The notes under the pieces: model-generated
Seen by the model: the letters and a program-made list of their open reading frames with translations, nothing else
Told to the model about the DNA's origin: nothing
Databases searched by the model: none
Part shown: positions 1-64,000 of the stretch, piece after piece
Numbering within the stretch: position 1 is the stretch's first letter
Layout: each line of letters starts with the position of its first letter
DNA from: Geosiphon pyriformis uo1
Taxonomy: Eukaryota; Fungi; Glomeromycota
DNA: 64,000 nucleotides
Direction of reading: 5' to 3'
Assembly: GCA_016748015.1 (NCBI GenBank)
Contig: JAAOMT010000690.1
Span: 124,001 to 188,000, forward strand
Position numbers and translations under genes: made by a program

Positions 1-2036
1 CCAATAACAGAAGAGAATTTTCAAGAAATATTGCTGAGAAGAACATATGATCTAATGAAAACATTGGAAAACAAATGAAAAAAAGCAGCTGATAATATTA
101 AAAAGTCACAAAAAAAACAGAAAGAAAGACACAATAGTCAACTACTCAACAGACCAGTTGAATTCAAGATTAGAGACAAAGTACTCTTACATCATACCAA
201 AACGGAAAAACAATGGAGTGGAAAATTTGACCCCAAATAGGATAGACCATTTCACATAAAAGAAATTCTAAAAAATGAAGCTTACAAATTAAGACTGGAT
301 AACAAAATTTTAACCAAAGCAGCACATAGAGATTGACTAAAACCATATTACAACACTATACCACTCTCCACCAGTAATATTCCACAATTAAGAGTACAGA
401 GAATACTAGTCCAACCAGATGAGATTCCACGAGATCTGGAACCAATCATTATTATTGACAACAACATGTGAAATTGATTCATTAAAAGAAAATATAAAGA
501 CATGGTAGACGTGACAGAAAATATCAGAAAAATGGAAATTACAGACAACATCCACTCACTAGCTCAACAACTTTTTCAATTGATCCAACACCAAGAAATG
601 GAGATTACAATCAATCAATAAACCATTCGATATCAAGATACTAGAAAGATATTGTAAAACAGAAAACAGAAGAAACCAGAAAATACCATCAACAAAATCA
701 TTATAAAAGTAAAATTGGCAATAAAAGAATTAACAAAAGAGTCAATATACCAAGAGTTGATGAAAGAAACTTGGAATTGGTGGATACAACAATTTCCAAG
801 AAACTATTGTTATTTTTACTTGAGACAACATGTAAATATTCAGAATTTATACATGAATAAAACAAAGCAGTTATTTGACACAACAATACTACAACAATTA
901 AAACATTTTGTGGGAAAAAACAACTTATCTACATAAGCTCAAGCTATATACAGAATACACACAGCATTTCAGAATCGACCAGAAATCTTATTCAACAAAG
1001 CAATAGATATGATTACCAGTAATTAATTGGGAAAGATCACCAATGCTCAATTTGAAAAGTTACAAACTCAAATAACACAAATAATTCTCGAAAACAAAAT
1101 CCAAGAAATACTTCAAGAGGGGGAATTAAAAGAGTTGGATTTTGATGGAGTTTAATATTAAAAGGAGAGAATAATATTACTCATAGAAATATAGGAAATA
1201 TATTAGCATAATTATTAGCCAATCAGAAGTAGATGTAGTAAATGTGGAATTCCAGAATTCCTTCCAGAAATTGCAGGATTCCAGGAATTACAGGATTCTT
1301 ACACAAGGAATTGCAGGATTCCAGAATTCCAGGATTTCTCTTAAAGAAATTGCAGAATTTCAAAAATTCCAGGATTCCTGTCATAAAGAATCAAGGAATT
1401 GAGGAATCTCAATTATGTATATATAGCAGTAGAGTTAGAAGCTGAAAAGACAGACCTTTCAGTTTTAGATTTGATCTAAGAAACCTTTCAGTTCCCAATC
1501 ATTAAATAAATAATTATTTCATATCTCAATTTACTCTCTACTATCAACTCTTTATGTTGATAGTAATTGATACTTAACTATACTGGAACAATAGCTCTTG
1601 ATCATGGCTATTGACGGGATACTAATTTGCAATTGCATCTTGGCCAAAATTCTATTTTCTTTTTATTTTTCTTTTATTTTCTTTTCTAGTTTTTTTTGAT
1701 TTTACTCTTGTGCACTAATTGATTGAATAAAGCGCTAGATTACTGACATTAAGGATTGCCTGGTAAAAGACCCCTGCAAGAGAGTAGAACACATACAGTA
1801 GATATGGAATACTTACCAGAGAATTGCCGGCCACCAAGCCGAAAAAAGAATTGACAGACTTGTAAGTCTGGAAAGCTACAGATAAAACAACTATTAAATC
1901 TCTGTTCATTATACAAAAGACTCCAACAAAACCTTCAGATACAAAACCTTCAGATCATCAACAATGTGAAATAGTCTTGAGCACCAAGTTACAGATCTAT
2001 TATTTGACCTGAGACCCCAAATATTCAACTGTAACA
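1..2036 (+). mobile_element. 3' portion of a Ty3/Gypsy LTR retrotransposon (integrase C-terminus, extra 3' coding region, PPT, 3' LTR), degenerate
   Basis: Frame 1 reads ...KVLLHHTKTEKQWSGKFDPK*DRPFHIKEILKNEAYKLRL...AHRD*LKPYY, the Gypsy integrase C-terminal 'W.GP(F/Y)...YKL...LKPY' pattern with decay stops. A purine tract AAAAGGAGAGAA (~1160-1171) precedes the LTR. Confidence 0.8.
1175..2036 (+). repeat. LTR copy 1 (least decayed)
   Basis: Termini TATTAC (1175-1180; TGTTAC in copy 2) and GTAACA (2031-2036) are an inverted pair. It follows the PPT, has internal GGATTCCAGGAATT-like repeats and a TATA-like TATATATAG (~1418), and has homologous copies at 5858, 38513 and 40344. Confidence 0.8.
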
Positions 2037-3250
2037 ACACCAAAGTCTTTTAAGTTATCTTATACTTTCTACAGAATACTATTAACTTATAATATTAAAA
2101 TTTTACAAATAAACTTAATAACTTTAACACATTCAAAACTGCATTTCTATAGTATTTTAACAATTATAATAGGATCAATTAGCTATTAATTGGCTTTACT
2201 ATAATTAAACAAAGTGATACAGAAACAGTTACTACTTACTTAGAATACTTTTATAGAAATCTGTACCAAATTCAAGCAATTGACATGATTTACTTTATAG
2301 TACCACAAATCTTAAACCAATTTATTTGCAGATTATACAATAATTTTCTATAACAAGTATGTCTATTACATTCAAAATACAGTTACTTATCAAAAATTTT
2401 GAATCAGCTAAGTTTAAAACCAATTATGCTTAAGCTATTAACCTAATAATAAATAGATCATCTGAATTGGATTCTAAACTAAAGCAATTTAGCAAATTTA
2501 TTAATCAGAAATTAGAAAGATACTTAGCTAATAATTTAATAATTTATCAATTCTTACAATATTACAACAATCAAAAAAATTCAAATCAAAATCAAAATTA
2601 GTTGTATCTATTATTATTATTAGTATTAGCAAATCAACAATGGCAACAAAAAATGCATAATTGTTATTATTGTAATAAATAAAGTTATTTAAAAACAGAT
2701 TGTTGTTCTAAGTTTAATAATTTATGATTAGGAAATCAAGCTAAAAACTTTGATCACAGGTTTTAAATCCTGAATTATGTTAATAATTTAGCAATAGAAC
2801 AATATTCATATTAATTACATTATGTATAAATAATGCAGCAGCCAATATATTTACTTCTAATCTACTAAACTCTAGTCTTAATAATTTATTTAAGCACTGT
2901 AGTCACAAGTAATTTATCAATTCCAACAAATTCAAGTATTCTAAAATTTAATTCAAATATTTATTAAAAACCAAAGACCAAAAATTACTCATATTTAACA
3001 AAATTGGAAATTGGCAATAGTAATATATTAACTGATCTTTAGTTTATTAAACCAGCCATTAAGATTATACCAGTAAAGTTTGAAAAATAAGTATACTCAA
3101 AACCCAAATTTCCAGAACTATTTAAGTCTCTTGATTATTTCAGAAAATATCTAATTCACCAATCTAAAAAACTCAAAACAACAACTCTTTAATAATATTT
3201 TACCAGTAACAATTATTAAAAACAAATTACTTATTGCCATATTTTTTTTT
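2037..3250 (+). pseudogene. Gypsy gag remnant, interrupted at its 5' side by the younger element ending at 2036
   Basis: Decayed translation ...KQSDTETVTTYLEYFYRNLYQIQAIDMIYFIVPQILNQFICRL (Retrotrans_gag-like 'Q..ET..Y...F'), followed by a zinc-knuckle-like remnant near 2660-2705. Confidence 0.55.
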
Positions 3251-3976
3251 AAATAGAAAAACAAAATTAAAATCTTATTATTTAGTAAAACTGCTCTTGA
3301 TACTAAATCAATTATTATTATGTACATTAATATCAGAGTTGATAATATTATGAGAGAGTTTTTTTGGTATATTTTAATTGTTAATATCCCATTTTAATTG
3401 CAATCAGTCTCTTATGAATTCCTTGATTTTATGTGTTAAATATTAATAATAATGTACTGAAGATTTTCTCTTGATGTTGAGATGTAAGTCTTTTTTTTAA
3501 TTTTAGTTGTCTTTGTATGTTGTGTATTTCTTCTTAGAGACTAATCTAAAATCTACTCACTGTCTGAAGTCTTCTTTGAGGTTATTCTTGTAATTGCTTG
3601 ATGTGTTTTTCTAATCTAAAAACATGGAATATTAATGGTCTTTTCACAATTTCTCTAAGTATATAATAAAGTTTTTTCAATTTAATTAGTAATCATATGA
3701 ATAATTTTAATTAGAAATTATTCTTCCAAAGAGTTCAAAAATGGAATGATAGTTTCATTCACTAAAGAGAATATGTAAATTTTATTGTTAATCTTATAAT
3801 TGTAATGTTAATTCAATTTATTATTTTTATTAATTCTTTTTAAATAAAATTTTATTTAAATATTTGTTGTTTTGAGTTAAAACTGTTAGATTCTTTATTA
3901 TTAAAAACTATTATATATATATATAATTATTTTTTTACAAAATAACATCTTGTAATACTTTATTTCTATTATTTCT

Positions 3977-4045
3977 AAATAGTGTTTGCTGCTATTGTGA
4001 AATAGTGTTTGCTGCTATTATAAAATAGTGCTTGCTGCTATTATA
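3977..4045. repeat. 3 x 23-bp tandem repeat (AAATAGTGTTTGCTGCTATTRTR)
   Basis: Three adjacent near-identical units read directly, inside a decayed segment that separates the gag and protease remnants. Confidence 0.8.
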
Positions 4046-4164
4046 TAGTAGTACTTGTTATTATTTATAAATTATTTTTTTTTCTTTTTATAAATTGTTG
4101 TTGTGCTATTTTATGATTGGTTAATTTATATTATTTATAATTCTTATTAAATTTTTGAACTATA

Positions 4165-4520
4165 ACAATGGCTAATCTATCAAGTTAATCTTTAATAGTG
4201 AATTAGTAAACAATATTATTATATAACAATTAATAAATTAATTAAGTTGTCAAGTTGATTGAGCTATTAGCATTAAAATTATTATTATTAATGAAATAAT
4301 AAAAACTTCTATTAACAAAATTAATAATGTTTTTTTTAAAGTTAATGATATTATTATGTCAATTAAAGTTTTAGTTATAGAAGCCATATAATACCAAACT
4401 CTAATAAATAATAATTGGCTGTCTAAGACCAATACTGTACTCAATTAAAACACCTAAAAACTTTAGTTAATATATATAGGATAGTATAATCAGATTTTAG
4501 GTATTTGTAATCACTTTAAA
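4165..4520 (+). pseudogene. Retrotransposon aspartic protease remnant
   Basis: IKLIFNSELVNNII reverts by A->G/T->C to IKLILDSGSAGSII (DSG active site). Downstream SIKVLVIEAI*YQTLINNNWLSK resembles the '(L/V)G.DWL' protease end. Confidence 0.6.
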
Positions 4521-5544
4521 ACAATTACTATTATTTAATCAACATTACTAATTAAGTTCAAAAAAGAAAAAAAAACCTATTTAAAAAGCTTATCAAGTAT
4601 TATAAACCAAAAAAAACACAAAAAACTGTTATCAATATTTATTTAAAAAAAAAAATTGAATTTCAACAAACAGTTAGTATATTTTATACTTGATATTAGT
4701 ACCAAAAAAAACACTTATCCTATATTTTACTTAAATACATAGATTGCAACAAAAAGCTTTTATCTATAAAAGCTTGCATCTTATCAGAAAAGGAATATAA
4801 ACATATATCTGCTATTATTATAAAATATGTTACTGAGAATACTTTGAATGACCAAAATAACAAGAAAAATAAAATAACAAATTTTGTTTAGTCTGTGAAA
4901 AAACTCTACTTAATAAAAAAATATGAAATAGCATTCCTAATCAAAGAAAAATATATAATATATTATGCTAATACACAATTATTATTAGTAATTAGATAAA
5001 CAAAAAAATGCTTTTTAATATTGTATAGAGCTAAGTTTTTTTATGCTTAAACAGTTATTTATATAACAAAGATGAAATCTGGAGAATAATAAGTGCCAAA
5101 ACTAAAGGTGTTTTATTTAATAAAATATTAGTAATCAAAAACAATTCATTAAAACTAATTAAAATTGTCTTTATTTTAAACTTAAAAATTTTTGTTAATA
5201 TTATAGATAATCTAAAACAATTCTATAAGCACTATTAAGACTTAATGCTAACTAAAAAAAAGCAAGAACAAAGACTAAAACAGATGAATATAAGACTATG
5301 CAAGTACTGCCCAATTTTCAGTAACTTTGAATATTATAATAATTGTAATTTTATTTATAATTTACCACTATATATAATCTATTTAATCTTCAAAAAAAAA
5401 CTAATTAGTGAGTGTGTCTCAAAATTGGAATCAAAATTTAATTTCAATTCAAATTTTAATAATAACAACAATAATAATTCTAATAGTATTGACAATAGTA
5501 ATAACAATGATAAAAATTTAAATTTAAATTTTAAATAATATATT

Positions 5545-5775
5545 GTGCTTCTAAATTTTTTTATAGAGCAAAAACTTAAATGGTTTAATAATAATAATAA
5601 AAATATTATATCAGAACATACACATAATACTAATACAAGATTTAATCTTAAATATTCTGAAAAAAATACTATCATTTTGGAATTTAATATATATACTTAC
5701 ATAGATCTGAAAATAATTTTGGAAATTTTGACAATAACAATAGTTTAATTAGTATCTAAATCTAGCTTAGCCAAG
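5545..5775 (+). pseudogene. dUTPase domain remnant (motifs I-II) within Gypsy pol, truncated by an internal deletion
   Basis: HNTNTRFNLKY (5623-5655) corresponds to motif I (AGFDL) and LVSKSSLAK (5749-5775) to motif II (RSS). The sequence then jumps to the element's 3' end and LTR. A homologous copy lies at 44330-44680 on the minus strand. Confidence 0.65.
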
Positions 5776-5857
5776 TAATTCTAGAAAAAGAAGTAATAAA
5801 ACTAATTTAAAAAAAGGATTTAGAATTTTGATAAAGCTTAATATTAAAAAAAAATAA

Positions 5858-6484
5858 TGTTACTTATAGAAAAGTAAAAATTATAATAGGTAAAAAAATA
5901 GTTAATAGGAAATTGGCATAGTAAAAAGAGAAATTCCAGAATTTTTTTCAAAGAATTTCAAGATTCTAGAATTCCAGAATTTTTTTTAAGGAATTAAAAA
6001 ATTTAAAAAAATTTTGTATAATAAAAAAGATATATATATAGTAGTAATATTAAAAGCAAAAAAAATAAATAATTAGATTCAAACAAGTTTAAAACAATAG
6101 CTCTTGATTATAATTAATAGAATACTAATTTCTTATTTTTTTTCTTATTTTTTTTTTTTTGTTGTTTACTAATTAATTAAAAGATGAAGTACAGAAATAT
6201 TGATATTAAGGATAGCTTGGTAAAAGACTCATAAAACAAAAATAATAAACTTAAAAAAGAAGATAGCTTACCAAAAGAACATAACTGTTAAATTAAACTA
6301 ACCACTATATTAAAGACAAAAATTAGAAAAAAACTATTATTTGAATTTTTGTTCATTATACAAAAAACTCAACCAAACTCTTTAGATTACAAAAACCTTC
6401 AGAAATTAATATTATTAATAGCTATTAAGCACCAAGTTATAAGTTTGTTATTTATTCTAATATCTCAAATAATTACTTATAATA
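5858..6484 (+). repeat. LTR copy 2 (intermediate decay)
   Basis: Begins TGTTAC (5858) after a decayed PPT. It shares ACAATAGCTCTTGAT, GGTAAAAGAC and AGCACCAAGTTA blocks with copy 1 and ends ATAATA (decayed GTAACA). Confidence 0.75.
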
Positions 6485-6489
6485 TTGTA

Positions 6490-8330
6490 TTAAAATAACA
6501 TAACCAGAAAACTTTTTTACCTTAGAAATATGTTAAGCCAGAAAATTGTTTATAATAATAATTATCTTAGTACTAAAAAAATTTTTATCTAAACCAGATG
6601 TGAAAATTTGCACTTTATTAAACTTATTTACAATCTATAGTTTAATATTAAACTTTAATTTTGTTTTTGTAATAATAAAAATCATATTATCTAAATTTAT
6701 ATACCAATAGACAATATTTTTTTTACTTTACAGAGACATTGATACTATAAACATTATATATAGCAAACTTTCAAACTAAATTAGTTATTAAAATAAAAAG
6801 AGCATCAAAAAACTTAAGCCAAAGTATAATTGATTTAATTTTGCCAAAATTAAGTTAACTAAAATTTCAAAAGCCACTATTTTTGATTTCAAGCCACCAA
6901 TTTTAATGGTCAGAATCTTTAAGCTAGTCAAACCCAAATTCAAAGTCTTATTAAATACAACTAAAAAAACAAACAAACAATACAAACAGATTATTTAAAA
7001 TCATATTTAAATTTAAATTTAAATCCATAAACACAAAAAAAAGTAGAAAAAAAGATTAAAAAACAAACACCTAGGACATCAAATCTATAAGATTTAGTTT
7101 TTACACAATTTTTAACACTTAATTAACCAAAAGCTTTAAGAAGCATTTCAAAAAGCCAAATAAATATCAATAAACAAATTATCTTAAACAATCAAGAAGT
7201 TTTTTTTAACATGTAAAGTATTTAAAAAAAAATCTAAAACCAGAACCAAAGCAAGTATTATTAGAAAAGATAACAAGTAAAACTATTTATGTTTATAATT
7301 TGTTACCAAAGACAGTAAAACAAAAAATAAAAACACTTTTTTTTGTATATAATCTGATTAACTGTAAATAATTCTTATTTGAAACAATTTTTTTATATAT
7401 TTTCAAAAAAAACAGAATAGATGTATTTAATACATCTTATTTCAAAACCAAATATTTAAAACATCTATATTTTTTACAATAAACCAAATTCAATTTAATC
7501 TAAAAAAGTTTTATATTATCAAAAATAGGCTTGTATAAAAGACAGATTCCAGATTTTTTTTAATACTGAAATTAATAACAGTATAGCAAATTCTATTGCC
7601 AGTTTTAAATGCTCAATTAATAATACAAGTTTTCTCACCAGTTTTTTTTAACAGAGTACTCAGATTATAAGCAGTTGTTCTTATAAGCAAAATAAACAAA
7701 AATGCTTTAAATTAATTTCTTAATATATAAGTATTACAATTTTTCATAATTTTGGACATATATACTGAATTTTTTTCAATTAAAAATAATTATTAAGAAG
7801 CTAACTTATTAGCTTAACTTAAATCAGCAAATTTTATTACAGCTTTTTGTTACAGTCTAATAAGTTGTAATTTAATTGACATAATTTAACCAAACTTAGT
7901 TACTGCAATAACAATTATTTCTTTTAACATATTCATAAAAATTTTTTTGATTACCACAGTCCAATTTAAATGTATTTCTTGTTTTTTAAAATTATTGTTT
8001 ATGATAATCCATTTTTTTTTAGTTAATAATATAACTTTTTTTATGTTTTTCTTTAATATAAACATTAATTTGATGATTTTTTCAAATTTTAAGAAAATAG
8101 TGGTATTTTCAAAACCATTAATTATTGAAAAAGTTTTTCTAATTATTTGAGTTTTTACTATTCTTAACTTGTTTTTTACAGCTAAGAGATTAATATTTAA
8201 AACAAAATTTTTTTAACAGTTACTTCGACTTAAGTTTTCATTATTTTGGAGTTAATCTATCTTTTGTTCAAAAAATATTAAGGAAAAGTAAGAGAAAACC
8301 AACTTTTTTTTCTATATCAAAAACAAAAAA
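6490..8330 (-). mobile_element. Degenerate LINE (ORF1 plus start of APE endonuclease)
   Basis: The minus strand gives ORF1-like 'GE(K)TCIIN*AFKTGNRICYTVI' and, near 6650-6755, 'NVYSINVSVK...I..ITKTKLK', which corresponds to the APE 'N(V)RG.N...ETKL' motifs. It is homologous to the LINE at 27930-31585. Confidence 0.55.
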
Positions 8331-8699
8331 ACCAAAAAAAGCCATAATTCAAATTAGTAATTATTTTTTTGGTCTTAAAAATAGTAACAACTGAATCTAA
8401 AAAATGTTCACTATTAATACCAGTCATAAAACTATCACTTTTATTATTATTAGATTTATTATTCATATCTAAATACATACTATTATTAAAACTAAACTTA
8501 ATCAAAGAAATATTTTTTTATTATCAAAATATTTAATATTACTAAGAACAATTTTTTTTAAAGAAAAAGTCACTAAAAAGATCATAAAAAACTTTTTTAA
8601 ATGTTTTTTTTTAGATATGCTACTATTTAAAGCAGTTTTTAAATCCATAATAAAAAAATTATTAATTTGAGAAATATTAAAAAAAAACAAAAAACTTTT

Positions 8700-11330
8700 T
8701 TTTAAAATTATGTTTTTTAAAAAATTTAAAATCTAAAAAAAAGTAGCTTAATTAATATATTAGTTATTTTTTAATAATTAATAAAAATTGTTTATTTTAA
8801 AATACTATAAAAATCAATTATTGTTTATTTAAATAATATTAACATGTTTTTTATTATTTACAACAAATATTTAAATAATTTTAATAAGTAAAATTAAAAC
8901 TTAATACAGATAAATATTTTTTGAAAAAACAAAGCTTAAACTTTTAAAACATATTGTAAAAAAAATAATATTAAAATCAATTCAAACAAAATTAAAAAGT
9001 AAAAAACTTTTTAAAATTTAGATCGAGCAATGAGTGTGCAGATGAGCTTGCTAAGGATGCAGCACTCTCTACTTGGCATTTGTCCCATTTAGTCAGTGAA
9101 CGTTTTTTGAAGGCTAAGGGCAGTGTGGTTTCTGGAAATTTCAAGCACTTTGTTCGTGATGTGTTTTGGTCTATTCTTTGTACGTGTTGGGAGGTTGGTT
9201 CTGGTTCCCAGATCTTGGCAGCCAGTTTGCATAATGGTGTTAACTGGTCTAAGTCTTCTTTGGTTTGGCACCTTGATTTTCACTTGGCTGCTGGTTTTAC
9301 TAGTGCACATACCACTGGCCTTCGGACATACTTTATGAAATCTTTCCATCATCGGCTTCCTGTCACTGTGCATAAGCATTTGTATGATAGGTGCTACTCC
9401 AGTGTGGTGTGTTTGTTCTATGGTGATATAGAATTCTCGGATCATGTCTTCGTTTGTCCTTTTGATGCTGCTGGTCATGCTTGGTTGTTGGATGCTCATG
9501 CATCTTTTTGGAAAATGTGGTTTGGTCTCTTTTATTCTACTTTGTGTGTCTCGCAGTTGTTGTCTTTTTGTTTTTTCAATAATACTTTTAGTACTACTTT
9601 GTGTAAGGGTTTTGTTTTTGACAATTAGTACCATGAATTCCTTTTGGTCTTTAAGAATACTAAGGTTGCGGTTTTAAATATTGTGTGTTTTGTGTGCGAG
9701 TTTTGCTCCACATTTTGTGATGAGTTTTGGCTGGTCCATGCCAAACACTGAGCTTTTATGGAGAGGAATAGACTTATTTCTCGTGATAGTTTTATTCCTG
9801 CCCTGGTTTCTGGTTTATCTACAGTGCTTTTGGCTGGTGTGATCAGGTTGTTGGATGTTGTTGAAGTTTTTGGTATTGGTTTTAGTTTTCATAAACCTTG
9901 CTTGTTTTTTTCAGGTATAGGAGATTTTGTCTCTATTAGGGTAGGTGCATAGTGTTGTTCTGATCAGCCCAAGTGGCTGGTTATATGTAGGAAAAGCATG
10001 ATTTACTCCTAATTTAAATCATTTATATGATGTATAATTTTAGGTTGCATTTGGACCTCACTCATTAAACATAATAATAAAAAAAATTTAGAAACTTAAT
10101 AAAATTAAAATTTTTTTTAAATTTAGTTATAATTTATTTGAAATTTTTTAAAAATTGCTTAATTATTTTACCAATTACAAATAAAAACACTAGTTATAAA
10201 TAGACTGCTATATAATAAAAAGTATTTAAATATTTAAAACAAAAGCTAATTAAAGTTTTAGTTTTAATTTATTTAAATTACAATAAACTATTTATAATTA
10301 TAATTGATATATTAAAAATAGTATTAAAAATAGTTTTATTTTAATAAAAATTAAATAATTAAAAATATTCAATAATATATATTAGCAAAAACTTAAATTT
10401 AATAAAAAAACTGTGAAATTTTAGTTTTAAAATATTTTATAATCTATTAAATAGTTTTTAAGTAGAAAAAATATTTAATTAAAATATTTAATATTTATAT
10501 TAATTATAAAAGTTTAATATTACTGCAAAAAAAATCAGTAAACAATAAAAATACCAAATAAAAAACAATACTATTACTATTTAAATATAAATTATAAAAA
10601 AATACTAATAGTTTATAATGAATAAGACAAAAATAAAAGACAAATAATCATAAAACCACTATAAATCAAAATAAAAATCAGATTTATCAATATTTATGCT
10701 AATATAAATCAAATATTATCAATTTAAAAAAAATTATTTTAAAATAAACAAAACAAAATACATTACTAATTTAGATATTATTTTATTTACCAAAATATAT
10801 TACATTAAAAAAACAAAAAAAAATCAAACAAACTATTATTAATAATAACAAAACAAAAAAAAACAGTTTTGTTTAATATGTATTCAGATTTAACTACAAA
10901 ATATTTAACTATAAACAACAATTAAAAAAATTAAGAAGTTATATTATTGGTTAACTATATATCTAAATAAAATGCTTGCCAAAAATGAGACTAAGTAAAC
11001 TATTAAGATTAATTAAAATTAATTAAATTGAAATTATTATTTGTAACTATTAAAAACAACAGATATATAATAGTTGTTATAAATTATTTAACCAAATGGC
11101 TAAAAGTCAAAGCTATTAAAGAACCAATACTGAATCAATAACTGAATTTGCTTATTAAAATTTAACATATGAACATGAATGTTCAAAAAAATTATTATTA
11201 AACCAAAAAATCCACTTTGTAAACAGAATATTGGCTGAATTAAGTTAAAGATTTGAAGTAAAAAAACCATTATTATTTACAAACAAATAACTTAATTAAA
11301 AGATTCAATAGAACATTGTGTAAAAATCAG
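8700..11330 (+). pseudogene. Highly decayed Gypsy RT-RNaseH-integrase segment, interrupted by the LINE at 9023-10082
   Basis: IVYLNNIN at 8820-8843 corresponds to RT YLDD. The integrase-like NNRYIIVVINYLTKWLKVKAIK lies near 11055-11120. The segment is collinear with the minus-strand copy at ~42100-43500. Confidence 0.7.
9023..10082 (+). mobile_element. 5'-truncated LINE insertion (RNase H end plus CCHC zinc finger region) with target-site duplication
   Basis: NECADELAK (RNase H 'GNE.AD.LAK') at ~9029-9055 and HHRLPV...CLFYGDIEFSDHVFVC (degenerate CCHC). It has a TAA/A-rich tail, and AAAATTTAGA is repeated at 9013-9022 and 10083-10092. Confidence 0.8.
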
Positions 11331-11503
11331 CCAAAAAAACCAAAAATAATGGAACTTATTTATATTATCGAATTTGTTGGAATTAATAATAAAAAGAAAG
11401 ATTGATATGAACAAGAAAAAAAGAAAATCATTACTTTTTTCGAATTATATATAAATCACAACAAGTGATTCGGATTTAATTTTAGATTTATTCCACCATC
11501 TAA

Positions 11504-13271
11504 ATGTCTGAACGAAAACACGCGATTTCCAACGACCAGAAAACAATTGGATCCAGCAGCAAAAGCCCCTCCCACAAAAAAGTGCGAATATCCTCACCTA
11601 CACCTTCTGAAAGTGATATTTTGTACCCTAGAAAAAAGCGAAGCTCGCCCTCTCCGCCGGGGACGCCTACAGAAGGCATACTAAACCCACACTATATCAC
11701 CCCAGAATTTATCAGAAAATTCCGCCAGGCCTTTCGCTACTCCAAAGATTTCAATGACCCCCTGACTGGTTGTCAAGTCCACTCAAACCCGTTTCCTTCC
11801 GCAGTTCTACCACATGTCTTTTCCTCTTTGTTCTTACAACACGTTAAGAAGGAAGTTGTAGCAGAGAGTTTTACTCACCGTTCCAATGATCTTTACGAAT
11901 TCTATCAAAGTAGGAGTCTTGAAAATGTTGATAAGCCATACTTAGCAAAATTGAAGCAAGTCGTGTATTCGGATTGGTTTTCAAGATTGTTTGGGGAATT
12001 AACAGGGATAGAACTTGATGGAGAAACAATAGATTTGTCGGCACATATCTATAAACAGGGAAACTATCTACTGTGTCATGATGATGATATTAAAGAAGAT
12101 TATCAAAATGAGGAAGAGTACGAGGAGAGTAATCGATTCATAGGTAAAAATAATGGAATAAGCGGGAGGAGGATTGCATTCATCATTTATTTAGTCGATG
12201 AAGATTGGACAAAAGAAGATGGTGGTGCATTGGAATTGTTTGACATGTAAGTTTGAAAGAATTTTTAGCTATTTTGCATAAATATTTTATTATAATCCTC
12301 TTATAGAATCAAATTTTAGTGACAAGAAGGGGCATCCACATCAAGTAGTGCACTCAATTGTTCCACGATGGAACTCTATGGCTTTTTTTGAAGTAAGTCC
12401 TACTTCTTATCACCAAGTTTCTGAGGTCATCACTACGGTGAAGCCTCGGATTTCTATTTCAGGGTGGTTTCATGGCTCGCTAAAGAGTCGACTATCTATT
12501 GCGGAATATCAAATACTTGATGACATGGATGCTGAAGAGTTTGATATTACGGATTTGATAAATTCGGAATATTTGAAAGAAGACTCTATAGAAGAGTTTT
12601 TGAAAATGATACATACCAATGGTTCTGTTGAATTGCGTGGGTTCTTAAAAGAGGAGGTATATGCCCGATTGATGCAAAGTTTTGAGGAAGAGGCACATTG
12701 GGAAGAGGAACCTATTGGATCTCCATTTGTCCGAAAATATCATTTGCTGAAAAATCAAAACAATACTAACCATTTGATTGCTGGAAAACAAAGCGCTTCT
12801 GATTCATCGCCATACCATGTATACATTCACAACTTCTTCAAATCCAACGCATTTCGAAATTATATCGAAAACGTAACGCATCTTTCATTTGGTGCTGTTG
12901 CAGCCGAAACGCGGCAATTTCGTTGTGGTAATTATATCATCGCTCATGATCATGCAGCGGATCGTGCCGGCGTTGACGTAGTATTTTGTTGTATCAGTGA
13001 AAAATGGGATGAAGAGTGGGAGGGTTCCACAGTGTATTTCGCTGAAAATAAAGAAATGCCACTGCATACTTTATGGCCTGTAAGAAATACGTTGATGATT
13101 ACCGAGAGGATTGACGGAATTCATCGCTTCGTAAAATATATAAACTCTAAAGCTCAGATCCCAAGAACTGAGATGGCTTTTATGTGGGTAACGGAAAATG
13201 AAGAGAATGAAGGGGATGAAGAGGATGAGAGTGATATACTTTTAGAAAATGGAGAAATCGACGAAGATTAA
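11504..13271 (+). CDS. 2-oxoglutarate/Fe(II)-dependent prolyl hydroxylase, OGFOD1/Tpa1/Ofd1-like; exons 11504-12246 and 12320-13271 (~564 aa)
   Basis: HxD motif (LLCHDDDI), RRIAFIIYLV...W..EDGGALELF, distal His (SYHQV), RISISGWF and a degenerate second DSBH domain. A GT-AG intron at 12247-12319 keeps the frame. Confidence 0.88.
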
Positions 13272-13559
13272 AAATGATTGCATCAAAGTCAACAATGAAA
13301 GAATAAAAAGATCAATAAGACGCAGTATTTGCTGATTTTTTCCAAGTTTTTTGTTTTATTTACCCTCAGCCTGAAACCGCCCACTATCATATTGGCCATG
13401 TGGAAAATTTTTGAAATATGTACGCAAGTCCTATTTATTTGAAATTGATCTGTTTGTTCTTTAAAATAAGAAGCCTTCAGCGATAAATGATTGTTCTGCC
13501 AAATTCGTTTCGGAAAAATTATATGATGCAATTGATTACACAAGTTTATCATTATAATT

Positions 13560-13700
13560 GAGATATGAGCGATTATCCCGGATGGATTAACATATCAATA
13601 ATAGGCAATATTAAGAATTGCTATGTAACGCTTATTATTTCCTGCGTGGTCACTGTAGACTAAGGCTCCATAAAGCAATGTCCGGAGGAAGATTTTATGT
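13560..13700 (-). ncRNA. Candidate omega-RNA (right-end RNA) scaffold plus flank-derived guide of the Fanzor element
   Basis: It lies directly 3' of the nuclease gene and contains a stem-loop ATAG(G)CAAT/ATTGCTAT at 13601-13624 with outer AATAAT/ATTATT arms. Position is by analogy to TnpB/Fanzor; there is no expression evidence. Confidence 0.35.
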
Positions 13701-15051
13701 CTATCCATAATAAGTTTACAATTCCGGATATTTCCACGCCAGCTACAAGTTTTAAAGGTATTGGATGATAACTCGTGCTCACAATTCTTCTGCCTTGGTG
13801 ATCAGACGTTGACGTAATCGATAGTGTATCTTTCTAACTTTGTCGTGTGATTTCTCTCGTTTTTTGATTCACCATCAAAGGGAGGAATGAAAATAGCATC
13901 AAATTCATGAGTGAAAAATTTGACAGCCTTTCTATCTGCAAGTGTAAGATCTTGTGATGCATGCACCCAATCCCGTTTTCTAATATTTTGGCTTTAGCTT
14001 TCTTACGTTTTGAGGAGGTATTTCATTTATCTTTCTTTGAGCAAAGGTCATCAAAGAATTAACAATACGACTGATGTCACAAGAGCCTATTTTGCCTACA
14101 CTCTTTGTTGGGGTCTATGGAGACTGCATAAACAGAGCCATCTGCTTGAGTTTTGTGGAGCTGTTCTTACGTTTCGTATACCTAGGCAAACTTCCACTCA
14201 TTAATTTTGCGATAGTAAATGAGCTTGTCATTATATATAATCTTGTGTGGATTAGGCATTTTTACATTTTTTTTTCGAAGTGTAGAGGCCATAGTACATT
14301 TTATCCTGAAAAATAAAGTATAAAAATGGCATAAATGCGACATAAATAAAGATATAAACAATTTATTATCTTTACCACATGTCGATGTGCACATGCTGGA
14401 GTGTGAAGGTAAGATAGATAGAAGCGATTCCAAGGTAACTTGGTAAAATTCTGAAGTGCCTTACGAGATTGACAAGATTTTTTATTGATGCATCTTCTTC
14501 TCACTGCATTACGTTTAATAACTTCCTTTCGCGCAACCAATGCCTTGATCAATCGCTTCGTCTGTGATGTTGGCAGGAGCTCAACCTACGCAAGAGCATG
14601 CCAAGATGGAGAATCCCTCTGCAAAATTTTCTTTCACCCCAGATACCCGAAACATCATCAAAAGAAGACGTTTTGTTGAAACGTCATATCCTTTTTCCGT
14701 GATATCATCTTGTTTCATAAATGATGGACGCCTTTTGCTCCATCCTATCACAGTACTAAAGGCAAATCTCGCCAAGCCCATTCATCGCTTCAATAGCCGC
14801 TTCTGAGGATGATTGAGATACATTCTGACTAGTAACGTGCAGTTCCGTCTTCTGGCGTTTTGCCACGAGCCGCTGTTGCCTTTCCCTTGTGCAGAGAACT
14901 ACGAGTTTTGTAGAATGGAGGGAGAAGATGTATTGGGAGAGCTCAAAGGAAAACAGCAGTCAATCAGAGTAGGTAATTGCAACCTCCGAGACAGCACCGT
15001 GGCTTGATCGTTCCAGTAAGGTCTTAAGTCCCTGGCGCTTGAAGTTGACCC
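13655..15051 (-). pseudogene. tnpB: TnpB/Fanzor2 RNA-guided nuclease pseudogene
   Basis: In order: STSSARDLRPYWN..LQLPT, HTH RMYLNHPQKRLLKR*MGLARFAF (14826-), APANITDEAI, QSRKA, RuvC-I VSIDP (14124-14110), KIG..DISRI, IFIPPF (13894-13877), HYRLRQRLITKAEEL (13826-13782), KTCSW.G (13753-13733), RNCKLIMDR and IFLR (to ~13682). There are many small deletions. Confidence 0.85.
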
Positions 15052-15200
15052 AGAGCCAGTATTGCTGACAAGCTCATATGTCGGGAATCGGGCGAGAAAT
15101 TATTTTTGTCGCTCAAGATCTCTTTTTGCTTTGCATTAGAAAGATGGGCATAGAGTTAACCTTTCTTGGTATCAACATTTTGTGAAGTTAGCTCAGGAAA
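14840..15200 (-). pseudogene. tnpA: IS607 transposase (serine recombinase, TnpA) remnant
   Basis: LYAHLSNAKQK (15155-15123; consensus YARVS..KQK), DLERQ (15120-15106), FLARFPTYELVSNTGSG/VNFKRQGLKTLLER, EVAITYSD*L.FSFEL (DRL.RF.FEL) and KLVVL. The N-terminal MerR-like HTH and helix E are largely deleted. Confidence 0.85.
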
Positions 15201-15319
15201 GAGGAAGCATTTATTTTCGCGATTTTGAATCTGATAATCATTACTATGTAGTATTTTTTATTGATAGGCATTATTAAGCAAATCTTTTCATCAGTTCAAC
15301 AAAGATACTTTACGTTAGA

Positions 15320-16610
15320 ATGAACATCCTATGGCTCCTTGTCATATTGTTTACACTTTTTCAAAGAATCGCTGGATACACTGCATTTTCAGATGAGAAA
15401 ATCCGCGCAACGAGTAATATAACAGCTCCAGCCAATTCTATAGAGAAGTTTCTTGATTCATTTCTAGTTCCCCGAGTACCTGGCACTGAATCCCACGCAA
15501 AAGTACAACGTTTTATCATCACCCACTTTGAAAAGCTTGGGTGGCACGTAGAACAAGACAATTTCACAGACACGACACCGCTTGGAAAAAAACCCTTCAG
15601 TAACATTATAGTGACAAAAGACATCACTGCTTCTAAACGTCTGGTACTGGCCGCGCACTATGATTCGAAATATTTTGAACCTCCTAACCATAATTTTGTG
15701 GGAGCAACTGATTCGGCTTTCTCTTGTGCTCTACTCTTAGACTTGGCTTTTAATTTAGACAAATTGTTAAATCGTAGATCAAACTTAGAGACTACTCTGC
15801 AAATCATATTTTTCGATGGTGAGGAGGCTTTTCAGGAATGGACTGCTACAGATTCACTTTATGGGTCAAGGTAAGTTCTATCGAAATTGGGGTGTTGGAA
15901 AGCCGAGGCTTCTAATTCTTCGAATCAAAAATGGTTACGACCCAATGAACATTGATATATATTTGCCATTAGAAATTGTACTAATCTGACTTGTGAATTC
16001 GAATCCGATTCTTCGCGATTAAATCCGTCATGTCATATGTTGGTCTGTTGAATCTTAGGCATCTCGCGACAAAATGGGAACAAACCTATGTCACGAGGAC
16101 CGATTATTTTCAACATCATGCAACATCATTATTAGATGGCATAGAGGTTTTCGTATTGCTAGACTTGCTAGGTGCGAAGGATCCCCAGATAAAAAATTTT
16201 TTTCAAACAACCTCATGGCTCTATAAAAATCTGGCTCGCATTGAGAACCGTCTTTGGGAGCAATCTTTATTACGCGGAGACGAAAACGACTTGGAAAAAG
16301 AATTATATTTTGACCCAAAAATGCTTTACGCTTTTTATCAATATGGGGTTGAAGACGATCACCTTCCATTCTTGCAAAAGGGTGTTCCTATTGTTCACAT
16401 CATACCATACCCCTTTCCGTCAGTGTGGCACAAGTTGGAAGTAAGATTTGTTTTTTCAAGATATAGTCTTTGTTCAAATTACTTGCTTTCTCATCGCTGT
16501 TCTCATACTTCCAAAAGGATAATAAAGACGCTTTGGATCCTGAGGTTATGCATAATTTGAATCTTATTTTTCGTGTTTTTGCTGCTGAATATTTACACCT
16601 CGATCCATAG
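15320..16610 (+). CDS. Glutaminyl-peptide cyclotransferase (peptidase M28 family), signal peptide; exons 15320-15870, 16059-16440, 16518-16610
   Basis: Motifs RVPGT, LAAHYDSK, GATDSA, IFFDGEEAF..WT.TDSLYGSRHLA, LLDLLG, EDDHLPF and PFPSVWH. Hydrophobic N-terminus and in-frame GT-AG introns. Confidence 0.92.
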
Positions 16611-16842
16611 TCAATAATAATATTAACACAGGAACACCCTAAATGTCAGTGACTTGAGGGGTTTCCAAATATCACATCCTGAATATGTAATTTTTCAAGA
16701 AGTTTTTATATGGGTTTAAGGTTTATAAATCAATGTTAAACAACGTATTTTTATATTATACATAGTACAATGCAAATAGATAATAGTGTTTATACAAACT
16801 GGTTCAAAAATTATTTCTATTGATCAAGTGTCCTGCATTATA

Positions 16843-19800
16843 CTAATAAGGCATACCATCAAATTTAATGTCTCCCGGTATATCTTCATCAAATTCACTT
16901 TCCTCTTCCTCATCTTCATTAATATCATTGTCTTGGACTTGTTCCGATTCCCCCTCAGAACCTTCGTCATCACCATCTTCTTCTTCATACCTATATTTTT
17001 CATCCTGATTATTGTTACCTTTGTCTAATGTAATGTCCATGCTTCCGGGCATATCAAGATTGCCCTTTATGTAAGGGTTATGATGAAGTCGGCGACTTCT
17101 TTTTTTACTATAACCATTGATTATTCCATTTTCAATTGTATCTGATTTCGATTCGTTCACAACTATCAAACCGTTAAGATCCGAATTTCTTGGGGAAGAT
17201 AATATAGATACTCGTTCTAAGGAGGCAGGTGCCGAAAAGGTTGGTATGGGTTGCCTTGGCTTACCATCGCCTCTGGTGATACTTCCTGTCAAGCTCCGAA
17301 TCATTCCTAGTCTAGGGGAACTAGCAGGTTGACTACCTGGTGAAGATGGTGTCACAGTTGAAAGGTTTGTGGCATAAATTTCAGGTGGAATTTCTATTTT
17401 TGGCAATGGAGATTTCCAATAATTCCATTCATTATACTCAGTGTCCCATTTTTTTGCCCCAATATGGGGAAACATCTGATCAACTAGATCACTCAGGTCA
17501 ATATATCTACAAAGAGAATGTTTATACATTTTGTTAAAATCTTCGCTGAGGGTGATCGATTTCCTGACATCTTTAACTTACGATGACTTATACCCAGACA
17601 AAAGTTCTAGTTTCACTGTCCCATTGGAATCGATTGTAAAAATTCTAGAAGGAGGAACATCTACGCTTCTATAAGAAAGTGCATCCTGTTGAAGAAAAAC
17701 TGATTAAAATTACGTGTGTATGAATCTGCTTCAAGAAAAATATGATCCTTTACTGTTATTCTGTTTCCAAATCCGGCAAAAAAAGGATTCCGGTCATCGA
17801 AGAGTTTTCTCACATCACGTAAACAAGCCATCTTAAACACTTCTGGTTTACGTATTATGATTTCACTAGAATTCATTGTGAGATCATTGAAAAATTTTGT
17901 TTTGGCAAAAAAATCAAATTAGGGAAAGAAATTGTTACCGGTGGAAAGCTGTAAGCAACCGATCAGGTGACATGATGACAGGACCATCAGGCAATTGATA
18001 TTTGTTTTGTTCTACTTTTCTCAAATAGTCCCTAGTGTAATCCGCCTTTATCAAAATATTTTTGAAAGTTTAGAAAAATATTTTCTATTGAAATAATAAA
18101 AATTATAACTCACCTGTCCTATAGCACGACTTGTTAAATATAATATTTGATACCCATTATTTTGGATATCAGAGTAGAGCTTAGCCACGCCAGAATGCGT
18201 CCAATCTTTACCAATCATTGTAAAGACATGGCCAAGGGCATCAGATCTGATGGACATAGAGAAAAACAACGATACCATTAAAGTGTGTGAAATAATAATT
18301 TTTTTAAAGGTCACTTTCGCAATCTACATTTGCACTGACTTTGTAATGGTGCCATCTATATCGGAGATCACAATTTGGGTATTATAATCCCAAAAAAATA
18401 ATTTAGCCACGCACGTAGCCTTTCCTTGATAAGAGGAAGCTACCGAAAAAGATATCGTATTTACTCCTTTTTTTAAGTTAAGCTTTTTCTGATAATTGAT
18501 AGAAAATACTATTTGTAACATATTCAATATAAAGCTTTGAAATAGAGGGGAATTATTAAATACTTACTAGTTGCTCTGAGGTAAGTCTCAATGATTTTGC
18601 GTAATTTTTAGGATGCTTTACCGATGCTTGCTGCTGCTGTTGCTGTGGCGTTTCTTTTTGAGATTTGGATGTCTGAAAATTCGAAAATCAAAATCAGTGA
18701 GCTGGTAACAACAGAGATTTGTGTAAAAAATTTTGCACTTTCAAACCTTTCCCAAATCCAATGTGTTTCTCTCCTCGCTCACTTTTGCGGCATCATCAAT
18801 AGCGTTATGAGAGCCAGAGCTACGGAACCATCGACTCCAACCTCTGCCGAAACTATATCTTCGACGATCAGACTTTGGTAATGCTTCTAATTGTGTTGTT
18901 GTTAAAGAGGATATGGCTGATTCTGGTAGCGGTTTTTGAAAAGCAAGAAGAGACACGATTATCGGAGCGGCAGTGGCCCAATTATAATATCTTCATTATT
19001 CGAAGGTCATTAAAACAAATATGAAAAATTGATTATACGCCGTTTCATAATCATAGTATATAAAACTCTTAATAGTAATAACACACCTGTCCTTGTACTT
19101 GAACACCAAAGCTTTTTCGGATAAGATGTGAGGATTTTCACAAAAATGTTCATATGTTATTTCATTTTTACGAAACCTTTCTTCATTAACGGTCTAGGTC
19201 ATTAAATCAAAGATAATATGTAGGATATATACTAGACTTGACGAATATTCATTAAAAAAACCGGAAATTTTGGACACTTACTTCGTCACTGCCAAACGTC
19301 TCGATACCGCAGAGCGACATTGCAATCCGATAACTTTTGCCATCGACCTCAAGACCTGAGGTCTCATCCTGTTGATTAGAATCGTTTTCTTTCCACTCTT
19401 TTTCCTTAGGACCATCTCGCCATTGCTCAATCTTCTCGGAATTTCTGACAGGCAATGCACCCCATCGCCATGACCATTCTTGAGGATATGCAGATGGTTT
19501 TTTGGGTTCATACTAAATAAATGGACTTAATGATAAAAAATTCGTCTATTCTACAAAATTAGAACAATGATTTCTAAAAAGAACACACCTCTAGTTCAGT
19601 GTCGCTTAGTGGGCTAACACGAATTGGGTGGCGCTCGTTGCTGAATTGTCCGTAAAAGAAAATCAGATATATTGGGTTGAATTCTCAAACTCAAATAGTC
19701 TTAATATTCATACAGATTTTCGGGTTTTCTAGTTTCCTCCAGTTCTGTATCTGAGAACGGTCCTTCGGGTTTTTCCCCTAAAATTATTTTGAATATTATG

Positions 19801-21815
19801 ATCAATGGATGCTTTTGATGAAAATATTGGAAAATGCGCCAAATTCTTCAATATTTTGGTAAAAAGAATAACGATGAATATCGGAAGCAAAAATTCAGGC
19901 ACCAGTATCATCAAAAGCACCAGTGTAGAAGGCTTGGCAATAGTCAAGACACCAATCATCCAAGAACAGAATATCTTTGCTTGTGCGAAATTTTGCTTGG
20001 TATTCTAGGGAAACAAACCAAAGATATATTACGCACATAAAGGAAACTCGTGTGGCAGTGATGATGTCCTTTCAAATTGTAGTCTTGTTGTTATGGTTTC
20101 TTGGGTTCGCTGATCAATGACAAAATTCTCAAGACTGTTCGCCGAAACATGAGTGTAACTTTGGTTTGAATTATAGTCAGTGTCTGAAGACAGTCCTGGA
20201 TCTTTGTCGTCTATTGCATTTTTGTTACAAAATATATTTCCTTGTGCTTCAACTATGAGGGGATTATTATTGTTTTTCTTTTTTGATTCATTTGCCAACT
20301 GAGGCTCGCTAATGGAATAATCGAGGCTTTGTTGTTCAGGCCAGGAGTTTACCTCACCAAGGTAACTTCTAGGATTGATTTCATCAAGAAGGCTGTTATG
20401 CTTGTCTGATTTTTGCTGGCTTTCTCCACCATATTTAAGGCTATCTTCATTAAAGAGTTCATTTTGGAATTGTCGGTCCTTAACCTGAGCAAAAGTTGAA
20501 TCGAGTTCACCTTCCAATAAATTATCAGGTGAAATCCCAGAACGATTGGTTTGCTTTAAAGACATCCTCTCAATTTCCTTTTCATCATCATGATCGTTAT
20601 CTCTCTCTTGTTTGTGATCCTCAATTGGGCCTTCGGTAGCTTCTTAAATTCAGCCAGTCCGTTAGTAAAATGGGTTTAAAGAGTTTCATTGGTAAAAATA
20701 CTACCTACCTGTTGATTCGACAGAAACTGGCTTGATTGGTTTTGACTCTAACTTATCTGTATTATTGACAGAAGACATAGTTTCATACCCATTAGCCGAT
20801 TCTGCCAACTGTTCTTCGTGATCTGTAATTCCTTCTCCATTTATCCCGGTTTTTTCAAGTAAAGAATTTTGAAAATCAGGAAAAACATATTGGGTTTTCA
20901 AGGGTACATCATTAGATGGAATATCTTTGGTAAGGTTTGGCTCATCGGGTTTTGTGAGATTTTCCACGGCATCTCTACCCACAATAGATTCAAGTAATGA
21001 CAGATTTTCCGGTTCTGCGACTAAAACCTTTCTTTCATTATCGCCATCATATCCATCTTCCGTCCCAAGATCTAATAAGAGTTAGACTACTGATTATTCA
21101 AAAGCATACTTAATAATAAGGATCAAAAAAAAATATACCTGAATTATTGACATCTGATGATTGGGGAAAAACTCTCTCTAATTATTAGAAAAAGCGTAAA
21201 ATTTTTAATTAGCAAGTGACTCAAAGAACATTATTTTATAATGAATTTACCGCGATCCATGAATGGATAAGTCGTTGGGCGGATACTTGATTCCCCTAAA
21301 TCGAAAAAATCAGGTTCCTGTCAAGAAATGGGAATTTACCTTTATTCAATACGATAGACTAGCACTTCTTAAATGGCACATTTGAAGAAGGAACAAACCT
21401 CTTCATGAGGAGCCGGTTGAGTAGGACCGGCAAGCGGTGATGTTTGGAGCTCATGTGGTACCTCATTGTCCATTTCAATTATGAAAAATGCCTCCCCTGC
21501 CTCCCCAACTTTCATAGGAAAGTCAATTAATTGACCATTCACGGTGATCTCAACCTTAATTTATCAGAAGATTCTAATTAAAATTATGAATTTGCATCCC
21601 ATTCTTACGAGAGGAGCTGTTTAGGAATAGAGTACTTTTTTCTCTTGGGGTCTTAACACCGACAATTTCCCAAATCTAACATGAAAGGGAGAACAAGCTA
21701 GTTCCCCATCAGGCCGTTCAATTACAATAACATCAATTGCACCGGAAAGTGTGGCGGGATTGATTTCCCTGTAAAATTGATTAAAGGTGGAAACGAGTTT
21801 GTAAACCGATTGCAT
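16843..21815 (-). CDS. PAH1: Lipin / phosphatidate phosphatase (multi-exon)
   Basis: [18 protein letters not shown]...[17 protein letters not shown] motif [39 protein letters not shown] and the conserved W..W of 'YNEWNYWK'. Confidence 0.93.
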
Positions 21816-22030
21816 TTAAGCACTGAGACTTTTTTATAGCGAGACTCTTCTAAAAGAGTATAAAATTTCCTGAGCCTCTTGAAATAGTTTTTTCAAAAAG
21901 GAATTAATCAATGTAAGTTAAAATATAATAGAGGCTAAATTTAGTAATAGTTTTGTCACTGAAATCTGAAGATCACCCAACAAAAGAAAGTTGTGGGGAT
22001 CACTTGGCTCACGTTTTTATTTTGGCAAGC
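21816..22030. promoter_or_regulatory. Putative bidirectional promoter between divergent PAH1 and UTP25
   Basis: The start codons at 21815 (minus) and 22031 (plus) are head-to-head, 215 bp apart. Confidence 0.45.
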
Positions 22031-25000
22031 ATGGTCAAAAAACATTCCTCGTCATATAGTACACTAGTAGGACTTTTGCAGAAGGATTCTAAACATCAAA
22101 AATCAACGAAAAGGAGAAAGTTAGATCAGCGACAAGTTATCACGCACGAACAAGAACAAGAAAAAAGTGAAAAGAGTGGAGGTTTACGCGAAATTTTTGT
22201 TGAACAAGAGATTATAGAGGATAAGGGAATAAAAGAGGAGGAAAACAAAGATTCTGAAGACGAGGATGAACACCAAGGTTTCTCCCCGAATAGTGCTACA
22301 TTAACATCAATTGTTATGAGTAACTCCGGAAACACGCCTTAAAATCTCAATTCTTGACGTAGATGAACTTGAAAAACATTTTGGTGATTCTATGTCGACT
22401 AACATGAAAGATAGAATTTCAGTTGTTCAGAATAAAAATTGGAGCATCTCAAATTATGAAGATTCAGTTTTAAAATTAGTATCAAAATATTCAGCGATTG
22501 TAACGCTGGATAGTAAAGGAAAGGGAGAAACTTCAAAAATATCTGCTGATGTGCATTTTTCTAAGGTGCGACTTGTGCACGCGTTTATCTTTTGATTCGG
22601 ATTGTTTGTATTTCTCAAATAATCTAATGTGTAATCTACAGATAAAAAAGAAGTTGCATGAGCCTTGGGGGAAATTTCAAATTAGTAAGAAATATATATA
22701 TATTTGAAATTCCAATGAAATTGGAAATTTACCTTTCATTTGATAAAATCTATTCGATTCATACAAATTAGATGGGGAACCTTTTACTGATTTGCAATTA
22801 AGTCTGATTTCCCATTTTTTGCAATACCATGATATTCTATACACAAATCGAAATATTGAAAATGCCTACGAAATAAGACAAATTTACGCACTTCACGCAA
22901 TGAATCACGTTCTTAAGTAAGATTGATTGCCTTTGGTATTTATTGGCTTTGATAGATGGTCTGTAAGGATTACATGTGTCAAATTCAAACCTTTTTGAAC
23001 AAAAAAAGGATAAGAAACCGTGTGTTAAAGAATAACGGCAAACTTGCCCGTGCTGAGACAGTCAAAAAAGAGATCGGGTAAGAAATACCTCCTGAATTTT
23101 TGTGATTTATTTGGGACTAATATTCTTTTGCATTGATTCAGTGAGCTCCGTGATCAAGGGTTCACTAGGCCCAAAGTTTTAATTCTTGTACCTTTCAAAA
23201 ATTCAGTGGTAGATATAGTCAAAATTTTAATTCATTTATCAGCTACGCAACAACAGGTAAATATGATAGAAATTACCCAAGAGCGTCAGCTGAAATTATT
23301 TTGACATGTGCCGTATTTTTTTATTTTCTGAAAAATCAGGAAAACAGGAAAAGATTTTTTGAAGAATTTGATATCAAACCTACCGAGGAAACCATCAATC
23401 CTAACAAGCCAGGTTTGAGCGATTCTCTCATGCATACAGGATTCTCGAAAATTATTAATTATATTAATCTTATTAAATTTATCAGCTGATTTTTTGGCTA
23501 CTTTTCGGGGGAATATTGATGATGCATTTCGAATTGGGATAAAATTCACACGAAAAACGATGAAGTTTTATGCCAATTTCTATTCGGCTGACATCATCAT
23601 TGCTTCGCCTTTGGGCCTGAGACTGATCATTGGGGCAGAGGGGTAAATTCTTTAATTATATGTTTCATCAGATAATACGGAATTAATTTTTCTCTTTGAC
23701 GGTTTTAATTACCTTTGACACAGTGATAAGAAAAGAGACTTTGACTTTCTTTCTTCGATAGAAGTACTCATACTTGACCAATGCGACACATTTTTAATGC
23801 AAAATTGGGATCATGTTGAGGTAATTCAAGTTAAATAAGCAATCAAAATTTTTGATTGATTTGTGGTTTTTTCCCACGCTCTTTTTTTATTCATCTTAAA
23901 TATAGTACATTTTTGATCACATCAATCTGATCCCAAAAGATGCACACGATTGTGATTTTGCAAGAATAAAAAATTGGTACCTTGATGGCAGGTTAGTGCT
24001 TTTGTCGCAATCATTCGTGACATTTTTTTTGTATCTTGAACTTATTTATCTTTGGTTTTTTCTCTCGTGATGGGACATAGTGCAAAATATTTTCGCCAAA
24101 CGCTGATATTTTCCGATTATCTGACACCAGAGATGAACTCATTGTACAATAAATATTTATTGAATATTGATGGGAAATTGAAAATTAAACAATTGTATCA
24201 AGGGGCGATATTAAATGTAATTCCTTTGGTTCAACAGGTAATCCAATAATTTAAGAGTTAATTATCAAATATCTCTGAATTGGCCTTTATTAATCTGCCT
24301 TTTTTCCTTTCTTTGTTTTTAATATGATGTGATTAAGATATTTACCCGTTTGGATTCTCCCACTCTATTAGAGGCAGATGATATAAGATTTAAGCATTTC
24401 ATCGAAAAGGTGAGGAGAGAAAATTGCTGATATGCCCATATTATTTGAAGATATATTTCAGACTTTTCAAATTGTAAACTATAAATATGATTTTAAAAGA
24501 CCCTGCCAGCTTTACGGAAATCAACTATGATCAATCAAAATCACACTATGATATTTATTCCTTCGTACTTTGATTTCGTACGTGTGCGAAACTATTTTGA
24601 GGATACTGCGTATTCTTATTCTGCCATTTGCGAGTAAGGAAAACTTGATTTTGCGTTTATATTTTTGCGTGGGCCTTCTCATTCATTTCTGATCAATATA
24701 AATTTGCATTTCATGAATAGGTACACATCTGCCCCTGAGGTAACGCGAGCTCGTGCCCATTTTTTAAACGGCAAGAGGGATTTTTTAATTTACACCGAAA
24801 GATTACATTTTTTCAGAAGGTAAATTGTGATTATATATAAAATCTCGTCCTTTTTATTTAGAGATCTTATATTTATTGATTTTTTTCCTCTGTACGCTAT
24901 ACATTAAAGGTATCGTATTCGGGGTGTCCAGCATATCGTATTCTACGCGTTGCCGGATAATCCACAATTTTACCCTGAGCTGTTGAATCTTATTACCCCG

Positions 25001-25174
25001 TCTATGGATGAAGATCTTTCAGCTTTAGGGACAAATCAGACACCTGTTATTAATAGATCTTCTTGCCATGTCTTATTCTCAAAATATGATCATTTAAAGC
25101 TGGAACGAATTGTTGGTAGCACTCAACTTCAGCGGATGTTGTATGGAAGCAAAAGTATTACTATCTTTTCTTGA
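22031..25174 (+). CDS. UTP25: U3 snoRNA-associated protein 25 (DEF/UTP25), multi-exon
   Basis: Exon translations [95 protein letters not shown] and LERIVG. Confidence 0.9.
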
Positions 25175-25777
25175 GGTATCCAACAGATATTTCCTCATTT
25201 TAAATTCCCAGGCTTATGAATTCAACAATAAGTGTGACCAAAAAAGCAAGTAGATCTTTAAATTGTACTCTTTTGGATTAAAATGAATAAAATTTTCCGT
25301 AACACATCAATAGTAGACATTGTTAAATAAGACTACTTTCAGGAGAGGATCAAGGCTCCATCAATATGAAAGTCATGGCAAAAAGCGCTACAGGGTTGTT
25401 AGCGGGTCACCCAGATATAAACTACATCACTTGCATTCGATACTTAAAACTGAATACTATAATTAAATTATACAATATTTATTTTTGTTTCAGATCTGAA
25501 AAAAATTTTAAACCAAATTTATTTTAATTTCTTATAATTTTTTATTTAAATTATTAAAAGTATTAATTGTTTAAATTAAAAATAATCAAAAATTGAACTT
25601 TTTACAAATTATGACTTTTTTAATTAAAACAAATAATTTGGATTAATTGTAACTTTTCAGAAAATGGCTTTAATAAAAAAAATATCTTTAATAATAATAT
25701 TAAAAATATTTGAATATTTAATAACATTTATAAATTATAAATTATTTATTATTTTATGTATATATGTAAATATATTA

Positions 25778-25780
<3 letters not shown>

Positions 25781-25840
<60 letters not shown>
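25781..25840. repeat. (TTA)n microsatellite, about 20 units
   Basis: Uninterrupted TTA run read directly. Confidence 0.9.
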
Positions 25841-25841
<1 letters not shown>

Positions 25842-27929
25842 GCTTTAACAAAGTGTAATTTAATTATTAATTATAACATAAAATATAAATATCTTATAAA
25901 TAATTATAATTTATATGTTTTTTTATACATTAATTATTTAAGTTAGTTTAGATTAAATTAAATTGAATTTATAAAAAAAACCCATCTTAAAGAAATTTTT
26001 TATACATAAAAACAACCAAAGTACAACTGTTTTTAATAAATTTATTTATTTATTTAAGAGTATTATTTGTATTCAACTTAATTTTAAAATAAAAGTTTCT
26101 AAAAAGCTATTATTTAAGTAAATATTTTATATTTTGCTTTAAGTTTATCTTTTTTTTTATACAATCTACTTAAATTTTCTTTAAAAACAACAATTTTTTG
26201 AATTATAAAACATTTTTTATTTAACTTAACATATAAAACAAAAAAATTAAAATGCCAATAAACTTAAATATAAACTAAATTAATAAAATCAACTTAATAG
26301 TTTAAATTTTAAAAAAGTTAATTTAGAACCAACCAAAAAATTAACAACAATAGTAGCAACAATAAAAGTAACCAAAAAAAACAACAAAAAAACCAATAAA
26401 ATAAAAGTCTTAATATAAAACTTAATATTAATAAAGCAAAATTCAAAAACTTTAAGACTACTTATAAACTTAAACAAAAACTTAAAAAAATAAAATAAAA
26501 ATACTTTGCAATTTAAAATTAAATAATCTAAATTTTAATATTTAAAACAATACCAATAACCAAAAATTTTTAATCAAATATAATATTTTTTTAAATACTA
26601 ATTTTTACAATTGTAATATTTAAGTTTTTTTAAAAACCAAAAGTTATAATTGCATATTTTAGTTGTTAAAAAAAGTTAAAAAAATAGAGAATAAAATATA
26701 TAATTACAAATTTAAGAACCAATTTATTAATTTAAAAACAATATAATCAAAAAAAATTTGAACTTAAATATATTATAATAGCAATATTAGTTTTAATTAA
26801 TAAAAAAAAATTTTAATATTATTTTTAATTATTAAAACTAATTAATAAATAAAAACAGTTATAATTGTATTAAAAAACTTAAAATATATTACTAAATATT
26901 AGTAAATTTTAACATAATTAAAAAAACATTGAAAATATTTTTATATAAATAATAAAAATATTTTTAAGTATATTTTACAAAATAACAACAGCAAAAAAAG
27001 ATATAAATTTAAAAATTACTATTATTAAAGATTTTAATTATTATTTAATAATTTTATTTATGTTATTTTGTTATTAATTTTATTGCTAATAGCAGTTAGT
27101 AAACTTTTAATAAATTAATTTGTTTTTTTTTATACTTTAAATCATTATTGTTATTGAATTTATAATAAAATAACCAATTCTATACTAATTATTTATGTAA
27201 TTATTTTCCAATAAAAATAAATTTTTTTACAAAAAGTTTCGATTATAGACTATTCAATAATATAAAAAAAACTTTAAATAAAAAGAATTATAAAAAAATT
27301 GTTTTTAGTTTAGATTTAGAATTAATTAAGTAATTATTAAAATTAGTAATTAATTAATTTCAGAATATTTTGTTAAAATTTATGAATTATAAGCAATAAT
27401 AATTATAAAAAAAGTTTTGTTTTCAAAAATAGATTTTATTTAATTAATTTGTCATAAATAATTACTTGTTTTTAGAAAGATAATTCTAATAAAAATATTA
27501 ATTAATAATAAATACATTTTTTCAAAGAAAAAACTTTTTTTTTATATAATTTATTATAATATTATTTTATAATTTAACATTTTTTTTGCTAATATATATT
27601 AACAAATAAAAATTTATTTTAATAAACTACAAATTATTTTTATAAATTATTAATTATTTTAGTAAATTGTTAAATATTTAACAAACTTCTAAATATTTTA
27701 GCAAACTTTTAAATATTATATAATTTAAAATTTTACATAATCTTATTATTATATTTAATTATATTTATGTATTTATATAAGTTAAAATAATTTTTAAAAA
27801 TTATAAAAATATCTTTTTCTTATTATCTTTTGGCCATAATAAAAGTAAAAAATTATCAAAGAAATAACTTTTCTTTTTTCTTTTTTCTCTTTGTTTTTCT
27901 TAATTATTTTTTCCAACTTATTTCTTTTT

Positions 27930-30900
27930 GTTGTAATAAAACTGGTAAGCTCTTTTGCTGATGGCTTTGATTTGAATTTGGCTGGTTTGAAAACATGCTT
28001 AAGCACCAAAAAAAAATGAATAAAGAATATATATTCTTGCAGTATATCTTACAAAAAATTAAAGAAGCTTAATATAGATATTGGTATAATTAACTTTTTT
28101 ATTGGCTCTTTAAGTCTTGAAAATATTGGTGTTTCTAATAGAAAGTCTATGATGTTTTGGGATAGCAAAGTTGGTAGTAAAACCAGTAATATTAATGGTT
28201 TATTAGATATAGAAAATATGAAAAACATGGTTATTAAAGAGACTAGCTATGTAAATTCAGATATTTTGGTAATTAATAAGAATATAAATAATATTATGTT
28301 CTAAAAAATTCATACTTAAACATATGTGTTGAGTTAACCACTAAAAACTCTTTTATTTATGGATTTAAGTAATAACAAAGACATCTTAATACTTCTGTAA
28401 TTTAAGTTTAATAGCTTTATATAACTTTTATTAATTAAGTTACATGTTTTAAAAAACAGAGTTTTAATTTGGCAAAATCTTTTACATTAGATATTAAATT
28501 TTCTGCTATACTTAGGAAATCTTTTGGTAATAAGTTGTTGGTAGTAAAAAAAATTTTTTATTTTGTTGATGGTTTTGAAGAAATATCAACTTTTTTAAGA
28601 ATTTTTGGTATAATTAAATCAGCTTTTATATCTGAGTTTAGTTTGAGAGTTGACAATTAACAAAAATATTTTAGTCAATGATAAAATTAAAATGGCAAAC
28701 AAATATACAAATTGAAAAGTAATAATTAAAGAAATTCCTATTAATTTTCTAAAATTAGCTGTAAAATCAGTTTTTTCCAAATTTAATAAGATTGTGTTTA
28801 TTAAAATACAGCTGATTGGTTTTTAGCAAAAGATTCTAATAAAGTTTGAATCAGCTAAAATTGCTGATTTGGTTGTAACTAAGTAGTTTGTTTTTATAAA
28901 AAAAAATTCTGTTTGTGTTGCAAAGACTATTGATGATAAATAAATATGGATATTTAAGAATTAATATTAAACTTTGCTATATATTTTGTTAGTTGGTACT
29001 ATTGCTCATAATTTTTCTGATTTATTGGTTTCATATAATAAAAAAACTTGTTTTATTGGCTGCAATTCAAATTTATATGTATATAACAAATGTGCTGTAA
29101 TTTGGTTTGTTAATGAAACATTCAAAAAAGCTGTTATTAATTTTATTTTAATTTTTAAGAGAGTAAATTTGTGTTGGATTGGTTTTTTTTGGTCTGTTGT
29201 GCTTGGTACAAACAATTTGGTCATGTTTTTAATATATGTTTAATAAGTGAAAATTTGGATAATTATAATAAAAGAGTGATTAATTTTTAGGATCAAATTT
29301 ATTTGGCAAATATATATAAAAAAAACAGGTGCTAATTGTTTATTCAGTTTTTTTTGATAAGAAAACTTGAGTTCAAATTACTGGTAGTTTTTTTTTTCAT
29401 GTAATTTTTCTGGTCTCTCTTGGTATTAGTTTGTTTTTAAATGTTAAATCTTTTCTATTAATGTCTATTAAAATGAATAATAGATTTATTATTCTTAAAT
29501 ACAATCTTATTAGTCTTATAAAGCAAGTCAAAAAGCTGACTAAGAAGTTGGATACACTTGAACCAATGGTTTTCTAGTCTAGTCTTAGATATCAGCCATT
29601 GGTGGCTTCTTTATCACAGAATTAAAAGATAGATATAGTAATAAGTAAGAATTTAAGTACAGTTACTAATAGTAAAACTATTGTAAAAGTGGTATTTTTG
29701 AATCTGTTAATGGTTTTTAAGTTAAAAAACAGTTTGCAAAGTCTTTTAGATATGATTTTGGACTTTATAATCAAGATAGATAATATTAGTTTTAGTTTAG
29801 ACATCTCTTTTTTTTAATGACTAATTTTGTGTAAAAGATTGCTATATACAATATTAAAAGTATTAATGTTTTTGCTAAGCAAACAAATATTGTTTAATAA
29901 CATATTAATTTGAATAATATAATTTCTATTATTATAGAAATTAAATTAAGGTCTAATATTAAGCCATAGATAATAAATAAGTTTAAAAAAATACGAATTT
30001 TCATATTTGGTTTGAATAAAGATTTTCTTAGCACTAAAGTAACTATAATTATAAACAATTTCTTGACTTAACATGTCTCAAAAGTTGATAAAATTTCAAA
30101 CAGAATTATTTCAATTCATTTTTTGTTTAAAAATAAACTCTCAGTAACAATTTTGGAGTTGTATATTAGTGTTTTTACTAAGACTAAATTTAAATAAACA
30201 TTAAAAATCAATTTTTTTATTATTAAGACAGTTAATTCCAGTATTTTTGTGATTTTAAATGGAAATTTTAATAAGAATAGATCAAAAAAAAGTGTAAGTT
30301 TCAAGTTTTGTTTAAATTTGAATTTGGTTAATACATTCAATAAATATTTATTAACCTAAGTTTCTACTTGAAACAATTCTAAAAGTGTTGAAAAAGTGTT
30401 GAATTTTATATTTGTAAATAAGAATCTGGTATCTGCAGTTACAAGCCATAAGATTAATATTGTATCAAAAATTTTTGATATAAATCACAAGGCAGTTTCA
30501 GTTTTAATTGGTTTAGATGGTCTTCTGAATATTTATTTTAATAGTATTTATAAGCAAGTTAATAAAAATTAATAGAAATTTAAGATAAAAGATATAAATA
30601 AAACCAAATAAGTGCAATTTAAAAAGTGCTTTTTTAATAAGTTACTAATAGTATCAAATATGTTCAAGGAGGTAGAAAATCATAATAATTTAGATATAAT
30701 ATGAAAAATATTAAGAGAAGTTATAGTACAGTCTGTTAATATGATGTTTTTTAAACATTAGTATAGTGAATATGATTGCTTAAAAAAACAAACAATTGTT
30801 AAAATCTTTTAGATTGGAGCTACTTATTATTAAGATTGTAAAAAAATAAAATTTTGGAGATTTGTTGAAAGTTGATTATTTTATCAAAGTTTGGTTAATT

Positions 30901-31585
30901 GTTAATAGTATTGAAATGTCTAAGATTGTTAGTATAATTTAAGATAATATAAAATCAACAGACATTATTAAACATTTGTTAATAATTAAAAAAAATATTG
31001 AAAATCCAAGTATTATAAATCAAAGGCATCTAAAAACATGGCTATTTAAAAAACAATAAAATAACATATAGAAAATTTCTGCTTTGACAAAAGATGAATA
31101 ATAAAAAGTGTTTTAAAATATCTTTTTTACAAAGTTGTTTTGAATTATCTGGTAATTAAAAATAAATTGGCTATAAAGTCTAATAAAGTAAAGCTTAAAG
31201 TTAATAAGATTATAAAAGAGTGGACAAAAAAATAGTCAGTATTTTTGAAGTTGACTGAACTTTAGTTTTACCAATATATGTCTTTAGATTATGTTGATTA
31301 TAATGTCTTTTTTAATATAATAAAAAAAATTAATATAGAAGAGCTAGCTTTAGTGATTAATAGTTTACCAAATGACAAGACTGTTGAGTTGTCAAAAATT
31401 TTAAATGAACTTTGAAAACATTACAGTGATAAGGTGTTGAAATGTCTCTTATGGTTGCTAAATTTGTGTTTAATTTTGAATATGATTCTAGTTTCTTAAA
31501 AGAAAGTATAAGTTTTAATGATCTCCAAACTTTATAAGTAAAATAGCATTTTAACAAATACTTAGCCTATTATACTAATTCAGTC
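27930..31585 (+). mobile_element. Degenerate LINE: ORF1, APE endonuclease, start of RT
   Basis: ORF1-like GTIAHNFSDLLVSYNKKTCFI. APE start IAIYNIKSINVFAKQ...IIEIKL (~29838-29950). RT entry LPNDKTVELSKILNEL*KH (~31365) and LTNT*PIILI (~31550; consensus N.RPI.L). Confidence 0.7.
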
Positions 31586-32479
31586 AGAGAGATTTTCTGA
31601 TTTGTCAATGGAAATTATTTTTTTTATAATAGTAAAAAAAATTAGAGAAGTTTTTGAAAACAATTGTAGAACACTAAACAAAATTTCTGAAATATTACAA
31701 CATTCAATTACTCTTCTTTTTTATAAGCTGCTATTGTTATCAGAAGACAATGACAAAACTATTAAATCTGGCTTGTTGTTTGTGAATATTATGAGAGTTT
31801 TAATAATAGTTAACATATGATACAGTACTGCTGTTCTTGGTGCTTTGGAGACTGGTAATGCTTCAGAGACTAGTAGTGCTTTAAAAGCTGTTGCTGTAGA
31901 TATCAATGAAGTTACTCTGGATCAAAATTTGGCTAACAAGATTACTTTTTCTCCATATTGGAAGAAGGAATTAACAGACCTACAAGTGAGAATAATGGCC
32001 CAATAGAATCTTTCAGAAACAAATTTGTTAATAGAACATTGTTTGAGCAAATCAACTAGAAATGGAGTTCAAATTTATCTTTTCTTAAGAAAAGAAATAT
32101 GATTAGTAATAAAACTCAGAGCATAAGTATTTTTATATATACCCAATAAATACATTTTCACACCAACTTTGACATCTATAATTAAAAAAAGGCTCTATAC
32201 TAGCAATTATATTGACCAATATTTAATATTAGCAAGCAAAAGTTTGACTGATAGTTTTAAAAATGTATTAAAAATCAACTTTTTTGGGACAAATAAATCC
32301 ATGTTGAATGCTTTTCATAATTCAAACATAATCATACAGAATGGAAATTCGGACCTAGACTTAACATATCATGTTTTAAAAATGCCAATTATAAATGATA
32401 ATACACTCAATCTAACATAAACAAAACTGTACACAATACAATATATTTCTAATTTCTTGAAAGATATTTATTAGACTGT

Positions 32480-35230
32480 CACATGATTAACTTGATAAGC
32501 TTTGAAAACATGATCACTTAAAAGAGGTATTAGAAAGTTAATAATAGATAATAGTTGTAATTTTATTAACAGATTTATATTTTTTGATGATCTGCTTTTT
32601 TACTTGTTACTGGAATTGGTTTCCAAGTACCTAACAATGTTTTTTTAATTTATCTTGTTTTAAGAAAGTCTATTTTTTTCATCTATGCAATTTTACTGAA
32701 TTTTTTTATTTTTTCACTTAATATTTATTCATGGCCAATATCATAAAAAACACAATTAGAGATATTTGGATTTACAAACTGTGTCTTTCTTATTTGAACT
32801 CAAAATTGATTTGATTCAGCAATAAAACTAGAATGTGTATAAGACCTGTATATTTTACTTTTAGAATATCCAATAACATTAAAAAAATTAGTATGCAATC
32901 TCTTAAATTTAATACAGTTATATGCTGTAATTTTCTAATGTCATTGTGAAAATATAAAAAAAATCAATGATTTGAGTGTTTTGTTAATTTTTTTAAGTAT
33001 TGCATCATAGCCTTAATGTTGATTTGAAAGTTTAGATTGAGAAATTACAATTTTTTTTTGAATTAGCTTGCAAACTTTAGGCTTCAATTGTAGTCATTGT
33101 TTTTCATCAACAATTTCAATTAATTGGTAAATAGAATGGTGCCAAGCAGACCAAATTGGTACAAACATTTGTCTAGCCACAAGTTTTAATGAAAACTTAT
33201 TAAAACAAACTCCAGTGTAAAAGTTAATAATTGCTTGTAAATAAAAAAAAACTTGTTTATACTTTAATCTAAATGTGGAATCTGTTTCATTTTGGGTTTA
33301 TTTTAAGTAATCTTTAACAAATGGATTTTCCTTAGAAACAACATATAACTATATTAATTTGAAAGCCATTACATGTTTATATATATTACATATTGAATCC
33401 CACAACTTATAATGATCAAGACATTTTTTAAAAAACTGCAATTGACTTTTACTCTAATATCCCTAACATTGTGCAAAATATTTTATATTGATATTCTAAT
33501 TCAGCTTAACAAATGCTTTTAGTATATTCATCCCTTCATAAAAAGTACTTGGAACCAATATAAGTCAAGAAAAGTCTTTTTTGATTGTTTGTGCATAATA
33601 ATAAGATACTTTATCACATATTATTACAACCCATCTGCAGCTACTATCTTTAATGCTAGATAGTTCTTCAATATGCTCAAAAACCTTTCAAATATTGGCA
33701 ATTGAGTTTGAATTTATGGTTATTAGATTAAGAACATATAATTGTGACATATAAATCTCAATTTTTGGATACAATTGTGCATTTTTAAATGTATGAGAAT
33801 AAGAAATAAGTTTTTTGGCAATGTTAGCTGATTTATTCAATTAATTCATCTTGGTAATTGTTGGTAATTTTTTATGGCATGCAGGACAAATTTGCTTCTT
33901 ATTATTAATATTAGATAATTAACAAGCTGGGCATTTTTTTAAAGAACCAATTTGGTTTTAATATTGTATTAATTCATTAATTATATTTGTTTTTTAACTT
34001 TTTTCTACACAAAGCTCTTCTAAAATAATAATAAGATAATTAGTAAGTTTTTTATAAATTTCATTTATCATACCTAAAGTTAATGAAAATAATTTCTCAT
34101 ATTCTTTTTTGGGAAGTTCAAAATACAACCAAAGATCTATATTTTGAATATTATTAATTTAATTATAATTAAAAGCAACAAAACTCATAATGATATTAAA
34201 TATGACTGTATTATATCTGTAATCTAAGTAATTTTTTTGATCTTTTTGTTCATTGTTAAAGACTAAAAATAAATTTTTTTTGGAAAGCTTTGACTGTTTT
34301 ATAGTCAAACTTTCTAACCAGTTAGTAAGCTTTTTATAATAATCAGAACTTATAATATGATTATCAATATTAATGACTATTTTCGATCTTGCTACTGAAT
34401 ATTTAATTGCTGAAATGGCTAAATTAATAGCAGAAACATATTTTAAATACCTTGATCTATATATAACATCAATTGCTACAGCATACTTAAAAAGCTTTTC
34501 CCTTTTATTTTAATATTTATCTTTATTATGAGTAAAAGTTTCAATAAATCTTATAATAATTGGATTTTGTTTTGTAAATCATGTTAAAGAACAATACTTT
34601 AAAAGACTATTTAGACTAAAATGTTCATAATTTTTATTCAAACTTATTATATCATTATACAAATTACCTTGTTCTCTTTTGGCAATTTTTTTTATGGATT
34701 TAATATGATCTTGTTGATTATTAAATACTTTATCTAATTTCTTTTTTAATATTGCATTCTCAGATAATAATTGTTGATTGATATTTTTTAGCTCTTGTAT
34801 CTATTTTATATAAACTTTATATATTGAATCTGGCAAAAATACTTAGACTTCAAAATCAGAAAAAGTTTTTTCTAATTCTAACAATTTGTTATCATTAAAA
34901 AGTCTTGGTCTTTTTCTTTCTGTTTTTTCTAAATCTAAAAAAGTTGAATCATTTAATTTAGTAATTTGTTTAATAAAAGATTTTTTAACAACAATCTGAT
35001 TATAATATCTTTTACATAAAGAGTAATTGTTTAGAAAGTCAAGTAATATAGTTAATCTAAAAAAATACTTAGTTATTTCCATTATTCTTTTTGCTACAAC
35101 ACTAACTAATGCATGTTGCCATTTTTGATTTTTTTTGGTCTTATATTTTACTAATTGATTTTCATCATATTCATTGGTAAGAGATTCAAACAAACAGAGT
35201 AAGTTTTTGGCATTTATTATAAAGCAAGAT
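32480..35230 (-). pseudogene. Degenerate large transposon-type gene (CxxC pairs plus putative transposase-like core)
   Basis: A long stop-riddled coding trace: KKCPAC...QICPAC (~33870-33940) and WVVIICDKVSY...LILVPSTFYEGMNILK, which reverts to 'CDG.PY...PG..HE.MN'. The family could not be assigned. Confidence 0.4.
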
Positions 35231-36299
35231 ATAATTTTAAATCCAATTTAATAAAAAACTACTATATAAAGTTGTATAAATCTTTATGAATTCTGAAACT
35301 TTGTGTTTATAAAAGTATGTTTCTATTGTTAGTTTCGATTTTTATTTGAAGTATTTGATCAATAAAGTATTATCAAATTCTTTATGCTAATAATGCTGAA
35401 TACCAATTAGATTATAAGAATTTTTTGTGGATTATTTCAGAATTGATCTACGAAATTTAAAATCTCCCTAACTGTATTATATAGCAGTTAGACTTTACTT
35501 ATTAAATGTTTAATAAAAAAAATTTATATAAATCAAATTATTAATTAAGCAGTAATACTTAAGAATTTATTAAATAATTAATAATAAATTAAAATAATAA
35601 AATATATTAATTAATAATAAAAATTATAAAAATAATTTTATGTTAATTAATAACTCAAATTTCTACTAATAACATATTTTTTTCTTAAGATTAAGTTCTA
35701 TTAAATCCAAATATTGTTTGGAATTTTTAGATAATAATTCAAAATTATTAAAATAATTTGATTTAAAAATCATTAAAATTTTAATTTTGTGAGTTTTTTA
35801 ATATATTAAATTTTTAATAGTTGTAATATCAGATTTTGTAAATATTTTTATAAAAAAAATTTAAAATATAATAAAAAAATAATAATTTATTTTTGGTTTG
35901 AAGAATTTTGTGTTTATTTTTGATTATTTTAAAGTTTTTTATAAAAAAGTATAAGAATATAAATTAAAAATATTAAATATTTAAATTTAAAGCTTGTTTA
36001 ATAACAACTATTGGTTTTAAGTTTTGAAAAATATTTTATTTTATTTTTTAGTTTTAATTCTGTATAAAAAAACTTTATTTCCAATTTTAAATTTATTTGT
36101 AATAGGTAATAATTTGTTGTTACGTTATTTTTTTTGTTAAACTTAAAAATATTCAATGTAAATAACTGCTTTTTTTTCAAAGTACTAAGAAAAATATAGA
36201 TCATATTTTTTGAAAAAATTTTTTGTAATCAATTAAATTGGATTAATAATATTGTTGTATTTTTATATATTAAATTAAATAATATATGTTTTATTGTAT

Positions 36300-36800
36300 T
36301 TTGTTTTAATATTTTATATATTAATAATACTAATAGAATAAAGATGGTTTATTTTTATTCAAAATTAATTGAAACTTTCGCTAATAATTTATAAAATGGT
36401 TTATTAAAATGTTTTGTAAATTTATTTATTTAAGAATAATAAAATAAAAATAGAAATTTTTTAATATTAAATTGTTTAATATTTGTATTAAATTGTTTAT
36501 AAAATGTGTTTTTTAATCAAATAATAGTTTCATTAAATATTTATATCTACAAATAATATTTTTGTAGATGAAATTTGTTATTAATTTTGTATTTGTTCTT
36601 TAAATAATTTTTGTTTTAGATTATTTTATAAAAATAATATACAGTAATTACAATATATTGGTTTTTTTAAATTGTAATAAATAGTATTATTAACAGATTT
36701 TTACAGTTTTTAATGCAAAAATTACAATATATATTATAGAAATTATCATTAAAATTATGTAAAAAAAATTTATATTATTATATGTAATTAACAAAATTAG
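36300..36800 (-). pseudogene. Extremely decayed Gypsy integrase core
   Basis: The minus strand reads NFIYKNIICRYKYLMKLLFD*KTHFINN, matching the rve 'F....IICR.G.P..LLSD.G.HF.N' pattern after reverting transitions. Confidence 0.5.
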
Positions 36801-37340
36801 TCGGAAAATAAAAAATAAAAGATTAATAATTAATTTAATAATAATAAAAATATATAGTACAATCTAATTAGTTAATTAAATTAAATATAAAAAAATCTTA
36901 GCAAATTAAGAAACACCAATAAAAATTAAGGATTAATATATATAATTTAATAACAACAAACTTTATTATGTTTCAAAATTTTTACACACTTTTATTTATG
37001 CAATTTAATATTCCAAATTTGTAATTATTATTTGAAAATAGTTACTAAAAAATATAATTAATTAAATTATAATTAATATTAATAATATATAATTACATTT
37101 TTAAATTTAACTATTAAAATCTGATTATTTAAATTATTAGTTCTTAAAAAATAATATACCAAGTAAGCTTACAACTAAATTAAATAATTTAATGTATATA
37201 AATAATTAATATACTTAAAGTAATTTTAATATAGTATATAGATCTTATGTAATTTAGCTATATATAGTTTTTTTATAAGTTAAAAAAACATAATTTTATA
37301 TTAAGTTAATTCTTTTTTATAGTTTTATAATAAACAGTTA

Positions 37341-37375
<35 letters not shown>

Positions 37376-38512
37376 TTTAAGTTCTAAATATTTTTTATTA
37401 ATCTTTAAAGTATATATATAATTATTATTAATCTTTTAAATTTTTTATTACTTTTAAATTTTTAAATATATGTTATTAACATTTTATATTATGTCTTATT
37501 TTACCAAATAAATTATTAGTTTTATTATCTAATCTTGTTTTATTATAATATTAATTAAGTAATAAAAAGTGTTATATTATTAAAGATATAGTTTTAATAA
37601 TAGTATTTAATTAATTAAATATTTTAGTTATGTTTTTTTATATATTTTTTATTTTTTATTTTAAAACTAAGCTTTTAAATACCACATATTTTTAATAATT
37701 AATTGAAAAAATTCTGATTATGCTTTAATTGAATAGTTTTAATTTTTTGTTAATTATATTTTTTGTGTTTTTATAAAATTTGATTATTTTTTCTTATAAA
37801 ATTCATATTAAGTTGGTTTTTGTCTAAAAATAAATAATAATAACAATATTTTTTTTATTTTTATAATTTGTTTATTACTTTTTTATTTTTTTATTTATTA
37901 AAATAATTTATATAATTATGTATATATTAGAATTAATAATAATATATATAGTTATATATATTATTTAAAAAAATATTGTTATTGTTAAAAAAGTTTTTAA
38001 ATTTATGTTTTTTTAGTAACAATAGTAATTCAATTAAATTAATACTAATTTTATTAAAGTTGTTTAACTTTAATTGAATTTAAAAATTTAAAAAGTGAAT
38101 TTTTTTTAATAATTATTACAAAATTCAACATATTATTATATATTTTTTTATATTTAAAACCAAAAATAATGTTTTAATGTTTTTTAAATAATAATAATTT
38201 TTTTAAAGTATACTAATAAAGTTGTTTTTTTTATGTTTTTAAATTAATTTAAGTAAGTTGTTTAGATTTATTTAGTTTTAATAATAGATAATATTCATGT
38301 ATAAGAAGTATTATTTTAATTAATATTGCAAATAATATTTTTTATTTGAAAACAAATTTTCTGATATTGTAAATATCTTTAAATAAATTTTGAAATTATT
38401 GTAATTTTTAAAATTTATTTGTTGTTAATTTAATTGGTTTTTAATTTTATTTTATTTTTAACAAACTGTTTATATTTATGTATAGTTTTTCTGATTTATA
38501 ATATATAATATA

Positions 38513-39276
38513 TGTTATTATTTATATAAAAAACAGAAAATAATAATAGTATAAATAATTAATAGCATAGTAAAAAATTATTAAAATATATAATATTAAA
38601 AATTTTAGCAATAATTTAAAAAAATTGTAAAAATTTTAAAAACTTCATATTACAAAAATTTATGTATATATAATAAAAGTATTAAAAACCATAAAAACAA
38701 ATATTTAAAAAACAAACAAGTTTATTTAAAAACCAGTTTAATTTTCTATTATTACTTTTATTAATTTTAATTATTTTAATAAAAACATATTAATTAATTA
38801 TTTTTAAACCAATTAATTTATAAATTTTATTAAAAATTCAATTTTATTTAAATTAATATCAGTAGTATTAATAATATTAACTTAATAATTCTAGAACAAT
38901 AGTTTTTAATTATAATTATTAATAAAATATTAATTTCTATTTTATTTTTATTTTTTTTCTTTGTTTGTTTTTTTTGTTTTATTAATTAATAAAAAAAATA
39001 CTAAAATTACAATATTAAAAATTGTCTAATAAAAAATGTTAAAAAATAAATTTAAGTGTAATTATAAGAATTAAAATTACTTATTAAAAAGATATAAATA
39101 TTAAAATAAACTAGTTATTATATTAAAAAAATTATATATTAATAATTAACTATAATTACTGTAAATTTTTATTTATTATACAAAAATTGCAACCAAAATT
39201 TTTAGATTTCAGTATTAATTTACTTATATATTATGTTTTAGAATTATTAACTTATCTAAAAAATTTATCTGTAATA
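38513..39276 (+). repeat. LTR copy 3 (heavily decayed)
   Basis: 38891-38936 aligns without gaps to 1583-1628 of copy 1. Termini are TGTTAT and GTAATA. Confidence 0.65.
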
Positions 39277-40343
39277 ATATATAATTAACTAAGAAATTAG
39301 TCTATTAGGATTGTTTTATATTAAGCTTTAAATTTTTTTTGTTGAATTATTTAAGTTTAATATTATTAAATTCTTTGTTTTCTTTAAAATATTAATAAAA
39401 ATATTTAAAAGCTTATATAATTATTACTGCTTTTAATTTAATAGATAAATATTTGGTTTTAGCAAATTTAAGTATTTTATTAGCATAAATTACTACTTTT
39501 TAATTTTTATTATCAATTTTGTTTTAAATATTTCAAAAGTTTTTTGTTGTATTAAAGTTTATTACTATTTTATATTTTTGTTGATTAAATAATTAAAAAA
39601 TTTGGCAATTTTTAATAAATTTTTAATAATAAAGTATTAATTCTACAAATTTTTTTAATTTAATTATTTAAAAATTCTAAAATTTTATACAATATTTATT
39701 TTTTTGATCAGGTTTAATCTTATTTTTGTTAATAATATAATCAAAAAAACTAAAATTGTTTTTTTAAAATAGAATTTTTAATGTTTTAATTTTAATTCTG
39801 TTTTATATAATTATTAAAAAACTTCTTATAAATAAACTAAATAAGCTTTAAAATTAATAAGTATATATTAATATTATTAAGATAAACAATTATTAATTAT
39901 CTTAAAAGATTAATATATATAATATTTATAAATTATAAAAATATTATTAATATATTACATAATTTAAAAAATATTATATTAAATTTGTAATTTTTTTTGA
40001 ATTATAAAAACTGTTTTTGGATGATTTTTAAAATTTAGAATTACTTATTAATATCTACTTTTTAAGTTTTATGTTGAAAAGTATTTTAATTTTTTAAAAA
40101 CATTTAACATATTGTCAATTCATAAAAATAAGTATATATTTTTAATTATTACATTATAAATTAATAATAATCTATAGAAAATCTAATCTTTTTATTTTTT
40201 TCTTAATTAAAACTACTAATAAAATTTATAGGCTTTTTAATAATTGAATAAATCTATTTTTAGATATTTTTTAAACTTTTTTTTTAATGAATTAATAACT
40301 AATAAGTAGTATTTAATATATTTATTAACATTTTAATTTGATA

Positions 40344-41162
40344 TTATTACAAATAATTCTATAAAATTATTGAATTTTTTGTAATTTGGTGTTTAAATTA
40401 GTTAATTTTTTAATTTAAAATTTTTTAAAAATTTAGTAATAAATTTCATTATATAATAGACAAAAATTTAATATTAATAGTGAGTAATATTTAATATCTG
40501 ATTTTTTTGCATAATAAATAGTTTATTTTAGTGTTTTTTATTTTTTTAGTAAATAATTCTAGTTTTTTTGACTATATTTTATGTTTTTTTTGGTATTTTT
40601 ACCAAACAATTTTTGATATTATTATTTTAATGCTTTTTTTAATTAATTAGTAAACACAAAACAAAACAAAACAAAAATAAATAAATAAAATAGAAAATTA
40701 ATATTTTCTTATTAGTTATAATTAAAAATTATTATTCTAATATTGTTAATGACTTTATATTGATATTATTAACATTAATAAAGAAGTAATTAAATTTTAA
40801 TAAAATAAATACAAACTTATAAAACTGTGTTTAGATAATATAATTTAATAAATTTATTTAAAATAATTATAGATTTTAAGTATTCAATTATTAACTATAG
40901 AAATTATTTAATAAAATAAAAATTAAACTTGTTTTTAATTTAATTTGTTTTTTCAGTTTTTAATATTTTTGCTATATATATATTAATCTTTATAATATAA
41001 AACTTCTAAAATTTTTAAAATTTTTGGCATTTTTAAAATCTTTAATATTCTTATTAATATTTTTAAAATTTTTAATATTATATGTTTTAATAATTTATAT
41101 TTTGTTATTAAATATTTATAATATATATATATATTTTTTGTTTTATTTTACAAATAATAATA
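40344..41162 (-). repeat. LTR copy 4 (heavily decayed, inverted relative to copy 3)
   Basis: The reverse complement of 40690-40740 matches the conserved LTR block. It is preceded on the minus strand by GAGCTTAATATTAAAAAA, as in copies 1 and 2. Confidence 0.6.
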
Positions 41163-44100
41163 TATATTTTTTTAATATTAAGCTCTAATAAAATTTTCTA
41201 AATTTTTTTTTGAATAAATTTTAGTATTTTTTTATTATTATAATATTAAAATTTTTGTTTTTAGTTTTTAAACTAAAAATTGATTATTTTTTTTAGTTGT
41301 TTTTATAATTGAATATAATAATATTTTGTTGTATTATATATAGTCAATATATTGTTTTTAAATAGATTATTAAGTTGTTTTTTTAATAAAATGTTTTATT
41401 TGTTGTATTATTTTTTTATCAAATACTTTCTTAAATCTGTTGGTATACAATTTTCAAATATTTAGTTATTAGTTCAAATAATAATAATAATATATTATTA
41501 AAAATTGTTTTTTTTTCAATTTTTCTAGTTATTTTTTATTAGTTTTTTAGATTAAACAATTATTAATGTATTTTTAAAAATTTTTTTTTATTTTTCAATA
41601 ATTTTTTTTAGTAATTGTCTATTTATATTTATAGTTTATTATATAAAACTATTTGAATTATTTTTTTTATATGTTTTTATAATAAATTATTTAACTGCTA
41701 ACTGTTATTTTTATGTTTAAATTTTTATTTTTTAAAACTTAAAATAGTTATTAAACATTTAAGTAAATATTATTCATAATTTTTATTTTTTTGGTTGTTT
41801 TATTAAATATATTTTTTTTTATTAATAATATTATTGTTTTATTATATATTAATTTAAATAATATTATTTGAATTATATCTTGTTTTCTTGTTTAATAAGT
41901 AAATAATACTAATAATATAAACAAATTCTATTTTTTTTGGTTTTTTTGGTTAATTTTAACTAATATTTTACACAAAATTTTATTAAATTATTTAACTAAA
42001 TTATTTGTTTGAAAATAATATAATAATAATAATAGTTTTTTTACTTTAAATTTTTTATTTAATTTAGTTAATGTTTTATTTTTAAAGTGAATTTTTTAAT
42101 TAAATAGCAATTTTTTTAAATATTTATGTTAATATATTAAGTTTTAATATACAAATTTTGTTACTAACTTAGTATTAGCTTTTTAAATAATTCTAACTTC
42201 TAGTTATTTAATAAAATAATTTATAATAATAGTAATATATTTGTTGTTTTTAGTTATTATAAATAATAATTTAATTAAATCAATTTTAAATCAATTAAAT
42301 AATTGTTTAATTTTAATTAATCTTAATAATTTACTTAGTCTTATTTTTTTTTGGTAAGTATTTTAATTTTGTATATATTATTTTGTATTTAGATATATTA
42401 TTAACTAATAATACAGTTTTTTGGTTTTTTTAAGTATTAATTTTTTATTAAAATATTTTGTTATTAAATCTAAATACATATTAAACAAGATTATTTTTTT
42501 TATTTTACTATTATTTTTAATAGATTACTTAATTTTTATTATATAATAAGTTTTAGTAAATAATATAATATCTAATTTGCTGATGTATTCTATTTTGTTT
42601 ATTTTAAGATAATTTTTTCTTAAATTATTTAATTTTAATATAATGTAATAATTATTAATAATTTTTATTGTTTATTTTAATATTTTGTTAATGTTTTTGG
42701 TTTTATAGTTATCTTATTTATAATAAACTATTATTGATTTTTTTTTGTAATGTATTTTGTATTTAAATAATAAGAATATAGTTTTTTATTTGATATTTTT
42801 ATTGTTAATCAACTTATTTTTTTGTAGTAATATTAATTTTTTATAATTAATATAAACATCAAATTTTTGATGAAAATTTTATTATTATTTAATATATTGT
42901 TAAGTATTTTAGTATTAAAGTTATATAATTTTATTTAGTTAAATTTAAGCTTTAATTAATATATACTATTAGATGTTTTTATTTATCTGATTTTTATTAT
43001 AATAATATTGTTTTTAATACTGTTTTAAATATATTAATAGTAATTATAAATTGCTTATTGTGGTTTAAATATATTAAAACTAGTATTTGAATTAACTTTT
43101 GTCTTGATTTTTTAAAAGTTTATTATTATATATTTATATATATATTATGTATTTTTAGTTTAAAGTTAATAAAATAATTGAAATATTGTTAAAAAATTCT
43201 AAATAAATTATTAATAATATTTTGTTAATTCCAAAATTTTTTTCAATTCTATTAAGTTTTTAGGTCTTAAAAATTTCTTAATCTTCTTAATTTTATTTGA
43301 ATTTATGTTAAATTTTAGTTTAACTTATTATAATTATTTAAATACTTATTATAAATAATATATATGTTTATTAAAAATTTTTAAAAACATATTAATATTA
43401 TTTAGATAAACTATTATTGATTTTATAATATATTTAAATATATAATTTTTATTAGCTATTAAAATATGACCAATATATCAATTAAACTAAATAATATTAT
43501 ATTAAATTCAAAGTTTTTTTATATGATAAATAATATTTTCTTTTTATTATTTAGATTTATAACTATTTGTTAATAATTATTGTCTAAATTTAATATAAAA
43601 AACTATTTTTTTTTATTAAATAATTATCATTGTAAGTAATACTGTTAAGCTTATAATAGTTTATACAAAATTGAGTTTTTTTATTTTTTTTCTGAATTAA
43701 TATTCCTAATAATAACTATAAACTTATAAATAAATAAATAATTTATTATCTAATATTTAATTAATTTTTTTCTAAATAATTTTATAATTGGTTAGTAGTA
43801 TTTAATATGTGTTTTGTTTAATTAACATAGTATTTTTAGTTTTTATTTTGTGTTAAATAAGATTTGTTTTTTTAAATTTATTTTTATTTACAAACATATT
43901 AGCATATTAATTAAGCAATATTTGGAATTATATTTTTTGTAATTGGTCTAGGTTTTTCAAGTTTATTTTTTCTAATTGTTCTGATTGAAATAAATAATAT
44001 TTTTTTTGGCCCAAATTTCTAATGTAAAATCTATATATTTACATAATTGGATAAAGTTTAAAACATTTATTAATAACTAATCTTTAATTTTTAAACTTAA

Positions 44101-44329
44101 ATATTCAATAAAATATTAACAAAAATTTCTATATAGTCTTTAGTGTAAATTATAATTCTAATATTTTTGTAATTTTTAATTAATATATATGTTAATAATA
44201 GTAATAGTTTTATCTTAAGAAATTTTTGGTTTTGTTTCAAAAATCTGAAGCTAATTTTGGATTTTTCGAAATATTTTCAACAGATTTTAATAATATAATT
44301 AGTAAAGATAATTTCTTTTTAATTAGTAG

Positions 44330-44680
44330 TTTTTTTTGTAAATCCAAATTTATTAATTTTTTTTACAGTTATTTTTGATTTCTTTTTTATTTTTATTAAA
44401 CTAGTTAAATTATTTTAACCAAAAGTAAAAATATAATCTGTGCTATCTTTTTTTTTGATTTTTTTCAAATTATTTTGTAATATAATAATAATTTTTTATA
44501 TATATTTTGTGTTAATTATTCTTTTTTTATAGTAATTTCTTTTTTTTTGCTAGATTAAATCTAGATTCTAACTAAAATATTGTAATTGTTAAGACTTTTA
44601 ATGCTATTTTCAAATTTATATTGATAAAAAAGTTTGTTCAAAGTATTTTAAATTAAATCTAATATTTGTATTATGTGTTC
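44330..44680 (-). pseudogene. dUTPase domain remnant with all five motifs
   Basis: HNTNIRFNLKY (I), LESRFNLAKK (II), RIINTKYI (III, GIID.GY), KIAQII (IV) and KINKFGFTK (V, RG..GFGSTG), in the correct order. Confidence 0.7.
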
Positions 44681-47600
44681 TTTTGGGAATAATATCTTTG
44701 TTATTTTTGCTAAACCATTTTAATTTCTGCTTTTTTAATAAATTAGAAAATACAATATATTATTTAGTATTAAAAATGGTGTTTGAATTTTTGTTAGATT
44801 TAAAAGCAGTATTTAAATTAGAATTAAACTCTGATTCTAATTTTTTGGCATTACTGATTAGTTTATTAATCTTGAAGATTAAATAAATAATATCTAGTAA
44901 TAGATTGTAAACAAAATTACAATTATTACAATATTTAAAATAATATAAAATAAGGCAATATTTACAAAGTTGAATGTTAAAACTAACAAGTTTTTGATTT
45001 TGTTTTTTTTTAGTTGATATTAGCAATTGGTAATATTTATTAAATTTTACTGAATTGTTTAATAAAATAAAAAATAATTTTTTTATAAGATATTTAACAG
45101 ATATATTTTTAATAACATAAAGTTTTTTAATTATAGTACGATTTTATTTAATGATTATCATTTTTCAAATCTTGTTTTTGTCATGTAAATAATTTTTTAA
45201 ATGTAAAAAAACACAATTATAAGTGATTTATATTGGAGTTCTTTTATATATAATAATACTACTTGCTAATTTACTATTAAGAATAAGCTTAATAAGTTGG
45301 CTATTAACTTTAATATTTGTGTATATGATAGTAATAGATCTGTTAGAGTTTAAAACTACTTTACTAAAAAAAAAATTTTAGTTTTTTTTTTAGTTTAAAT
45401 AAAAAAATAGCAGTAAGAATACTGTTTTTAGTGATAATTGAAGGTGAAATAATGTTGTTGCTATTGTTGGGTTGCTGACTTTTGGTTGTAATAAGAAGAC
45501 TTAAATAATTCTGAGAATTTGAAAATAATGACTGTGTATTTTCCGAATTTCAGATATAATTCTTTAATTATTAATAATATTATTAAAAATTATCTAATAA
45601 ATAATCATTGCTGATCACCAGTTCTGCTAAATAGTTCTTGATTTTGGGTTTTGAGTTTAAGTCAAAAATTATGTTTGTGGCTATAATTGTAATATTAGTC
45701 TTCATAATTGTAATTGGTAGGCAATTTGTGGTTGTAATTGGAAATAAGATAAATAAATTGGCTGTAATTCGAGTTGTTGTTGTAATACAGACACATAATA
45801 TTAGAATGGTTAATATTATTCTTGTAGAGCTCTAAATCTATAGTTCAGGGTTTGAAATACACCAAATAAAATACTATTTAAAAATATTTCGAAAAAGAAA
45901 AAAGTTGTTTTTTATTACTTTGGATTTTAGTCATTAGAACAGATAAGAAAAGATTGACAGTGAGAAATAGCATTTTGCTACTAATTTAAAGTTGAAAACT
46001 CTGAAGTTTTTTACAGTAGTAGCAGTTACACTAAGACTGTTCTTGGTGTACTGTTTTAAAAGAATTTTAAAAAAGAAAATACTTTTAACTAAAGACAAAA
46101 AAAGTGTTTTTTAGCAATTAAAAGCCATTTTGTTTTTTTATTATTTAGAAAAAGCATTCTACAAAGTTGTGACCATAAAAATGTGAAAAAAGAGTTTTTT
46201 GTAAGTTTATTTCAAAGTAATCTTAATAATTATTTTAAAGAATAAGAAAATGTAAAAAATACAGAAAATATTTAATTATAAGAAATTACAAAAATTAATT
46301 TCAATAAAGTATTGTATAAAGTCATTTTAATTAACTTTATTTGTAGATTATAATAAATTTTTATTTAGAAATAATAAAAATATAATTTAAAATAGTTAAT
46401 TTTGATGCGCTTTTTTAATTTTTTATGAAATAGATGTAATTGACTTTTTAATCACATTATTTTAGTTTTAAAAAATATAACATAAAAAATACAAAGACTT
46501 TTTAATAAATGATCTTTGGTAAACTTACTTTTTAGATATTAAAAAATATAAAATCATTATTCATTAAATAAATTAAAAAATAATAAAATTCAATTTTCTT
46601 TAATAAATATTGTATTTATAAATTAATTGTTTGTATCAAATTTAAAAGTAGCTGTTTAAATAATTAAAACTTATATAAATACTTATTGTTATATAATTCC
46701 AAATTACATTTAAAACTAGAGTTGTTAATTTTAATATGGAACATGTAACTGTTGGATGTATTTAAATCACCCCGTAAGCATTTTTAAAAAAATTACAAAT
46801 TAAAATACAAATTAACAAATCTATTATACTGTAAGTATTTTTCATTAAAATTAAATCAAATAATAAAAGAATACTAAAAATTTAATATGCAATTATTAAA
46901 GAAATTATCACTAATAAAAAGTCATACTAAAATTGTTGTTTTTATATAATTTCAAAATTAAACCCATTAAAATTTAATTTGATAATTTTTCAAATTTAAA
47001 AAGTTACTTTTTCGTGTATCACTGATATTAACATAAATAGATATTATTTTATCAACTCATTATGACAAAATTCTTCAAGATAATTTTTTAAGAAATGTAA
47101 TGAAAGTTTTTCTTAAGAAATACATAAATGAATAATTTCCAAAGGATTCTTTCTCAAGTAGGTTATTACAAATCAGAGGGTGTAGCTCTGAATTCCTTGA
47201 ATTTAAGTTCCACATTTCTATGTTAAACTATTTATGATTAAACTGGGAATTCGTTTCGAATTTTAAAAAAGCGTATATCTGAGATAAAACATTCAACTTT
47301 TTATGATACGAGATAAACTACTCCTGAAGTTTGGTATTCGATTACCCTAAATATTGTGATTTTCTCATCAATGAAACTTTTTGGTGAGATTATCAGTCAC
47401 CTGCGGATTTATTATACTTCAAACCAAATTAAAAAAAAACCAATGAGTGATCTGTGTTGTGTTTTACTCGCAATCTTCACTCTGATATCTTTTCTTAATA
47501 TTTCACCAAATTTTTCTTTGAATAGCTGATCACTATTTAAATTTTCTCCCAGAACTCAACTTACGATGAATCTAGAAATAGTTAACCGCGAAAATTCCTA

Positions 47601-48035
47601 TCCTTCGTTGCTCTCATTGTCTTTTATATTTCAAAAGTTAAATTTCCCGAATAAATCTTAATTCTCATTGTCTTTGAGGACATTTCCAAACATTATCCTT
47701 GTACCCTGTCAGTTTGTTTGACAATCGAAACAGAAATATCAAATCCTTGCATAAATAAACTCTAAATCACGAAAAAGGGTCTCGGAGGCGGGTTAGGCTT
47801 TGTACCGAATTGCTCGTCATTGGATTTGCAAAATCAATACATGAATTGATCGCTTGGATAAAGTTTGGGAATTTTTTTGGTCTATATAAATACATATTTC
47901 ACTTACCTGTATTTTGGCATATTATTTTAACTAGCATTAAAAATATCTCCATCAAATTTGACCTCAAGACTAAATTCAGAATATTTAGACCAAAGAGGCT
48001 TTGTTCATTATTTCTGCTATTATCAAAATTACATT

Positions 48036-49526
48036 ATGCAAAAAGTGAAATTTCTGGAGTTACCTCAAAATAAAGAGTACAACCCTGGCGATATTGGATT
48101 TGTGCTTCTGTCCGCGACATTGGTGTTTTTAATGGTGCCCGGAGTTGGATACTTTTATAGTGGGATGGCACGGAGTAAAAACGCATTATCTATGATTTTG
48201 TTGAGCGTTTTGTGTGTTGCGGTGGTTTCTTTACAGGTCATATCAACCAATAAAAATTAATTGTAATAAAATTATATTTATTTATTTTACTCAACTTCAA
48301 TTCCCTCTAAAACTATTTAGTGGTGGCTGATGGGCTATAGCCTTGTCTATAGTCAAAGTGGAGGTAGATTTATTGGGAATTTTGAACACGCTTTCCTAAA
48401 CTATGTCGAGGGCAATAAGTCAGTTCTCAGCGACAAAATTCCAGAGTTAGTTTTTGCATTCTATCAGTTGATGCTTGCAGCAGTAACACCAGCTTTAGCA
48501 ATAGGAGCAGCGGCTGAACGCAGTCGTCTTCTACCAACCGTAATCTTTATTTTTATTTGGACGACTCTTGTGTATGATGTAATTGCTTATTGGACATGGT
48601 CCCCAAACGGTTGGATTAAAAAGTTCGGAACTATTGATTTTGCTGGCGGCATACCAGTTCATATTACATCGGGTGCATCTGCCTTAGCCTATTGTATAAT
48701 GATTGGAAAACGTCATGGTCATGGAACTGAAGAATTTAGACCTCATAATGTTTCGAACATTGCCCTCGGGACAGTTTTCATGTGGTTTGGATGGTTTGGA
48801 TTTAATGGAGGGTCGGCTCACTCTGCCAATCTGCGTGCTGCAAACGCTATCTTTGTTGCTAATTTAGCAGCTGGTGTTGGTGGATTAACTTGGATGTTTT
48901 TAGATTTCCGAATTGAAAGGAAATTATCAACTCTTAGTTTCTGTTCTGGGGTGATTGCTGGTTTGGTAACCATCACTCCTGCGTCAGGATACGTCAGTCC
49001 ATCATCTGCTATTTTATTCGGAATCGTGGGTGGTGTTTGTTGCAATCTGGGCGTGAGGTTGAAACAAATTTTTCAATTTGATGATGCATTAGATGTTTTC
49101 GCAGTTCATGGTGTTGGTGGAACAATCGGAAATTTACTTACAGGAGTTTTTGCTCAAAAATCTATTGCCTTCTATGGTATGTCGGAAAAAATTGAGGGTG
49201 GATGGGTTGATAAACACTGGATTCAACTGGGATATCAATTTGTTGGATCTCTCGCTGGCCTGGCATACTCTTTCAGTGTGACCTATATTATTCTTTTTTT
49301 CATGAATAAGGTTCCAGGACTTAACCTTCGAATCGATGCTGAGTCAGAGAAACAGGGTGTTGACGTTTCAGATATTGGTGAAGTGGCATACTATCATGTG
49401 TCTCAATTTGTCTCTGGCAATCCAAAAACAGGGCAACTGAGGCCAGTTCAAGATTCAGAGCTGATCTTTCAAAGCAAAGAGGTAGATAACGGCAGACAAG
49501 AGTCTCTATCTTTTTCGCATTATTAG
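48036..49526 (+). CDS. AMT: Ammonium transporter (Amt/Mep family); exons 48036-48236 and 48321-49526 (~468 aa)
   Basis: LVFLMVPG..YFYSG, AERSR, DFAGG.PVH, FMWFGWFGFNGGS, GLVTITP, DDALDVFAVHGVGG. Both pore histidines are present and the GT-AG intron is in frame. Confidence 0.95.
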
Positions 49527-50267
49527 TATAAGAATTTTCGATTTTAATTGGTTAGTGTGAAGGTTTTTTAAGAGGACTGGGGTGCATTCGAAGAGAATTA
49601 ACATTTTTTTGCATAATTTTTTCATAGTAGAGAAGATTGTAAATTTATTATCAATATGAAACTTTTGAAATATTTATTAATTAAATAACCAGATTAAATT
49701 GAAACTATATCTCTAATTCAAAATAAATATCAAGCTTTAGGACAGAAGTCCAATCCATACAAGCGGGATCCACAAAATTAGATACACAGTTAACTAATTC
49801 ATATAGCTTTTACTTTTAACTATACTGACAAAATTGAGTTGAAGAAGCCTTTGACTGTGTAATTCCTGAATTCACTCACTAATGTGGAAGAAATCAGATT
49901 TGCTACTATATTTAATAATGGTAACTTTCTATTCAATATCAAAATGTAAACGGAAGTTTAGAGAAATATAAAAGTAAAGTATAATTATTTTTCTTTTTCA
50001 ATTAAAATTTTTTTACCTTGCAAAGGACTTTTGTATTTTGGTAGCAGTTTTTGGGCTTAAATTCTTCTGTGTAAGGATTTCTTATAGACATGTGGATAAA
50101 AAAATTTAAAAATGTCAACGTATAAAGTCGGTTTTTCATGGAATGCTCAAAATCTGAAGCTGTAGAAGATTTGAGTCTAATTTTTTAAATTTGAGATCCA
50201 AAAGTCATGAGAGTAAAAATTTTCAGACTTTTTGCACGATAAATTGATAGTTTTATTTATTGTATGA

Positions 50268-51235
50268 GAAAACCCTATAAAATGAATCTGAGTTCATTAA
50301 TATTCAATATTCTATAAGCTTTCATTCCCAAATTATAAGTTAAGATCGGAATAGGCTAAAATATTATTGAATTGGAATAATAAAAGGCTCTGATGAATGT
50401 TCGACCCTTAACAATATTGAGATCGTCTTGGATAGCAAATTTATATCAAGAAAAGTCTCATTGCCGATTGAAGAGGAGTTGTGTATGAAACTCTGTTGCA
50501 ATCTTATATTTTGAGCGTTATTTCAAATCCGTCTAAAAGAGAGGAAAATATTATTGTTGTCGAGAATGCATCGAGAATCAACGACGATATTGTTCTTTCC
50601 TTAAGCGATGATGAGTAATGGTTATGGAAGCTGAGGTTTAATAGGCACTTGAAAGATAGAGAAATCGTTGATGGTCGATATTGGTATTGGTGTTTGACAA
50701 TAAATCTTGTTTGAGAAATTAACCTCGAAATATGGCCTAAGGATAGGGTTTTATCTGGTTTATAGATATCTTTGTGCATGCTCATAGAAATATTAGAATG
50801 TATTTCTTGGTTGTGGGGGGATGGATGAGGTATTATTAAATTTTAAAGTAAAGGTAAGATTATAAAGTAGTTCTATCTTTTAGGCGTTATAGTGTTGCAA
50901 TAAAAACTATAAGCTAACATTTGCCTCGGAAGCTTATATCCCGCTGAGAACGAGATTTATTTATAAACATCTTGTACAATTGTAGAACAAATTGTATTAG
51001 AATTCTCCCCGATATTCTGTTGCAAACGCACATTCCCACTATTGACTTAAATGGTGACGAGGAGCCACTAAACACATAATCACAACTAGCTTCTAAGTTT
51101 TGTTATGGTGGTAGAGGCGGAATTACAACACTGTTATTTCTTTCGGCTGGTGTAGTCATCTTCAAAGTAAAGAAACAATCAAAGAGTTTTTGCAAATTTT
51201 TATATTAAGGGTGTCTTTTTAGCAGATGAATTCTT
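50268..51235 (-). repeat. Duplicated block, copy A (direct repeat of 55555-56497); contains a probable MATA-HMG-box pseudogene (ATG 51159)
   Basis: Long near-identical stretches shared with 55555-56497. The minus strand gives IPPQPRNTF / HKDIYKPDKTLSLGHISRLISQ. Confidence 0.75.
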
Positions 51236-51591
51236 GAGGAATCAATATACGGTGTTTATATAGTTTCTTTGCTAACTCGGATCAAAAACTCCTTGACTTT
51301 TCCTCGTCTAAATATTTTGAATAGCCTAACCCGCTTACGGAATAAGAAAGCATTTAGTTAATTGGAATTCATTTTATATTTCTTGGAAACTTCACAAGAA
51401 GTATTCTAAGAGAATCCGTTATTTTTCGGCTGAAGAACATTAAATCTCATTTAGGGGTGCAATTCACTATGGTTGGTTCTTTAATTTATTTGGCTTTCCC
51501 CACCTTTTAACCAATAAACTAATGTAGCTTTATTATCGTGAACATATTTCATCGTAGCTTCACACCTTTAAAATGGGTTGTTCGATAAACA

Positions 51592-52254
51592 CACAAAGTC
51601 ATGGTATCACCCGAGAAATTTATTTTAGATATCATGTCGACGATTGAGGATAAATAAATAAATTAAATCTTGCGTCAAAGATTTATTTTTGTACATACAT
51701 CAATCAATATAAACTAGATTTTCAGGTCTGATTTTTTTTTGTAACCGAATATGCATTTATTCTACTCATTCACGAATACGCGTGCAGATATGGTTACAAT
51801 AAACGATTATGTTATGCTTCTATTACGTTACCATGTATTCTATTGGGCATGGATTCAATAAGTAGAAATAAGATGAACAATTTTTCTTTCATCACATTTA
51901 GTTAACACCTTCTCAAGAAGTATATATTATTACGTACTTTTCACTGGAAATATGGGTCATAATAATTCTTTTATGACAAAAAGATTGTTAATTCATTTCT
52001 GATATAAAAAAGTTAAAGAAAAAAATTTATCACTTGAATCATTTGTATTAAGATAATCTGAAATGTGCACCAAAAACCATTTGAGAAACGCGACCACCTT
52101 GAGCAAACTTATTGTTTTAGTAATCGATAAGTGTCTTAAAATAGTTAATTACGAAATGTATCATTATTATGCGATTTTCAATTCAATCTTAAAAATCATA
52201 ATTAAATTTTAGTAAAATTTTCTCGGGTGATACAATGACTTTTGTGAGCCACTG
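51592..52254. mobile_element. Tc1/mariner-type MITE or deleted element
   Basis: ~30-bp inverted repeats: CACAAAGTCATGGTATCACCCGAGAAATTT (51592-51621) and its complement at 52215-52246. The right end reads TA|CAGTGGCTCACAAAAG on the minus strand, a Tc1-like TIR with TA. The left terminus is degraded. Confidence 0.65.
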
Positions 52255-52651
52255 TAGAGATTATACCAAGTTAGAATTACAGAAAATAATTTATCTTTAA
52301 CCAACCCAATTTTTCTTGTTAGATCGTATTGAAAGTTTCTGCAGTGTATTCCATGTAAAAACTTTGAATTTTTATTTTTATTATGTGTTTTAAAGATGTA
52401 ATGTGAATGCTTATTTCTGTCATTTTAAACCTTAAAGTTTGGATTAATTTAAACTTTAAATCTGATAAAATGCTTAGTATCACAAAACACAGTTTACTAT
52501 CTAAAAGTTTAAACTAAATCTGACCCTGGACTATTTATATCACTTTCGACGAACATTTCGAGTTTACATGGAATTCGACTGATCATATTGAAAAAAAAGA
52601 GCTGAAATCACATAAATAAAAATGGTCAAAAAGTTGATCCCCCAAAACTAT

Positions 52652-53160
52652 TGTTACAGTTGAAACTTTTATCAGCCATAGTTAGCTACATGTATTAGCC
52701 GCCCTATTTTTAGAATTAGTCGTTGATGTGATCATTGACTTGATCAATGGCTTGATCATTGACTTGATCAATGACTTGTTCATTGACTCGATCATTGACC
52801 GAATCATTGATGTGATCACTGACCTGATCATTGATCCCTTAATAGTATATAAGCGAGACCTTCCAAAGCTGTAGAAAGCAGAGTTCAAGACAAGAATTCA
52901 CACTCGGATCAATACAACTATATCAACTCATTTATTTCCTTTTCACTATTTCTTTTTCCCTTTGATTTGTATAATTGTTAGTTTCTGTGAAGTATATTGA
53001 ATAAACGTTTACTGAAAAGTACAACTGATACCTGATATTGAATTCTGAGAGTGCTGATGTGAGGGATAGTATTATACCAATGTGTTATCTTTTGTTGACA
53101 GTACAGGCTATCCCTCTACCTTCAGATTCCCTTGTTACCTTTTGGAAAGAATAGTGACTG
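52652..53160 (+). repeat. Solo-LTR-like unit containing a 9 x 12-bp tandem array (52729-52836, consensus TGATCATTGACT)
   Basis: Starts TGTTACA, then the array, TATATAAG (~52847) and AATAAA (~53000), the same layout as LTR copy 1. The 3' terminus and TSD are not clear. The array itself is read directly. Confidence 0.5.
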
Positions 53161-53169
53161 AGATATTTA

Positions 53170-55835
53170 TGATTCTCTGGGATGGATTCTCGACAACAAT
53201 AATATTTTCCTCTCTTTTAGACGGATTTGAAATAACGCTCAAAATATAAGATTGCAACAGAGTTTCATACACAACTCCTCTTCAATCGGCAATGAGACTT
53301 TTCTTGACATAAATTTGCTATCCAAGACGATCTCAATATTGTTAAGGGTCGAACATTCTTTAGAGTCTTTTTATTATTCCAATGAATTGAAGTTTATTTT
53401 CCCACATGGTTTGTTAAAAAGTAAAAGATAAACAGCGCATATGTAGTGTCAAACTTGCTTACTATATTGCTAATAAATAAAACTGTGCATCAGATATAAA
53501 CCCTTTAAATGGCAAATTGGCGTCCATTAGAGTTATGTGTAAATATTTTGACAGAAAAAAACGGAGTACTCGATTAAATTTAGAATTGAAAAAGTATCTT
53601 GGGAATAAAGAATCACAAAATTTACGACATATTTTTACTCTGGACTTTTTAAGTTTTGAAATTTGAAAAATTAGGCCTGGAAGAAAGTTTCAAAGTTATC
53701 TTAAAATAAATCCACATGATATTTACTGCCCTAAAGAAATTTTTTGTGCACGCACGAGTTTGCCGCCCGGCGACATTTGCCAGGAGTAAGCTTGTGTCGA
53801 CGGCAAGGACCATGAATATCCAGAAACTGGCTGTTCTTGCAAAGGAGGCTAGCATAACTTTGACAGGAGCGAATGGGTACATCAGTTAGTCTGAGGATCT
53901 CAGTTGCATTGCAGTTACCGTTGGGATAAAAGTATTTAAGGACGAGACAGTTCATTTTTACGAGCCTAGTATGATTAGGCAAGTGAAAAGATGGGTGGAT
54001 AAACAAAATGGCTGGCGGGGGAGGTTGTGGTAACCAAAAATAATATTTATGCGTCGTCCTTTTCTGCAAAGAGGTTGGTAGCGTGATAAATTTCGCTAAT
54101 GGCGTTATTTCCATCACTTTCCGCCGGGATTGTAAAACTGACATAAAATTAAAAAAATTAATAGCTGAAATTTCAAATTTTTTTACCGGAAATTTTTTAG
54201 TGTAACTTTGAATTAACAAATAAAAATTAATGAAATTGTTCAGGACTCTAAAAAAAATTTTTTATTTAAAAGCTGTATACAAAAAAGGTGAGTCACAATC
54301 CCGTTATTCAAGCTTGTATAAATGCAGGAGACAATACTACATTGGTATTAATAAAAAATCTCTTTGGTTTGTGTTTAAAAAATTGTGTAATCCAAAAATA
54401 GCTGTCGACCATAATTTTTCGCGAGTACTTTATTTTAATTAACTAGACTTGAAAGAAAATTATTTAATAATGGTTCTGGTACCAAACATTATTAAATTCC
54501 TGAAAAAATTACAATTTTGTTGTCACGCCTCTTTTGACCAATTTCAAACAAGACTTTCTAATTAATTAAAGATAAGTATAAATTCCAATTTTTTTTCTAT
54601 TGAAAAGATGTGCTGCGTTTATTCGCACGGACAAAACAAATAAACCCACTTTGTCAAAATCACACAATAAAATTGTTTAGACTGGCCAAAAAAAATTTAT
54701 ATAAATAGACTGTTAAAAATTTGAGACAAGTTAATTGGTCTGATGTAAGTAAATTCTTTCTATTTAGGTCTGACAGAAGACAATGTTTTTGAAAAAACTT
54801 GGTGAAACTTTAAAAAACTAGTATATTATCTCAACAGTCAAAGTTAGATGTTCTTTTAACGCCTAATATTATTGTAATATCAATGGAACATTGTGTATAT
54901 TTTTGCAAAAAATTACATTTAACAAAGCATACATCTTTAACTCTTTTATACAGAGTGGGGTTTATTAATACTTGTTTATCAAGTGAAACCTTTCGAAACT
55001 CGTGAAGTGGGACCATTCAAAATATTGTTTGTTTGTTTTTTAAAAATCTTGAACCATTCTTGGCTAAAACCCTTAAAGGAGTATATTATCACCCCGCAGA
55101 TCCTTGAATTGATGCGTTTACACTTGCTCAAATAAAATTCAATTTAATAAGCCTAACATAACAAGAAACATAAATTCAGTTTGTTCTGTAAATATTTATT
55201 ATAAAGCCAAGATACGTACGAATGAAAATTATTTTAAATAGTCGGCCAAATTCCCCTAGGCTTTTTAGATAAAATTATCATTTACAATCTCAAAGAAAAG
55301 TTGTTATCGACAAATGAAACAATTCATTGAAGCCATTTTACCTTAAATTCTTATCTTTTTTTTTTCAAAATTGATCAAATCAAAAAATATTTCAGGGATG
55401 TAAAATATTCATGTGCATTTATTTAATTCCTGATAAATATGTCCAATCAATGATTTACGCCAACTTGCCATTTAAAGGCTTAATATCCGACATACAGCTT
55501 TATTTATTAAAAATATAGTAAGCGAATTTGACACTGCATATCTTTTACAAACGGGAAAACCCTATAAAATGAATCAGAGTTCATCGGCTATTACGCTCGA
55601 TATATATTTCGAATTTATTCCCATATTATAAGTTAAAATCGGATTAGGCTAAAATATTATTGAATATTGAGATCTTCTTGGATAGCAAATTTATGTCAAG
55701 AAAATTCTCATTGCCGATTGAAGAGGAGTTGTGTATAAAGCTCTGTTGCAATCTTATATTTTGAGCGTTATTCCAAGTCCGTCTAAAAGAGAGGAAAGTA
55801 TTATTGTTGTCGAGAATTCATCCCTGAGAATCAAC
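53170..55835. repeat. Inverted repeat arms (~53170-53525 and ~55455-55835) around a ~1.9-kb spacer
   Basis: 53170-53385 is the reverse complement of 50372-50580 and 55663-55835. 53423-53525 is the reverse complement of 55455-55545. Confidence 0.8.
53731..54203 (-). mobile_element. Truncated Tc1/mariner-like element (TIR plus N-terminal HTH of transposase)
   Basis: The minus strand starts TA|CACTAAAAAATTTCCGG. The ORF segment NATEILRLTDVPIRSCQSY...HGPCRRHKLTP resembles the Tc1 HTH followed by a 'GRPRKL' linker. There is no DDE domain. Confidence 0.45.
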
Positions 55836-56497
55836 GACGATATTGTTCTTTCCTTAGGCGATTATGAGTAATGGTTATGGAAGCTGAGATTCAGTAGGCA
55901 CTCGAAAGATAGAGAAATCTTTAGTGGTCTGTGTTGGGTGTTGGTGTTTGACAATAAATCTTGTTTGAGAAATTAACCTCGAAATATGGCCCAAGCATAA
56001 GGTTTTATCTGGTTTATAGATATATTTATGCATGCTCGTAGAAATATTAGAATGTATTGGTTGGTTGTGGGGGGATGGATGAAGTATGCTCAAAATCTAA
56101 AGTAAAGGTAAGATTATAAAGTCATTCTATCTCTTAGGTGTTATAGTGTTGCAATAAAGACTGTGAGCTGACATTTGCGTCGGAAGCTTATATCCTGCTG
56201 AGAACGAGATTTATTTATAAGCCTCTTGTGCGATTGTAGAAAACATAATTTCAGAATTCTCCCCGATATTCTGTTGCAGACGCATATTCCCACTATTGAC
56301 TTCAATTGATCCAAATGGTGACGAGGAACCACTAAACATATAATTACAACCAGCTTCTAAGTTTTGTTGTGGTGTTGGTGGAGGCGGAGGCGGAATTACA
56401 ACAATGTTATTTCTTTCGGCTGGTGTAGTCATTTTCAAAGTAAAGAAATAATCAAAGCTTCTATGCAAAATTTTCTTTTTAGCGCTTGAGTCTTTGA
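55555..56497 (-). pseudogene. Duplicated block, copy C; probable MATA-HMG-box pseudogene (ATG 56432)
   Basis: MTTPAERNN... then a candidate intron at 56172-56097, then IPPQPTNTF/IFLRA/HKYIYKPDKTLCLGHISRLISQ, which resembles HMG 'PRPPNAFILFR....H......P.L....ISK.IS'. It has frameshifts and no helix 3. Confidence 0.45.
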
Positions 56498-57385
56498 ATA
56501 GCAATTTTGGTTAATTGAAATTCCAATGTTCAAGCGTTTTTATAACTATTTATTTTGTCAATTGCGCCCGCTTCTCAAATAAGAATCATTTGAGGGATCG
56601 AGACTCCACAAAAATGTCCGCAGAAGCCATATTTCAAGGTATCTGGTCACTTGAAAATACAACCTGACCTCTAACTAATGGATTACATATGTCTTGTGTA
56701 GCTTCAATTAGTAAACATTTAAAGACTAAATGAAAGAGCTGACATAGAAACTTATACACTTTTCCGATACATGGACGATTTTGCAAGCAACAAAGTCTTG
56801 GTAGGTTCTTATCCATAAGTCCGAGTAGAAGATTAAATTTAGATGTTTCGAATTCACATGATTTAAAATGATAAAAGTTTTGGAAATTGAAATGATAATT
56901 AAGTTTTTGATCAAATATTTAATTTAATAACTGACCTATCAATTTATTTAAATTGTACAATTTTAAAATATTTATTCACATTTGGTTTTTCTTTAAACTT
57001 GTCATCAATATTTTTTTACTTGTTTAAAATCTTAAATTCTTCTGTTAATCAAATAATATACTTTTTTATTTGATGAAATAATGGCATAATTCAATTTGCG
57101 CTTTTTTATATAATATTAATACATCTTATTAAATGATTTAAAAATTTTAATTTTAAACGAAAATTACATTATATATTTTTTGTTTCACTACAATATTAAT
57201 TGGTAATTCGCCTGGGAATGATAATCAATCTATTAATACTGCGCGACGCAGATCAATAATGCGCAAAACAGCCTTGTTATACTCAAAGACAACTTGGTCA
57301 CACGACTAGCCATGTGCACATGAAAATCACATTATTTGACAACCTGGAACCTCAGGTGACTACTTTTACAAAACTCAGAATGTAG

Positions 57386-59122
57386 CTACTTTTCTAACAA
57401 AAGCTTTATTTGACGTGAAATGGCATTTGTGGTTCCAAATGTAAGAATTAAGCTTACGATTTTGAAGGTAAATTTATTGGTTTTCACCGTGAAGTTAACT
57501 TTTTCAAGTCCAGAAACATGCAAAAGACTCGACTTATCACTTTGACTCACTTTCACATTGCTCATTTTGACCCCAACTACCATCGAAGAGCTTTCACTTG
57601 AATTGGACTGCAATGCTGTTCTTGTTGCCTGTGCCAAAAACAATTTGTTATATCGTGATGTCCACCCTTGAATTGTTGAGATTTTTGGTACTTCATCTGG
57701 TTCCAGCTCACCATTATCTGCAAATTCTTTCAACCTATTATTCATCTCTTTAGCTGTCATCCGATCTTCAGCATGTATATTTCCAAGCAAGAACATTCGT
57801 TCAAGCATTTGTTTGACTGCATCCGACATTCGTTTGCCTCCACCTCGATTACCGAATACCGCGTTTTCACGCAATGCCCATCCTTCATTCCAAGGGTAGT
57901 CAATATTGATGACAGGTTCTATAACCGCAGGTGCATTTTGTTCTAGATTTTATATTTGTTCAATATTTGTATGTTAATTGAAAGATTATACGCATACTCA
58001 CGTATTTCTACATCTTTAGCAATAGGTTCTAGTGTATGATCTATAATATACACATATGCGCAATCTTTAGATCAAAGTAATTAGTTTATCTATACAATGA
58101 TTTTCTGACCGACTCCAAAACTCCTTTTCATTGTTATTTCTAGGATATGGTGTTATATTAGTGCACCCACATGCTCTTAACATTGCTCTCCAAGCACGAA
58201 ATTCCTTTTCGCTTATTTTATAGATGGGTGGATATATCATGGCAAGCGCGTGATGAAATTCTATTATTGAATTGTCTTGACTCATCCAAGTAATAAACAT
58301 ATTTTGCCAATTAACCAATGGATTTGTTGCTATTTTGCGTCTTCCAATTTGTTGTTTTGAATATGCATTCCATTTTATAAGAATTGGTCCATTCACTTGA
58401 AGTACAAGTAAGATCCGGAAGCATCTGGCTGTCTAATATTATGTGTTGAACCAATGGATGCTCATAACCAAATAGTATTGTGCCATCTATATGCGTTGTA
58501 ATGCCAACTTTGTTCCAAACACTATTAGCCGATTGATCTTTATAATGCCACAATATATCTTTTCCTTTGTAAAAATCAAGAATAAATGTGTTACCATTTA
58601 TTTGTTGTAGTGCCAGAGTTCTTTGACCTTTTTTTGTTAACACAGATGAAATAAAGCCATCAGTTCCAGAGGTCCAATTTTCGATACAACTACTATATTT
58701 TTTCCAATCTTAAGACAAATAGGTCTGAATATGACTCCAATTAATAGCTTTTCGACTATATTGTTATCATTGAAACCAAGAGCAGCTGGTCCAGAGTATG
58801 CTGTTTTTTTTCCAAAAATATTATGATATACATTATTAATTGCTTGAGATGAAGTTGGAAAAATCTTACTAGTTTCACTTCCACTAGTACAAACAAATCC
58901 TGGTTGTAATAGATTTTCCTCATTTTGAACAACTGTTATAATAAATTGACGTTGATTGAGCACACTGCTAACACACATATAGAGTCGGTATGGTATAGTA
59001 TTGTCATTTTCTAACCACCGGGGCACCCACCAATCACGAGCATAAGGACCATAGTGTAAATTAGGTGATATTATACCCTCTGTAAGCAAAAGAATAGTAG
59101 TTGTAAGAACCAGAATTGGCAT
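57386..59122 (-). pseudogene. Frameshifted, internally deleted transposon-associated gene of unknown family
   Basis: Four collinear minus-strand ORFs joined by frameshifts: LHYGPYARDWW...SGPAALGF (FYR-like), RAWRAMLRACGC, and a C-terminal GWALREN...KRMS..VK.MLE..F..G...MTA.EM...TIQGW (HTH-like). Confidence 0.5.
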
Positions 59123-62100
59123 TTATACTTGAGAATTTTTCACTAATTAAATAGACGTCACATTCATTTATTTAAATACTTTTGCTTATATAATTCACTT
59201 AAAAAAAATGCTTTTTTGATTCACATGACACGTGTACATATCTAAAGTAAATGTGACAAGATTACATTAGGCGATGAGCAATTGTGTTTGACATCTGAAA
59301 CGAATTTTTGACCGTTTCATTCAGCAGGTCACGATCCTCCATTAATTCTCACCCTAAGTGTCACCAAGTCTACTACACTAGACCTTGTTAGGACAGAGTT
59401 CACAGAAAACCCCAAAGATTCTTTTTGGTATTAAGCCTTTAGCCAAAGAAAAGTAAAATTCCTTGGCTGAAGCATTCTTGCACCTTAGACTGAGTCAAAT
59501 GCCCACCCATCTGACGTCAACTGTTTCATCAAATTCAATAGTTTAGCTTTGGTTTTTGCCACATTTTCAAGTGTAACAAACCATACTGCTTGATAGCACA
59601 TATTCTCTAATGTTGTAAATCTATCTTTATCTCAATGCTTTTTGAACTGTTCGTTATCTTGCCAGTCGGTCTGTAATGTTTATCTTTGAACTTTATTTGC
59701 CAGCATAAAATTATATTATTTTATTATTAAGTTTTTAATATTTATAAATTATTTTCAATCTTTAAATTATTAAGACTTATTGTAATTTTTAAACCTGATT
59801 TTATTATTTTGCTTAATTTGTTTTCTAATAAAAATTGCCAATCAGAATAAGAATTGACTATTAAATTTTTTAACAAATAATACCCAAAGCAGTTTTGTAA
59901 ACAAAGATAGATAGTATTTTTGTTATTTTAAAATTTTAATCAATTACAATAATTCCAGTATTTTATCAAAATTTATATGTTATTTTTTATTTGTTATATA
60001 AATAATTTTTAATTGCACGCTAACGGGTTTTTGTTGAATATTTAAAAAAAATTTGTTTGTTGTTTGTTGAATTCTTTTAATAGCTGTAAGATATTGTTAA
60101 AATCTTTTTGCTTTTGAAAATAGTTGTAAAAGGCTTGAATTTAAGCCATCTAAAATTATTTTTAAACAATCATTTTTTTTTAGAAAAATTTTCAAAGTGT
60201 CAAAATTTTTTTTCTTATAACAAGAGTAATAATTCTTTTAAAAGTAATTTAAAAGGAGATTTTAATATAAAATGTGTTTTGTTTAAATATTGTGATAATT
60301 TTGGTTTTTTTAAAAGTTTTTTCACTTGTAACTGCCTGATTTTGTTAAAGTTGTTTAAAATATTTAAGTCTAAAACAAGATTTCAACATTAAACAAAATC
60401 TTAAAAAGTTAAATACAAAGTAATTTTCGAATTTTCGAATTAAATAAGTGTTATTAATTTTGATCAAAAATTAATATCTTTAAATTATAAGCTTTGGAAT
60501 TTAAAGTTAAACTAAAAAAATAAAATTTTGTCAAATGTATTTGTAAAAAAGTATTTAATTTTTTAATAAAAATTAAATTTTAAAAGCTGAATTCACTTTT
60601 TTAAATAATTTTAAATTTAAATTGTTAAAAAGATTTTAATAACTTTTTGCACTTTTAAAATTTTAAACAATCTTTTGAGCTTTTTGCAATTTATTTTAAA
60701 TTTTCTAAACATTTCATATCCAAGTCGGTATTAAATTAACAAAGTATTTTTTAAAAAAAAACAAGATAAAAGAATTATTAAAGAAGGTTTAAAAAAAAAT
60801 CATTTATAAAATTTATTAAAAAAAATCATTTAAAAAATTTTAACCAATAATTAAAAATATATTAAATTGAAAAATTTTAGAATATAAGAGTAATTTTTTG
60901 GATTTTTTAATATAAATTATATAGAAAAAATTAACAAAACCAAACAAATTTTTTTTAATGATTTAATTTAAATTTATGAATAATAAATTTATAACTATAG
61001 CTGTTATTTTTAAAAAATCTGTATTAATAAAAAATATTATATTGCTAAAATTACAATATATTTCTTTGTCTAAAAATCTATTTAAATATAGTAAAAATTA
61101 ATTAAGCTTATTTTGAATATTTATGTGTTTTATTTAAATTAAAAAATTAGCAAAGTGTAATACCTTAGTGCTTAGAAAATACATTTGTTTGATATTCAGA
61201 ATAAAACAAATTAATGATGTTGTAATAAGAATAAACTTCTGAAAACAATTTAAATAATATGTTTAGTTACATAACCATTCTTATGAAGCATGTTTGTCTC
61301 CTGTTGCCAACAACATAGATCAAAAGATATGATCTTTAATTGGTAAAATTATTAAATGATTAATGAAAAAATATGAAACTAAAATAAATTGCCATAATTT
61401 TTCATTGGCTGCAATTTCGGGCAAGCAGGCAAACTTGTGAAGAAAGCAAAACTATGATTTATGTTTTACATTCTTTCTTAAATACAAAATAGAAAGGTGA
61501 TGGTTTCCAGATGAAGGTAGACCTGTTCGAAACAACTAGTCAGTTGGCACTATGGAAAATGAACGCATAGCAGAAAAGCTTCGTGATCCCGAAGGGTATG
61601 CTAAGATCTGAGGTAAAACTAAAGATTTAGAACGAACTAAAAAACAATTAGAGAAAGAAGAAATTCAAGTCGAATATCACAGCATTGATGGTATTTTTAG
61701 TGCTGAAAAAAGAAAGAAAGAAATTTTAGTTGACGTCTTATTTTCACTTTGATTTTATCGCAGCATGGTTTAATATAAAAGCCTTATATTCAAAACATAT
61801 TCAAGAATGTCATTATTGCGATAATTTTCACATTAAAATTAGGGAAACCTCATTTAAATGCTCAAACCTTAATAAAGCATTTTAAACATAAATTTCATAA
61901 CGAATAATCAAATATTTGAGAAATATTATTTTCCTTTGTCTATTCGGTTATTTTGCAATACAAAGTAACTGTGATGAATTTAATCGCTCAACATTTTTAT
62001 CTACTCGTTTTTCTCATTAGTTTTGAATTTGGTAGATTGATATAAAGATTATTTCCCAGAACATTCATGGAATCTCAATGAAATTAAATTTTAAAATTTT

Positions 62101-63254
62101 AAAATAGGGAATCTGCCAACCATTTATTCATGTTATTTAATGTAAGCTTGTGAAAACTTAATTTTTCTGAAATCAAAAATTGTTTTAAAACTCCTGATGT
62201 CTTTTGGTTTTATGAAATTGAACATTTAATGCATGTTCAACTCCAAAAGAGAATTTCCATAGAACATCAAAATTCTCAATATTTTGAGAAAACTTCAAAC
62301 GCGATATAGCAATGGAAGCCAACTTTAGCCCTATTCGTTTAATGAAAGCTCTAAATTCTACCAACTTTTGTAAACCTGTATACGTAAAAAAAAGGTCAAC
62401 TACGATCATTTGGAGGAATGCTTAGGGTGAAACCAATTGAGATGTTCACTTCAATTCAACTGCTCATAAATTAATCATTTAAAATTTCATCCAGAGCGTC
62501 CTGTAACTTATGATCAAGGTCTTTGCTAGCAAGTTTAAGGATATATTACCAGTGATGTAGATTATTTTCAGATGTCTATGTTTTTGGCTAAAATGGCAGC
62601 CTTTTAGATTTTGAATTCACTTCAACTTCGATAGAATTCCTAGAGTGCTAGATATCCCTATTTATTTTTGGCTTATGGTTAAAAAGATCGGTTCCATATG
62701 GATTTGGGACTGAATGTGAACTCGCCTCAATAAATCATATAATTTTGAATCGTCGCTTTATTACGTGGGATTTGATTTGTTATATTAAAGATCAATGGTG
62801 GCCAATTGACTGTCGCGAAAATTTGCGACATAATCCTTTCAAGAAAATGTGTTCATTTTCGGCTCTCGACATATACAACCGCTCTTCCAAAGATTCTTAA
62901 AATGAAATTGCTTCTAAGTAGTTTTTAAATAAAAATGAGTTGAAATTGTCGAAATATGATGCTAAAATTAAATTGTTGACATACCAACTGTTTATTTCTT
63001 TTTCAAAGTGTTTCGATGATCCCGGGTTCGATTAAATTAAATTTTGGATGTTATGATTTCAAGATTCTTTTCAAGGATTTTTTAATTAAGTTGGTTGCTT
63101 TGGGACTCGGAAACACCCGATCAATGCAGGATTTAACGAAGGGGCAAAAAGAGATCGAGTATAATATAATCATAGCAATCAAAGTAAAATGTCCTCTGAG
63201 AGATCCAGCTCATTCGACCAAAAAGTTCCAAATTTTGCCAACGCCTTTATAAAT

Positions 63255-63602
63255 CTATTCAGCTGTCGACATATTCTTCACCATTTCCACGATCTCATCC
63301 ATCTCATCCTTCTCCTGTATTGTGTGCGACTCGAAAATTTTCGCAAGTTCATCGATTTCAGCACTTAGCTCTAACTGGTACCTTTTTTGTATGGATGTTC
63401 TTGTCGAATTCATAAAAATTCGATAGGATGGTTCTAAAAATTTTCGTGACGACATTCGTCGAGGATTTGAAGGAATAATTCGGATCTTTGAGTAAAGTTT
63501 CTTCGACCACCAAAAATAGAATATTAAAGCTAAGGCGGAGGCAGTGAAAAACAATAAAATTTGACAAAAGCATGTGCGTATAATTGGAAGCGTTTGCTCC
63601 AT
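63255..63602 (-). CDS. Hypothetical 115-aa protein with one N-terminal transmembrane or signal segment and an acidic C-terminus
   Basis: Open ATG-to-stop frame in CpG-retaining DNA, hydrophobic ILLFFTASALALIFYFWW, and TATAAAA on the minus strand ~175 bp upstream. No family recognised. Confidence 0.35.
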   Translation of the reverse strand: MEQTLPIIRTCFCQILLFFTASALALIFYFWWSKKLYSKIRIIPSNPRRMSSRKFLEPSYRIFMNSTRTSIQKRYQLELSAEIDELAKIFESHTIQEKDEMDEIVEMVKNMSTAE

Positions 63603-64000
63603 TATTTGAAAATTTTTAGATAAGACGATAGTTGATTGGTGGCACGACGGGTTTCGAATAATGAACTTTTGATTGAAAAATTCTAAAAATTTCGAGTTTC
63701 TGTAAATTTTTTCTACCGAGTTCAAATAATTGGTCACTGAGTCAAAAAGTTATCAATTTTGAAATACCTTGAATTTTATACTTTCAAATATGTATGCTTT
63801 ACAGAGAGAAAGTATTTTGAACATTCCAAAACGAAATATGGTCGAATTTGGCAAACGATCACGAATTTTCGGCAGGTTTTGTTTAATTTTTGAGTATCGA
63901 TGAAGAGTGGACGACGGAATATTCAAAGGCAGTAGCAGTTAGTGGATGACGCTCACTTGGGGAAAAGACCTTTGTCAAATGCCTTAAATTGGGAATGGTA

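What the first reader, a model, noticed from the sequence alone, without database searches (positions are those of the whole stretch)
13577..15280. Hidden IS607-TnpA + Fanzor2/TnpB RNA-guided nuclease transposon in a fungal gene island
Seen: the ORF track shows only short fragments here, but reading the minus strand across frameshifts gives an ordered set of motifs. First comes a serine recombinase (LYAHLS..KQK-DLERQ, SG.NFKRQGL, D*L.F.FEL). Then comes a full TnpB-type nuclease: HTH, RuvC-I SIDP, bridge region, IPPF, HYRLRQRL, KTCS, C..MDR, IFLR. Established: tnpA(serine)+tnpB is the IS607 architecture, and eukaryotic Fanzor2 nucleases derive from IS607 TnpB. Inference: this fungal lineage hosts, or hosted, a two-gene RNA-guided transposon system, and intact copies could supply a new programmable nuclease. 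This copy is inactive: the catalytic YARVS reads YAHLS, and deletions fall at the RuvC-II and RuvC-III positions.
Basis: partly seen in the sequence, partly recalled or inferred. Interest (0 to 1): 0.93.

Follow-up and report, generated by a model that had tools for sequence, protein, structure and literature searches.

The report
Dead IS607/Fanzor2 transposon copy in Geosiphon
This stretch is a long-dead copy of a known kind of jumping gene (IS607 type, carrying a serine recombinase and a Fanzor2/TnpB RNA-guided nuclease) that once multiplied in the fungus Geosiphon pyriformis; following it up also showed that in this whole element clade the recombinase gene lies inside the nuclease gene in another reading frame.

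Summary
Window 13577-15296 (minus strand) is one decayed copy of a dispersed repeat in Geosiphon pyriformis. At least 39 other copies were scored, at 66-85% identity. The ends are sharply conserved, with no inverted repeats.

The copy carries collinear relics of an IS607-type serine recombinase (TnpA) and a Fanzor2-type TnpB. It has 27 deletions relative to the family majority. These remove the RuvC-II glutamate, half the zinc ribbon and the RuvC-III aspartate. No stop-free Fanzor frame of 180 codons or more outside the N-terminal region was found in about 50 sampled loci.

RNA-derived contigs show the element sits between a host poly(A) site (13337) and a host mRNA start (15304). No host transcript explains it. 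This is a new member of a known kind (IS607EU/Fanzor2). First-stage notes of this scan flagged similar relics elsewhere in this genome.

The nuclease ORF runs through tnpA in the +1 frame. That overlap encodes the structured N-terminal domain known from mimivirus Fanzor2. In 187 of 211 intact bacterial, viral and metagenomic relatives this frame has no stop across the last 140 tnpA codons (4.6 expected). I found no paper describing this.

The parts
13577..15296 (-). Whole decayed IS607EU/Fanzor2 element (about 1.72 kb). Fuller siblings measure about 1.8-1.95 kb.
   Evidence: Own-genome DNA search gave 108 matching pieces at about 39 other loci, 66-85% identity. Homology edges fall at 15286-15296 and 13571-13579.
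15257..15296 (-). Left end: (GATGAAA)AGATTTGCTTAATAATGCCTATCAATAAA. Its subterminal motif GCTTAATAATGCCTATCAATAA recurs as a direct repeat at the right end. This is the presumed TnpA binding site (inferred).
   Evidence: Eight aligned 5' junctions: the flanks differ, and the element sequence is conserved from AAGATTTGC onward.
14756..15178 (-). Serine recombinase (IS607 TnpA) catalytic-domain relic, with no MerR HTH. It starts MLIPRKV..YAHLS. There are frameshifts near 15119 and 15052, in-frame stops, and a 125-bp deletion at 14892/14893 that removes the C-terminal helix region.
   Evidence: NF033518 hits 14870-15049 at E 4.8e-4. tblastn gives E 1.7e-14 and 1e-16. Deletions are listed. Siblings L001/L002 read FYARVSSAKQKEDLERQ.
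14902..15099 (-). Fanzor2 N-terminal-domain relic, encoded in the +1 frame of tnpA. It carries the motif STSSARDLRPYWNDQATVLSRRLQLPTLID (14959-15048) followed by NS*FS (W codon mutated to a stop).
   Evidence: tblastn of P0017/P0008/P0169 runs in one frame from 15048-15081 into the TnpB core. The motif occurs in 20 of 151 homologues. The AF2 model aligns to the ApmFz2 NTD.
13595..14829 (-). Fanzor2/TnpB core relic.
- HTH_OrfB-like start: VRMYLNHPQKRLLKR*MGLARF (14740-14829).
- RuvC-I: SIDPN (D codon at 14113-14115), followed by a 32-bp deletion.
- IPPF: 13877-13888.
- HYRLRQRLITKAEEL: 13782-13826.
- RuvC-II Glu: lost (10-bp deletion at 13762).
- Zinc ribbon: half lost (33-bp deletion at 13728).
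- RuvC-III Asp: lost (14-bp deletion at 13694).
- Stop codon: 13595-13597.
   Evidence: Sibling ORF L009 keeps IQNEVYTSKTCGCCG...CKLVMDRDENGAQG, scores Pfam PF07282 at 9e-14 and matches PDB 9b0l at 3.9e-11.
13577..13621 (-). Right end: GCAATTCTTAATATTGCCTATTATTGATATGTTAATCCATCCGG. The terminal ...AATCCATCCG(G) is shared with the intact relative L298.
   Evidence: Eleven aligned 3' junctions. The L298 right end is at 4258-4264.
13579..13780 (-). Region where a guide (omega) RNA scaffold would lie, by analogy with TnpB and ApmFz2. It overlaps the 3' end of the ORF. This is inferred only.
   Evidence: Only about 17 nt separate the stop codon from the right end. RNAalifold on 10 copies gave -4.4 kcal/mol, which is not convincing. 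There is no Rfam match.

Best explanation
Window 13577-15296 (minus strand) is a fossil copy of an IS607-type DNA transposon (IS607EU) that once amplified in the nuclear genome of Geosiphon pyriformis.

The active ancestor carried two genes:
- tnpA, an IS607-family serine recombinase. By analogy with studied IS607 elements it excises and inserts the element without inverted repeats or target duplications. In this subfamily only the catalytic domain is present, so mobilisation was probably in trans (inferred).
- A Fanzor2-type TnpB nuclease. By analogy with ApmFz2 and IS607 TnpB, a guide RNA transcribed from the right end would direct it to cut the emptied donor site, so that the element is copied back (inferred, not shown here).

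The two genes are nested. The nuclease ORF starts shortly after the tnpA start and reads through tnpA in the +1 frame. The overlap encodes the Fanzor2 N-terminal domain.

This copy is dead. It has two shared frameshifts, stops that are mostly TGG/CAA/CGA changed to stop codons, and 27 deletions that remove three of the nuclease's catalytic or zinc-binding elements and the C-terminal part of TnpA.
For: Host and setting:
- The organism is Geosiphon pyriformis (a sibling ORF is KAG9307454.1).
- It is a multi-copy family with sharp conserved ends.
- The site is intergenic: the upstream host mRNA is polyadenylated at 13337 and the downstream spliced mRNA starts at 15304.

TnpA:
- Relic at the locus.
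- Siblings score NF033518 at 5.5e-21 and PF00239 at 3e-8.
- TnpA of intact relatives scores 196.7 bits on the IS607 transposase equivalog and matches PDB ISC1904 TnpA at 2.4e-34.

Fanzor2:
- Collinear tblastn hits.
- Siblings keep DPG, NE.YTSKTC, CxxC..C..C and DRDENGA.
- 68 PF07282 hits genome-wide.
- The best PDB sequence match is mimivirus Fanzor2 9b0l, at 3.5e-17.
- The AF2 model of the closest intact relative matches 9b0l at Z 23.7. It is the only listed chain aligned from residue 84 (chain residue 53); all other chains align from about residue 190.

Nesting:
- Both frames are open in L034, L035, L037, L054 and L298.
- 187 of 211 loci have no +1 stop in the last 140 tnpA codons, against 4.6 expected from synonymous shuffles.
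- The same frame in the tnpB core has 6-8 stops per 140 codons.
- The first ATG sits at a conserved -98 nt from the YxRVS codon.
- tnpA third-position identity is 0.44 in the overlap, against 0.34-0.35 elsewhere.

Decay.
Against: - No activity, guide RNA or TAM was shown.
- The consensus RNA structure of the 3' ends is weak and there is no Rfam hit.
- Single stop-free pieces of this copy match no Pfam family on their own.
- The PF00239 and PF07282 genome scans did not list this locus.
- The HTH-less TnpA makes autonomous transposition of this subfamily doubtful.
- Translation of the overlap is inferred from stop avoidance, the conserved ATG, motif retention and the ApmFz2 structure. It is not shown by proteomics. 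Higher third-position conservation is partly confounded by higher TnpA amino-acid conservation.
Confidence: 0.85

Rival explanations
1. One reading: a classical two-gene IS607 with tnpA followed by a separate tnpB. On this view the open +1 frame and its PYW..LWLP..SWFS motif are only a shadow of tnpA conservation and are not translated.
For: The conserved N-terminal residues lie on the same DNA as conserved TnpA residues (GL..LLE, IVV, DRL). Per-locus synonymous shuffles for three loci alone were only modestly significant, at P 0.05-0.10. NCBIfam TnpB models cover only the roughly 389-position core.
Against: - 187 of 211 loci are stop-free, against 4.6 expected, with an internal control.
- The ATG position is conserved.
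- The motif persists where no tnpA overlaps it: Naegleria lovaniensis L055, and L056 where tnpA ends upstream. In P0073 and P0074 it sits at the very N terminus.
- The ApmFz2 NTD (residues 53-130) is resolved by cryo-EM and contacts the RuvC domain, the omega RNA and DNA (PMC11832414). The P0017 model aligns to it.
Confidence: 0.08
2. The region belongs to a host gene or a spliced host transcript, and the transposon-like motifs are incidental.
For: Contigs of run X1, which are evidently RNA-derived, lie on parts of the element (13616-14207 and 14398-15008).
Against: - Those contigs are colinear with the genome and unspliced.
- The neighbouring host mRNAs end at 13337 (poly(A) tail) and begin at 15304, with GT..AG introns only downstream.
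- The stretch is a dispersed repeat riddled with stops in every frame.
Confidence: 0.02
3. The family was acquired recently from the Nostoc endosymbiont of Geosiphon, or is bacterial contamination of the assembly.
For: The closest named TnpA relatives are largely cyanobacterial, including Nostocales. Published work places pro-Fanzors in Cyanobacteriota.
Against: - The copy is flanked by intron-containing, polyadenylated host genes.
- There are dozens of old copies only 66-85% identical to this one.
- In a tree of the C-terminal 230 aa the Geosiphon rows group (SH-aLRT 99) with unnamed metagenomic Fanzors (P0017, P0024, P0169, P0003, P0153). They fall outside the group holding the Nostoc, Scytonema and Dolichospermum rows. 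This was a quick tree with long Geosiphon branches, so the evidence is weak.
Confidence: 0.05

Closest known systems
ApmFz2 (mimivirus L79) within IS607-type ISvMimi elements (PMC10530073, PMC11832414; PDB 9b0l)
   Same: Both pair an IS607 TnpA with a Fanzor2. Both have the DPG motif, a RuvC-II Glu six residues before the zinc finger, and DRD.N. The structured N-terminal domain also corresponds (model 84-642 aligns to chain 53-517, Z 23.7). In the related Moumouvirus-sized contig L262 the Fanzor ORF also spans all of tnpA.
   Different: The host is a fungal nuclear genome rather than a giant virus. This copy is dead. The closest intact relative (P0017) has a longer REC region (647 aa against 520 aa). 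The subfamily's TnpA lacks the HTH.
'Pro-Fanzor' IS607 elements of Cyanobacteriota and other bacteria (Yoon et al., bioRxiv 10.1101/2023.08.09.552727)
   Same: TnpA is 50-60% identical to that of the intact relatives. The nested +1-frame tnpB ORF of about 525 aa is the same, as is the PYW..LWLP..SWFS motif.
   Different: These elements are prokaryotic and intact. The paper defines the clade by DPG plus the shifted Glu, and does not mention an N-terminal domain or nesting.
Classical IS607 (H. pylori), IS1535, ISC1904
   Same: Serine-recombinase TnpA (PDB 3ilx, 6dgc, 6dgb). No TIRs or TSDs, subterminal direct repeats, and ends in or next to GG (PMC13565253, PMC4058570).
   Different: The literature describes tnpA and tnpB there as separated or only partially overlapping (PMC9956272). 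TnpB is about 390-430 aa without the Fanzor2 NTD.
Fanzor2 of Naegleria lovaniensis (P0018, GCA_003324165.2)
   Same: Same Fanzor2 clade and N-terminal motif (IIPFWDEYSQQVSDKLW).
   Different: No tnpA in the -1 frame or upstream. The ORF is intact and lies among host genes.
Fanzor1 (e.g. SpuFz1, PDB 8GKH)
   Same: A eukaryotic TnpB homologue with DPG and the shifted Glu.
   Different: No Fanzor1 chain (e.g. 8GKH) is among the listed PDB sequence or fold matches for P0017. Per the literature, Fanzor1 associates with other transposon superfamilies and not with an IS607 TnpA.

Membership tests
IS607 family / IS607EU transposon | Encodes an IS607-type serine recombinase (TnpA catalytic domain, YxRVSS..Q..DL.RQ, GSG.N..R.GL, DRL.RFG.E) | tested here: met
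   A relic only. NF033518 scores E 4.8e-4 at window 14870-15049 and 5.5e-21 in siblings, all below the curated cut-off because the copies are broken. tblastn gives 1e-14 to 1e-16. Intact relatives score 196.7 bits against a 110-bit cut-off.
IS607 family / IS607EU transposon | TnpA has an N-terminal MerR-like HTH DNA-binding domain | tested here: not met
   Matches in this subfamily start at model position 51 or later. The sibling TnpA starts MLIPLLPRKVTFYARVSS, roughly 110 nt from the left end. The intact relatives L035 and L298 have the HTH.
IS607 family / IS607EU transposon | No terminal inverted repeats and no target-site duplication. Subterminal direct repeats. Terminus at a GG. | tested here: met
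   The left and right ends share a direct motif (GCTTA.TA.TGCCTAT.A.T.A), not an inverted one. Flanks show no duplication. The right end is ..CCATCCGG in 3 of 11 copies and CCG+N in most of the others, which is compatible with G-to-A decay. This was read by eye from the alignments.
IS607 family / IS607EU transposon | tnpB lies downstream on the same strand | tested here: met
   Collinear hits.
Fanzor2 / pro-Fanzor TnpB | DPG motif in RuvC-I | tested here: met
   Sibling L005 reads AVSIDPGIHT. The window reads AVSIDPN, followed by a 32-bp deletion.
Fanzor2 / pro-Fanzor TnpB | RuvC-II glutamate shifted to six residues before the zinc finger | tested here: met
   Met for the family: L009 reads IQNEVYTSKTCGCCG. 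In the window copy the Glu is deleted (10 bp at 13762).
Fanzor2 / pro-Fanzor TnpB | C4 zinc ribbon (PF07282) and RuvC-III DRD.N motif | tested here: met
   Met for the family: PF07282 at 9e-14 and 1e-11 in siblings, and 68 genomic hits. The window copy lacks the second CxxC and the DENGA residues (33-bp and 14-bp deletions) and was not listed.
Fanzor2 / pro-Fanzor TnpB | Closer to IS607 TnpB and ApmFz2 than to Fanzor1 | tested here: met
   PDB sequence ranking: 9b0l at 3.5e-17, then TnpB at 5e-9, with no Fanzor1 chain listed. Fold match Z 23.7.
Fanzor2 / pro-Fanzor TnpB | Structured N-terminal domain (RuvC-R plus thumb) as in ApmFz2 | tested here: met
   The P0017 model has a helix at 90-98 (pLDDT block 93) and a strand at 130-133. 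Alignment to 9b0l starts at 84 (chain 53). The window keeps the motif DLRPYWN..LSRRLQLP.
Fanzor2 / pro-Fanzor TnpB | Guide (omega) RNA encoded at the right end; RNA-guided cleavage | tested here: inconclusive
   No convincing conserved structure and no Rfam family. Activity cannot be tested here.

The most novel reading that the evidence does not exclude
In the IS607 clade that gave rise to Fanzor2 (bacterial 'pro-Fanzor', giant-virus and eukaryotic elements), tnpA is almost wholly nested inside the tnpB/Fanzor2 gene. The nuclease ORF (about 525 aa) starts at a conserved ATG about 98 nt upstream of the TnpA catalytic-serine codon. It reads the TnpA catalytic-domain DNA in the +1 frame to make the N-terminal domain (RuvC-R plus thumb) so far described as unique to ApmFz2.

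Three things would follow:
- That domain is ancient and bacterial in origin.
- Annotation and family models that cover only the roughly 389-residue core would miss it.
- Its sequence co-evolves codon by codon with the recombinase. Lineages that lost tnpA (for example Naegleria) kept the overprinted frame.
Probability: 0.6. Interest if true: 0.65.

Novelty: new member of a known kind. Interest (0 to 1): 0.5.

Why it matters
The locus itself adds a host lineage. It is a multi-copy but apparently extinct IS607EU/Fanzor2 family in a glomeromycotan fungus. IS607EU is described as the only eukaryotic DNA transposon known to use a serine recombinase (PMC13565253), and none of the papers searched mentions Fanzor in Glomeromycota. 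It does not supply a usable nuclease.

The wider point is the nested tnpA/tnpB arrangement. If confirmed, it would explain where the Fanzor2 N-terminal domain comes from. It would mean bacterial pro-Fanzor TnpBs should be expressed as proteins of about 525 aa rather than the roughly 370-aa core. It would also bear on the reported co-evolution of TnpA and TnpB in IS607, because part of the two proteins shares the same nucleotides.

Tried and rejected
- **Pfam on pieces.** Pfam on ten stop-free pieces of this copy found nothing. The pieces are too short and decayed, so profiles had to be run on siblings, on intact relatives or genome-wide.
- **Genome scans.** PF00239 and PF07282 scans of the genome did not list this locus. 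Only NF033518 did.
- **Intact copies.** The search for an intact copy in Geosiphon failed. There is no stop-free Fanzor frame of 180 aa or more outside the N-terminal region in about 50 loci. Only the best candidates are scored, so an intact copy is not excluded.
- **Guide RNA.** The RNAalifold consensus of ten 3' ends is weak (-4.4 kcal/mol). There are no Rfam matches in the window, in three Geosiphon siblings (L015, L016, L029) or in nine relatives from other sources. No guide-RNA claim is made.
- **Origin from the Nostoc symbiont.** The tree does not support it. It was a quick method with long branches, so this is only weak evidence against.
- **Naming the relatives.** Organism names for the closest relatives could not be recovered. 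Apart from Geosiphon's own proteins, only unnamed metagenome or Logan contigs were returned.
- **Consensus.** Majority states were used only to count indels and substitutions.
- **Another locus.** C667:97862-98338 is an IS607 TnpA relic with an HTH, but only 27% identical, so it belongs to another family and is not the autonomous partner.
Full report
**What is there.** The stretch is not unique. A DNA search of the window's own 128-Mb assembly returned 108 matching pieces at about 39 other loci, at 66-85% identity (40 of 167 candidates were scored, so this is a lower bound). Homology to the siblings stops abruptly at 15286-15296 and at 13571-13579. Aligned junctions show a conserved left end, (GATGAAA)AGATTTGCTTAATAATGCCTATCAATAAA, and a conserved right end...GCAATGCTTAGTATTGCCTATTATTGATGTGTTACAATCCATCCG(G), with unrelated flanks. 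The two ends share a direct motif, not an inverted one, and I saw no target duplication. The organism is Geosiphon pyriformis: a sibling ORF is identical to KAG9307454.1.

**Is it more than chance?** Single stop-free pieces of this copy hit nothing in Pfam, so I used relatives. Sibling ORFs hit PF07282 (9e-14 and 1e-11). The sibling C-terminal ORF has mimivirus Fanzor2 (9b0l) as its best solved relative, at 3.9e-11. A library-wide phmmer search with it gave intact proteins. The 647-aa P0017 aligns to the window collinearly from 15048 to 13649 (E 1e-21 and 2e-12).

Contigs encoding P0017, P0008, P0013 and P0012 each carry an intact serine recombinase. These score Pfam Resolvase at 2e-14 to 2e-17. 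The L035 TnpA scores 196.7 bits on the NCBIfam IS607-transposase equivalog and matches PDB ISC1904 TnpA at 2.4e-34. These TnpAs hit window 14849-15049 at E 1.7e-14. The TnpA of L298 is 58% identical there. The IS607 transposase profile itself finds window 14870-15049 in a whole-genome scan (E 4.8e-4) along with 29 other relics.

**State of this copy.** An alignment with 15 siblings shows 91% identity to well-supported majority states. It shows 27 deletions and 6 small insertions. Of 123 substitutions, 60 are G>A or C>T.

- A 125-bp deletion at 14892/14893 removes the C-terminal part of TnpA.
- Small indels near 15119 (two bases lost, one gained) and a 1-bp deletion near 15052 shift the frame.
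- A 32-bp deletion follows the RuvC-I SIDP.
- Deletions of 10 bp (13762), 33 bp (13728) and 14 bp (13694) remove the RuvC-II Glu, half the zinc ribbon and the RuvC-III Asp.

Siblings retain these as IQNEVYTSKTCGCCG...CKLVMDRDENGAQG. YARVSS reads YAHLSN.

None of about 50 sampled Geosiphon loci has a stop-free Fanzor frame of 180 aa or more outside the N-terminal region.

**Setting.** Contigs of the one public run that holds the stretch are evidently RNA-derived. The upstream Ofd1-type 2OG oxygenase transcript ends in a poly(A) tail at 13337. The downstream M28-peptidase transcript starts at 15304 and lacks two GT..AG introns. Inside the element only colinear, unspliced contigs are seen. No host mRNA explains the region, and the element is a nuclear intergenic insertion.

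**Classification.** The family meets the published Fanzor/pro-Fanzor signature, namely DPG in RuvC-I and a Glu six residues before the zinc finger. It is linked to an IS607 TnpA. An AlphaFold model of P0017 (mean pLDDT 70) matches ApmFz2 best (Foldseek 3.9e-21; Z 23.7). This is therefore IS607EU/Fanzor2, a kind known since 2013 (PMC3627910).

Two features depart from the textbook element. First, this subfamily's TnpA has no MerR-type HTH: profile matches start at position 51, and the sibling ORF starts MLIPLLPRKVTFYARVSS roughly 110 nt from the left end. The close intact relative L298 has the HTH. Mobilisation in trans is therefore likely, though this is inferred. Second, the genes are nested, as described next.

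**Nested genes.** P0017 aligned to the window in one frame right through the 'TnpA' region. There the window reads STSSARDLRPYWNDQATVLSRRLQLPTLID...NS*FS. In L034, L035, L037, L054 and L298 an intact tnpA lies entirely inside the 5' part of the nuclease ORF. The nuclease frame is the tnpA frame +1.

I fetched 240 TnpA relatives from metagenomes, prokaryotic genomes and viral contigs and measured the following.

- Of 211 loci with intact tnpA and downstream sequence, 187 have no +1-frame stop in the last 140 tnpA codons. Synonymous-codon shuffles predict 4.6.
- In 190 of 198 loci with a downstream ORF of 300 aa or more, that ORF overlaps tnpA by at least 300 nt (median 533-602 nt), nearly always in the +1 frame.
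- In the same loci, the +1 frame of the non-overlapping tnpB core has 6-8 stops per 140 codons.
- The first ATG of the long ORF sits at a conserved position, median -98 nt from the YxRVS codon. This gives proteins of about 525 aa.
- tnpA third positions are more conserved in the overlap (0.44) than upstream (0.35) or in the tnpB core (0.34). This is partly confounded by higher TnpA amino-acid conservation.

The overlap-encoded motif (STS..L.P[FY]W..S.KLWLP..DS...SWFS) is not a mere shadow of tnpA. It persists in Fanzor2 of Naegleria lovaniensis, where no tnpA overlaps it. It also persists in L056, where tnpA ends upstream.

The P0017 model aligns to ApmFz2 from residue 84 (chain residue 53), whereas every other TnpB or Cas12 chain aligns only from about residue 190. 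[quoted passage not shown] That domain completes the RuvC fold and clasps the DNA (PMC11832414).

NCBIfam's guided_TnpB model matches only residues 160-510 of P0008, and no listed model covers its first ~157 residues. Gene calls on the metagenome contigs kept only the long ORF and dropped tnpA.

Papers I could search mention only partial overlap or separation of IS607 ORFs (PMC9956272). None mentions this nesting. Absence from my searches does not prove it is unreported.

**Origin.** The closest named TnpAs are largely cyanobacterial. This is tempting given Geosiphon's Nostoc symbiont. However, in a quick tree the Geosiphon rows group (SH-aLRT 99) with unnamed metagenomic Fanzors (P0017, P0024, P0169, P0003, P0153), outside the group holding the Nostocales rows. 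The Geosiphon branches are long, so this is only weak evidence against a symbiont origin.

**Not shown.** I did not show a guide RNA, a TAM, any activity, translation of the overlap, or the host organisms of the intact relatives.

**Verdict.** The nested tnpA/Fanzor2 architecture is the part worth following up. First-stage notes of this scan flagged similar relics on other pieces of this genome, which fits the copy number found here.

Noticed in passing
window 13337 and 15304; introns at 15869-16056 and 16441-16517: RNA-derived contigs place the poly(A) site of the upstream Ofd1-like oxygenase gene at 13337. They place the 5' end of the downstream M28-peptidase mRNA at 15304, only about 8-18 nt from the element's left end. 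The insertion therefore abuts that gene's promoter region.
   Followed up: partly
L298:2078-4264 (metagenome contig ERZ27397459 k141_3543773): An apparently intact close relative of the Geosiphon family. TnpA with HTH lies at 2078-2815 and a 648-aa Fanzor at 2202-4148, so 614 nt are nested. Its right end, ...AAAATCCATCCG at 4264, matches the Geosiphon terminus. The host organism is unknown.
   Followed up: partly
window 15287-15296 and the 5' flanks of L016, L019, L023, L029: Several copies share GAT(G/A)AA(A) immediately 5' of AAGATTTGC. It is unclear whether this is the true first bases of the left end or a target/TAM preference. Published IS607 targets are G-rich, and G-to-A decay could have blurred one here.
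   Followed up: no
L299:2333-2854 (-) = G000:C667:97832-98353: A second, much more divergent IS607 TnpA relic in Geosiphon that still includes the HTH region (27% identity to TnpA of L298).
   Followed up: partly
L002 (C649:448676-450857) and L003 (C783:1107-4412): Two contigs carry the same copy with identical flanking ORFs. This is either a segmental duplication or assembly redundancy.
   Followed up: no
L056:1-330: In this metagenomic element tnpA ends 6 nt before the Fanzor ATG, so they do not overlap. Yet the Fanzor keeps the PYF..SLWLP motif, and the -1 frame under it looks like a decayed tnpA segment (..SLL**..PVATRRTQSALF). This suggests the overlap was resolved by duplication.
   Followed up: no
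window 36000-44000: Extremely AT-rich stretch (GC about 9-12%) between gene islands of about 35-40% GC.
   Followed up: no
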